Under the pieces are notes generated by a model. The model was not told the DNA's origin. It made no database searches and saw only the letters and a program-made list of their open reading frames with translations. DNA of 64,000 nt, taken from NCBI RefSeq assembly GCF_023055435.1, contig NW_025964334.1, positions 49,972,001 through 50,036,000 of the forward strand, in the 5' to 3' direction. Position numbers and translations under genes: made by a program. This stretch comes from Haliotis rufescens (lineage: Eukaryota). Shown here piece by piece: positions 1 to 64,000 of this stretch. Within the stretch, counting starts at the first letter, position 1. Each line of letters opens with the position of its first letter.

Positions 1-156
1 TTTTAACTGAAGTCATCATGTACGACTGACATTGATTGTGAAATATAATGGGAGAAACAAACATGAAGAGACAACGACCACCCTTTTCACATGTTCTGAG
101 AAGAGAGTAGATATATGGCCTTAAAAACCTTCTTGTGTTCAATTTCTCTTATATAT

Positions 157-473
157 CTCAATGATAAAAGCATGGGGCAGAACTATATTCATGTTATCGA
201 TAAAATTCAAATTTACTATCCCCACTTATATAGTTTATCATATCATGATCCTTGAACAAGTTATGATATACCTATATTGGTTTATTTATTTATGGGAAAT
301 TGAACGAACTTCAGACTCAATGATAAAAGCATGGGACAGCACTAAATTCATGTTATCGATAAAATTATAATTTACAATCCCTACTTATAGTTTATCATAT
401 CATAATCATTGAACCACTTATAATATACCTATATTGTTTTATAAATTTAAAGGGAAATTGAACGAACTTCAGA
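157..473. repeat. Two-copy tandem duplication, period 159 bp
   Basis: ctcaatgataaaagcatggg...gaacgaacttcaga occurs at 157-315 and again, diverged, at 316-473. Confidence 0.9.
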
Positions 474-951
474 TTTCATTGCAAGTGTATGTCACGAATA
501 TATTTTTACAGAAAATCTTGTTTATGACTAACAATGATTTTAACAATTAGCAACGTCATGATTATACGTGTCCTTATAACAAAGTAGACACAATTTACAG
601 ATAACTTCTTTATTTTACTGTACGATAAGATTAATTTTGTAATTTTATCGTCAAAGTAAGTGTCTTTATAATGAGATCGATTTGCATACGAATACAACAT
701 TTGAAAATGTAAACATACGGCCGCATCATAAATATATAGAAACGGCTCTTTTTGTGGGAAGATTCATGCCATTTAAATGACATAATTTTGTCACAGTGAA
801 CATAAAGACCTTTTATTCTTTATGTGATATAGAGTTATATACATATCTTACTTCGATGAAGGGCGGTCGGGTAGCCTAGTGGTTTAAGCGTTCGATCGTC
901 ACGCCGAAGACCAGGGTTTGATTCCCGACATGGGTAAAATGTGTGAAGCCC

Positions 952-3323
952 TGTTACGACGTAAATTGTAATAAAAAGGTAAATTGTAATACTTGCAGCA
1001 AATTGTGATAATTTTGACGTAAATTGTAATAACAACGTAAATTGTAATAATATTTGACGTAAATTGTAATACGCAAATTGTAATAAAAATTGACGTAAAT
1101 TGTAATAATCTCTACTTGCGGTAAAATGTAATAAATTCTTACGTAAATTGTAATAACCTTGCTACCGTAGTGTCCAAGACGCCAATTGACTAGAAATGAT
1201 CTTTGTCAGTTGACCTTGCGTTTCACATGTACAATTCGAGAAATACTGTCACAGTGTATGATGACAAACGTACAAAACTGTTAAGTTAGGGATGGTTGGT
1301 ATAGATTTTATCGTACACTCGTCATTAAAGGGTGGTGTCAACATAGTGAAAGAAATTTATTGGAAGTGATGTGATGTTTGTGGCATGCTATCATCTACGT
1401 AGAAGATACTTTCATCTACGTATATGATAGTATCTTCTACGTAGATGATAGTATGCCATCTAGATACTATCGTCCACTTACATACTTTCATCTACGTACA
1501 TGATACTGTCATCTAGAGTATGTAGAAGTGCAGTCATATATGTGATACCAATGACAGAGCTCACATTTACTGTCATTACATANNNNNNNNNNNNNNNNNN
1601 NNNNNNNNNNNNNNNNNNNNNNNNNNNNNNNNNNNNNNNNNNNNNNNNNNNNNNNNNNNNNNNNNNNNNNNNNNNNNNNNNNNNNNNNNNNNNNNNNNNN
1701 NNNNNNNNNNNGTGTGTATGTGTTTGTATGTATATGTGTGTGTGTTGCTGTGTATATGTGTGTTTGTGTGTATGTATGTATATGTGTGCTTGTGTGTGTG
1801 TATGTGTGTGTGTGTATACTGATGAGGGCATAGTATTGGAGATAAATATAATTTGATTTCTAACTTAGTCACTATTCTTTCCATTGGAATGTTAAGAAGG
1901 TATGCTATAATTTCAATATTTTATTGATGTTAGCTTGAATTATTTTAATCCTCTTAAACCCCCATAGAAGATTATCCTCTGAGGTAATTTTTGTCCGTAT
2001 ATATGTCACAAATTAGTGATAACTTATGAAAAACGTAATTATCTGTTTCGAAAATTATGTACCGCATTATACGTGAGGTACCAAATTTGGTATCAAGGTT
2101 GCTTGGCGCAATCCACCAACGATTGCCGAGTTTAATGATCTTAGAATACTCTTCGTATAAGGTCAAAGAGAATATTTACGTAAGTGACAAAACCCTTTTC
2201 ATTATAGATTTTCAATCCTTTCAATTTTGATTAAAACAGATTTATTTCAGCAATAATTGATTGCAACATTCTGATGCTCTTTGAAGCTCAACAAGACATG
2301 CCCGAAGATACCGGATATTATTTGTGTATGCTTTGAATTATGATTTCGTGCCGTTATCATGATGGATTCTGTTTTTGTTGTTGGGGCAAGGAGTTATTAT
2401 CCCAGCAAAAGTTGTTAGTAAGTTGTTGTTAGTTCTTCATGACATATGAAAGGAATCCAGACAGTTACATTTATTCATTTATTTCATTAAATATACTTCT
2501 TCCTATGAAAGGAAATATTTTTCTGTTATATTAATGATCCATATGTTAATCATACATTGCTAAAAATATTGCATAAGTTAACATGGTTTGTATTTATTTA
2601 TTATTATTTCTTTATCTGTGAGAAGTTCACAGAGATCGAGAATACACGATATATAGTAGTATATGCAATGTAGGTAAAGAATATCCACGCCCCTCTTTTG
2701 ATATTAATATAAACATTGTACATAATGTTATGTATTAAGTATTCTTCTTTCCCATGCATGGGAAATCTATGCTGCATTCGCTGACGACTGTTTTATTTCA
2801 TTTGACATTGCACAGGAGATCTGTCACAAATTTGTTGTATTTGAATTCTTCGTCAAAATATAATACAAAACACACAGAGTATCTCTCAAATAAATAAGAA
2901 AACTAAGTTCATTCTAGAAATTAATCCTCTTCTGGACAACCATAGAAATGAAATTCCAATGCGTTTATATATACATATAATTATACAACGATGTACGATA
3001 ACGACCTCAATCCTCCCCCACACCCATACTTTAATGACGATTGTACGATAAACCCTGTACCAACTCTGACAAGGATAGGTTCTAGTCATTTAACGCCTTT
3101 GACACTAAACTTATAAGGTTATTACAATTTACGTAAAAAGTTATTACATTTTACCGCAAGTGGAGATTATTACAATTTACGTCAATTTTTATTACAATTT
3201 GCGTATTACAATTTACGTCAAATTTTATTACAATTTACGTTGTTATTACAATTTGCGTCAAAATTATTACAATTTGCTGCAAGTATTACAATTTACCTTT
3301 TTATTACAATTTACGTCGTAACA
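952..3323. mobile_element. Non-autonomous long-TIR DNA transposon with TGT...ACA ends (Ginger2/TDD-like)
   Basis: ~209-bp TIRs (952-1160, 3115-3323) built from acgtaaattgtaat subrepeats. 5-bp near-perfect TSD agccc/agcca. No recognisable transposase. Superfamily assignment is inferred from the termini and TSD only. Confidence 0.8.
1583..1711. other. Assembly gap (Ns) followed by a degenerate (GT/AT)n microsatellite to ~1817
   Basis: Run of n characters. Confidence 0.99.
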
Positions 3324-3502
3324 AGCCAATTTCTGGTGTCCCCCGCCGTGATATTGCTGGAATATTGCTAAACGCGGCGTAAAACCATACTCACGCACTC
3401 ACTACTTCGATGAAACAACACGAATAATGTTGAAGTGTCCGAAGTAGTGTAATTAGCAGTCACAATTACACACAACCTGCCAGGGTGCTACTTAACTGAT
3501 GA

Positions 3503-3910
3503 GACCCCTGAAGATCCGGGGTAGAAAAGGTCTTCAGCAACCCATGCTTGCCGTAAAAGGCGACTATGCTTGTCGTAACAGGCGACTAACGGGAAAGAGC
3601 GGTCAGGCGGTTCCTGACTTGGTTGATGTATGTCATCGTATCCTTGTTTGTTTATTTGTTGTTTAACGCCGCACTCAGCAATATTCCAGCTATGTGACGG
3701 CGGTCTGTAAATAAACGAGTCTGGACCAGACAGTCCAGTGATTGACACCATGAGCATCGATCGACAAAATTGGGATATATGACATGCATCAACCAAGTCA
3801 GCGAGCCTGACCACCCGATCCCGTTAGTCGCCTTTTACGACAAGCATAGTCGCCTTTTACGGCAAGCATGGGTTGCTGAAGACTTATTCTACCCAGGATC
3901 TTCACGGGTC
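3503..3910. mobile_element. Two family-B SINE-like copies in opposite orientation (3503-3642 +, 5' half; 3644-3910 -, full length)
   Basis: Head gacccc/gtgaagatccggggtagaa is present at both outer ends; (aaac)n tail at ~3644-3665. Confidence 0.9.
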
Positions 3911-4631
3911 TCGATGACATGTAATTAACTTCGTCACCGATGTTCGTGCACCGGATTCATTAAGTCGTCTTTTACCACAAGGTTGAACCCATTCTTACCT
4001 GAACACTATGATATTTGTGACATTTAAACATCAAAGGTAATTACAGTTCATGACCCTGCATATTCTGGTCACAACATACTCCCTCTGCCTTACGTAATGT
4101 ATTCATTCACACGACCGAGTCACAATAATATGGCAATGCAATCATCCATTGTCATGAGCGGAAACATTCCGCGTCGGTGTAAGCAGTTAATGGCATCTGG
4201 GATCGAATTGCACGGTGACGGGGAGAACTATCCCATCAGTGACTATCCAATCCTCGAAGTTCTATTCCTATATGGAAAACAGGTTTGGAGTGAGTGCAGA
4301 TTGTGGTCGCAATCAGCAATATTCCGGTCACTGATACGAAACGATAGGTTGGGTGCATTAACAATAATACATGCTGCTGAGGTCAGTCAGGTCACGTTTA
4401 GCTGCATGATTGGTTGGTTTGTTGTTTAACGCCGCACTCCTGCGTTGTTCCTGCGTAAATTCTGTAACAAAATTAGCATTCCAGTCAATCAATTAAAACT
4501 TTTACCTGTGTACCGCGAAGGCCATTGACCTATAGTACATGATAATACAAATCCGTATATGAGTTCAGTCTTATCACTGCGAAATGAGCTTTTTTCTATG
4601 CAATATCCAACAGATACTAGTAATAATTATA

Positions 4632-4900
4632 GTTGGTTGGTTGGTTGGTTTGTTGTTTAACGCCGCATTCAGCAATATTCCAGCTATATGACGGCGGTCT
4701 GTAAATAATCGAGTCTGAACCAGTGATTATTATCATGAGCATCGATCCACGCAATTGGGATCGATGACATGCATCAACCAAGTCAGCGAGCCTGACCACC
4801 CGATCCCGTTGGTCGCCTTTTACGACAAGCATAGTCAATCACCTTTTACGGCAAGCATGGGTTGCTGAAGATCTATTCTACCCTGGAATCTTCACGGGTC
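4632..4900 (-). mobile_element. Family-B SINE-like element (non-tRNA head)
   Basis: Full head to (aacc)n tail; matches the other copies. Confidence 0.9.
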
Positions 4901-5594
4901 AGAAGTCGACTCTCACAACATAAGATACTACTGATAGACCTAATTTACCCCCAGAATCCCCGTGGAGTTTACCGTGAATGCGAAGACGTGATGAAGTGCA
5001 AGATGTTAATAGAATACCTATCATTTGACAAATTCATTTAATTTTAACCGAAAGCAAAGTCTTTACTTCTATTTTCTATGATGTGAATACATCTTTTACC
5101 TAACTGTCAGTAATATTCAAGCAAAAGAGTGGCATAATCCGAGTATGCGCCATGCAAACCATTGAATGACATCATAAGTAACGACCCACGCTGTTAGGGT
5201 ACGATGATATACAATCAGCCAGGTCTGACGTCGTAACACCCCCCACCCCACTCCTAGGGCAAGGCATTTTGGACTTTCTAGGAGAAGGAGTGGGTGCCTT
5301 TCTAGGAGGAGTGAGTAAGAATTGAACTACGCATTGGCAAAATTACAGCCATAAAGCGAGAATATGTAAACTAAGGACACAAAACAGGTTTGACACTACA
5401 CAAATCTTTTTTTAAAAGTTTATTTTCATTTTAACAGGAAAAATTTATCATCCGCTTCCCACGTTCCGTTCAAAGATAAGGGTCCGTCTAATCTGAATGA
5501 TGCTGAACATACAATGGCATTTTGTAAAATACACTTTCCGTTGTCTCACAGATATCTAATAATGTTATGAACACTCAACGCTACGTTTGGTGAC

Positions 5595-8500
5595 TCAAAG
5601 CACTTGGACTGAGCCTTTGTATCTGTCTTCAAATATCGACCCAGCCATCTTCTGTCTATATACATTCTCAAATTCTTCATACTGTTTGACCGTGAACACT
5701 TCCTTCCAACCACCCACTGAACCTATCAATACAAAAGAAAAAGCGAGAAAGTGTAAATACAACATATACAGAAATAAATATGTCCAAACCACATCTGATG
5801 GAATCAGTCAGAATAAAGTGAGTTTGTGATTAACTCTACCATCCAGTCATGTGATTCAATGGTTCCATGAGATTGCAACTGCGCATGCGCAGACCCGTGC
5901 AACCTCGTGTCGTAGATGCGACAACACTAAAATATCTCACTTGGGATACATTTCGTTCTCCGATTTTGTTTTTTTGTGAGGTTATTTGGTTGACAATTAC
6001 TCAGTTTATTGCAGTTCCCGAGTTGATCGTATTTATAGCAGTTTCACCGTTGGCAGACCGTGGATTTGTCATAGTTACCACTTGAATATCGTATCCACTG
6101 TATCTCGTGGTTGACCGTGTCGGCAGCCTGTATTGGGGACGGCATTCGTAACACGGTCCCCAAGGAGGACAAATCTAAATCCAAGGGAAGATCTCAAGAA
6201 AAGACTCTACGAGCTCTAAACCTCGGTTAGCTCGGAGTACCCTTAGCTAATTCCGGAACTTTGGTAACAGAAATATCACTTATGCTCAACAAACTAAAGA
6301 AAGTATGTGGGGGGCTTTCGCAACTGGGGACATCTTTCAAATTAGTGGAACAGAAAATTGACAATCAACAAGTTAACCCCTGTAGAGAGAATGATTACTT
6401 TCCGGATTGTGAGTTGTGCAGATGTGGAGATGATTCCGAGGGACTGTGTGCTCACGCCTGGGACATTTTACAGTGCCCAAGAAAGATGTGCTTAGAAAAT
6501 GTGTTCAACCTCGCAGGATTCTTGTATTACATATGGGGAGGATGAATTCTCTAAGTTTAGACAAATTCTCGGACTCACTGAGGGATGGATAGTCTGAGCC
6601 TATTGACCCCGAGTAAGCAGACATCATCAAAGTTTTGTTTGTTTGAAAACTTCTCCTGATGGCGACAAACCCAATAAAGAGCGTATAAAATCGTTCCGCA
6701 AACCCGAGAACTGAGATGGGCTTAACGTTCCGGAATTAAACACGATTTTGTGGGATAACATATCTGGATACTCACGGAATATTGAAAAAGCCCTTAATAT
6801 ACACTTGCCACTGGGTTGGTTAAAAGTGCGACGGCAGTATCCCCTGATTTGGACATCCTATTTTGGTCTGAACTGTATAAACAAACTTTTTAGCGCAACA
6901 CCTGGAAACGACGAACAGGTAAAATTAAGGCCGAATTGCGAGATTTGTTTACATCTTTGGGATTTTAGGACTATCCCCAGAATCGGCAAGAGATCGTCCA
7001 CAGCCTATTACAGGCGATCGTATGGTGCCAAGCAACGCGAGGCAATACTATGGGAATAGTCACCAAGGCAGAGGTAGACCTACCATAGACAGCAGGTTTT
7101 TTCAGGAAACCTTCCTCCCAGATTCCAGAGGAAAAACAGCCCGGGGGAGACAAAGGGAAATAATTACAGTCCACAAGATCAGTGAGTAAGATCACATTTG
7201 TCAGGAAATCTGAACATGAGAACGCAACAGGAATAAGTGTAGCCCTTATCTAGCCAACTCAGACGTGGTTCACCCATCTGCTTTCACTTCCCGTTGACAG
7301 GAGGCGCCACGGGTGGCCCGGTCGTCTATGGCGCCGCGATTCGCTGTGCAGAGTTGCGTCCCTTGGGCACGCCAGAAACTTATGATTGTAGGTTCGAAAC
7401 CCGGTTCGCCCCGATTATGTTTCTGTTTGTCAGCACCATACCCGTGCTCGTGGGTTTCACCGAAGTGGTAAACGTCCGAGACCTGCATCAATTCAGGCTT
7501 TCCTCCCACATTAAGCTGACACGCCTTGATATAACTGGAATACTGTTAACAGCGGCGTTAAACACAACTCACTCACTCACTCACTCTTGTTGACAGGCCA
7601 AGGGAAATAACTGATGCCAGGAGCAAGCTATTTCTATCTGGGAATCGAAAACCCTCAGATCAAGAATCTGCGCCTTGCAGCTGTCATGGCGTCAGCCGTG
7701 CCTGAGAGAACAGTGGCATCTCAACAGACGTTATCGAAGTTCTGTGGAACTCGTGGAAACCAAGTACCAGAAAGCAATACAAATCATTTTGGGACAGATG
7801 GTAGTCAGAGGCAGCCAAGATGTTCTGTTTGAGGGCATTGGTGAACACCCTGTGATTGTTAGATTTCTGAAAGATGTGTTCTTATCCAGACTAGTTACAC
7901 CCAGATAATCAGAACTTTGGAATGTTAGACCTGTTTTAATTTTCTCAGGAAGCTTTCACGCTGAAAAGACTTTCGGTGAAGTAAGTAATATTGTTGTCAT
8001 TGGTTACAGTCCAGTGGGGCCAGACTCTTTCATTTCTTAACATTGGAGGGATTGTTGCCACTACATAAACTGCCCACTGTACCAGAGCAGCCTCAGCCAC
8101 AGCTATGCACAAGTTGCGTTTTACAGTTGGATAAATCCTCGTCAATGCTAGGTGGAGTTCAGAGCGAACGTTTGCAAAATACTTCAAAGAACCTGTCTGT
8201 TTCTGTTCTTTGTCCCCTTTATTGGGTAAGAGTCGTGTTGTTTAAAGTTTCAACAGATTAGCAGCTTTGAAGTCTCTTGGAACCCCAGAATCCATGACTG
8301 GATGGAAGAATTAGTAAATTAAAGGATACTTAAGTTGAACTTTGATTGGAATTCTTCTAGCCAGCCAGGAGTGATGAAAGAGTAACGTGCCCACTCAAGG
8401 TTCCCCTCCCTTGGTCCTTTTGTGTATTGCCAATATGTCAAATCTTCCCTTTGACGTCTGTTTGACGCATGCGCAGTTGAAATTTCATGTTACCCCTTTG

Positions 8501-11500
8501 TCACTCCTGACTGGCAGATATAATTTCAATCAAACCTCAACTTTCAGGTAAGTCTTGTATAATTTATTACTTAACGCCATAGGGGCGGTCGGGTAGCCTA
8601 GTGGTTAAAGCGTTCGCTCGTCACGCCGAAGACCCGGGTTCGATTCCCGACATGGGTACAATGTGTGAAGCCCATTTGTGGTGTCCCCCGCCGTGATATT
8701 GCTGGAATATTGCTAAAAGCGGCGTTAAACCATACTCACTCACTCACTTAACGCCATATCAGCAATCTTGGAGCTAATCACAGCGATACCAAATGTAAAG
8801 CGTTCTGTTGCTCTGTATCTATGGAAATTATCCACTTACAGGTAAGTCTTGTTTAATTTATTACTTAACGCCGTATCAGCAATCTTGGAGCTAATCACAG
8901 CGATACCAAATGTAAAGCGTTCTGTTGCTCTGTATCTATGGAAATTATCCATATGTATTGTCTGTATTCTCTGTAATATATACTCATAGTATGAACGTGT
9001 AATGATGCAAATATTCTATTGGTAGCATTAATGTAGTCATATACAGCCTCGACCAAAATCGACCTGAATGAAGGAAACATATTCCACCATTTAGACACCA
9101 GCCGCTCTCCCAACCCCCCTCCTTCCCCTTAACCCTTGATGTACCTTTCCTATACACCTACCCTTGTGATAGTGACTGTTTTTGCCACCCATGAGCCACT
9201 CGTATGGAAGTTTGTCCTTCCGCATTCTCTCCAGGTGACACTTGTCGACTACCGCACGTAGAAGGTCTTCATTTACCCGAATGCAGAGAAACTCAGCTAG
9301 CTTGCGCAACTCGTCCACTGGATTCTGAAAATTCCACAAATGCCAGTGATAAAAACAGTTTAACTGAATATTATCAAAATACAATAAAATCATGACTCAA
9401 CAGTTTGTTTACCACATGGTGTCAGATCCCTCACTGGTCCCGGGAGCGCCGCCATGCTTTTTTTCCTCCTGATCAGATGTGACTCTCGTGGGACGGAACC
9501 ACAGCAAACGCTTCAGACAGCCAAAACATTCAATGTTAGGAAATCTCACTTTTGTGATATATGGCACACTGTTCCAACAAGAAATGGATGTGTGATTTGT
9601 TTGGAGAGAACATCAACCATATTAAGATTTTTATTCAGAAATACCATAAGATTAATAGTATTTTACGAGTACATTATCCATAAACTAAGTTTCCGATCCT
9701 CCGGAACTAGTGCTTAAAATTGTGATATCTTACTTTTTTCATGTCTTCGTAATACCAGAAATAGACATCCAGGTTGGGGTGTTTGGGCAGTTCACGCTCC
9801 CAGTCTCTCACATAGTCAAACCAACTTCCCCAGTCCACTGCAAACATAACATGAGGTCAACTTCAGTTATAACAGATATTTCAAACGGGGCAATTAATAC
9901 ATATTTTTCAAACATGTCAGTAGGTTTATATTTGTAGATTCTCATATCGACGTTGTTTGACTAGTACTCATTCTCGAATATCTACCGAAACAGATCACTT
10001 GAACGTAAAAGGCAAGATATTGGTGCAAATTGGTTGGATTGATCACTGAAAATCATTGATGACATGTGTTCGCGAAAAAAGGTGAGCTGTGCTTTTCCAC
10101 TGGTAGAAAATTCATTAACACATTCCAAGTTGCATTAGTGTTCTGATCACAAGAAGGATAAAAACGTTTTTGCTCAGACAATTTATATTTTATTTGGCGC
10201 CTGTTTCTTGCGATCGTGGGATCCTTAAGGGAGTCATGTGGAAAAGGTTTTCAAGGTATGCTGTTCATACGGGTTCGTGATAGAATCGCATCTAAATGGC
10301 CAATTCCCTTTCACTGATTTACCCACCTGAACTAGGCGTAATCGAGTCCGGCGACAGTTTCATATTTCATATCTATGCATGAAGATTCAGAGTGACATTA
10401 TTGTCTCCATACGACTGCATGATAAGAGAGATGACTTTTCACAACTTATGAGGTACAAACGAGTTTGCTCTTTCCACCAGGATTTCAAAGAGTGTCATAC
10501 GACTCTTGCACAGGAGTTGTTTGATCAGGAGTTCAACATTCAAGACCTTGGTTGGCTGGTTGGTTGGCTGGTTTGTTGTTTAACACCGCACTCAGCAATA
10601 TTCCAGCTATATGACGGCGGTCTGTATATAATCAAGTCTGGACCAGACAATTCAGTGAATGACATCATGAGCATCGATCCACGCAATTGGGATCGATGAC
10701 TTGCATTAACCAAGTCAGCGAGCCTGACCACCCAATCCCGTTAGTCGGCTTTTACGACAAGCAGAGTCACCTTTTACGGCAAGCATGGGTTGCTGAAGAC
10801 CTATTCTACCCCGGAATCTTCACGGGTCCCATTCAAGATCTGTATAAGTATCTAAGAATGTTTGTGATAGACATGTCGAGGACATATCCAAAGTTGACCA
10901 GTGACCAAAGTGATGTCCAATGCCATGCCCTATTTTGCCTTGTACCATTTGTTCCCGTTTTCTTTTCAAGCGATCAATTGACTTGCCTTTGCATGTATTT
11001 GTGACGGGTGTTACTGGTGGGTCAGGGTATGCTCACTGATAGACACCTGCGATTTTCTTATGTTCATGGAAATGGTTTTGTCAATTTTATTTCATTGTTT
11101 GCTTGATAGACGAAGAAGACATGAACATGAATAAATAATTTTGTTCACTTACATTCGCCATAAATACACAGAGGAAACCAGTCTTTCCACGCCCCCTTGT
11201 ACTCATAGTGTGGAAGCAGGGTCTGCATTCTATGCCATGAAACAATGGCATCTCGAGGATCTCTTAGTAAAAACACTACTTTAATTTTCTCAGTTTTCAG
11301 GTCTTCGGGCATTTGGTGGAAGAGTAAGTGGGTGTTTAAAACTCGCGGAGAAGGTGTGTTATCCAGTGTGCTGTGAGGTACAAATTCAATCATGTCCTCT
11401 TCTTTTTTCTTTCGTATGGTTTCAGTGTTATTGTTGATAAGCATGCAGATCATTTCATATGTCCAGTGTGTGCCTGATGAAAAGAAAAGTCGGAATGTTA

Positions 11501-13408
11501 ATGGTGTTATAACATTCTAACATCCAGAGAATAACGCTGAATGGAACCATATCATAACATTCCCACAACGTATTATACACAATTAAATTATCACAATGTA
11601 AATTACAACGCTACCACCACGAAAGTACAACGTTCCCATCACCGTTGTGACGACGTGAAAGTGACGTATCACAACATTAGCCCACAACGTTATGATTACA
11701 TAAATGGGAGTCCACGATACAGCGTGTCATGCCACAACGTTGGAATACAGCTTGCATATAATAGCGATGAGAAGTGACTTTTTTATGCTGCTTTTGAAGT
11801 CTTTCATTCATCACACCAGCATGGTTGTGTTACCTAACAAAAGGACTCACCCGACACCTATCGATCAATGTTATGTGCTTGTTTGTTTGTTGTTTAACGC
11901 CGCACTCAGCAATATTCCAGCTATATGACGGCGGCAATGTTGTGAAACGCTGGGAATTGCATAAAGAATTTGAACAAATTGCAAATAGTTATACGTGCAT
12001 TTTCATCAATCTGTCGGCATTATTGGAATATTTGATGCAAGATTGATTTAAATGCACGTATGACTATTTGCAATTTGTTCAAATTCGTCATAAATTCGAA
12101 TGACGGAAAAGGAATTGGTGAATGCAATTCCCAGCGTTTCACAAGGGACAGATAATCCGTCATTCATTCTGAAGAAATTTCAGAAATCTGGAGATACCTA
12201 GATCGCAAGTGAAGACATCACCTTTAACGACGACGTCGCCTTTAACCGGCTATAACGTCATACACAATCGATGACGTATATGCATTGTAATCAAGTTCAG
12301 CTCAGTGACGGCTGATTCTGTGCCTATGTGGGTTAATATTCTTTCTTTATAAGCATGCCTATTCATGGAAAAATATAACAAAAGGAGTGTTGAACCATAC
12401 TGGATATAACCAACATTTTCCAATTGGTTGTAAATAGTAATCCATGGGCCGTATCTTTCCACGGCGAATAGTAGGCATTAGATCACCCTGTACGATACAT
12501 ATGAAAGAAACTAACATACAACTATACAAACGTTAGCAACTCATGATGCCAACATTCTGTGTACACACAGGTATTCGCAAGTCAGATTTTGATTGGAATT
12601 AACATTTACAACTAAATCATTCATAGTGTAGGTACTTGAAATAATGTCTGAAATAAATAGAATTCATTATGCATGTAGGAACAGAATATGTTATATGATA
12701 CCATTTATTTTCAATTTTCCAAAATTCATTTTTTTAAATTAAATGTAATATTATCATAAAACTGTCATTTACCGCATATATCATTACATTTGCTGATGCA
12801 GGTTAGACATGCATGTACGCTTAGATCACACGACAGGGCATTTTGACGGCACACTCTCCTTGAGAGGTGACGTGGCAGTGCTAGATTTGGAATGATCGTG
12901 TGCATGAGGGATTTCAGTTACATTCTTGAAGTAAATTATATCATCATAGTTGCTTCAAGAATGTAACTGAAATCCCTAATGCACACGATCATTCTTGAAG
13001 TTGATTATATCATCATAAGTTTTAGAGAAACCACAATGGCGTTCTCCATGAGTCTAAAATAAATTAAACCAAAGAAGAATAAGTAGTTCAGTAGCACCAA
13101 CCATCAGCCAAGTAACAACTGCGGTATTAACTAGGTGTGCTGGAAAATTGTTTTATTATTTCTGTCAGAGCACACCTCAACACATGGTTTTACTAAAAGA
13201 GTCGTTTGGTGTTTTTCATTTTAGAAGCGAGCTTAAAATCATTACAGGTGGCTGTCCCAGATTATTTTGTTTGGGCATTCACTTCTCACTATTAGAGTGT
13301 ATGAGTTGGGTTTAACGCCGCTTTTAACATTATTCCAGTTATATCACGGCGTGTCAGCTCAATGTAGGAGGAAAGCTCGAGGTGATGCAGGTCTCAGACG
13401 CCTCTCTC

Positions 13409-13449
<41 letters not shown>

Positions 13450-14191
13450 TTCTCACTATTAAAAGAATTAAAAGTATTAAGTATAAAGAGACATTACTGG
13501 AATATACAAGCGTATGGGTTGTCTGGAAGTTGTTTGGTACAGCTGTGCCAGTTCAGCGTGGTACACGTTGATAACATTTAACAAAACAACAGTTCAAGAC
13601 TGTCATTACACTTCCATGCAATATGCTGACTGAATATTGACTATGAACCTCAATGCCAGAAAACAGAATAGCAAGAGATTCCATTGGGCTAAAAGGCAAA
13701 ACACGGTGAACATTATATGAATGGATCACTGAAAATCAGCGATGACACCATATGTCCGCCAACAGGGTAAATATGTCCTGCCCTGTACCTGCCACTCACG
13801 GCCACTGATTAATATCATGAGCATCGATCCAAGCACTTGGGATCTATGACATGCATTAACAAAGTCAGCGAGCCTGACCACCCGATCCCGTTAGTCGCCT
13901 TTTACGACAAGCATAGTCACCTTTTACGGCAAGCATGGGTTGCTGAAGACCTATTCTACCCCGGAATCTTCACGGGGCGCAACTATGACCCATAGGGTCC
14001 ATAAACATGTATTGAAATGCAAAAGTACCTGATCTCATCCAGCCTAGAAGAATAATGTCATCTTCTCTCAGGGCCAGTTTCGGAACCTCTCGAAGCACCT
14101 CCTCCGAATATGCCGGAGGTATTCGCACATCTCCAACTTGTCGAAGTAACAAACTTACCCCCGCTCTGTCCTTTACTTTAATTATTGACAT
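5595..14191 (-). CDS. Cytosolic sulfotransferase SULT-A, 292 aa, 5 coding exons
   Basis: Exons 14191-14029, 11473-11153, 9837-9734, 9324-9162, 5722-5595. All junctions GT-AG; 879 nt in frame. Motifs GWMRSGTHW, PRVLNTHL, RDPRDAIVS, WGSWFDY, YEDMKK, YHKGSVGGWKEVFTVKQYEEF. Confidence 0.93.
5817..8551 (+). mobile_element. Degenerate, internally deleted DIRS1-type tyrosine-recombinase retrotransposon in SULT-A intron 4
   Basis: Imperfect ITRs around actgcgcatgcg (5817-5895 and 8462-8551). Internal complementary region ~8294-8375. Relic peptides KPEN*DGLNVPELNTILWDN (gag-like), PTQTWF, NSWKPSTRKQY and GEHPVIVRFLKDVF..R...PR...WNV (DIRS recombinase N-terminus). Confidence 0.8.
7302..7586 (+). mobile_element. 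tRNA-derived SINE (family C) inserted in the DIRS relic
   Basis: A/B boxes, (cact)n tail, TSD gttgacagg at 7293-7301 and 7589-7597. Confidence 0.9.
8582..8747 (+). mobile_element. Family-A tRNA SINE, full length
   Basis: 13-bp TSD acttaacgccata. The empty site is visible in the adjacent duplicate at ~8839-8951. Confidence 0.93.
10548..10829 (-). mobile_element. Family-B SINE-like element
   Basis: Full length; TSD cattcaaga at 10537-10545 and 10830-10838. Confidence 0.92.
11940..12144. mobile_element. Palindromic MITE/fold-back element
   Basis: Terminal ttgtgaaacgctgggaattgcat pairs with atgcaattcccagcgtttcacaa, plus an inner ~45-bp inverted arm. No clear TSD. Confidence 0.7.
13017..13803. 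repeat. ~790-bp segment duplicated in inverted orientation at 50717-51440
   Basis: High identity throughout, including a family-C SINE fragment and a poly-C/poly-G run. Confidence 0.93.
13804..13977 (-). mobile_element. Family-B SINE-like element, 3'-truncated
   Basis: Head at 13977; tail replaced by the ectopic segment. Confidence 0.85.
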
Positions 14192-14707
14192 GCTCAACAG
14201 CCTGGCGTCTGGAGATGTAAAAAACATGATTAATAGTTGTCTTGGTTTTATACAACATATTAAATGCACTGTAGCTTTGTGATTTGGTTGGTTCTCTTTG
14301 TTGATTTCTAGCGTGTTTTCGGCACGAAATGTATTGCCACACATCCTTTGAATATTGTAATAACCGCAAACTTGCATTTTGTAACCTATAATTGTAGGTA
14401 CTATTCTATGATTATTAGCTTCCGCGGTGATGCGGCCGTCAAACCAGCTGTTTCAATCAGAGGGGGTTTATTGAGATTTTATAGCCTAATTCCTAATTCA
14501 TGGTAGAATGCGCTATTTCTATCCGCCACTTAGGGGCATGCTCAAAAGCATTAAACCATTATAACCCCGATCAATGAATCAGTGTGCCCTCGATTTAATT
14601 CTCAGCTCCCAAGGATTATACAACCAAGCTGCCTTTGATGTTAACAATCACATTACAATCTCTTCTAACAGGGTACTCATTCACTGCTGGGTGAACAGAG
14701 GCATATG

Positions 14708-14968
14708 CCGTGAAGATTCCGGGGAAGAATAGGTCTTCAACAACCCATGCTTGCCGTAAAAGGTAACTACGCTTGTCGTAAAAGGCGACTAATGGGATCG
14801 GGTGGTCAGGCACGCTGACTTGGTTGATGCATGTCATCGATCCAAAGTGCGTGGATAGATGCTCATGATATTAATCACTGGATTGTCTGGTCCAGACTCG
14901 AGTATTTACAGACCGCCGTCATATAGCTGGAATATTGCGTCGTTAAACAACACACCAACCAACCAACC
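14708..14968 (+). mobile_element. Family-B SINE-like element
   Basis: ccgtgaagattccgggg...ttaaacaacacaccaaccaacc. Confidence 0.9.
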
Positions 14969-14969
14969 G

Positions 14970-15273
14970 AGGGGGTGAAATGGGGTTAAACGTCGCGTCC
15001 AAGATTACTGTACTTATTTTGGGACGTGTGTGTATGTGTGTGTGCGTGCGTGCGTGCGTGCGTGCGTGGCAGCTTGTACTAATCCGGACTGATGTCGACC
15101 TTAAGCTCTAGTCCACTCAGATACCATGCCGCATTTTAACATGAATATCCCACTCAGACACAGTATAATGACTGGGTAACAACAAGTACAATGTTTTAAC
15201 GTCTTCGGGTATGACGCGGCCGGGGATGGAACAACGGACCTTTCGCTATCCGCACTTGACCACGGAGGCGGTC
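14970..15273 (-). mobile_element. Family-D tRNA SINE (MetaSINE-like), internally deleted; a further partial copy lies at ~15897-16160
   Basis: Reverse complement matches the copy at 34390-34725. Confidence 0.8.
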
Positions 15274-15952
15274 ACAGGCATATTCTGACCAACGTCACTT
15301 GCCCTAGAAGAGTTTAGCTGCATGTGCTTCCGTTTGGGCAGGACTGACACTGCCGATAGCATTCAAAATCACGTGTCACCACCTTGAAGTTTGACCACTG
15401 GAAGAACTCCATGAAAAGATATTCTCAAACGACAATAACCTTTGCACAGAGACAGATCACAGACAGTGGCAGATTCGCGCGGCTGCTAACAGCGTGTTTT
15501 CAGGTCAACATGTTTGCAGTGAAGCGGTTTATAGTGTACAGCTAAATGAAAAGATAACACATTCAGGTCAGGGAGAACAGAACGTTCAGTTCTTTACCCT
15601 ACCCGTTTTAGCATATGACCTCACCGTTGCGTTCGCTGTTATTGTTTGAAGGGCATTCCCATTATCCCACCCTATCAGATCCATTGTCACTTCAGTTAGC
15701 AATTTGAACAGGTTAGAACTTACTTTACCTTGGCTGCACTATGTCTCAAACATGCATTAATGTAAATTCTCTCTTAAGTTGGACAATGCACCCCACGGGA
15801 GACTGTGATTTTCCTGTGTCTCTAACAAAAGTAGTTATACCGTTGCTAAAAGCCTCAGACATGTCAACATGTTTCTATAGAAGGTATTCAAAGACAAGTG
15901 AGGTGAGGTGAGATGGGGTTTGCGTCGCGTTCAAGATTAGTGCATTTATACA

Positions 15953-15983
<31 letters not shown>

Positions 15984-17474
15984 TGTGTGTGTGCGTTTGC
16001 GTGTGTGTGCGTGCGCGATAGTCAGGACTAATGCCGGTTTTATATTGCTAACCCGCTGAGATACCATGCCGCAGTTTAACATAGATACCCCACTCAGACA
16101 CAGTATACAGACTCCGAGCCGGCCAGTCCTCGTTTTATCCCCTTAATGCTGAGCACAAGTGGGTCGGACCACCAATCTTCCGCTCTCCGGAAAGACAAGT
16201 ATAATACACTAACCACAAGTGGTTATCTGTTTCTAGGTTTCTCAGCCTCTAACCATGCTTGTAGGTTTTACCCAAATGGTAAGTGTCCAAGGACTGCATC
16301 AATCCGGGGTTTCCTCCTACTTAAAGCTGACACGCCGTAATATAACTGAAATATTGTTAAAAGCAGCGTTAACTTACACCTGATCGACTATGTAGCATAC
16401 GTTTAGTACTTACAGGTTGCATGAATGTGAAATTGCAAGTGTCACTGGAGGGCGCTGATGACCTAAATACATCTGTATTAGCCAAGTTGTCAAATATGGC
16501 ATTATCTAAGCGTGACACGTGCACTGGTTGTGAAAATCGTCAGTGGTGTTGAACAAGTTCAAGCTATATAAGGGTGAGAAAATCTTTACCGTAGTCATTT
16601 GAAATCACAAGTCTACAAACTCTTGATATTTCTCGTCTTAGTGGCATAAACCCATCATTGTTCTTATACAAAAGCCTGGATGGGATCTTTCAGATACAGC
16701 TTATCTTAACTAGCATTCTTGGTTGATGCATGTCATCGATCCCAATTGCGTGGATGGATGCTCATGATATCAATCACTGGATTGTCTGGTCCAGACTCGA
16801 TTATTTGCAGACCGCCGTCACATAGCTAGAATATTGCTGAGTGCGACGTTAAACAACAATAATCCGAATATTCATGTTTATACTGTTATCACTTTCTTGT
16901 GACTACCTCCGTGGTCGGCGTTAAACAACAAACCAAACCAAACCTACTGTTAGATCTCATACAATTATTGTGTATTCTAAATTTGGCGGTCGGGATCGAA
17001 AACCGGACCATTCACTCTCCGGGCAGAGGCTCTATCACTGGACCCCGTAGGCGATCTGGCATTCAAAGAACATTTGTCACTTAGTTCGACTACAATTGCT
17101 AACTATCGCCAGCGACTGAAGGAATGGTGTAAATCCTGCTTGAGTGCGGTAAGTCCACAAGACCCTAGTATGGTGGGCCATCGTTGTTGCCGGGGATCTA
17201 CAGCCCGTTTTTATAATGTCTTGTCATGTAAAGCAATATCTTCTTATGGTACATACTATAACATCTGATAGAAATCTGCGATATACCTAGTTATTTTACT
17301 GTCCTTTGTTGACATTTTTTGTATGTAGCCTAAATGAATTTGTATGTAAAACCTTTCACAGTCACGATATGGCTGAAATACTCCCGATGTGGCTTTTGAT
17401 TGTAATTCTCTCACTCAATTTGCATGTGTTTCTGTCTGGCACCACTCACCTGGTGTCATCACTCTTAGATAGTG

Positions 17475-17736
17475 GACCCGTGAAGACGCCGGGGTAGAAT
17501 AGGTCTTCAGCAACCCATACTTGCCGTAAAAGACGACTATGCTTGTCGTAAAAGGCGACTAACGGGATCGGGTGGTCAGACTCGCTGACTTGATTGATGC
17601 AAGCCATCGATCCCAATTGCGTGGATCGATGCTCATGATATCAATCACTGGATTGTCTGGTCGAAACTCGATTATTTTTCAGACCGCCGTTATATAGCTG
17701 CAATATTTCTGAGTGCGGCGTTAAACGACAAACAAA
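17475..17736 (+). mobile_element. Family-B SINE-like element
   Basis: Full length, flanked by gatagtg on both sides. A partial copy lies at ~16717-16860. Confidence 0.9.
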
Positions 17737-18169
17737 CTTTGATAGTGATTCATAAACACATGCTGACGATATAGTCGGAATCGTAAATCGACTCGAGATT
17801 TCTTATGAATATTCACATTCAAATGTTCATTATATGAAAGATCTTAGGCCCAAATACAAGAACTGCATACAGTAGAGTACAGTGTCATTTTACAAATGTA
17901 TTCACATGCTTAATGTGAAGTACGTTTCTGGTTTATTTGAAATAAAACATAACAGATTTTAAATCTTGATACTTTGTTGGACTGATGGCCGAGTTACATA
18001 TTTATTTTATTATTTCGAGTATCTTTTAGGGATGGTCACAGAAAGGTGCAATGATACATATCTTCGATCTTCTTCAAATATTGGATTTGTCGATCCTATT
18101 TTTGTCGGTGTAACAAATGTGTACATGTCAGTACTGTACGGGATCGCCCTGGATTCCATCTACACAAAG

Positions 18170-21100
18170 TCAGGAACTTTCATAACGCTGTTGGAAACTA
18201 GAACCTTCCATTCTCTTCCGGTAGATATCGTCAAACTTTGCCTTCTGTACGGGCGTGAACATATTCTTCCAGTCTCCCACAGCACCTGCATGGAGAAAGC
18301 ATATCATGAGACAGTGGGTGTGATCGCTGTTCTGAGTTGGTTTGGGTTTTCATGGTCCGATCACCTGTCGCTGTAGTCTTGTCATGCAATTAGCGAGGGA
18401 GTGAGTTAGTTGTGTACGCTACTTCAGATAAAACGCGAGTGAGTGAGTTGGGTTTAACGCCGCTTTTAACAGTATTCCAGTTATATCACGGCGTGTCAGC
18501 TTAAGGTAGGAGGAAAGCCCGAAGTGATGCAGGTCTCAGACGTTTACCACTTCGGTGAAACCCACGAGCACGGGTATGGTGCTGACGAACCTAGAAGCAT
18601 AATCGGGGCGAACCGGGATTCGAACCCACAATCATAGGTTTCCGGCGTCCCCAAGGGATGCAACTCTGCACAGCGAATCGCGGCGCCTTAGACGACTGGG
18701 CCATCCCTGCCTCCGCGTTGGCTTGAGTTTTCCTGGTCCGACCACCTGTCGTTGTCGTCTTGTCATGCAATGAGCAAGTGAGTGAGTTAGTTGTGTACAC
18801 TACTTTAGATAGAATACGAAATGTCAGCTTTATTTGAGACGATTGTCCAAAAGGATTTAGAAAATAATAATTACCACGTTTGTGAATTCTTCAAGCGTGG
18901 GTATGGTGCTGAATAGTGTCTGCTATAGTATATTTATTGTGCTTAGTATATTAAATGTGTTATTCCAATTACATCATATGCAAGTTAGGATTTTATCATA
19001 CATTGATTACGACAACTTTGGTTTGAATTGGGAGGAGTCGGGCGCTGTGTATGCAGCCACAAATGATCATGTTGTTTGTTTGTTGTTTAACGCCGCATTC
19101 AGCAATATTTCAGCTGTACGACGGCGGTCTGCAAATAACCGAATCTGGACCAGACAATCCAGTGATTGACATCACCAGCTTCGATCCACGCATTTGGGAT
19201 ACGATGACATGCAACAACAAAGTCAGCGAGCCTGACCACCCGATCCCGTTAGTCGCCTCTTACAACACAATGCAGCAATTTACAGTAATACAAACCTTTT
19301 CTATATTGGGCAAGATTTTCATTCCATTTGTCTGTTATCTTATCCTTTTCACTCTTCATTCTACTGAATGTAGACTTATGAACAACTTGATCAATAAAAT
19401 CTTTCGTAACGCGTTTATCCAGGAATGTTGCCAGTTTTCGTACTTCTTCATGTGGATCCTGAAACGACATCACATGTATTACTTTCATCATATATTATAC
19501 CACCAATAGTGAGTTGGCTTTAAAGCCGCTTTGAACAGTATTCCAGTTATATCACGTACTGTCAGCTTTATGAGAGTCCGAAGTAATGCAGGTGTCAGAC
19601 GTTTATCACTTTGGTGACACCCACGAGCACGGGTATGGTGCTGACAAACACAGAAACATAGATTCGAACCCAGAGTCATAGGTTACTGGTTTGCACAGGG
19701 GACGAACTCTTCACAGCAAAGTGCGGCACCTTTGACGACTGCACCACCCGTGATCCCCTAAACTAACTACAGAGTTATAATAATGAGGAAATGCGTCACC
19801 AACACTTATGCACCTACTCCATTGGGATTAAGGCTTAGAATATGTCTCCAGCAACCCAAGCTAGCATCATTTACACAATTGACCGTATTTAACCTAAATT
19901 TATTTCCAGTCATGAAAAGGACGCCCCCTATTCTTACTTCTTATATGATCAAACAATTATACAGTCACACCATGTGGCGACAGTGACAATACGTGCTTAC
20001 TACCACGATGCCAGACCGTTAATTATTATCTGACACAGATACGGGTTTTATTCGTGAGAAACAGAAACGCCTTTTTGAAAAAAGAAAGGTGCACGTTTTT
20101 GGGGAAAGGAATGTGTGCATTGTTTGGTTGGTTGGTTGGTTTGTTGAATGGTTAACGCCGCACTCCGCAATATTCCAGCTATATGGCGGCGGTCTGTAAA
20201 TAATCGAGTCTGGACCAGACAATCCAGTGATTAATATCATAAGCATCGATCCACGCATTTGGGATACGATGACATGCAACAACCAAGTCAGCGAGCCTGA
20301 CCACCCGATCCCGTTAGTCGCCTTTTACGACAAGCATAGTCCCCTTTTACGGCAAGCATGGGTTGCTGAAGACCTATGCTACCCCTGATCTTCACGGGTC
20401 GATGTGTGCATTGAGTGTCAACACATAATTAGTGAAATTGGCGTTTTGTAGCCAAAAAGTAGTCAGTGAAGTGTAATTTTGTTGATGCATGTCACCCAAA
20501 TGATTCAGGGTTTTTTATACGTCTACAAATTTGCTCCTGCAATCCAACCAATGGATCAGCGTATGAATTATTGTAAAAATACCTTTTTAAGATCTTCGTA
20601 AAATACAATGTGCAGAAAGCGTGGATCTATGGTTTCGCATTCTTTTTCATATGAGCGAATGTGATCAAACCACGTACTCCACATAACTGCAATGGAAAGC
20701 ATACGGTTAAAAGTATAATTTTTGAAGTGATTATATATACAGAGACAGATACGTACTGATACAGCTACTTCTCTCCAATGGAAGTACATTGTATGTCTTG
20801 TCGATCCTGATAAATAAGAATAATCTGATGAAATGTGTAAATTGACATACACCCATGAACATGCCTGGTGGTGGACTACTGCAGAGTATTATTTTTGTAA
20901 ATTGATAAAACATACTCACACTGATCAAATCTGCCAGAGAAAGAGTATTGCACTGATCTGTATTGCATTTATAGAAGGACAGGGCAGCTTGATGTGGAGC
21001 AAAGTCCGAACTAAAGCAGATTTCTATGTTTACCATTTTGGTGAAACATTCGACCACTGGCATGCTGCCGACAAACCTAGAAACATGATCATGATCTAGC

Positions 21101-24100
21101 CTGCCAAAGGGGCGGAAATCTGCACAGAGAGTTGCGGTGCCTTTGACGCATTGGCCTTCCGTGTCCCCAAGAGAAAGAAACTATAATAGTTAAAAGTAAA
21201 GTTTTGTCCAAGAGAAAGAAACTATAATAGTTAAAAGTAAAGTTTTGTCCAACTACAACGTCATTAAGAAATTGTTTCCAAACTACGCACATTTCTCACT
21301 CATGAACAGATGCAGCCAATCATCCCAAGAACCCTTATAGGTATTGTTTGGAAAGGCTCTGTAGTAATAGAACCAGGACACTGCCACGTCCTTGGGGTCA
21401 CGAATGATGTACACCGTCTTCACGTTCCGATGTTTCAGGTCTTTGGGCATGAGCTGACGCTGGACGTGGCTTGTGAGTATTCTCGGGGAGGGAAGACATT
21501 GGAGGTCTGCGTCGGGTACGACTTCCAGAACACCGCTCTCCAGGGTGAAGGGCACGTTGTCGGCACTGCCAGACACCAGCATGTTGACGATCTCAAACAG
21601 CCAGTGGTGACCTGAAGGAGAACGGCATTATGTCTCCGGTTTTTTTTGTTTTAATGTTACTTAAAACATCTTGTTTAATAAAACACTTGCCATGTCAAGC
21701 TTTTCATAAGGGTTATCTGTTTGGTAGCATTTTTAGAAGTTGATAAGTAACAGTAAAGACAAAAATAACTTCTTTATTCTATCATTTTGCGACCTTACGG
21801 TATACTCTCATATGGGGGTATGTCAACGCCGCAATATTCAAGCTATATGACGGCGGTCTGTAAATAAGCGAGTCTGGAACAGACAATCCAGTGATTGATA
21901 TCATGAGCATCGATCCACGCAATTGGGATCGATGACAGGCATCAACCAAGTCAGCGAGCCTGACCACCCGATGCCGTTAGTCGCCTTTTACGACAAGCAT
22001 AGTCACCTTTTACGGCAAGCATGGGTTGCTGAAGATCGATTCTACCGTCTCTCTATTCTCTATTCTATTCCCATATGGGGAATGAGGACACGCATTGCAT
22101 ACAAAAGTATTCTAAAACATTTGCTGTTAATCTCTAGCTATATAGTGAGTTGGTTTAACTCCGCTTTTAACAGTATTCCAGTCATATCACGGCGTGTCAG
22201 CTTAATGTGGGAGGAAAGCCCGAAGTGATGGAGGTCTCAGACGTTTACCACTTCGGTGAAACCCACGAGCACGGGTATGGTGCTGACAAACCTGGAAACA
22301 TAATCGGGGCGAACCGGAATTCGAACCCACAATCATAGGTTTCTGGCGTGCATAAGGGATGCAACTCTGCACAGCGAATCGCGGTGCCTTAGACGACTGG
22401 GCCACCCGTGAGCCCTCTAGCTATATAAATGTCAGAATTTTATTTTTTTAAACATTCACTCAATACGTTTCTTAACATACCAATAATAATAATAATACAT
22501 TTTATGACAGTTATCCTAACATAAGGTAGAGATACAACTTTTGGGACAGCGTGTGAATCTCATTTCTTGTGAGTGAGTGAATGTGGTTTTACGCCGCTTT
22601 TAGCACTATTCCAGCAATATCGCGGCGGGGAACACTAGAAATGGGCTTTACACATTGTTCCTATGTGGGGAATCAAACCCGTGTCTTCGACGTAACAAGC
22701 GAATGCTTTAACCACTTGGCTACTCGCTCTTTATTTGACAAATCGTTTTCACAAAGTTCGCATGATCTATTTATTGAATCTGGTAGATATACAGGTATCC
22801 AAAGTGAAGAAGGAATCTGTCAGCTGCGCGACTTAAATAGGAATAAAGACGAGTACCGATCTGTATTTATTACCCATAGGGGCTAAAATATGCTGCGTAA
22901 TATCTTTTTGATTTTTGCACAGTATGCAATTAGTGATTCTCGAAGCTAAAGCTCGGAACTTAAAACATTAATTTCACCCGTGACACTCGTCACTCGTATC
23001 TATTCTACCTTTTTCTATAATTATTACTGACACGTGAAGATTCCGGAGTAGATTAGGTCTTCAGGAACCCATGCTTGCCGTAAAAGGTGACTATGCTTGT
23101 CGTAAAAGGCGACTAACGGGATCGGGTGGTCAGGCTCACTGACTTGGTTGATGCATGTCATCGATCCCAATTGCGTGGATCGATGCTCACGATGTCAGTC
23201 ACTGGATTGTCTGGTCCAGACTCGATTATTTACAGACCGCCGTCATATAGCTGGAATATTGCTGAGTGCGGCGTTAAACAACCAACCAACCAACTGTAAT
23301 TATTACTAGTATCTCTTGGATATTGCATAGAAAATAGCTAATTTCGCAGTGATAAGACTGAACTCATACACGGATTTGTGTTATCATGTACTATAGGTCA
23401 ATGGCCTTCGCGGTACACAGGTAAAAGTTTAAATTGAGTGACTGGAATGCTAATTTTGTTAAAGAGTTTACGCAGGAACAACGCATCACAATGGTTAGGC
23501 TACACAATGGTGGAACTTGTCATGGAAATTGTAAAAAAAGAAGAGTTTGGAACCTATGTCCATCTTGTTGCCATGGAAACGTAAAAAATAAAAAATTCTA
23601 AAATTTCTAAACAGCAAATGGCAACAGTTCAGCATGTACCTGACAGACCTGCAAAGTTTGATGAAAATATATTGAACGGTTTATATATATACGAACCCTA
23701 CCCTCACAGAACCTAAGTCCATCTTGTTGCCATAGAAACGTAAAAAATAAAAAATTATACAATTTCTTAATAGCAAAAGGCACCAGTTCAGCATGTACCT
23801 GACAGACCTGCAAAGTTTGATGAAAAAATATTGAACGGTTTCTAAGCTGTGCTCCGGAAACGAACCCTACCCTCACCGAACCTAAGTCCATCTTATACAT
23901 GGAAACGTAAAAAATAAAAATTTATAAAATTTCTTAAAAGCAAAAGGCACCAGTTCAGCATGTACTTGACAGACCTGCACAGTTTGATGAAAAAATATTG
24001 AACGGTTTATGAGTTATGCTCCGGAAACGAAACGTGGCGGACGGACGGAGCCCGTTTCTATATCCCCCGACAACTTTGATGGGCGGGGAATAATAAAACT

Positions 24101-24403
24101 CGTTACATTACACTGAACACACTGAAACATCATTATGTACCTTCACACTAAAGAGTCTCATATCTCAGTCTCACAACACCGGGAACAATGACCCAGGGGC
24201 GTGTTACGACCTGTGCCTTTCACAACGCTTATCAACCCACCTGACCTGGGATATCCGTACAGAATTATGTCGTCATCACGGAGAGTGACATTTGGGATAT
24301 TTCTCACCGTCTCCGCACAGAGTGGGTCGGGATACCACACCCCGTCAACATCCAGCATTGTCAGGGTGTTGCCACTCTTGTCTGTTACTATGCTCTCCGC
24401 CAT
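18170..24403 (-). CDS. Cytosolic sulfotransferase SULT-B, 288 aa, 5 coding exons (divergent member)
   Basis: Exons 24403-24241, 21611-21291, 20686-20583, 19458-19296, 18285-18170. GT-AG junctions; 867 nt in frame. Motifs GYPRSGHHW, PRILTSH, RDPKDVAVS, YEDLKK, YRKGAVGDWKNMFTPVQ. Confidence 0.93.
18438..18706 (-). mobile_element. Family-C SINE, lying between two diverged ~100-bp direct repeats (18335-18438, 18717-18819)
   Basis: Matches family C. Further copies at 19509-19756 (-) and ~21010-21168 (-, decayed). Confidence 0.88.
20123..20400 (-). mobile_element. Family-B SINE-like element
   Basis: 12-bp TSD atgtgtgcattg (20111-20122, 20402-20413). Other copies in SULT-B introns at 19070-19265 and 21825-22046. 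Confidence 0.92.
21168..21252. repeat. 41-bp tandem duplication near the SULT-B exon 2 donor
   Basis: caagagaaagaaactataatagttaaaagtaaagttttgtc x2. Confidence 0.9.
22145..22413 (-). mobile_element. Family-C SINE
   Basis: 13-bp TSD ctctagctatata (22132-22144, 22414-22426). Confidence 0.92.
22569..22723 (-). mobile_element. Family-A SINE (diverged); other copies at 47427-47578 (+) and 53347-53495 (-)
   Basis: Sequence match to 8582-8747. Confidence 0.85.
23029..23293 (+). mobile_element. Family-B SINE-like element with intact TSD
   Basis: TSD ctataattattact / ctgtaattattact (23015-23028, 23294-23307). Confidence 0.92.
23510..24095 (+). mobile_element. Helentron-associated interspersed element (HINE/DINE/pearl-like) with internal tandem repeats
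   Basis: Three 160-170-bp core repeats (gaacctaagtccatctt... at ~23550, 23709, 23878), then a (cgga)n microsatellite and a terminal stem-loop tcccccg...gcgggga. Confidence 0.75.
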
Positions 24404-24466
24404 GTTATGACCCCAGTCTCGCAGCAAAGGCAGACGCCAGGTCGAATAGTATGGCGGCATAGGAGT

Positions 24467-24474
24467 TATTTATA
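24467..24474 (-). promoter_or_regulatory. Putative TATA box of SULT-B
   Basis: TATAAATA on the minus strand, 27 nt upstream of an Inr-like CTATTC and ~65-70 nt upstream of the ATG. Confidence 0.6.
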
Positions 24475-24785
24475 GCTCAAACCCTGAACTACAAGTAGGT
24501 CATCTCCGGCAGTTTGAATGTTAGTTACAAATCAACGGAAGTTAAATTACCACACAGGTTGGTTGGTTGGTTTGTTGTTTAACGCCGCACTCAGCAATAT
24601 TCCAGCTATATGACGGCGGTCTGTAAATAATCGAGTCTGGACCAGACAATCCAGTGATTTATATCATGAGCATCGATCAACGCAAACATGTATATAGATA
24701 ACAAGCTGTACTTGTATTAACGCACCAAGAGGCACCAAACATCTCACACTCCGTCTGTGCCATGTAGTGTGTGTCTTCTGAAATA

Positions 24786-25137
24786 TGAGGTGAGGTGAAA
24801 TGAGGTTTAACGTCGCTTTCGATAATATTATATGGCGACATGCATGCGTGTGTGTGTGCGCGCGCGTGTGTGTGGCTGCTTGTACTGGCCCGGACTAATG
24901 CAAGTTTTATAGTGCCAGTCCACTGAGATACCATGCCGCATTTTAACATGAATGCTAAACAAAGTATACTGACTTCGAGCGGACCAGTCCTTGTTTTAGC
25001 CTCTTAATGCCAGCGCCAGGCAGGGTAACAGCAAGTACCATCATGTAAGGTATTTTGGTATGACGAAGCCGGGAATCGAACCGCTGACTCTCCACTCGCC
25101 GGGCAGACGCTCTATCCACTAGATCACAGAGGCAGTC
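24786..25137 (-). mobile_element. Family-D tRNA SINE (MetaSINE-like)
   Basis: tRNA head at 25137, gtcataccaaaa...ggtacttg core, (ca/cg) tract, (cacct)n tail. A family-B fragment precedes it at 24557-24684. Confidence 0.85.
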
Positions 25138-25484
25138 TGAGTGTTGACGTGGTAGATGCGCCTCTCATGCATATAGGCTGTCACCACGCCGAGTCCTGGG
25201 GTATTTTCCAGTAATTGCAGTAACAGCGACATGATGCAGTAACGCTGTTATTACATCGTCACTGTGTAACTGATCGGCAAACGAAAGGACTGAAATACTT
25301 TCTAAAATTATAGTGTGTGTTCAAGCCCCGCTGGAAATACGTTTTCCGACAAAATTTGAAATCATTCACTTTTGTGTCAACATATGTTATTACAGGCCTT
25401 TCAGCATATTGACACAAACATATACAAACTGGTGTGCAAATATGTACACAACAGATTCACAATGTATGATATTCTCCTTTGACA

Positions 25485-25995
25485 GGGGGGCGCGGGTGGC
25501 CCAGTCATCTAAGGCGCCGCGATTCGCTGTGGAGAGTTGCATCCCTTGGGCACGCCAGAAACCTATGATTGTTGGTTCGAATCCCGGTTCGCCCCGATTA
25601 TGTTTCTAGGTTTGTCAGCACCATACCGGTGCTCGTGGGTTTCACCGAAGTGGTAAACGTCTTAGACCTGAATCACTTCGGGCTTTCCTCCCACATTAAG
25701 CTGACACGCCGCGATATAACTGGAATCCGGTTAAAAGCGGCGTTAAACCCAACTCACTCACTCACTCACTTGGGCACGCCAGAAACCTATATTTGTGGAT
25801 TCGAATCCCGGATCGCCCCGATTATGTTTCTAGGTTTGTCAGCACCATAACCGTGCTTGTGGGTTTCACCGAAGTGGTAAACGTCTGAGACCTGCATCAT
25901 TTCGGGCTTTCCTCACACCTGAAGCTGACACGCCGTGATATAACTGGAATACTGTTACAAGCGGCGTTAAACTCAACTCGCTCACTCACTCACTC
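25485..25995 (+). mobile_element. Family-C SINE, full copy followed directly by a 5'-truncated second copy
   Basis: 25485-25769 full length; 25769-25995 restarts at ttgggcacgccagaaacc. Confidence 0.9.
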
Positions 25996-26589
25996 GCTTT
26001 TGACTTACTTGACTACAGCATCTGTGCTGTTTGATACCACCATTTATGAACTGATTTTATGAGTGAAAGAATAGTATTCACCCTTTAGAATCAATATGTC
26101 ATTGTATGTGATTGGTAGTTTAAATCATTTTTAAATCATGCGACATATATGTAGCAGATATTAACAAGCATAATGTTTTTTCCTGTTTTGTTTTTTCATA
26201 TTTCTGAACGCCACATAGCAATATTACACAGAGCCTGACCACAAACTCCATTTGGTCCCCCCTTACATGGGATTCTAACGACCAAATCTTGCCCGGAATC
26301 CTCAAACTTGGAATATGTATAATTCAAGCTGACAAGCTGTATTTGTAATGGTGTATTGGAAAAGTAGACATTATGCCTGGTATGTTATAATATGAATGGT
26401 GTCATTGTGTGAATCTTTGACATCTTTGATTACAGTAGGAACCAAATAGTCATTGTCACTTTTACGGTCAATTATGCTAAAGATGAAACAATATTGCTTC
26501 ATTGTGTCATGTTCTGGTTCTAGTACACATTTTGGTTACGCTTAATGTCATTTAAAGGGGATGGCCGCCTGAGGTTATTAGGTAACAGG

Positions 26590-27140
26590 GACCCTATGGG
26601 GATTCCGGGTTAGAATAGATGCCCAGTAACCAATGCTGGTTGTAAAAGGCGACCAAATGGATCGGGTGGTCAGGCTGGGTGACTTGGTTGCTTGCGTTAT
26701 TGAAACCCGTCCAGGGTGCACAGCCGGCCCAGTCGTCTAAGGCGCCGCGATTCGCTGTGGAGAGTTGCATCCCTTGGGCACGCCAGAAACCTATGATTGT
26801 TGGTTCGAATCCCGGTTCGCCCCGATTATGTTTCTAGGTTTGTCAGCACCATACCCGTGCTCGTGGGTTTAACCGAAATTGTAAATATCTGAGACCTGCA
26901 TCACTTCGGGCTTTCCTCCCATATTAAGCTAAAACACCCTGATATAACTGGAATAATGTTAAAAGCGGCGTTAAACCCAACTCACTCACACTCACTCATC
27001 CTCTGCGAGGATCATTGCTCACAATATCGATCACTGGATTGTCTGGTCCAAATTCGATCATTTACACGCCGCCGTCATTAGCTGGCATGATTATTGCTCA
27101 GTGAGGCGTTAACAACAACAGCAAACAAACAAAACAAAAC
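26590..27140 (+). mobile_element. Divergent family-B element interrupted by a family-C SINE (26714-26998), just downstream of the SULT-C stop
   Basis: B head 26590-26700; B body and tail resume at ~27000-27140. Confidence 0.85.
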
Positions 27141-27187
27141 AAACATATTACCAATGTACTGTCTTTATTGTAGCATTAAATTTCATA

Positions 27188-30100
27188 TTACAACACATCA
27201 ACGGGACCTCTGTATCTTGACTCAAATTTAGACCCGGTCATATTCTGCCTATAGAGCTTTTCAAACTGTTCATATTGTTGAACTGTGAAAAACTCTTTCC
27301 ACGTTCCAGCTACACCTGAAATATCCCAATGATATGTTTCACACAAGACCGACATCACGTGAGCCATAGTTTATGCGATTTCAACGTACAAGCATTACGT
27401 TATAACATTCAAGGCCTCAGTAAAGCTTTAAGAAAGGTTTATGGTAGACGTGTGGAGGACATTTCCAAATTTGACAATCAATGGCGAAAATGATGTCCGA
27501 CGCAATTCCCTATTTTCACTTGTACCATATGTTCCCGTGTTTTTTTCAGAACTGACTTGCCTTTGCATGTGTTTGTGACCTGTGTCACCGGTGGATAAGG
27601 ATACGCTCACCTTTTCGCTAACGCCTGATATCATCACTATTTGATAGTGATTCATAAACACATGCTCATGATAGAGTCGGAATCGTACAATCGAATCTGC
27701 TTTATGCAGAGATATATATTGGATATGGAAAGGGTTTTGTCACTTAATTTACCTTTTGCCGGTTGCCTTTTTACAGACGCAGTTAGCCAAATTTCAACTT
27801 TGTTACAGATGCCTGTAGATAATCGAACCTGGGTCGGTCACACCTCTGGTTAACAGTATGAATAACTTCCAACGCTTATGGGTACGATGACAGGCAACAA
27901 ATACTAGGCCTGGCCACCCGGAAAAAAATTGTTGCCTCTTAGGGACATATTCCAACCGGGATCCACACAACGTTCTTAATTCTCACCTGACTATATTGTT
28001 GACGTCATCAATAGAGGGGGAAATCTGTATTTGCAAGGTTTGGGTTTATATTTGCCACGCGTGTCTATTAAGCAGACTGATGACCATATATTGCAGGGAT
28101 TTCTCTGTGTGCTTCCACAGCAATGTGGGGCACGGGTAGCCCAGACGTCGTCTCACAATAAGGCGCCGCAATTCGCTGTGCAGAGTAGCGTCCCTTAGGC
28201 ATGCTAGAAGTCTATGATTGTGGGTTCGAATCTCGGTCTGCCCGGTTGCGTTCCTAGGCTAGTCAGCATTATGCCCTTGCTCGTGGGTGTCACCACAATG
28301 GTAAACGTCTGAGACCTGCGTCAATTCGGTCTTTTCTCCCACACAAAGATTGCAAGCCGATATATATAACTGGAATACTGTTCAAAGCTGCATGAACACA
28401 CCCAACTCACGCCCTTTATGGTGAACATTATCTTGCCAAATACAGTCGAGTTTTGTTATTTGGCGTTCGACAACAAACAACAACACTCAACTAAATGTGT
28501 GTATTTGGCAAGGTAATTTTCACCATAAAGTACACACACACCGCGTTTTATCAAACAGAGTAAAATTAATGTAGGCAGAATGCATGAAGTAAATACCTTT
28601 CTCGTAGTGTATGGATTGGCCATTTTCCAACGCCTCATAGGGGAATTTGTCGCATCTCATTCTCTCCAACTGACATTTGTCTATGATGGCCCGAAGCAGC
28701 TCTTCTGTTGTGTTGGTGCCGAGAAACCTGGAAACCTTACGTAACTCCTCCAGAGGATTCTAAAGTCATCAAACAGGAATTCAGTACCTCGGAATGTGAT
28801 GATATGGAAGACACCGGCCCATTGTACATTACAGCATGAGAAGAATTTCCATTCGTAAGAAAACATATTTTGCTATAAAAAAGTAAATACATATGAATTT
28901 TTGATACAAAATGTTTGTTTGTACTAATCCTAATTTTTAACCTTTTCTGTCATCAAATCTATGTGTTTTAAGATTAGAAAAATGTAAGATTTGGTCACAC
29001 ACCTATGACTGTCAATTATCATGCACCTTGCCTTAAACCTAAAAAGATCGAACAGTCAACATGTCCAAATTTTCAAAACCATCTTCAGCTAAGTCATATT
29101 GATGATGATTGTCCTTATTGATAATAATATTATCTTCCTTATACAATAACCTTAACCAATATTTATAATTTTGATATACGGATGAACTTGCATTGAACAA
29201 CGACCTAATTCACCTCTCGCTGCGATTCTGGGAGAGATATATTGATATATTCAGGTTAATGCCAACTTCTTCTGCTCCTAGCTTACTCATTTCATAACCA
29301 AAACAGCACATGTCAACGAAATTTAAGTCTGACGTGTTGCAGATATCAAATGTTATCTTATGTTCTCACCGACCTCTCGAGATATAATTACACACACACG
29401 TAAAATGAATACATATAAACACATACCCCTACAGACCAATCAATACAGCAAACAAATAGACATCGTAGATACATGCATACGAACATACAAATAACAACAA
29501 TCTCAATAAAAGTAATCAAACCGTGCAGAGTTTAAAGTTTGCCTTGTCAATACTCAATTATTTTCAGACTGCAGTGATCTTTAATATTACTTATTGCGGC
29601 GTTAGCAACATACATTCATCATGTTTACTGGACGGCGGTATCATATTATTTTTAAAGGGTTTCTATGAAATGCATAAAATATGTAGAAACAAAGCTTAGT
29701 TTCAGTTTCCAATATCATACATACTTTCTTCAGGTCTTCATAATGCACAAACTGTACATCCAAGTTTCGATATTCTTCGAACACTCTCTCCCAGTCTCGA
29801 ACGTGATGAAACCATGTACCCCATGACACTGTAAAAGTAGCATAAAAATGAATGAATACGTGAAATATGCAGGTACAAAAATCTCTTCTACACCTGGTCC
29901 ATTTAAACACTTCATTCAGTTTCTTCCTTTTCATACTTTTCAGTTACTGTTTTCCAATATCTGACTGTTACTTTCTTGATATTTGTAAAGTGTGTGCCTT
30001 TCTCAAGCACCTTACCTTCCATACTTTTTTCAAGATGAACATTATATTAGATGCTGGAAAAACTTACGTTCCTCGTTCAGACAGAGGGTATACCAATTTT

Positions 30101-30713
30101 TCCAGTGTCCATCATATCCAACATTTTTCCGTCTCCTCTGTAATGAGTATAAAGACACATGTGCATCTCGTGGGTCTCTCAACAAATACACCACTTTGCA
30201 CCTCTTCGTTTTCATGTCTTCCGGCAGGTACCGGAAGCGTAAGTGAGTGTTCAAAACTCGCGGGGATGGTAACGCATCGAGCATGCTCATTGGTTGATAT
30301 TCCAGCATGTGGTCTTCTTTCTTTTTAGGAATTGTCTCCGTATTATTGTTGACAAGCATGCTGATCATTTCAAACATCCAGTGTGTACCTGTGTATTACA
30401 AACATTAGTAAATATACGTAAATACATGCCTTTCACCTTGTTTTGAACAAATCATGGATTATGACTGAAAGAGATCTTTTAAAAAACAGAACACATAATG
30501 TAAACACGGATTTAAAATATTTTTGTAACATTTATCATTCATGGTGATACCTGATCTCATCCAATTCGCCATCACAATGTCATCGTCTCTCATTGTCAGC
30601 TTCGGCACTTCTCTGAACACTTCCTCGGGGAAATCCGGGGGTATCCGGAACTTCCCGACCTCTCGAATCATCATGCCATGCCCCTCACTGTCTTTTATTT
30701 GTATCAAAGGCAT
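27188..30713 (-). CDS. Cytosolic sulfotransferase SULT-C, 292 aa
   Basis: Exons 30713-30551, 30388-30068, 29828-29725, 28759-28597, 27315-27188. GT-AG; 879 nt. NWMRSGTHW, RDPRDAHVS, YEKGVAGTWKEFFTVQQYEQF. Confidence 0.94.
28127..28410 (+). mobile_element. Family-C SINE (diverged); another copy at 52738-52978 (+)
   Basis: Sequence match to family C. Confidence 0.85.
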
Positions 30714-30845
30714 ACTGGATGGCCGAAACTAAATTGAAAATTGGGTGAAACATTGTTTTTGTTTGGTCATTGATTTCTTTCCTAGGTTTTAACGCAACTG
30801 GTGAATGCGACAATATAGCTTTTAAAATATATGGATCGTCAGTGT

Positions 30846-31001
30846 GTATTTCAGCATGTAGAATGACACAATATGGTATTTCAGCATGTAGAATGACACA
30901 ATATGGTATTTCAGCATGTAGAATGACACAATATGGTATTTCAGCATGTAGCATGACACAATATGGTATTTCAGCATGTAGAATGACACGATATGGTATT
31001 C
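30846..31001. repeat. 30-bp minisatellite x5 in the putative 5'-UTR intron of SULT-C
   Basis: gtatttcagcatgtagaatgacacaatatg repeated, nearly perfect. Confidence 0.97.
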
Positions 31002-34000
31002 CACTGTATCTTTACTAACATGTACTAAGAATATTTATATATCAACAGATTGCGTCCTCTATTTATATCACTTACGTCAACCACGTGATAGATATATTAC
31101 CTTTTTAAAAACACAACGAGCCTGTAGTGTGTACCTGCACAGAGGCGTCCATTGCTATCATGTCCTACTAACACGCTTACAGTCAAGGACGCGACCACAG
31201 GCCTTTCACAGCGCGTATGTGACAGCGCATAAGAAGTAACCTGTCTCTTATCATGGATCGGTCTTGTATTGTAGTCCTCGCCGCTTGAAACAGATTCCCA
31301 AAATATAGCGATTATAAATTGCTGCATTTCGACTCCCTACATGGATACAATCCGGATAAGAATTTGTCTAAACAACTCATTGTTGTCGTAAGAGGCTACA
31401 AACGAGATGGTTAATGCTAGCCATCATATTCCAAATGCGTTGATTAACGTCTCGATGCCAAATTGTCTCGTCCAGATTGGGGATTGTAGGATCGCCAAAG
31501 TGTATCATAACTAGGGGAGGCTTGTGTGTGTGTGTGTGGGGGGGGGGGGGTGGTTGTGTTTAAAAAAAATAAGACAATTCTAAAGTTTGAAATTTGAACA
31601 TTATTTACAGACTAGTTATTTATTACAGGGAGGAGGTGTGAGTCCTGAAAATGTATTAAGTGTATTTCGGGTGGGTATAAAAAATACATAAACTGGGGGG
31701 TCAGAGCAAAATATGATACAGTCCGTCATATGTAATATTGATCTGTATCCATAATTGCGTAGATTGATGCACACAATACCATTCACTTGATTGTCTGGCC
31801 CAGTCTCGACTACATACAGACCGACGCCGAGTGTATTATTAAACGTATCTATAGATCATATGCAATAAAAACGGTGTCTGGCGGAAACGGGTGTACGGGG
31901 TGATATATTTATTACGAACTTAAATATTGCACATTATTAAAAATTCAACGTTGAAAAAAAGACATTGTAAGTATAAGGGAGGCTTATGAATATAAAATTG
32001 GTAGCTGCTGATTCGACCATAGACTGTTCTCTTTAAATGCAACCTGGCTATAAAGTGTGCATTTCTCTCCGAGACGGAGTATATGAAATGATAAAATGCC
32101 GATTTTAAAATCATGTTCATAATAGCATGTTAGAAATACCTGCATTCAAATCTAGCTTCAACCTCGGATCAGTTTAGGTGAGGGGATCCAGCGAGACGAT
32201 CGACTCATCGAGACATGTCATGTTGGCCATGTGATTGCATACGAGTTGCAAATGGTTTATCTGCTTTGAAATTAGTTGTCATTTGAACCGTTAAGCTACA
32301 CCATCTCTTCAATTTCGGAGCACGACATATTCACGACACGAGATGTGAATCGGTTTGGTGGACGCCATTTCTAAAGACTGCCCACCACGTCGAAAGGGCT
32401 CTACTCTATTTTACAAGATGAATTTCACGATAGTAAGTAGACGCGGCGATGGTTGTTGTGATGATCTTTCGACATAATTGTTCATTAGTGATGCTCTGAA
32501 TCTACATAGTGCCACGATGCTTGAACTACTACTGCTTACCTTAACGTACGATAGATAATAGACAACTGCAAAAACCCATCGATACAGTTTTGAGATACAT
32601 GCGTAGTGTGTCTATGCATCTCTTGTGTTTTTGTGCAAAATACGTGTGTCTACCGGGAGTTAAATATCCGTCTGAGGGTTATGTAGATGTTGCAGAGTGA
32701 AGTTGCACATTGTCGTGAAATGGCGTTAACACTGACGGACTACTTCCACATTCCTGGGTGAACCCCCGGGAATTCTCTATCACGAAGACATACAGAAGCG
32801 TTCTTTCTAATCATTTAGACCCTTTAATCTGAACCTTTAATCAGAGAGTTTAACGGCTTGATCCTTCACGAATATCCTCTTTTCGACCCATCCCAGTAAA
32901 CATAATGAAGAAATGCACATTTATATCAAAACTATTGTAGTATCGACTCGACCCGTGTCTTCACTGACAGTTACAGTCTACAGCAATCTATTTCACACAT
33001 CTTTATAATCACTTTTCAATGATCGGCCAATTAATCAATGATGACCAACACACGTCACCGCTACAGATCCATTAACAACTTCGGAAATGTCTCTCGTCAC
33101 GTGTATTGTGTCCGCAATTTTGGCGTCTTGTAAGTGTCATTCTGGCACTCGGCATCAAGGGGCTAAAACAACGGCTGGTCGGCTCGGAGTCAGTATACTG
33201 TATCTGAGTGGGGTATTCATGTTAAACTGCGGCATGGTATCTCAGTGGGCTAGCACTATAAATCGGCTTCAGTACAAGCAGCCACACACACATTAACACA
33301 CGTGCATGCACGTCGCTATATAAGTGCAATAATCTTGGACGCGACGTTAAACCCCATTTCACCTCACCTTACCTCAACAAATGTGCGTTGTACTGAAGTG
33401 AAAGGAGCGCTTTTAATATTAACAGTTGACTCTTCAGCCGGAAATACAGAAACATAGAAACAGTCATAAAATCATGTCCTTCCGTACACGAACACAATCA
33501 AACACAAACAGACAAATATGACTGTGTACATATGGTTTGTTATAGTTAAATAACCACATTTAAGTCTCTTCATGTTTTAAAGAGTGTTCCTGGTGTATTG
33601 TCGTGCCCCATAACTCTTTTAATCATTTTGGAATTTCTTAATCACATTCATAGTGTTACATTTTTTTCATTTAAGAAATGAACGTCAGTTTGGATGGGTT
33701 CATTGAAGTGTGAACGATTTAAAAGCGCTGGTTAAATTGTGTGAACCTCCGAGCTTGCGATTTTCTACTTTGTAGTTTACTAATCTCGCCGAATAATATC
33801 GTCACAATGATTGCCTACTTTGAAGTTCTCTAGTTTCGCGGAAGAACATTGCGACTATGTTATTTTGTCGGTATTTGCCAGCTCTCGGTCACATACGTTT
33901 CCCCACTCATACTCAGTCACACAAAGAAAAATAGTTATTTGAATATATACAACATAAGCTGAAAATATGTCAACATCAACATAACAATATTTGGGATTAA

Positions 34001-34389
34001 TCTAACAGAAAAGTGAACATAAAATATAAACATGAATTGATGCGAGGTTAACTTCAAGTGTGCATTTATATATGACGTCACATAAGTTTGTAAAGAGGTA
34101 CATTTTGAGTCGAACGAGAGTATAGGGATGAAGAATATGGAACAGTTATGGAAAACACCCCGAGGCATGAACCCTCCAATGGCACTAGTAAATTGGGAAT
34201 ATGACTGATTTGTGAAGGTGTTTGGAGAATTGCAAAACAATTTGGACGATATGGCATGGACAATGAAGTGCTCTGAAACTTCTGTGTTTTGTGTTAATTT
34301 TATGTATCAGAGTGTGTTATATTTGGAGTTTTGGATTTGTGGTGTGAACTGTAATACTTTGCACAACTGGTGTTTCTTGTCACCTGAAG

Positions 34390-34725
34390 ACCGCCTCCGT
34401 GGTCTAGTGGTAGAGCGTCCGCCCGGAGAGCGGAAGGCCCGGGGTTTGATCCCCGGCCCCGTCATACCAAAATACGTTAAAAGATGGTACTTGTTGGTAC
34501 CCTGTCTGGCGCTCGGCATTAAGGGGCTAAAACAAGGACTGGTCGGCTCGGAGTCAGTATACTGTGTCTGAGTGGGGTATTCATGTTAAACTGCGGCATG
34601 GTATCTCAGTGAGATGGCACTATAAATCGGCATCAGTACTAGTCCGGACTAGCACAAGCAGACACACACAAACACAAGAAAATGCACGTCGCTATATACA
34701 TGTAAGTGCAATAATCTTGGACGTG
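34390..34725 (+). mobile_element. Family-D tRNA SINE (MetaSINE-like); other copies at 33140-33376 (5'-truncated) and 58282-58675
   Basis: A box tggtctagtgg, B box ggtttgatccc, central gtcataccaaaa...gatggtacttgttg.taccctg.ctggcgctcggcattaagggg resembling the Meta domain, internal (CA)n. Superfamily label is from recollection, not a search. Confidence 0.85.
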
Positions 34726-36741
34726 ATTCTTGCCGGAATCAAGAACTGAAATACACCTATTTCAAGACATTCGATAAGATTCTGAGACTACGTGAATGCA
34801 CTTGCTACTTATTGCAGCGGACACTTATGTGACCCATTGTATTGCCTGTTTTGATTGTAATCCTAAAACTGTGTGTTTCAATATTATTTGTTGATTATGC
34901 ATAGATAGTGTGTGGTCATTTATTGATTTAACAATAAAGTAATGTACGTGCCCTTAATGCAGCCATCCTCAGTACAATAGGCATGGGCACTAACATTTAC
35001 TAAGTATTCATATGATGAAAGGTATGAAGTAGCCCTGAAATGCCCAGAATAAAGAAGTTATTCATAAAAAAGTGTCATGTATTCATTTTTTTCCAACTTC
35101 CAACGTTACGAATGAAAAGGTTATAACATATCTGTTTGTTTTGTCGTACGTGAATGTAAATCTCCCTTGCGTCCGACCAAGGAATTGAACGAGTTATTTT
35201 TTATTTTGGCTTCAACATCATTTTGCTGTACTTATCTTATACCGACAGCAGAATAGGTGATGTTTCCCGATTTATGTTATCGTTAGAGATACCTGCATCT
35301 TCAAGAGATGCATCGTTGTACCGTTGTATTTCACATAATTTAATTTCATATTCATTTACGAATTCACATACGGTGCCTGACATGGACACACTGTGTGAAG
35401 ACCCTTCTTGAAAATGATGCCTTAACCAAACTCACTCAGTCAAATGATGAACTAATGAAAGGTTTTCAATTGACGGGCATAACCCGTCAATTCAATGCTG
35501 CACGGTTACTATTTTGTCCCTTCTACCTAACTTTTACCATGGCAGCCGATACGTGATGAAGGCGGGCTGATCATGGTTCAACAACTCATAATGACCACAT
35601 ACCCCTACGTGGACCGCACGCATGTCTTGCGTAAATTCGATGTCTTGTTTAATGACACGAAACGATATCAATAGAGGAATTATTTTTTTTGGTGTCTGAG
35701 ACCTATTTATTTTATAAATCTCGATCAATTGACCATGGTCAGCATTTGTCATGTTATCCCTGAAAGAATAAGCCCCTGTTATATCGTATTTGTCGTTAGA
35801 GCTGCAAAATCGGAGATCTGGTTCAATTGTCATCGTACCCGGAACCACGACATACATGTAATAATTTTAATTCCTTTATTTGTAATGACATTTTCAAATG
35901 ATCAAACTATATCATATATAGAGAACAGAACGATGTGTGCTGAAAAAGCTGGTAATAAATATAGGGTGTCCCCACTTCGACCATATGTTCACGTGTTTTT
36001 TAGGTGAACAACTAATTGGCCTTTGCATGTGTTTGTGATGGGTGCCACCGTTGGGGCTGGATACGTCGACCTTTACGCGAACCACTGGTACGACTACTTT
36101 ACAGTGATTCATAAACACATGATAAGGATAAAGTAGGAATCGTAAAATTGACTCTGCTTTCAGTGAATTTTACGTTTTTCTAATCTTGATAATCTTGACC
36201 TCACTCAGGTCAATCACACAATCGCGTGTTGTAACTGGACTTGTTCTTGTTCGATAAAGTGACTTAACCAATCATGCAAACGTCATGAATTACTCAGAAA
36301 GAGGTACTTGATATGAGGATAAAAATTCAACAAACACATGTAAGTGGCAAACGTAGGCTACGACACTCGTTCTTGTTAATTGCATATCATACTGTTCACA
36401 AGCATTCACTTACCATTTCTACATGAACACGTACAACAACACGTATCAACCAAGTCAGACAGCCTGACCACCCAATCCATTTTGTCCCACTTTAAGATAA
36501 GCAGGGGTTGTTAACAAATAATTTTTGACACATGTGTTAAACATAGGAACTAAAGAGCCATGGTAACTCTGTATTTAACAATTATGCAAAAGATTAAACA
36601 ATTCTTCTTCATTGTGTCAGCACGACACACTATTATAGATTTTGATAACATTCAATGTGATATAAAGGTGATGTCTATCTCAGACCATGACATACACATG
36701 TACCTTTGGTACTATGTATATTGTAGCTCATCCATTGCACT

Positions 36742-39261
36742 TTACAACACATCAACGGGACCTCTGTATCTTGACTCAAACTTAGACCCAGCCATCTTCC
36801 GTCTGTAGAGTTTCTCAAACTGTTCATATTGTTCAACTGTGAAAACCTCTTTCCAAGTCCCAACTACACCTGAAATATCACAAAGTCATACGTTTCAGAC
36901 TAGGTCGTCGTTATATGTTCATTTCAAAAACAGGTGTATATGTTTGTTTATTTACCGCCGTAGTCAGCAATATTCCAGGTATACTATGGATGTTTATACA
37001 TATTCGAAGCTGGATCAGACAAACCTGTGGCAAATTGTATAAAAAGCGTCAACTCCTTTTTGGTACGATGACAGGCAAGTGACTACTGAGGCTAACCGCC
37101 TGGTACAAATGAGTCCCCACCTTTAGGACAAGCAATAGAGTACTTGGGACATACCCCTACAACGTTCTCATGTAATTACATTGTGTGACGTTATAGAACT
37201 ACTATGAACATCGTCGTTTTTGATGCAACATCGTTGCACTTTAGAATATAGGGAAATGCCTATATTTGCATTTTTTGTGTTGCTATTAACACACCAACAC
37301 ATTGGCGCCATAGTTGATCGATTTGTACAACTGTGTACATACACATCCGGGTTTATTAAACATTGTATGGTTAATGTACATGGCATGCAAATACCTTTCT
37401 CGTAGTGTATGGATTGCCCATTTTCCAACCATTCATATTGGAATTTGTCGCATCTCATTCTCTCTAACTGACATTTGTCTATGATGGCCTGAAGCAGCTC
37501 TTCTGTTGAGTTGCTGCCGAGAAACTTTGAAACCTTACGTAACTCCTCCAGAGGACTCTACAGTAACCAAAACAGAAATAGAGAAATATACAAAACCTGT
37601 TGGACTTCAATCTTATCTGCTCATGTTCTCATCGACAACTCAAGCCATCATCACATTCGCATTAATACTTTAACACACAACCATATAGACCAATCGACAT
37701 TAAAGCCGTGTACATCCATCTACATGCATACAGGCATGCACACACCAACAATCACATCAAAATTACGTGATCAGTGCAGAAGTTTAAGTTTGCCCTGTCA
37801 AGACTCAATTATTTTCAGACACCCAGTGACACAGCTGTTATATTACTGACTATGGCTTTAAACAACATCCATTCACTTACTCGATGAAATTCATTAAGCT
37901 TTCTGGATGGTGGTGTCATATAATTGTTTTAAGAGGCATAGACTTTACAAAATTTAGCTTAGAGTCCCATACAAATCTTACTTTCTTCATGTCTTCATAA
38001 TGCCAAAAATGCACATCTAGATTAGGATATTCTTCAAACACTTTTTCCCAATCACGAACGTGATCAATCCAAGCACCCCACGACACTGCAACAACAGCAT
38101 AACAATGAATTGGCAGTCGAAATAAGCATGAACAACACCCTCACGACTGAACCTTGGTATTATATGATCAAAATGATATTTTCTGTTTCTTTTCTTTTTG
38201 GCTCAAAAGTTGTTTGACCAAGGTTCCCAAATTCGATGCCTCAGACAAAACTTCCAAAGTGTTTGTGGTGGTCATGTGAAGGCAATGTCCAGCTCTGACG
38301 TAAAGTGGTGTCCAATTTAATGCCCTATTTGTATTTGTGCCATGTGCTCCCGTGTTTGTTCAGGTGGACAGTACACTTGACATGCCTTTGCATACTTTTG
38401 TGATGGATGCCACAGGATTTCATAGTGATTCATACAGGTGGGAGACCACTACTGCCTTTAATGACCTGTCACAGCGAGACAGTTTTGTGCATATACCTCT
38501 ATGACAGGATATGATGTCCCAAACAAGGGCTTTCACATTACAGAAGCTTAATACTGATCAATCAAACCTCGTATTAAAGGATTGAAAATATCTTACGTTC
38601 CCCGTTCAGACTGAGAGCAAACCAGTTTTTCCAGCCTCCTTCATATCCAGTAATTGATCCTTTAATTAGTAATTTGTAATAAGACACATGTGCATCTCGT
38701 GGGTCTCTCAACAAATACACCACTTTGCACCTCTTCGTTTTCATGTCTTCTGGCAGGTACTGGAAGTGAAGATGAGTGTTTAATACTCGTGGGGATGGTA
38801 AAGCATCCAACATGCTGATTGGTTGGTATTCAAGCATGTGGTCCTCTTTCTTCTTAGGAATTGTTTCCGTATTATTGTTGATAAGCATGCTGATCATTTC
38901 AAACATCCAGTGTGTACCTAAATATTACAAACAGTAGTAAATACACATAAATGGATGCCTTTTCACTTTGTTTCAACCAAATTATAATTCATACATTATG
39001 ACTGTATATCATGAGAGTTTAGTGATCGCCTATTAAAAAATACCAATAATGTTAAAAGATTAAGACATTATTGCAATTTCGACAATTCATTACGATACCT
39101 GATCTCATCCAGTTTGTAATCACAATGTCATCTTCTCTCATTGCCAGCTTCGGCACTTCTCGGATCACGTCCTCGGGGAAATCTTTGGGTATCCGGTTCT
39201 TCCCGACCTCTCGAAACATCAGGCCATATCCCTCACTATCTTTGATTTGTATCAAAGGCAT
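36742..39261 (-). CDS. Cytosolic sulfotransferase SULT-D, 292 aa
   Basis: Exons 39261-39099, 38917-38597, 38085-37982, 37557-37395, 36869-36742. GT-AG; 879 nt. NWMRSGTHW, YEKGVVGTWKEVFTVEQYEQF. Confidence 0.94.
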
Positions 39262-40385
39262 ACTGGAGGATCTAAACTGGATTGAAAATTAGGTGACACA
39301 TTGTTTTTTGTCTTGACATCAAATTCGTTCTTGATTTACCGGTACATGCAACAATATAGATGTTCCGATGTATTGACCGTCCATTAATTAACCAAAACAT
39401 TGTATTAATGCCGATTAAGTTATTTTTTGTATTTTAATTAAGTGTACGCAAAATTGCTACAAAATACCAAAGTCAAAGAAAGACATGGACTGGATACAGG
39501 CATACATCAGCAGATTCTCTTTATACTTATGTTCACTCACGCCAACTAATCGATAGATACTACCGTGTTATCAAATTAACAAAGCTGTACATGTAGTACG
39601 TACCTGCAGAAAGGCGTCCACAGCTTTCTTGTTCTACTTACAAACGAACAGCCAAGGATGCGAGTGCAAAACCTTTGACGATCTTTCCCTGTCAATGACG
39701 GCGGATATGAAGTAAGTTCTTTCGAAGCGTTGTTCTTGAAACAGAATCGCGAAATATCGCTAATAATAATGAACGAAGATTACTGCATATGTGCTTATCG
39801 GTAATTCATCTTAGGAACGTAATTTAATCAGTAAAGTCAAGTTCTATTTGTTTATGTTTGTTGAAATAAATTTCAGGTTATTTTGAGGTGATTCTAATAC
39901 ATTACATCATTTGAACGTTTAATAAAACTCATTCATACCCCTTTGCAATTCATGGCACTAAATCTGCTGCAAAAAGTTTATTCAATTTCATTAAAATATA
40001 ATATATGTAAATAATTTAAGAATATCCCATTGAATGCATTTTTAGTATAATGTATGAAACATAAAGACAATACCGATAACGAAAACATTAAAATGGCATG
40101 TACAACAAACAATATAATTCTGCTGCGTGAACTGGAAAAAAAGTGAGAAGATGAAAGTGAGATTAATGAAATTATTTACTATGTGTTCCTTCATTAGCCC
40201 TAAATTAAAATGTTACATTGTGACGTAAATGTTGCTACCATATAACCTGTCAACAAAGGAAAGCACAACTAGTATTACAGTATCACAGAATTATTATCAA
40301 GACTAGTTTTTTACGTACCGGCATTCAAATATGCAGTTGCAAGTTATTTTCTGTTACGTTCTTAACTACAATATTGAAAGTAGAG

Positions 40386-40668
40386 TGACACAACGGATGG
40401 CGTCCTGATACAATGGATGATGTCATGATACAGCGGATGACTTCGTTCTACGATGGATGATGTCATGATACAACGATTGATGTCATGGTACAACGGATGA
40501 TATCATGAAACAACAGATGGCATCATGATTCAACGGATGATGTCATGACACAACACATTGCATCATGATACAACGGATTATTACATGACACAACGGATAG
40601 CTTCATGATACAATGGCTGATGTCATGATACAACGGATGACGTCATTGTACAATGATGGCGCCATGGT
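40386..40668. repeat. 20-bp minisatellite, ~14 diverged copies
   Basis: Consensus tgatacaacggatgatgtca. Confidence 0.93.
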
Positions 40669-40879
40669 TGAATGGACAAAGTTTGCAGGGGCCCCAGAAA
40701 ATTTATCTTTACCGTTATGACTAAGTAAAAAAAGAAAACGCAAAAGAAGATAGTTTGCCCAATCAATGCCTGCTGGTATGTGATGAATCAGTGACTGATT
40801 GTGTTGTATTTTAACAGTGCATTGTAACACATCAAGTGTAGGCAAGCGGGCAGGCCTGGGAGGCGTAGACACGTGGTTC

Positions 40880-41635
40880 TGACGCAGAAACTCTGTGCAA
40901 ACACGTGCGACGTGGGGTCAGGCGTTGTCCGGCAGAAAGATGCCGCCATTGACGTTGATGAAGGGGACAACGTGGTGCTGCAGGATCTCGTCTCGGTAGC
41001 GTAGATCATTCAGAGCACCACACACTCTCACAAGTGCTTTCCGGCCTCCGTGATGAATGCCTCTCCACACCATGACGCTTCCCCCTCCAAAACGATTCAC
41101 TTGCTGAAATGCAATTCTCAGCGTAACGTTCGTTACGACGTCGGTACACACGGTCACGTTCCTCAGCACGTCTCAGATGAAAACGGGACTCATCTGTGAA
41201 CAGAACCCGTGTCCACCCAGCTTTAGGACATGTGACTCTCTGAGGAGACCACTGCAGGCGTTCACGGAGTTTGATGCGGCGTCAGGATGTTACGCCGCAC
41301 GGATCTCCTGTCTAGAATACCGGCTGTTCGGTTTCGAACAGTCTGATCTGATATTCGACGCAGTCCCGTTAATTGTGAGGCTGTTAACGTCGCCTTGATG
41401 AAACGGTCCCGCAGGTCTCGTACCCGGTTGTAGCGATCTTGGCCAGGCGTTGAAGCGCGAGAGATCGTCCTGACTTTGGCCTGTCACGAACGTTGCCAGT
41501 GGTGTTGTAACTTCTTCACAGGTTAGAGATGGTTAATCTTGTCACACCCATCACTTGCGCCACATGCTGTTGTGTTTCACCCGCTTGCAGTCGGCCGATG
41601 GCGTTGATGCGTTGTGCTTCTGAAAGACGTGGCAT
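40880..41635 (-). mobile_element. Tc1/mariner transposase relic
   Basis: MPRLSEAQRINAIGRLQAG..., RVLFTDESRF, FGGGSVMVWRGI, RYRDEILQHHVVP, PDNA; stops and frameshifts. Confidence 0.88.
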
Positions 41636-41699
41636 TTCAACGGCTCGTTTTCTGATTTTCTGATGTGTGTGTCAGCATTTATGTGATGCAGATAGTGAA

Positions 41700-43300
41700 G
41701 TAATTCTATCCTTCGATTTTAATGCAAGAAATGGCAACTTATTTGATTATATTTTAATCGGTGACAATAGATTATACCAACTATGATGCTGATACATTTA
41801 GTATTCCTCGAAATACAAGATGCGATGTCTGAAATGGCTACGGCAAGGATCTCATAGACTTGTTCTGTACATTTTATGTTCATCTGCTAAATGGTATACT
41901 CCCTAGAGACAAGAAAGGTACTTTTACTTGTTCTAAGGAAGCTGGTGCAGCTGTGGTTGATAATATGTTGTGCCCAACTAATTTGTATAAGATTGTGAAT
42001 GATTTAACGCCAATAAATGTTCGGAATCATACCATTTTCCAATCAATGTTACATTATCCTGTGTTGACAGAAGAACTATTAATGAAGATCGCCAAGAACA
42101 TACGTTTATGAACATGACAAGGTTTAGATGGCAAAACGACATTAGTTTTATTCTTAATGATAAGATGTTTGATTTACTATCCAACTTTTCTCTTGACCAG
42201 TGTCCACAGGTGTTGACAGTGGACGTCGATCTCGCTGTCGACAAACTAACCGAGACATTACAGACCTGTGCCTCGAGGTGTGGTCTACAAGTTAAGCATT
42301 GCAATGTATGGCATGATGAGGCATGTGAACAACTGAAGAAGAAGAAATGTATTCGGTTAAATGACTTTAGATTAAATGGAGATATTAACACATTATGTGA
42401 ATATTTCAAATTAAGAAACAGTTATAGAAGGCTATGCAGACCGAAAAAAACTGTTCATGAAGTAATAACAATATACGAACTGATACAAAACTGTGATGGT
42501 AATGACAGTAAAGCGTTCTTGGGGAAGAATTGATTCTCTCACTAATTTTGGAACTTTGGCTGCAAACATTACATGTGGTCAGTGTAGTGACTACTTTAAG
42601 AATGGGTTGAACCTGACAGATATCCCAACAGTCTGACCAATGACATCACTCAGAATAAGATTGAAGCTGCCATAAAAGACATTTAACAAGGCAAAACGGC
42701 TGCTTCAGATGGCATTAAAGTTGAAATGATTATTTGTTGTGTACATATGTCAATGCCATATTAACTTCTTGTTTTTTGCAGTATTATGCAAACTGATTTA
42801 TTTCCTAGCGTAAGGAATCAGTATTCCTCTCCATGAAAAGGGTTATCGTAATTGTGTCAATAATTATACAGGTATTTATCGATTTCCAAAACAATGTTAT
42901 ATACTTATGAAAAAGTTAGACGTGGCAGAGAGACATACCTGGGCGTTATCTTTAAAAAACATTTTTATGTTCACATGGTTTTGGGTTTGTCTTATATCAT
43001 CAAGACGTGGGCAATGTTCAACACTTTATTTTTAGTTTCAAGCAAAGACGAGTGGCTTGTAGTAAACAGATTAAGTCGCTGTTAGAGGTTGAATATTATG
43101 TGGCTAACGTTCATGCAAAAGCGATCAGAATGTCTTGCAAAATCTTGCAAAATGTGAATTTGCTTCGGCACCTCGGCCAAGGTAGTTGGTCAAGATCATG
43201 CAACACCAATCTACACAAAAATAGACGTTATTGCTAATTCTGCCTAAAAGGCAACATTTATCTGGGGGTTGATTACCACTGCGTGGCAGCTTTTGTAAAA
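41700..43300 (+). mobile_element. Decayed non-LTR retrotransposon (APE endonuclease and start of RT)
   Basis: DFNAR, LLNG...GTFTC....GAAVVD, WHDEAC, KTAASDGIKVEMI, PLHEKG..NCVNNYTGI; many lesions. Confidence 0.8.
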
Positions 43301-43419
43301 ATAAATGACAAACTCACAATTCTCCAGTCTTGAGAGCATCAGATTTTGAGAAAACATTTAAGCTGATAATTAATGCAAGTGATATTTATGCTGCCGGCGT
43401 ATTATTACAGGAACATGCG

Positions 43420-43700
43420 AACGGCATGTTACTTTTCGAAGACATATGACAAGCACGAGAAAAGTTACTATAGATTTGAGAAATATGCCCTTGCTTTGAT
43501 TATTTCTTTCAACATTTTGAGGTGTATATGGGAACAAACATTCAAGTGTTCACAGTTCAAAATATACTGACTTTTCTTCATGAGATGAAGAACAAAAATC
43601 AGAGATTGGTGAGATGGAGTTTGTTTTTGCAAGACTTTAATATTGAGATCAAGTACATTATGGGAAAAGACAATGTGATTATGGATTCTCTCCCTTGAAT
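43420..43700 (+). mobile_element. Ty3/Gypsy RNase H fragment
   Basis: YFSK....HEKSY...EKYALALI / QHFEVY / KNKNQRLVRWSLFLQDFNIEIKYIMGKDNVIMDSL. Confidence 0.85.
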
Positions 43701-44998
43701 TAGTTTGGATAAGTACACAAATGCAGTTTTACTTATTATACAGGTAGAATGTAGTTTATGTTTAAACTTTATCCTTGAAATTGTCCATTTTAAAGTGATT
43801 GTAAATAAATACAGCACTAGTACAATGTGTAGTAAGTGGAATAAAGGTTTTCGACCCTCGGCTGCTTACAAATGTTGGCTGTTCTGTAAGTAAGAAAAAA
43901 GGGAACACCTGTCTGAAAACACAGAATCCCTGTCAGCTTGCATCACATTCAGGAACGGAGACAGGATTGGTTCAATATATTCAACGAAATTCGGAACCTT
44001 CGTGAGTGCATTTACATCAGTTCTAGATCCTGTTACTTACTGCTGCTATAATGACATGTTTCGAAACATTCATTTTCATGTCTACGTGGACACGCTATTA
44101 ACCAAGTTATCGGTAAGAAAACGTACAATTTTATGGATAAAAACTTCTGGTTTATTGCATATAGCGACGTTGCATTGCAGATTGTTACACAGTTATCACG
44201 CTTGGGTAACTACAACCAAGTGATGAGAGGTATATATGCATGGCATGTTGTGATAAGCAGCTGATTACCTTTAACAACAGGTAATAGATAACAAGTAGCA
44301 CACAGGTAATTGGATGAAGCCAGATGTACAGTAAGAGTAACAAATAACACACAGGTAATGAAGTCAGATGTACATGAAGGATTAGGATTAAATGTATTTA
44401 ATACTAATTAAAATGGATACTAATTAAAGTGTTTATTGCTTGATGAGATCTCTATAAGGCGGACGAGAGCTATAGTCATCAAGCCTGAACACCCAAACCA
44501 TAACGTGGAATCTAACGATAAGCAATCAACGACCAAACCTAACCCAGAATGTTCAAGCTTGTATTATTCAAGCTGACAAGTTTTATAAACAGAAATGTAT
44601 TGCAAAAGTAAACATGCTTGCTGTTGAATTAGGATGGTATCATGGTGTTAACAATGTGAATCTTAGACAACAATAGGAACTAAAGAGTCATTGTCACTCT
44701 GTTTGTGGAAAACAGTTATGCAAACGATTAAACAATAATAATTCATAGTATCAGCATGACATACTATTATTAATTTTGGTCACTTTCAAGGTGATATATA
44801 GATGATGTCTATCTATCCAAGACAATGTAGCATATCAATTGCACCTTACAGCAGATCAACGGGAACTACAGAGTCGTTGTAACAATTCCACTTCATTTCG
44901 TCAGCATACAGTTCGGTTACATTCAACGTGATGTTATAGCCACCGGAGACTATGACATACACATAGGTACTCTTATATTGTAGCACATCAGTTGCACT

Positions 44999-47900
44999 TT
45001 ACAGCACGTCGACGGAACCTCTGTATCTTGACTCGAACTTAGACCCGGCCATCTTCTGTCTGTAGAACTTTTCAAATTGTTCATATTGTTCAACTGTGAA
45101 AAACGCTTTCCAAGACCCAGCTACACCTGAAACATCACAAAGTGATGTGTTTCATATAATAGCGACACTATGTGATTGACAGTTAATGTGATTTCAATGT
45201 ACATACACTATATTCATTCACAAAACAGGCGTACATGTCAGAATATTTACAGCCGCAGTCTGACGTCATTGAACTTCGAACATCATGTCATCTATGCAAC
45301 ATGTTTGCACTTCAGAAATCGTGAGAAATGCATATAATTTTTAAACATATTTATTCCAAAAATAAATTTGAAACCGGATTGGCAAACAAGCCAGAGGCAT
45401 ATATTTATGCCTCTCCAGAAAACATTATATACTGAACCGCAAAAGAAACGTCACCATGGATAGATATATGAGAAACCTTATTTGTCCAAACACTGTTTAT
45501 GTACTTTGAGACATATTAAAAAGATGAAACTTGGCAAAACTGATCATCAAGTGTCAAATGTTCTTAAAGTGAAACACAACACTAGTCTCTGAGAAAATGG
45601 CAGTCAGTTTCTCGTGCGTCCGCCATGTGCATTGATGACTGCCGTGCAACATTGACACATGGAATGGATGAGGCGGTTGATGAAGGCCATAGGCACTTGA
45701 TCCCACGCTCTGAGGAACGCCTGACGCAGTTCAGCTGCAGTTGTTGTCCTTGGCCGGACGTCATTCAGCCGTCTTTGAATCTCGTTCCACAGGTGCTCAA
45801 TGGGATTTAAATCGGGACTGAGGGCAGGCCACTGCCTGGTTCTCATGCTGTTCTGCTAGAGGAAGTCTCTGTTGTTGCTCTCGCAGTGTGGGCACGGGCG
45901 TTATCGTGGTTGCGGCGACGTGCCAAATGAGGTATGGCGTGTGGTCTCAAGACTTGATCAACGAACCAAGCTGCTGTGACACCATTGCCTCTCCCTGGAC
46001 CGATGTTCTTGAAGACCACAGGGCCGACCCTCTGTGCAAGACCAATTCCATCCCATGATGCTCGGACCACCCCCCGAGTCTCTCTCAACAACACAAGCAT
46101 CCGAATAACGTTCCCACGGCGTCGCCAGACTCTTTCTCTGTCATCTGCTGTTGAGATACAGTAACGACTCTAGTCTGAGAAGAGGACTCTTCTCCACTGC
46201 TGGTGGCGCCAATGCTGGTGCTGTGTTGCCCAATGAAGGTCCCGGCAATGATGTGGTGTCAGAATGGGTCATCGGTGTGGCCTGTGACAGTGGAGGTGTC
46301 TGCTCGTCAATCGTCGACGTACGGTGTCCGCACTAATGTGTCACTAGTGTGTCTCCATGGTCCGTCGAGCAGTTTCCGCAGCAGTAACAAAGCGATCTTG
46401 AAGATGCTCTCTAACGATCCTGACGCCGGGTAATGACCCTTGGTCTTCCACTACTCGGTCGATCACCTGTAGTGATGGTGGTCTGGCACCGTTGCTGGAG
46501 CCTGTATATGGTCCTTACGTGGACTTGAAATGCATTGGCTACTTGCCGGGCGGTTTGTCCAGCTTGCAATCGTCCAAGGGCTTGGTGTCGCTGATTTCTT
46601 GTCAATCTTGGCATGTGGTAGCAATTCAATAACGAATGAATATTATCCGATCTGAATGAATTTTTATAGGGCAAGAAATGGGGGAACATATGTGCATTTC
46701 AATTTACACGGAACTCACGTGCATCAGGTTACCATGGACGTTGCCGTGATGCGTTTGGGCGATCGGTTTTATTGTCATCTGCCTTGGTTTTTTTATCATC
46801 AAATTTCATTTTTCCGCACAAGGTAATGTTAAATTTTAGAAACTTTGACAAAAATTACCGAGATATTTAAATGACAACTTTTCATGCAATGTTACTTGGG
46901 GTGAGGTTTCTGTTGCGGTTCAGTAAACATTGATATATGATGACATGGAGGTTGGGGTGTGTTAGCAAAGAAAATGGACCCCTATCAACATTTAGGAGTT
47001 ACATTGAAATGTGTATCAGAAGTCTAATCAATGTCACCAATCATTGTCAGTCAAATATATAAACATTTACACTAAATCGGCCAGACGAAACAATAAAGTT
47101 ATTGACTGATTGGACAACAAGATTTTCATTTGCAGATATTACCGACATGTTTGAATTTCCGTACAGAACAGGGTCTAATTTATACCCTTTATTAAGATAA
47201 TACTTATTGCTCCTAAGGTTACCATAATTGGGACAAAATGTGTGGTAATATAACCTCGGGCGACCCACAATAACATGGAGCATCCTCCAAAATAAATATA
47301 TTCTTCTTATTCCATCTGGGCCTGTTGTTTTGTTGATATCAACCGTAAAAAGAATGTCTTTAACTAGGTGGTATGTTAGGTAAATTTCAATTAGACTATT
47401 TGGCTTGATAATGTCTAATGGAGGTAGGGGCGGTCAGGTAGCCTAGTGGTTAAAGCGTTTGTTCGTCACGCCGATTCCCGACATCGGTACAATGTGTGAA
47501 GCCCATTTCTGGTATCCCCCGCCATGATATTGCTGGAAAATTGCTAAAAGCGGCGTTAAACCATAGTCACTCACTTACTCATTCCTTAGCCTTTCTGATA
47601 GCAGACACGACACAATTTCGAATGGTTCGTGACATGCAAATACCTTTCTCATAGTGTTTACATTCGCCTTTTTCCAACCATTCATAAGGCAATTTGTCGC
47701 TTCTCATTCTCTCCAACTGACATTTGTCTGTGATTGCCTGAAGCAGCTCTTCTGTTGTGTTGGTGCCGAGAAACCTGGAAACCTTACGTAACTCCTCCAG
47801 AGGATTCTGCAAAAATCAAAACGGAAGTATGTATTTCACCAGAGACGTACACATAATGTGTGAAAGTTTTAAAAATATTATGTAGATGTTAATACACGAA

Positions 47901-49570
47901 TCCTCTGCTCCAAATTTAGTTATGACCAAGAAATGTAAGTCGGACATGTGACTGACTTCAAATGCTATCTGCACCACTCCAGCCGTAACCGCACACACAT
48001 ACATACACGGCCATATAGATCAATCGATAAAGAATAAAAGACATCATACATACATATACAGGCCAACACTTAGCAACATTCACATCAAAATTACGTCTAC
48101 GGTGCAGAACTTATAAAGTTTGCCTTGTCAAGACTCAATTATTTTCAGATCTCCAATACAATACAATTCTTACTTTACACACCCATATAGACCAATATAC
48201 ATTAAAACCGTGTACATCAATATACAAGCATACAGACATGCACACACCAACAATTACATTAAAATATACATTACCCAGTTACACAGCTGTTATATTACTG
48301 ACTATGGCTTTAAACAACATCCATTCACTTACACGATGAAATTCATAATTCTTTCTGGGTGGTGATGTCATATAATTGTTTTAAGAGTTTCTGTGAAATA
48401 AATATGCATAGACTTTACAAAATTTAGCTCAGTATCCCATACAATTCTTACTTTCTTCATGTCTTCATAATGCCAAAAATGCACATCCAGGTTAGGATAT
48501 TCTTCAAACACTCTCTCCCAATCACGAACGTGTTCAAACCAACTACCCCATATCACTGCAATAGAAGTATAACAATGAATGAATACTTGAAATATGCATG
48601 ACCAACATCCTCATGATTGAACTTTAAGAACATCTAATTAAAATTATCATCATATCTGCTCAATTACATTATGTACATTAATGATTTATTTACCTTTTAT
48701 ATTGTGGTATATTGTCTTATTACCTGGTATTATGACTATTAAATAGTGATTGATAAACACATGCTTATGTTATAGTCGGAATCATACAATGAACCCCCGT
48801 ATCATTATCGAAAGGGTTTTGTCTTCATATATTTGTTAATCTCGCATACTTAATCTCAGTTCTTCACATCGACATTAATATTAAAGTATTGACAAAACTT
48901 ACGTTCCCCTTTAAGACAGAGGGCAGACCAGTCTTTCCAAGTTCCATCATATCCAACAACAGGCCGACTCGTTTGCAATTTGTAGAAAGACACATGTACA
49001 TCTCGTGGGTCTCTCAACAAATACACCACTTTGCACCTCTTCGTTTTCATGTCTTCCGGCAGGTACCGGAAGCGTAGGTGAGTGTTTAATACTCGTGGGG
49101 ATGGTAAAGCATCCAACATGCTGATTGGTTGGTATTCCAGCATGTGGTCTTCTTTCTTCTTAGGAATTGTCTCCGTATTATTGTTGATAAGCATGCTGAT
49201 CATTTCAAACATCCAATGTGTACCTATATATTACAAACAGTAGTACTACACACATAAACACGTGCCATTTCGTCTTGTTTTAAACAAATCGTAATGCGTA
49301 TATAATGACTGTATATCATGAGGGTTAAGCTTCGTTTATTGAGTAACATTACCCAATGTTACCATAGATTAAGATACCTTTGTAATTTTGATAATTCATT
49401 TCAATACCTGATCTCATCCAGTTCGCAATCACAATGTCATCTTCTCTCATTGCCAGCTTCGGCACTTCTTGGATCACTTCTTCGGGGAAATCAGGAGGTA
49501 TCCGGTGCTCCCCGACCTCTCGCATCATCATGCCATGCCCCGCACTGTCTTTAATTTGTATCAAAGGCAT
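44999..49570 (-). CDS. Cytosolic sulfotransferase SULT-E, 292 aa
   Basis: Exons 49570-49408, 49223-48903, 48555-48452, 47806-47644, 45126-44999. GT-AG; 879 nt. NWMRSGTHW, YEKGVAGSWKAFFTVEQYEQF. Confidence 0.94.
45430..46925 (-). mobile_element. Tc1-family transposon, full extent, transposase disrupted (SULT-E intron 4)
   Basis: 26-bp TIRs tactgaaccgcaaaagaaacgtcacc / ggtgaggtttctgttgcggttcagta. Transposase relic 46614-45604 with MPRLTRNQRHQALGRLQAG, DNARAH and WPALSPDLNPIEHLW. Confidence 0.93.
47050..47400 (-). mobile_element. 3' fragment of a CR1/L2-type LINE ORF2
   Basis: C-terminal pattern CYCG...H.FCPNY...R...LYGN...N...V..FI..SGRF. Confidence 0.65.
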
Positions 49571-50479
49571 ACTGGATGCCTTAACTAAATTGAAAATTGG
49601 GTAACACATTGTTGTTTATCTTGATTAACAAAAATCCCTACATGCAACAATAAAGCTGTTAAAATGATTTTATCGTTAATTTGATAAGCTGTACATTCCA
49701 ATAATGTGAATGAAGGTATTTCGTCAAGTGTGCACAAGTTGGCTTCACAACACATTAAATTTAAGGAAAGTAAAATGTGTGTGTTTGTGGGGGGAGGGGA
49801 GGGGGGGGGGGGGGGGGGGGGGGGATGTGCGTATGTGTGTGTTGTACTGGCAGCATTGAAAAAGTTATATTGAACAATGTAACTTAGGACTTTACTTTAC
49901 ACTTTATCAGGTGTATTTGCCACAGTGCCCGCTCAACGCCCTAATTATGTGCGTATGCACTTTTGTTAGCATTTAGAAACACACCATATGTTCAGCTATT
50001 TCCACTTTACCCATACCTACTTATTTTCTGTCATTGACTAATATATTTACTTACATAAGTATGAATATTACGTCGTCTATATTTATCATATTACCTTATT
50101 AGCAACCCCCGAACCTGTAGTATGTACCAGCAGGGAGACGTCCACAGCTGTGTTGTCCTACTTACAAGCACACAGGCAGCGAGGACAAGGTTATCATGAC
50201 ATTTTCTGTGCTGTGATAGCTGATATGAGATACCCTACCTTTTATCAGGGGGCAACATTGTACGATCACCTCCCACACCCGGGATCAGTCGTCAGTTAAT
50301 GTGTGTTGATGTGAGCAGAATTGTCTAGTGAATATACCGGGTCACGAGTAGTTGCAGAAATATTATGCTATATCTGGGCACATAAAGAAGTGAAACATTG
50401 CTCTGGACATGTAGATTATACAATTACTGGAGTGCTGCTGTGTGGCGTCAGACAGCAAATAAACAGTTGTGTGAGTGGT

Positions 50480-50719
50480 GGGTTGGTTGGTTGGTTTGTT
50501 GTTTAACGCCGCACTCAGCAATATTCCAGCTATATGACGGCGGTCTGTAAATAATCGAATGAGCATCGATCCACGCAATTGGGATCGATGACATGCATCA
50601 AACCAAGCCAGCGAGCCTGACAACCCGATCCCGTTAGTTGCCTTTTACGACAAGCATAGTTACCTTTTACGGCAAGCATGGGTTGCTGAAGACCTATTCT
50701 ACCCCGGATCTTCACGGGC
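50480..50719 (-). mobile_element. Family-B SINE-like element with TSD
   Basis: gtgagtgg at 50471-50478 and 50721-50728. Further copies at 55890-56135, 60625-60828 and 61660-61955 (all -). Confidence 0.9.
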
Positions 50720-53700
50720 CGTGAGTGGCAGGTACAGGGCAGGACATATTTACCCTGTTGGCGGACATATGGTGTCATCGCTGATTTTCAGTGATCCATT
50801 CATATAATGTTCACCGTGTTTTGCCTTTTAGCCCAATGGAATCTCTTGCTATTCTGTTTTCAGGCATTGAGGTTCATAGTCAATATTCAGTCAGCATATT
50901 ACATGGAAGTGTAATGACAGTCTTGAACTGTTGTTTTGTTAAATGTTATCAACGTGTACCCCGCTGAACTGGCACAGCTGTACCAAACAACTTCCAGACA
51001 ATCCATATGCTTGTAAATTCCAGTAATGTCTCTTAATACTTTAATACTTTTAATTCTTTTAATAGTAAGAAGGGGGGGGGGGGGGGGGGGGGGGGGGGTC
51101 GTCTGAGACTGGCGTCGTGATATAACTGGAATAATGTTAAAAGCGGCGTTAAACCCAACTCACTCACACTAATAGTGAGAAGTGAATGCCCCACCCAAAT
51201 AATCTGGGACAGCCACCTGTAATGATTTTAAGCTCGCTTCTTAAATGAAAAACACTTAACGACTCTTTCAGTGTTGAGGTGTGATCTGACAGGAATAATA
51301 AAATAATTTTCCAGGAGCACATCTAGCTCATACCGCAGTTGTTACATGGCTGATGGTTGGTGCTACTGAACTACTTATTCTTCTTTGGTTTAATTTATTT
51401 TAGACTCATTGAGAACGCCATTGGGGTTTCTCTAAAACTTGGAGTGTGTAAAATGAAGTGAGTGTGATTTCATCTGCATATGTTTTAACCAGTCGTCTGT
51501 CACATTCTGTTGCTTAAACGTGTTTCATAATGTGCCTCAGACATGTATCATAATGTAATATATTTTAAAAACTTCAAATGTTTAGGAGAAATATATATCT
51601 ACTGTCGCAAAATTTACCAAGTCAATATTTTTGTATGATTAGAGTATTTGGCATTGACCATTCATCTCCATAAGCTATAGGGCTGAAGAGGTATCACGTA
51701 ATACTTGACATTGATATACTTCGTGTCTTGTTTAAGCTGTAAGCTGCCGCGGGTTTGGGGAGTGAGTGCTTAACACACTTACCCGGAAACCACACTGCCT
51801 TTGAATTGCGTCGTATGTGATACAGGCAACCAGCGAGGGAAGATGCCACGGAGGAATTTAGGTCAGGTTTGTAACTCCATCCTTCACTGCCTTCGCGCTG
51901 CTATTGTAACAGCTTGTTGAACAAGAATACATATCAGGCTTCGTTAAGGTACGACTTTGTGAAAAAAATAGAGCAATGAACATTTATACCGAACAGTCGA
52001 GTAGGTAATGCTTCTCGATTTGTATTATGTTCGAAAGATACATCCCAAAGCATTGTCTTTATAATAGTATTGATTAATATCCTATTACGAATTCACATAC
52101 CATGACCGACATGGATACACTGTGTGAAACCCAATCTTGGTGTTCAGTGTCTCCAAGGGTGAACTTATGAATGGCTTCGAATTAAAGAGCATAATCCTTT
52201 ATTGTGTTATGGTTGCGACATTGTCTTTTCTTTATAGCCCCTATTTGACAGCTATTCAAAGGATACAGATCACATTCCCTTACGAGCATCGCACCCATGT
52301 CTTTCTATGCTGAGTCAACTACTAAAGAAATGATTGGGCCTAGACTTTAAAACTGCGCCCCACTGTGTTGTGAAACGAATACGTTTTTCTTTCCTTACAT
52401 GTAGCAACATTTCTGCAGTTGTACACAGCAGACTTAATTCAAAATAAACATACAGTTTTTATTAGTTTCAACAATCTGGTTTCACTGGATTTTCTGTTTC
52501 ATCTATCACTTGATTGTCTGTCTTGTTCACATGCTGACGTCGCATGGCAGAAGTACTGCTGTGTTGCGTCAGGCAATAAATACCTACTCCTTTATGCAAA
52601 CTGTGTGAATGGCAGGTGCTACTAGTTGAGCAGGACATGCTTACCCTATTCGCGAACACCTGGTGTCTTTACAAATTTGAGTGGTCCATTCATATAATTT
52701 ACACTTCTATTTGCCCTTTCCGCCAAGTGGCAGAGAGGGGGCACGGGTGGCCCAGTCGTCTGTGGCGCCGCGATTCGCTGTGCAGAGTTGCGTCCATTAG
52801 GTACGCCAGAAACCTATCATTGTGGGTTTGTCAGCACCATACCCGTGCTCTTGGGTTTCACCAAAGTGGTAAACGTCTGAGACCTGCATCTATTCGGGCT
52901 TTCCTGCAACATTAAGCTGACACGCCGTGATATAACTGGAATACTGTTAAAAGCGGCGTTAAACCCCACTCACTCACTCTCTTTCGGCAGAAAATCTAGG
53001 CTTATTATTCTCTTACGTTTACAATTTATATTTGCATGAATTAGATGCCCTCTTAAATGACAGGACAAGATATATAGAGCAAATCGTTATGTGTATGTGA
53101 CAGTGAAACACATGCCCAAAACTCGAAGACCTTTCAATTAAACGTAACAGCTACCTCGCCGAGGACAGAACACGCTGTTGGGATGTGAGACGTTTATTCA
53201 GGTAGCAATGTTAGACGGACATCAGAAGAATATCAGATGCATGACCATGCAAACACGACCATATATAATAAAGATATGATCACGGAGAATTGAATATTTC
53301 AAATAAATGTAAGTCATATCACATATTATAATATTAACGTACAATCAGTGAGTGAGTATGGTTTTACGCTGCTTTTAGCACTATTCCAGCAATATCACGG
53401 CGGGGACACCAGAAATGGGCTTCATACATTGTACCCATGTCGGGTCTTCGGCACGACGAGCGAAAGCTTGAACCATTAGGCTACCCGACCACCTCACATA
53501 CAAACACAATTAACAACAAGAACGAATCACAATTAACAACAAGAAAGAATACACATCATACCATGATAACAGGTATTCCCAAAGGATTATCAGAATATAT
53601 TTGACAAGGCCAATTGGTGGATATGGTCCTAACTCAGATGTTGTGATGTCACATTAAACAACAAGAGAGAATAATTGATTAAGCACAATGGGGAAATCCT

Positions 53701-53949
53701 TACTGACAACCATAAACTTGTTTAATCGAGATGAGGTAGCATACACTACCAACAAAATAAAGGGAACTAATTATTTGAATGAAGCTATAAGTGAAGTGTA
53801 CTTTTACAATACAGAAACGTTTCATATCAATCACAATAAAATTTCACATCATGCATGAACAACGTGTAATGCACGTGCACACAGAAGCAAAAGTGTGTGC
53901 GCCTATTAGGGAGGGCTCAGTCACTAATATAATTGAGCAAATCACTACT

Positions 53950-54750
53950 TAAATATAACCAATCTCTCAATAGACAGACAAAATGGCGAATTTTGGGTAC
54001 GGCAGAGAGCGGGGAGGACGTCAATATCCCAAGGTACCTGAATGTTTAGCAAATCAAACAGGGTAATTTCTCGACTGTGGGACAAGTACCGTCAATGGGA
54101 CATGGGTAAGACAGACGCAAACAAAAAGACACCTACGTCTCATTACATTAATTGCACTACGAAATAGATTCAAATCTGGAAGGTGAATTACAACATCTAT
54201 GCAGTCAGTGATGGGTGTGATCATAACAGAATACCATCGGCGACAATGACTGGGTTGAGCGAGGCACTAACAGAGACGAACTGTGGGCCAATGGCGTTAC
54301 ATCATGTTCAAGACGAATAAAGGTTTTGCTTCCGATTCTGAGATGGCAGATAACGTTGTTGGTGACGTAGTGGCGAGTGGTATGCAAGGGAAAGAATTCC
54401 TGACCACAATCGCTATGGGGGTCGTTTTGTCACGGTATCACACATGACAGGAGAACTGATTTGGGTATTGTGTATTGACGAACTTTTGCAACTTGTTGTT
54501 CTGTTACTAGATTTATCGACAGAAATGTTGAACTACAAGATGACATTAGCCCAGACTACATCGTGTCCAGGCCATCACCAATGATCTAATACGAGAAGGC
54601 ATGCGGTACAAATACAAATCTAGCATATACATATTTAGTGGGTAAATATGGGCTACCACAGTCGCTCTTGTCGAATTGCATTATGACGGCTCAAAGGAGT
54701 CGTCCTTTACGGCTCGCAATTGAGTACATGGCACATATTCTAACCATAGT
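53950..54750 (+). mobile_element. Highly decayed Tc1-like transposase relic
   Basis: ISRLWDKYRQ.G...DR, ALRNRFKS, SRRIRFC and QDD-like remnants. Confidence 0.5.
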
Positions 54751-55126
54751 ACCAATCCAACGTTTTGAATTCCCTCGTGATTACAATGGATGGCTCGTGT
54801 AACGTCATAGGACTACGAACATCATAGTCAAGGATGCCGCATCGTTGCACTTTAGAAATCGAGGGAAATACAAATATTTGCATGTTTGTTTAGCAATAAG
54901 CACACATATGACAATGATTATATTTGAGTAAAGGAAGAGTTTTCATCAATGTGTTGTCAACGTATTTACATATATTAAATGATTTTCTTATGCAGATATA
55001 TATTGCAATGATTTCTCTAAATGCATTGACAGTAAAGTGTGAGTTGTGTAGATGACGGATTGCACCAGGGTATACATACACATCGCGTGTTATAAAAGCT
55101 TGGATGATGTGGGTGACATTCAAATT

Positions 55127-55245
55127 CCTTTCTCATAGTGTTTACATTCGCCTTTTTCCAACCATTGATAAGACACTTTTCGCATCTCATTCCCTTCAAC
55201 TGACATTTGTCTATGACTGCCTGAAGCAGGTCTTCCGTTTTTGCC
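55127..55245 (-). pseudogene. Orphan SULT exon-4 fragment (closest to SULT-E)
   Basis: EDLLQAVIDKCQLKGMRCEK / YQWLEKGECKHYEKG with a frameshift. Donor GT mutated to GA. Flanks resemble SULT-D/E introns. Confidence 0.85.
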
Positions 55246-56683
55246 ATCATATCTGCTCAATACATTATGAACATTAATTATACTTTTATTCTTTTTATTA
55301 TCTGGTATATAGTGGTATATTGATTTATGACCCAGTAGTATTACTATTTGATAGTAATTAATTAACACGTGATTTTGCTGTTGCTGGAATCATACAATGG
55401 ACTCCATATAGCTCAGTTGAGCTGGTAGTTGTAGACTTGGGGCAATATCCAGCTGTACACGTGTCCACCATTGAAGCAAGATGGTCGTACAATAATCAAT
55501 AATCCTCATAAAATGGATGCATAGCCGCTGAGCATCACATCATAAAATGGCAGATAAACGGTGCAACCAAGTCAACATATCAGCCAATGAACAATATTGT
55601 CACGCACCGTTGTGCCAGTAGCTTTAGGCCCCGCCTCCAAATAGGTTTGTTTTGGAAGCTGACTATGGAGTGTTTGATTTCAATACTTTAACTTTGACGT
55701 TAAACTACTTTTCACAATTCACTTCATGTATCTTGGAAAATTTATATTCGCAACAAAATCACAACCAATATTTTCACTTAACTTGTGCTTGAACAGTAAT
55801 GCTAAAAGGCACCAAATCGATTGTAACACTATCAATAAAATTAGGGAAATCGTGACTTTCAAAATCAATTACAATTGTCTCGATTGAAGTTTGTTTTTTG
55901 TTGTCTAATGGCGCACCAAACAATATTCCAGCTATATGATAGCAGTCTGTAAATAATCTCATCTGGACCAGACTATCCAGTGATTGACATCATCAGCATC
56001 AATCCACGGAATTGGGATCCGATGACATGCATTAACCAAGTCAGTGAGCCTGACCATCCGATCTCGTTAGTTGCCTCTTACGGCAAACATAGTCGCCTTT
56101 TACGGCAAGCATTGGTTGCTGAAAACCTATTCTACAACTGTGCAGACGGAACATCACAGAGCCAAATTATTCGTCAGAATGTGTGCTCATATGCTAATGA
56201 TAATGTTTAGAATATTTAATTTATGTTTCTTTTTCAACTCGGTAATAGCGCTACCTAATACTATCTTATCTCCTCATGTAATCAGTGCAATACATATTCA
56301 TTTAAGGGTTTCTGAACAAAACAGAATAAAACATGCGATCGAAATGTAGGACTGGTTGTATTGTCAAAACATCAAAGCTGGTTGAACCTTTCACTGAAAT
56401 TATTGTCAAAGGGTTTCTCTGCCCTCGATGTTTGATGTGTTTTATCAATACAAAATGGAAAACATCCAAGTGTGACTCCTCATGGTTGATTGACAAAAAC
56501 CATCGATACCTGCAGGGGTTTTGTGCATAGAAACAGGGAGGCCAGACAGTGTTATGGTTATGCCAACATAACACCACAAATCAGCATACGGGGATTTTAA
56601 GCCACACATCATACTGTGTTCTCTGGTATCTAACACTGAATAGGTTTGCGAAGACAGCATCTTCCCAATACAACCTATCCAGC

Positions 56684-57944
56684 ATGTTGTGGAACTTGAT
56701 CTTCCTATCCGCATATACTTTGTCATGCGCTAATTTCCTCCAAGACTTCTATCAGCTATATGCGGATATTATAACTGACAACAACCCGGACATTCGACCT
56801 GTGGAAAATGCAAACGAAAGAATGGACGTATACATTAGATTTCACCTGTATTCATTGGTGGAGATGAGTGAAACTGATCAGTATTTCATCCTCAATGGTC
56901 AGTTTCAGTTCAAGTGGACTGACGCAACGTTAGTGTGGAACCGAACCGAATATCATGGAATTGAGGAGCTATGCATTCAGCAAAGGAAGATCTGGCGCCC
57001 TGACATATTCCTTACAAATACTCTGACCACAAGGCAGCATCTGGGAACCAGTGACATGAAGACCTGCGTGATGTATGACGGAAACTTGGACTCCAGGAGA
57101 TATATTCAAGCTGTCATGTACGACAGATGTTACACTCTTTCCCTTTGATACACAGGAATGCGAAATGATTGTGTCTACTTGGAACTCACCATCGACTGAA
57201 TTACTTTTTACCCTTTATTCAGATTCTGTGCAGCTCGTTTCTTTTGTGCCTAATGGACTGTGGGAAATTTCAAGCGTATATGCCTTGGTTGAAAATACTG
57301 CTGCACATGAACTTCCTATCTGTCGCATCGTCTTTAAACTTAAACATCGTCCAACATACTATTTGGTGAATCTCCTAGTGCCTTTGGTGTTGCTGTCAGT
57401 CATTGGCAGTTTAGTCTTTCTGTTACCTGTTGAATCAGGAGAGAAGACAGGGTTATCAATGACTGTTCTTTTGGCCTATGTGGTGTTTCTCGCCCTGTTG
57501 TCCGACCACTTGCCCCTAAGCTCTCTACAAACATCCATCCTAACAATCTATATATCAGCGCTCATCGTTCTCAGCTGTATGTCACTCGTTTGGACTGTTG
57601 TTGTCATCAACATTCACCACAAGCCAGATCACGTGCCTGTTCCAAGACACATGCAACTGTTTGTGAACTGCATGACGTGTACAAGAAATAGGACATTTTC
57701 AAGTTCTAAGGTATCACCTGTCAATCCACGAATGTGCAACAGCAAAACCTCAGACTCTTCTGCATCGATTCCCACAATAAGCAGCTTTGTGGCAGGGACA
57801 CATCACCCAGCACCAGGTACCACAGCAGATGACAGACAGGCATCATGGCAAGAGGTGGCAAGAGCCTTGGATAGACTTTTCCTCATACTGTTCAGTGTTG
57901 CTGTGATCATTTCAACAAGCATCTATTTTGGATTGACTCGTTAA
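56684..57944 (+). pseudogene. Intronless Cys-loop ligand-gated ion channel (nAChR-like, non-alpha) with one frameshift near 57085
   Basis: Signal-peptide-like N-terminus, DIRPV, WTD..L.WN, IWRPDI, Cys loop C-x13-C (CTTDVTLFPFDTQEC), RPTYY-M1, ESGEK-M2, M3, WQEVARALDRLF-M4. Split across ORFs 56549-57148 and 57075-57944. Could be an intact gene if the indel is an assembly error. Confidence 0.85.
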
Positions 57945-58548
57945 GCATCCATCATAGATATGTGAGAATTTGTGATCCGAGGATAAAGAGGAACAGCTTC
58001 AACGATGCGTTTTCGTTGGCATTTTGTGGAAAGATTATTGACCAGGAACATATAGTTATGTCAATTTTTAACACTTATTTAATCATATTTTCCAAGACAA
58101 ACACTTCCAGTAGTCATCATACTGAATGGTTTATAAGACAAATAACGTTTCCACCATCCCTACTATATTTCATCCTTATGCTAGATTGCTATACAGCTTA
58201 GTTTTAATATGCTTAAGTACATATATGTCTGTCTGCTTGGAAATCGAACAAACCCAATGCTTTCATCATTTTGTCACTACCACTACCTCCTCCGTAGTCT
58301 AGTGGTAGGGAGCCGCCCGGAGAGAGGAAGGTCCGGGGCTCGATCCCCGGCCGCATTAGAAGACGTTAGACGTTAGAAGATGCTACTTGTTGTTACCCTG
58401 TCTGGCGCTCGGCATTAAGAGGATAAAACAAGGACCGGTCGGCTAGGAGTATAATGTGTCTCGGTGGGGTAATCATGTTCAACTGTGGCATAGTTTCTCA
58501 GTGAGCTAGCACTATAAATCGGGATCAGTTTGGACTAGTACAAGCAGC

Positions 58549-58549
<1 letters not shown>

Positions 58550-58606
<57 letters not shown>

Positions 58607-58621
58607 AACACACACACACAC
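58550..58621. repeat. (CA)n microsatellite expanded inside a family-D SINE
   Basis: Direct reading. Confidence 0.97.
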
Positions 58622-61600
58622 ATGGGCGCGCATGCACGTCGCTGTGTTAGTGCAATAATCTTCGACGTGACGCTACGTTGTATTTTATAAAAATGTATTT
58701 TAAGGAAACGTTAACATCCTTAGTGGCATTTATTCTCGATTATCCCCCTTCGTTAATTATCTCCCTTGCTTTGACGTCGAGCTCGCCAGCTCAATGAATC
58801 GTGCTACCCCACCCTCCCTCACAGAAGGCTTACTGGCCAGTGGCTGTTAGCATCAACATTTGTCAAATGTAATGTATTTCATTCAACGCTTGGAGATTAT
58901 TTACAATTTTTATCTTTTTGCATATTCTAAAATTTGATCTTTGTCATTTGTGTATTATGCTAATGCACATTAAAGTTTTTCTCCCAGTGATCAATTCTCT
59001 TTATCATTTAGTGTAGTTGTATTAAAACCTAATTTCACCTCACCACCATCTTTTCACTCTGCTTTTAGCCAACGTAAAATTAAAGAATTTAATCCTGCTT
59101 GGTGCAATCCAGGAGATTCCGGGTTACACCTTCTCCCAGCAACGTGAGAAACAATCGCAAGTAGCCAGAAGGATGATGTAAATCCTGTTGGGGTACCATG
59201 TTGGAAGAAGAGGTACCGTACGTACCCATATGGTCCCAAGTATTGTGGCCTAACTTTGACTGCTGGGGATCCCTAGCCCATTTGTCTTTGTATTGTCATG
59301 AATGGTCCAATTTCTATGGTTACATGCTAGTTTTAAAGCTACGTCTGTAATAATCTAGTTGTTTTACTGTCCTTTATCGACAGGTTTTATAGTCTAAATT
59401 TATGTAACATTAATATGTAACTTGGTTTAGTCACGCTGTGGCTGAAGTATTGCCGATGTGACTATGAACCCTAACTCCCTTACTGATTCAATTATGTCGA
59501 CTAAATGAATCTGTTTTTTTTATGACTTGGTTGATTGCGTATCATTGTACCTTGACTCTGTGTGAGGTTGCTCATAGTATTCAGTCTCTTTTTTCTTACA
59601 GATTCCATTTTTACATCGCCGTCAAATAGTTAAAATATTGTTACAATAGAGCTAGGCGTTGTTCTACAGGAAAACAAAACTCTAAATCGTATAGATTTGA
59701 AATTACTTTCTATTGTTTTCAAAAAGGAAAAGGAAAATGTGTTTGTTGTTTTAAGCCACACTCAGCAATCCCAGATAATTTACTTTAGTTCCAAATACTT
59801 TAATAAATAAAATCGGGAAAACCATTTCGATAATCATAAGTCTATTGTTCAATTCTGACTATATCAAAAGCATGTGTTTCTGAATCATTATCAAATAGTG
59901 ATGGTGACATGTTTTCGCGAAAAAGAGATCGTATCCCGTCCCATCGGTGGCACCCGTCACAAACACATGCAACGGCACGTCAGTTGTTTACCTGAAAAAC
60001 CACATGTTTACCATGAAACGTTTTAAACTTGGAGAGACAGATCGGCAAGGAGGGGAGCACAGTACAACTGGCGGTCATGGAGATACCTACTTCTTGCCTA
60101 AATGTCCCGTCCCCAAATTTCACGTAGATGTTATCAGTAACGAAGCATTTCACATAGTAGCTTAATAAACTTCACATGACATTCGATGTTTTATTATTAA
60201 AATATCAAATGTTTAGACATGATTAATATTGAAAAATATGAAGCCAATCTTTTTCGTTTATGAGAATCAACATCGTATTAATTATTTTTGTCTCGAATAC
60301 TTTCTGTGAATATATAGTGTTGCATGTCGACTTTGGTTCGATAAGTTAACCCAGAAATCTGTACGGGAAAAAAATTAGTTTGAAACCAACAAACAACATG
60401 TTACACAATTAACAATTATAAAATAAATATACTTTAAATCAGTTCATGTCGTATTAATAATTAATTGATCTAATTCAATAAATGCTTCAAGAAACACAAA
60501 GACAATTAAAAGAGACTTTACGTTACGGACGGTTTTCCAAACTGAAAAGGTTTACATTATATATTGGGTCCTTGGCCAGCTTTAGTAGCAGTATATATAT
60601 CGCTGAGGTGAGTGTTTGTTATGTTTTGTTTCTATTTTATGTTTAACGCTGCACTCCGCAATATTCAGCTGTATGACGGCGGTCTGTAAATAACCGAGTC
60701 TGGACCAGAAAATCCAGTCATTGACATCATGAGCATCGATCCACGCAATTGGGATACAATGACATGCATCAAACAAGTCAGCCAGTCTGACCACCCAATG
60801 ACCGGAGTCGCCTCTTACTTCAAGCATAGTCTCGTAATCGCGAAATACAACGATTGTGGCGGGGCATAGACTGACACTGAACGGCCAATGTGCATGCGCC
60901 GCTCATTTAATCAACACAGACACGACTCAAGTTTGGAAACATTCTGAAAAAGGACGATGAATGTGTTACTAGGATTGATTTTCATTTGTATACAATATCT
61001 TCCCTTGTGCTTAATTAAATGTTTACACATCACGCATCAACGACTGGTAGACAAATAAACACCACTGGAGGTAACAGTCATTGGAAAAAGTTAACTTTAT
61101 CATTGAGCGTATTAAAATTGATCATGGCGTAGATCGATAGATGCTTCATTAGAAGTATTACCACAGTATTCTGTTTCAAATACAAAACGACATATCGGTA
61201 ATATTATTGTAGCAGAAGAATCAATATTCCTGTTGTGTAGAATTACATGAGCATTTGAGTGGCTCACCTAGCAACCTGATCATTTGAGTGTTGAACAATA
61301 AAGTAGAATATCACATTGCCGTTGCCATTAAAACGGTCTCAGGGGACTGTTGGTTATAAGAACTATTCGTCAAGGGTGGTTTAGCCCTTCAATGAAATTG
61401 ATGTCATGAGGATTTATCTGATCTCAGTGAACTCACGACTGAATTATCTTTTTTAGAACTCCTTCCATTCATATTATTTTCATCACAACTAATGGAACTG
61501 GTTTCCGCAGATAATAGAGACTGTTTATTGTCTATTGTTTATGTACAGTGTTTATTACCAAAGCTATTCTTTATTTCGTACAATCATTGTGCAGTAGCTG

Positions 61601-62639
61601 CAGGCAAAATATGTTTCATTCAGCGAGTCTAGATCTGAAGAGGGGAGCCGAAACATTTTTTGTTTGTTTGTTGTTTAACGCCTCACTCAGCAATATTCCA
61701 GCTATATGAATATTCCAGCGGTCTGTAAATAATCGAGTCTGGACCAGACCATCCAGTGATTGACTTCGTGAGCATTGATCCACACAATTAGGAAATGATG
61801 ACACCCATCAACCAAGTGAGCGAGTCTGACCACCCGATCCCGCTAGCGAGTCTGACCACCCGATCCCCCTAATCGCCTCTTACGACAAACATAGTCGCCT
61901 TTTACGGCAGGCATGGGTTGCTGAAGACCTATTCTAACCCGTATCTTCACTGGTCTCGGTTTACTTGGTCTGTAACATGGTATATTTTTCTTGATCGAAG
62001 GTGTATACTCTAAGGCAAATGTACGGAGACGGAGTGGTAGGGTCTGAAGTGGTGGGCCTTGTGATCTTGTGTCCTCATACTGCGCTACGTGAACTTATGA
62101 AACGTTTTTGCTAAGGGCCTATAAATATTTTTTCTCTTTGTCTGAAACATCTCCATAAGACAATACAAGACACATATAGTATTTCAAACGGTAATCAAGC
62201 TTACAAAAAGGAAAATGGTTCAATATATGTGTCAAAAGCTGAATTTTCAAGTATAGACGTTTTAAAGGAAAATAATATTTTGTTTCAAATAGCTCACCTT
62301 TTTTCGTCAGGGGAAAACCTCCAAATTTTGACTCTGCAGTTTGCTGTGCGCGCATTCCCATTCACGTGTTCTTTATTTAAGAAGATCCTAGATACGTACG
62401 TATGTGACACTTCAAAGGTAATTTACCCCTCCTGGTGTGAGGTAGTGTTTGCGAAACGTGAAACATTCAATATGCATACATCATCAGTTAACATGATCTT
62501 CCGTGTGGATTACATCTGTTACAATTTTGCACTATGAACAAGTAAACCAGAATATTAGAAATCTTTATGCAGCTAATTTGCATGCTCTGAGACCACGTGT
62601 TGTACAACCGTTAACAAGTCGACACATGGGCAGACGCCA

Positions 62640-63120
62640 ATGGTTTTTAGAGCGTAGAAACTGGAGGAATCACAGATGAGTCTAGATTCACAAGGCAACA
62701 TGACGCATTTAGGAGTGGGTCTGTCATGATATTGGGCGGGATCATGACTGTCAGAACGCCACTGCTTATTGTCCATGGAAAAGTCACTGGATGATGTTAC
62801 CGGGACAACAATGGCTCAAATAAATATGCCGTTTAAGCGATTTCAAGATTATAACGCTTGTGCCTAACTTGCCCGTGTCGTAACTCACTGCCTCCAGCAG
62901 GAAAACAACCCAGCATGCAATGTCCAGCGACGGATCCTGACATTTTCCCCACAGAGCACACCTGGGACATGATCAGGAGACGTGTATCCCGACCTCAAAG
63001 GCCACCTCCTACGTCAGCCGAACTGGGCGTTTCGAGAACAGTGGACAAGAGATTAGGGTTGTCTTTGGGAGACTGATTCGGACCATGTCACGCCGTTCAG
63101 ACTAACTTTAACCAGTCGTG
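62640..63120 (+). mobile_element. Tc1-like transposase relic (C-terminal half)
   Basis: TDESRF, FQDYNA, MQCPATDPDIFPTEHTWDMIRRRV. Confidence 0.75.
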
Positions 63121-63182
63121 GGGACGTGGCCCATTAGTAGTCATGTCATCTCAAACATTCATATTTTTACCACACGTCCCCT

Positions 63183-64000
63183 GTCGCCTTTCTTGGTTGT
63201 TTTCACCCTGATAAGACACCGCCAACATGTTCTGTTGATTGTCATGTTACACCTAGTCCTTTCTTTTCCTTCTCCATCCATATCCATCACACGATACTTC
63301 TTTGTATTTCTCTGATCATCTGTTATTTTCGATTATCACCTATATGTTTGGAGAGTAAAACATTCTGTTTGATTTTGGTTGCTAAGCTAGTATATAAAAA
63401 TATGTCCAGCATATATTTTTCTTGTTTCACATTCGATTTCAGTCTGTACAATAATCTTGATACACTTCGTAGTGTTATGCACCATGACGAATATCAATCT
63501 TTTGTAAACAAAACTGCACATCAAAATAAGACGCCTTGTGTCTTTCAGGAAGACGTCTTATTACAAACTATCTTATGCACATACTATAACGAATATCTAA
63601 ATATATACCGGCACTGCAATAACAGCTATTTGAAGTCGCGTTCAAGTAAGGTTTGGATTCGTTGATAGACTGCTTAGGTACCGTCTCTAGACTAAGCTCC
63701 TCTTTTTGTTGACTGTCATCGCATTGCTTACCATCCATCGTTTGGTTTGTTGTTTAACACGACGGTCGCCTTTCTTGGTTGTTTTCACCCTGATAAGACA
63801 CCGCCAACATGTTCTGTTGATTGTCATGTTACACCTAGTCCTTTCTTTTCCTTCTCCATCCATATCCATCACACGATACTTCTTTGTATTTCTCTGATCA
63901 TCTGTTATTTTCGATTATCACCTATATGTTTGGAGAGTAAAACATTCTGTTTGATTTTGGTTGCTAAGCTAGTATATAAAAATATGTCCAGCATATATTT
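63183..64000. repeat. Near-identical direct repeat of at least 235 bp (63183-63417 and 63766-window end)
   Basis: gtcgcctttcttggttgttttcaccctg...gtccagcatatattt occurs twice. Confidence 0.95.

Follow-up and report, generated by a model that had tools for sequence, protein, structure and literature searches.

The abalone LP-SINE opens with a conserved two-domain RNA fold that recurs in LINEs and viral contigs

The abalone LP-SINE among elements with structured 5' ends

LP-SINEs of abalone, periwinkle, oyster and scallop were published in 2016 (PMC4758252). Their first ~70 bp are common to the 5' ends of Nimb-17_LMi, I-3_DR and RTE-9_CPB; in the accessible parts of that paper, this head is presumed to be a promoter, experiments are called for, and the partner LINE is left unnamed. 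Structured RNAs at the 5' ends of other retroelements comprise HDV-like ribozymes of LINEs (R2, L1Tc Pr77, RTE, Baggins; PMC6765202) and twister variants that start the RTE-type element Perere-3 of Schistosoma (PMC8501958). The first exonuclease-resistant RNAs (xrRNAs) to be discovered came from viral 3' UTRs, and the accessible parts of a 2021 review describe them as characterised in viruses only (PMC8374639).

The element studied here lies in a 64,000-nt stretch of Haliotis rufescens DNA (the window). It is a tRNA-free SINE of ~262 nt (17475..17736, plus strand), delimited by BLAST and by flanking TSDs of 11 nt with one mismatch between the left (17464–17474) and right (17737–17747) sides. 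As far as the accessible parts of PMC4758252 go, it fits the mollusc LP-SINE class (Hdi_LP/Hmi_LP and the scallop MESC SINEs, ~255 nt), so the element itself is already described: the same head motif occurs in the scallop 'Nimb-17 homology' alignment of the supplement, TSDs are variable, the tail is a tandem repeat, and a tRNA head is absent. The abalone LP consensus of 255 agrees with ~262 here in a comparison by length alone. Where the covered parts of that paper presume a promoter and give no structure, the fold, the likely partner LINE and the viral copies are added here. Within the scope of our searches (Rfam and the open literature), neither the fold nor the viral copies nor a LINE carrying an HDV-like module plus head had been reported, and the core motif appears in no paper of the open literature searched; these three thus appear to be new.

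The initial annotation had pointed to more than 15 copies with a common start, variable-length TSDs, a lack of Pol III boxes and a 22-nt tandem duplication, and all of these features are borne out. BLAST with the focal copy yields 32 matches in the window, of which 23 extend into the head or body and 9 are confined to the tail, and a covariance model places 19 heads at E ≤ 0.1 (16 of these at E ≤ 0.01). The start 11-mer occurs ten times with at most one mismatch, five times exactly, against 0.56 expected. TSDs of 11–19 nt could be called for 35 of 62 full-length copies. The best A box of the SINE copies has 2–3 mismatches and the best B box 3, compared with 0 and 0 in a tRNA SINE at 8587 that served as control; the A/B boxes of Pol III SINEs (tRNA/5S/7SL) are thus absent. 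The duplication is present in 12/12 measurable window copies and in 33/42 copies from sampled stretches. Its degenerate unit is the first one, with C for U at the second stem position in 39/39 copies. An Rfam scan of the window matches the tRNA head of another SINE and no focal-family copy. Extrapolation from 51 head and 63 body matches in 600 kb, sampled at round coordinates on large contigs and hence not strictly at random, gives 1.1–1.4 × 10^5 copies in the genome.

Full-length copies with called TSDs lie at 10571..10828 (minus), 20139..20400 (minus) and 23029..23290 (plus), all found by BLAST. BLAST together with the covariance model locates two further full-length copies at 3650..3910 and 4644..4900 and one with internal duplications at 61662..61955 (all minus), a near full-length copy at 14706..14959 (plus), a 3'-truncated copy with head at 3503..3643 (plus), a copy with head whose 3' part is missing at 13802..13978 (minus), 5'-truncated copies at 21833..22046 and 55887..56135 (both minus), and one with an internal deletion at 50490..50720 (minus). 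An older single-unit head variant at 26589..26690 (plus) was placed by the covariance model. The two oppositely oriented copies at 3503–3910 meet at 3643/3650 and would form long double-stranded RNA. A SINE at 8587–8745 with a tRNA head, whose A and B boxes are perfect, carries the same LINE tail, and several of the tail-only matches may be its own.

Two-domain fold of the SINE head

The first ~75 nt of the SINE constitute a conserved two-domain RNA fold, whose elements follow in the order a - b - a' - (optional hairpin) - AGAAU - b' - RGUA - c - UGCYU - hairpin d - UAA - c'. In the focal copy (all plus strand), a 6-nt leader of G-N and strand a, CCCG (17475..17480), for which pairing with a' is predicted from conserved complementarity, precedes the 5' strand of helix b (17481..17487). 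The G run a' of the predicted 5' H-type pseudoknot (17490..17494, by alignment) and the conserved AGAAU loop segment (17496..17501), defined by near-invariant columns outside the search pattern that fetched the loci, lie before the 3' strand of b (17503..17509). Helix c (17513..17517 with 17563..17567), placed like b by covariation and just 3 bp long in the young family, encloses the first, degenerate 22-nt core unit (17518..17539) and the intact unit of UGCYU, hairpin d (GUCG/CGAC) and UAA (17540..17562), as seen by alignment and unit comparison. Further downstream follow a 9-bp hairpin of the SINE body (17605..17631; folding and copy comparison), a ~45-nt tail (17684..17726) and an AAAC-type terminal repeat (17727..17736).

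The fold was aligned over 23 sequences from about 20 families (20 sequences from other organisms, 3 from this genome), with clusters of degenerate 5' domain left out. When partners are swapped between families, the b/b' duplex energy falls from −9.3 kcal/mol for cognate strands to −4.4 kcal/mol and that of c/c' from −4.1 to −2.1 kcal/mol (p 5e-5 each, n = 23), and removal of three close relatives leaves both results unchanged. Held-out sequences, degenerate ones included, give p 5e-5 for b/b' (n = 12) and p 0.034 (n = 13) and 0.0018 (n = 18) for c/c'; some of these rows are kin of the training families, and the swap tests ignore relatedness between families. RNAalifold recovers b, c and d unaided, and 84% of structure cells are paired, against 40–56% when the structure is slid. 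Two of four shuffle measures were passed, both sensitive to relatedness, and both pair-count measures failed. Complementarity of a with a' (CCC/GGG) is found in 79% of cells and reaches p 0.0017 in the training set with full flanks, the held-out set being not significant; we therefore treat the 5' H-type pseudoknot as predicted. The 23-nt core is invariant by construction of the search pattern, so hairpin d is without covariation support.

The initial annotation was right about the long stem and the GUCG/CGAC hairpin, and the covariation of b/b' and c/c' upholds the earlier view of the head as a structured RNA. Two other pairings that had been proposed fare differently: the outer helix CCCGU/ACGGG (a-c') and the pseudoknot between loop GGGU and ACCC (a'-c) can both be drawn on this family, yet neither shows family-specific complementarity. 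Swap-test p values for the two range over 0.37–0.94, and over 0.63–0.91 on the model alignment, with a lowest value of 0.10; for a'-c they are 0.63–0.93. Vienna draws the outer helix for one single-unit copy, and in the young SINE alone, where c/c' has just 3 bp, this helix together with the loop-ACCC pairing may form an alternative. The focal copy folds no better than its shuffles (z −0.91), and the same holds for duplicated young copies; single-unit heads beat shuffles in three of five cases (z −2.0 to −2.8; the other two −1.6 and −0.7). The downstream 9-bp hairpin, also noted initially, is perfect in about half of the copies (27 perfect against 26 with an extra T in the main classes), but it is specific to the subfamily and lies outside the conserved fold; it was not seen in four of five relatives checked. 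A twister-like inner pseudoknot (CYU with AGG) is paired in 97% and was rejected, being broken by G variants in the LINE family of this genome, in L193 and in L257.

As had been stated, the head does not match canonical hammerhead, twister or complete HDV motifs: it has no Rfam ribozyme match. Models of hammerhead, twister, twister-sister, pistol and hatchet give no gathering-level match in the window, nor does any of 10 loci covering diverse heads match an Rfam ribozyme model at E ≤ 10. Of the nested double pseudoknot that defines HDV (P1, P2, P3/L3, P1.1, J4/2 C), the SINE head lacks P1, P3/L3 and P1.1, and the would-be 3' segment of P1 pairs with c'. Unlike the twister of Perere-3, as far as PMC8501958 was accessible, the fold is contained entirely in the element and needs no flanking sequence for its covariation. 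Among viral xrRNAs, the flavivirus class 1/2 architecture of a three-way junction plus pseudoknot differs from the two side-by-side domains formed by the covarying helices, again with no Rfam match. The downstream 3' pairing of the apical loop in class 3 (ST9a type; described in the accessible part of PMC12397905) would correspond to a'-c, which is not family-specific. Coremin xrRNAs have at the stall site a 5' hairpin whose loop reads YGAD or YGNNAD, and the head has none; hairpin d resembles it in its GUC/GAC stem but carries the loop UAARAGG and lies ~50 nt inside.

Likely partner LINE, other carriers and 5' ends

Pattern search of this genome returned LINE copies with the head. One of these (L226; G000:C2:22557600-22567599, minus strand) is an intact LINE with a 14-nt TSD, a 453-aa first frame and a 1229-aa second frame encoding endonuclease, RT and RNase H, and because of this domain order we call it I/Nimb-type. 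Its tail aligns with the tails of the focal SINE and of the tRNA SINE at 8587, with 24 invariant columns in 6 rows. The SINE head derives from the 5' end of this I/Nimb-type LINE family of the same genome, with which its 3' tail is also shared; the element is thus bipartite and non-autonomous with a LINE-derived head and tail, as the initial annotation had suggested. LINEs of the L226 type are likely the partner that mobilises both SINE families, the head SINE and the tRNA SINE. An abundant, very young second RNase H LINE (L081-L100; 1260-aa frame, copies 98–99.8% alike) was considered as partner and rejected: it ends without a matching tail in a TAAG repeat, and its protein is 32% identical to that of L226.

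Directly before the L226 head, a descriptor search finds a 57-nt HDV-like ribozyme module with all parts canonical (P1 with G1.U, P2, a 3-bp P3, the loop UCCUCGU, GG and CUAA), to which the Rfam HDV models respond at E 0.01–0.03, below gathering. By descriptor and by G1 at the TSD edge, this upstream module belongs with the HDV-like ribozymes of LINE 5' ends and is separate from the head. Among LINE copies obtained with a query that includes the module, 25 of 25 begin at its G1 and are preceded by random bases, and the module is predicted to carry the self-cleaving role of the LINE. When the query began at the head instead, 30 of 40 matches were fetched, of which 29 have the full HDV-like module, one has part of it and none starts at the head. 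A set anchored in the UTR (n = 20) comprises 15 copies with the full module, one with part, one of the other subfamily with none, and three without a detectable head. The young intact family (L226, L230-L254, L292-L341) is also an observation in itself, its HDV-like module being very compact.

In a more diverged LINE subfamily the HDV module is absent; its copies begin with the C-run of the head, and their flanks vary. From this start it follows that the SINE descends from the head alone and that HDV-less elements have amplified with precise ends. The module was apparently gained or kept by one LINE subfamily only. Upstream of heads from other organisms, the descriptor found no HDV module, but it is strict and missed the degenerate copies L044, L197 and L202 of the present genome.

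Outside this genome, the 23-nt core pattern retrieved 44 metagenome loci and 2 viral ones, and looser forms added one viral locus and three loci in MAG contigs. The first 46 loci (50 matches) form 24 clusters. In three of these, endonuclease-like frames follow the head, which we take to be RTE-type from a motif; one of the three scores Exo_endo_phos at E 0.0018. Another head stands after AAT repeats and before a frame, without Pfam match, that presumably resembles R4/Dong. One head family is followed by a tRNA-like stretch, as judged by eye. The head is thus common to unrelated protein machineries: I/Nimb-type, RTE-type (assigned partly by the motif just mentioned), and the RTE and Nimb families given in the accessible parts of PMC4758252. 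The three MAG-contig heads (L255-L257), two of them like the animal family L107, are probably host DNA in bins.

The motif was found in three viral contigs only. In L102, a toti-like RdRp, identical to a protein of a named insect toti-like virus, has its stop 25 nt before the motif, which is 182 nt from the contig end. In L193/L291, 75 nt separate the motif from a preceding RdRP_3 frame (E 1.7e-21). Both RNA-virus heads have their own intact helices of different sequence. The third viral contig (L101), of 212,482 bases, carries the motif upstream of a long frame. A protein scan for viral relatives returned just the contig of the query itself, and of eight matches in a loose viral scan, five are without the helices and were taken as chance. 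The three contigs may be chimeric assemblies or captured host elements. In L101, a clear helix c is absent, and the head stands ~160 nt before the long frame, which looks kinase-like by eye and has no Pfam match. In L102 (933-958), a short separate pseudoknot-like pairing can be drawn by eye between RdRp stop and head.

A 5' edge 5–6 nt before helix b recurs in the focal SINE, the HDV-less LINE subfamily, the L107 family (7/7) and the scallop SINE (accessible supplement of PMC4758252). Of 62 full-length SINE copies, some of them chosen because they resemble the focal copy, 53 have G at position −2 before CCCG; position −1 is A in 39, G in 14, C in 6 and T in 3. Across families the first base is G or C and not conserved, with G first in 7/7 L107-family copies, and the HDV-less LINE subfamily has no G preference before its C-run. 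Three small-RNA runs gave 2, 16 and 1 reads, too few for the lack of an end pile-up to weigh much.

Candidate functions of the head

The head bears on how promoter-less SINEs and LINEs gain a precise 5' end. We put at roughly 45% the probability that it acts as a roadblock to 5'-3' exonucleases of the Xrn1/Xrn2 type and so sets 5' ends from host transcripts. SINE copies would be transcribed passively inside host RNAs, and decay from the 5' side would stall ~6 nt before helix b, leaving an RNA with a defined 5' end held by the predicted CCC/GGG pseudoknot. The LINE protein would then bind the SINE tail and retrotranspose the RNA. In viruses, the same block would yield a 3' subgenomic RNA. Covariation and the RNA-virus copies suggest an RNA-level role, and because none of the 30 HDV-bearing copies starts at the head, cutting or initiation at its edge is argued against; the self-cleavage and internal-promoter functions envisaged initially are both weakened by this count. 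A roadblock would fit the fixed leader length, the free first base and the viral 3' UTR position, an argument from position and exclusion; that the head accompanies unrelated protein machineries also speaks for it. With viral xrRNAs (flavivirus class 1/2, plant class 3 such as ST9a, coremin; accessible parts of PMC8374639, PMC12397905 and PMC10520033) the head shares a compact fold of 50–80 nt, the viral 3' UTR position and a 5' end fixed at the fold edge, but it occurs mainly in retroelements. Against the roadblock, its architecture matches none of the xrRNA classes compared, and ordinary frameshift pseudoknots do not stall Xrn1, according to the accessible part of PMC10321173. Moreover, the count of 0/30 also means that the HDV-bearing subfamily holds no decay intermediates, hence no positive support; the head of this subfamily, with its core variants, may be weakened. 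The G at −2 could be a reverse-transcribed cap, which would likewise count against the roadblock, as do the small number of viral contigs and their possibly chimeric nature.

It seems unlikely to us that the head is a binding site for a host factor (a translation initiation factor, the ribosome or an RNA-stabilising protein) in cap-independent translation or RNP assembly. It would then act as an enhancer on the 5' side of uncapped LINE RNA and on the 3' side in viruses, and would lure ribosomes for the SINE. This accords with its being kept intact immediately after the HDV-like module, which already sets the ends, with its longest conserved part being a sequence-conserved loop as expected of a binding site, and with the 3' translation enhancers of plant viruses. 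Alone, such binding leaves unexplained why HDV-less LINE copies and several SINE families start 5–6 nt before helix b. Rather improbable is a new class of self-cleaving ribozyme whose cut, at its own 5' edge, would release the element from host transcripts. The head does occupy the position of the HDV-like and twister ribozymes in other LINEs (accessible parts of PMC6765202 and PMC8501958), its 5' edges are precise, it is compact, its conserved core ends in CUAA like HDV J4/2, and known ribozymes are present in totivirus genomes (PMC13725137, in part). Yet none of the 30 young LINE copies starts at the head, where cleavage would remove the HDV module, an HDV fold cannot be built with strand c paired to c', Rfam has no ribozyme match for the head, and the first base is not conserved.

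We give still less credence to an internal DNA promoter ('LINE promoter') with a start ~6 nt before helix b and a copied cap as 5' G, the function favoured by the position of the head and its replacement of tRNA heads (PMC4758252, accessible parts), by the strongly conserved primary sequence, and by the frequent G at −2 with variable −1 and the uniform first G of the L107 family. A promoter leaves the compensatory changes in covarying helices and the presence in RNA-virus 3' UTRs unexplained, and is further weakened by the missing head-edge starts in the HDV-bearing subfamily and the missing G preference in the HDV-less one. Least probable is a role in retrotransposition itself, in which the structure would bind the LINE protein or prime the second strand on RNA or cDNA, the viral matches being captures or chimeras: the R2 protein binds a 5' pseudoknot (PMC6765202, in part) and the viral matches number only three, but the head is common to LINE clades with different proteins, and the two RNA-virus copies keep intact helices of their own sequence.

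The exonuclease roadblock, if real, would be the first outside viruses and the first xrRNA class in animal genomes, with about 10^5 copies in this one. It would answer the question on xrRNAs in eukaryotic genomes raised in the accessible parts of PMC8374639, would mean that host transcripts contain obstacles to decay in their many thousands, and would offer a compact 5'-protecting module for RNA-templated gene insertion. Slightly more tentative is our broader proposal that the head represents a new exonuclease-resistant RNA class passed between LINE clades, SINEs and RNA viruses, and thus a third route to a 5' end besides promoters and ribozymes. Even otherwise, the head is an unlisted RNA family common to retroelements and viruses, accompanied by an HDV-plus-head LINE as likely SINE partner, and a ~75-nt fold with natural compensatory variants makes its function testable.

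Heads or their parts also occur in tandem. The first domain of the SINE head alone forms arrays with 52-nt units in L081 (9357-9974) and ~50-nt units in L092 (7346-7748), and the whole head is contained in 74-nt tandem repeats in L142. Two diverged heads stand in tandem before an RTE-like frame in L110. In the same genome as the focal copy, an array of at least 65 kb (G000:C57:2176621-2242441) consists of ~640-nt units, each of which carries an older head variant.
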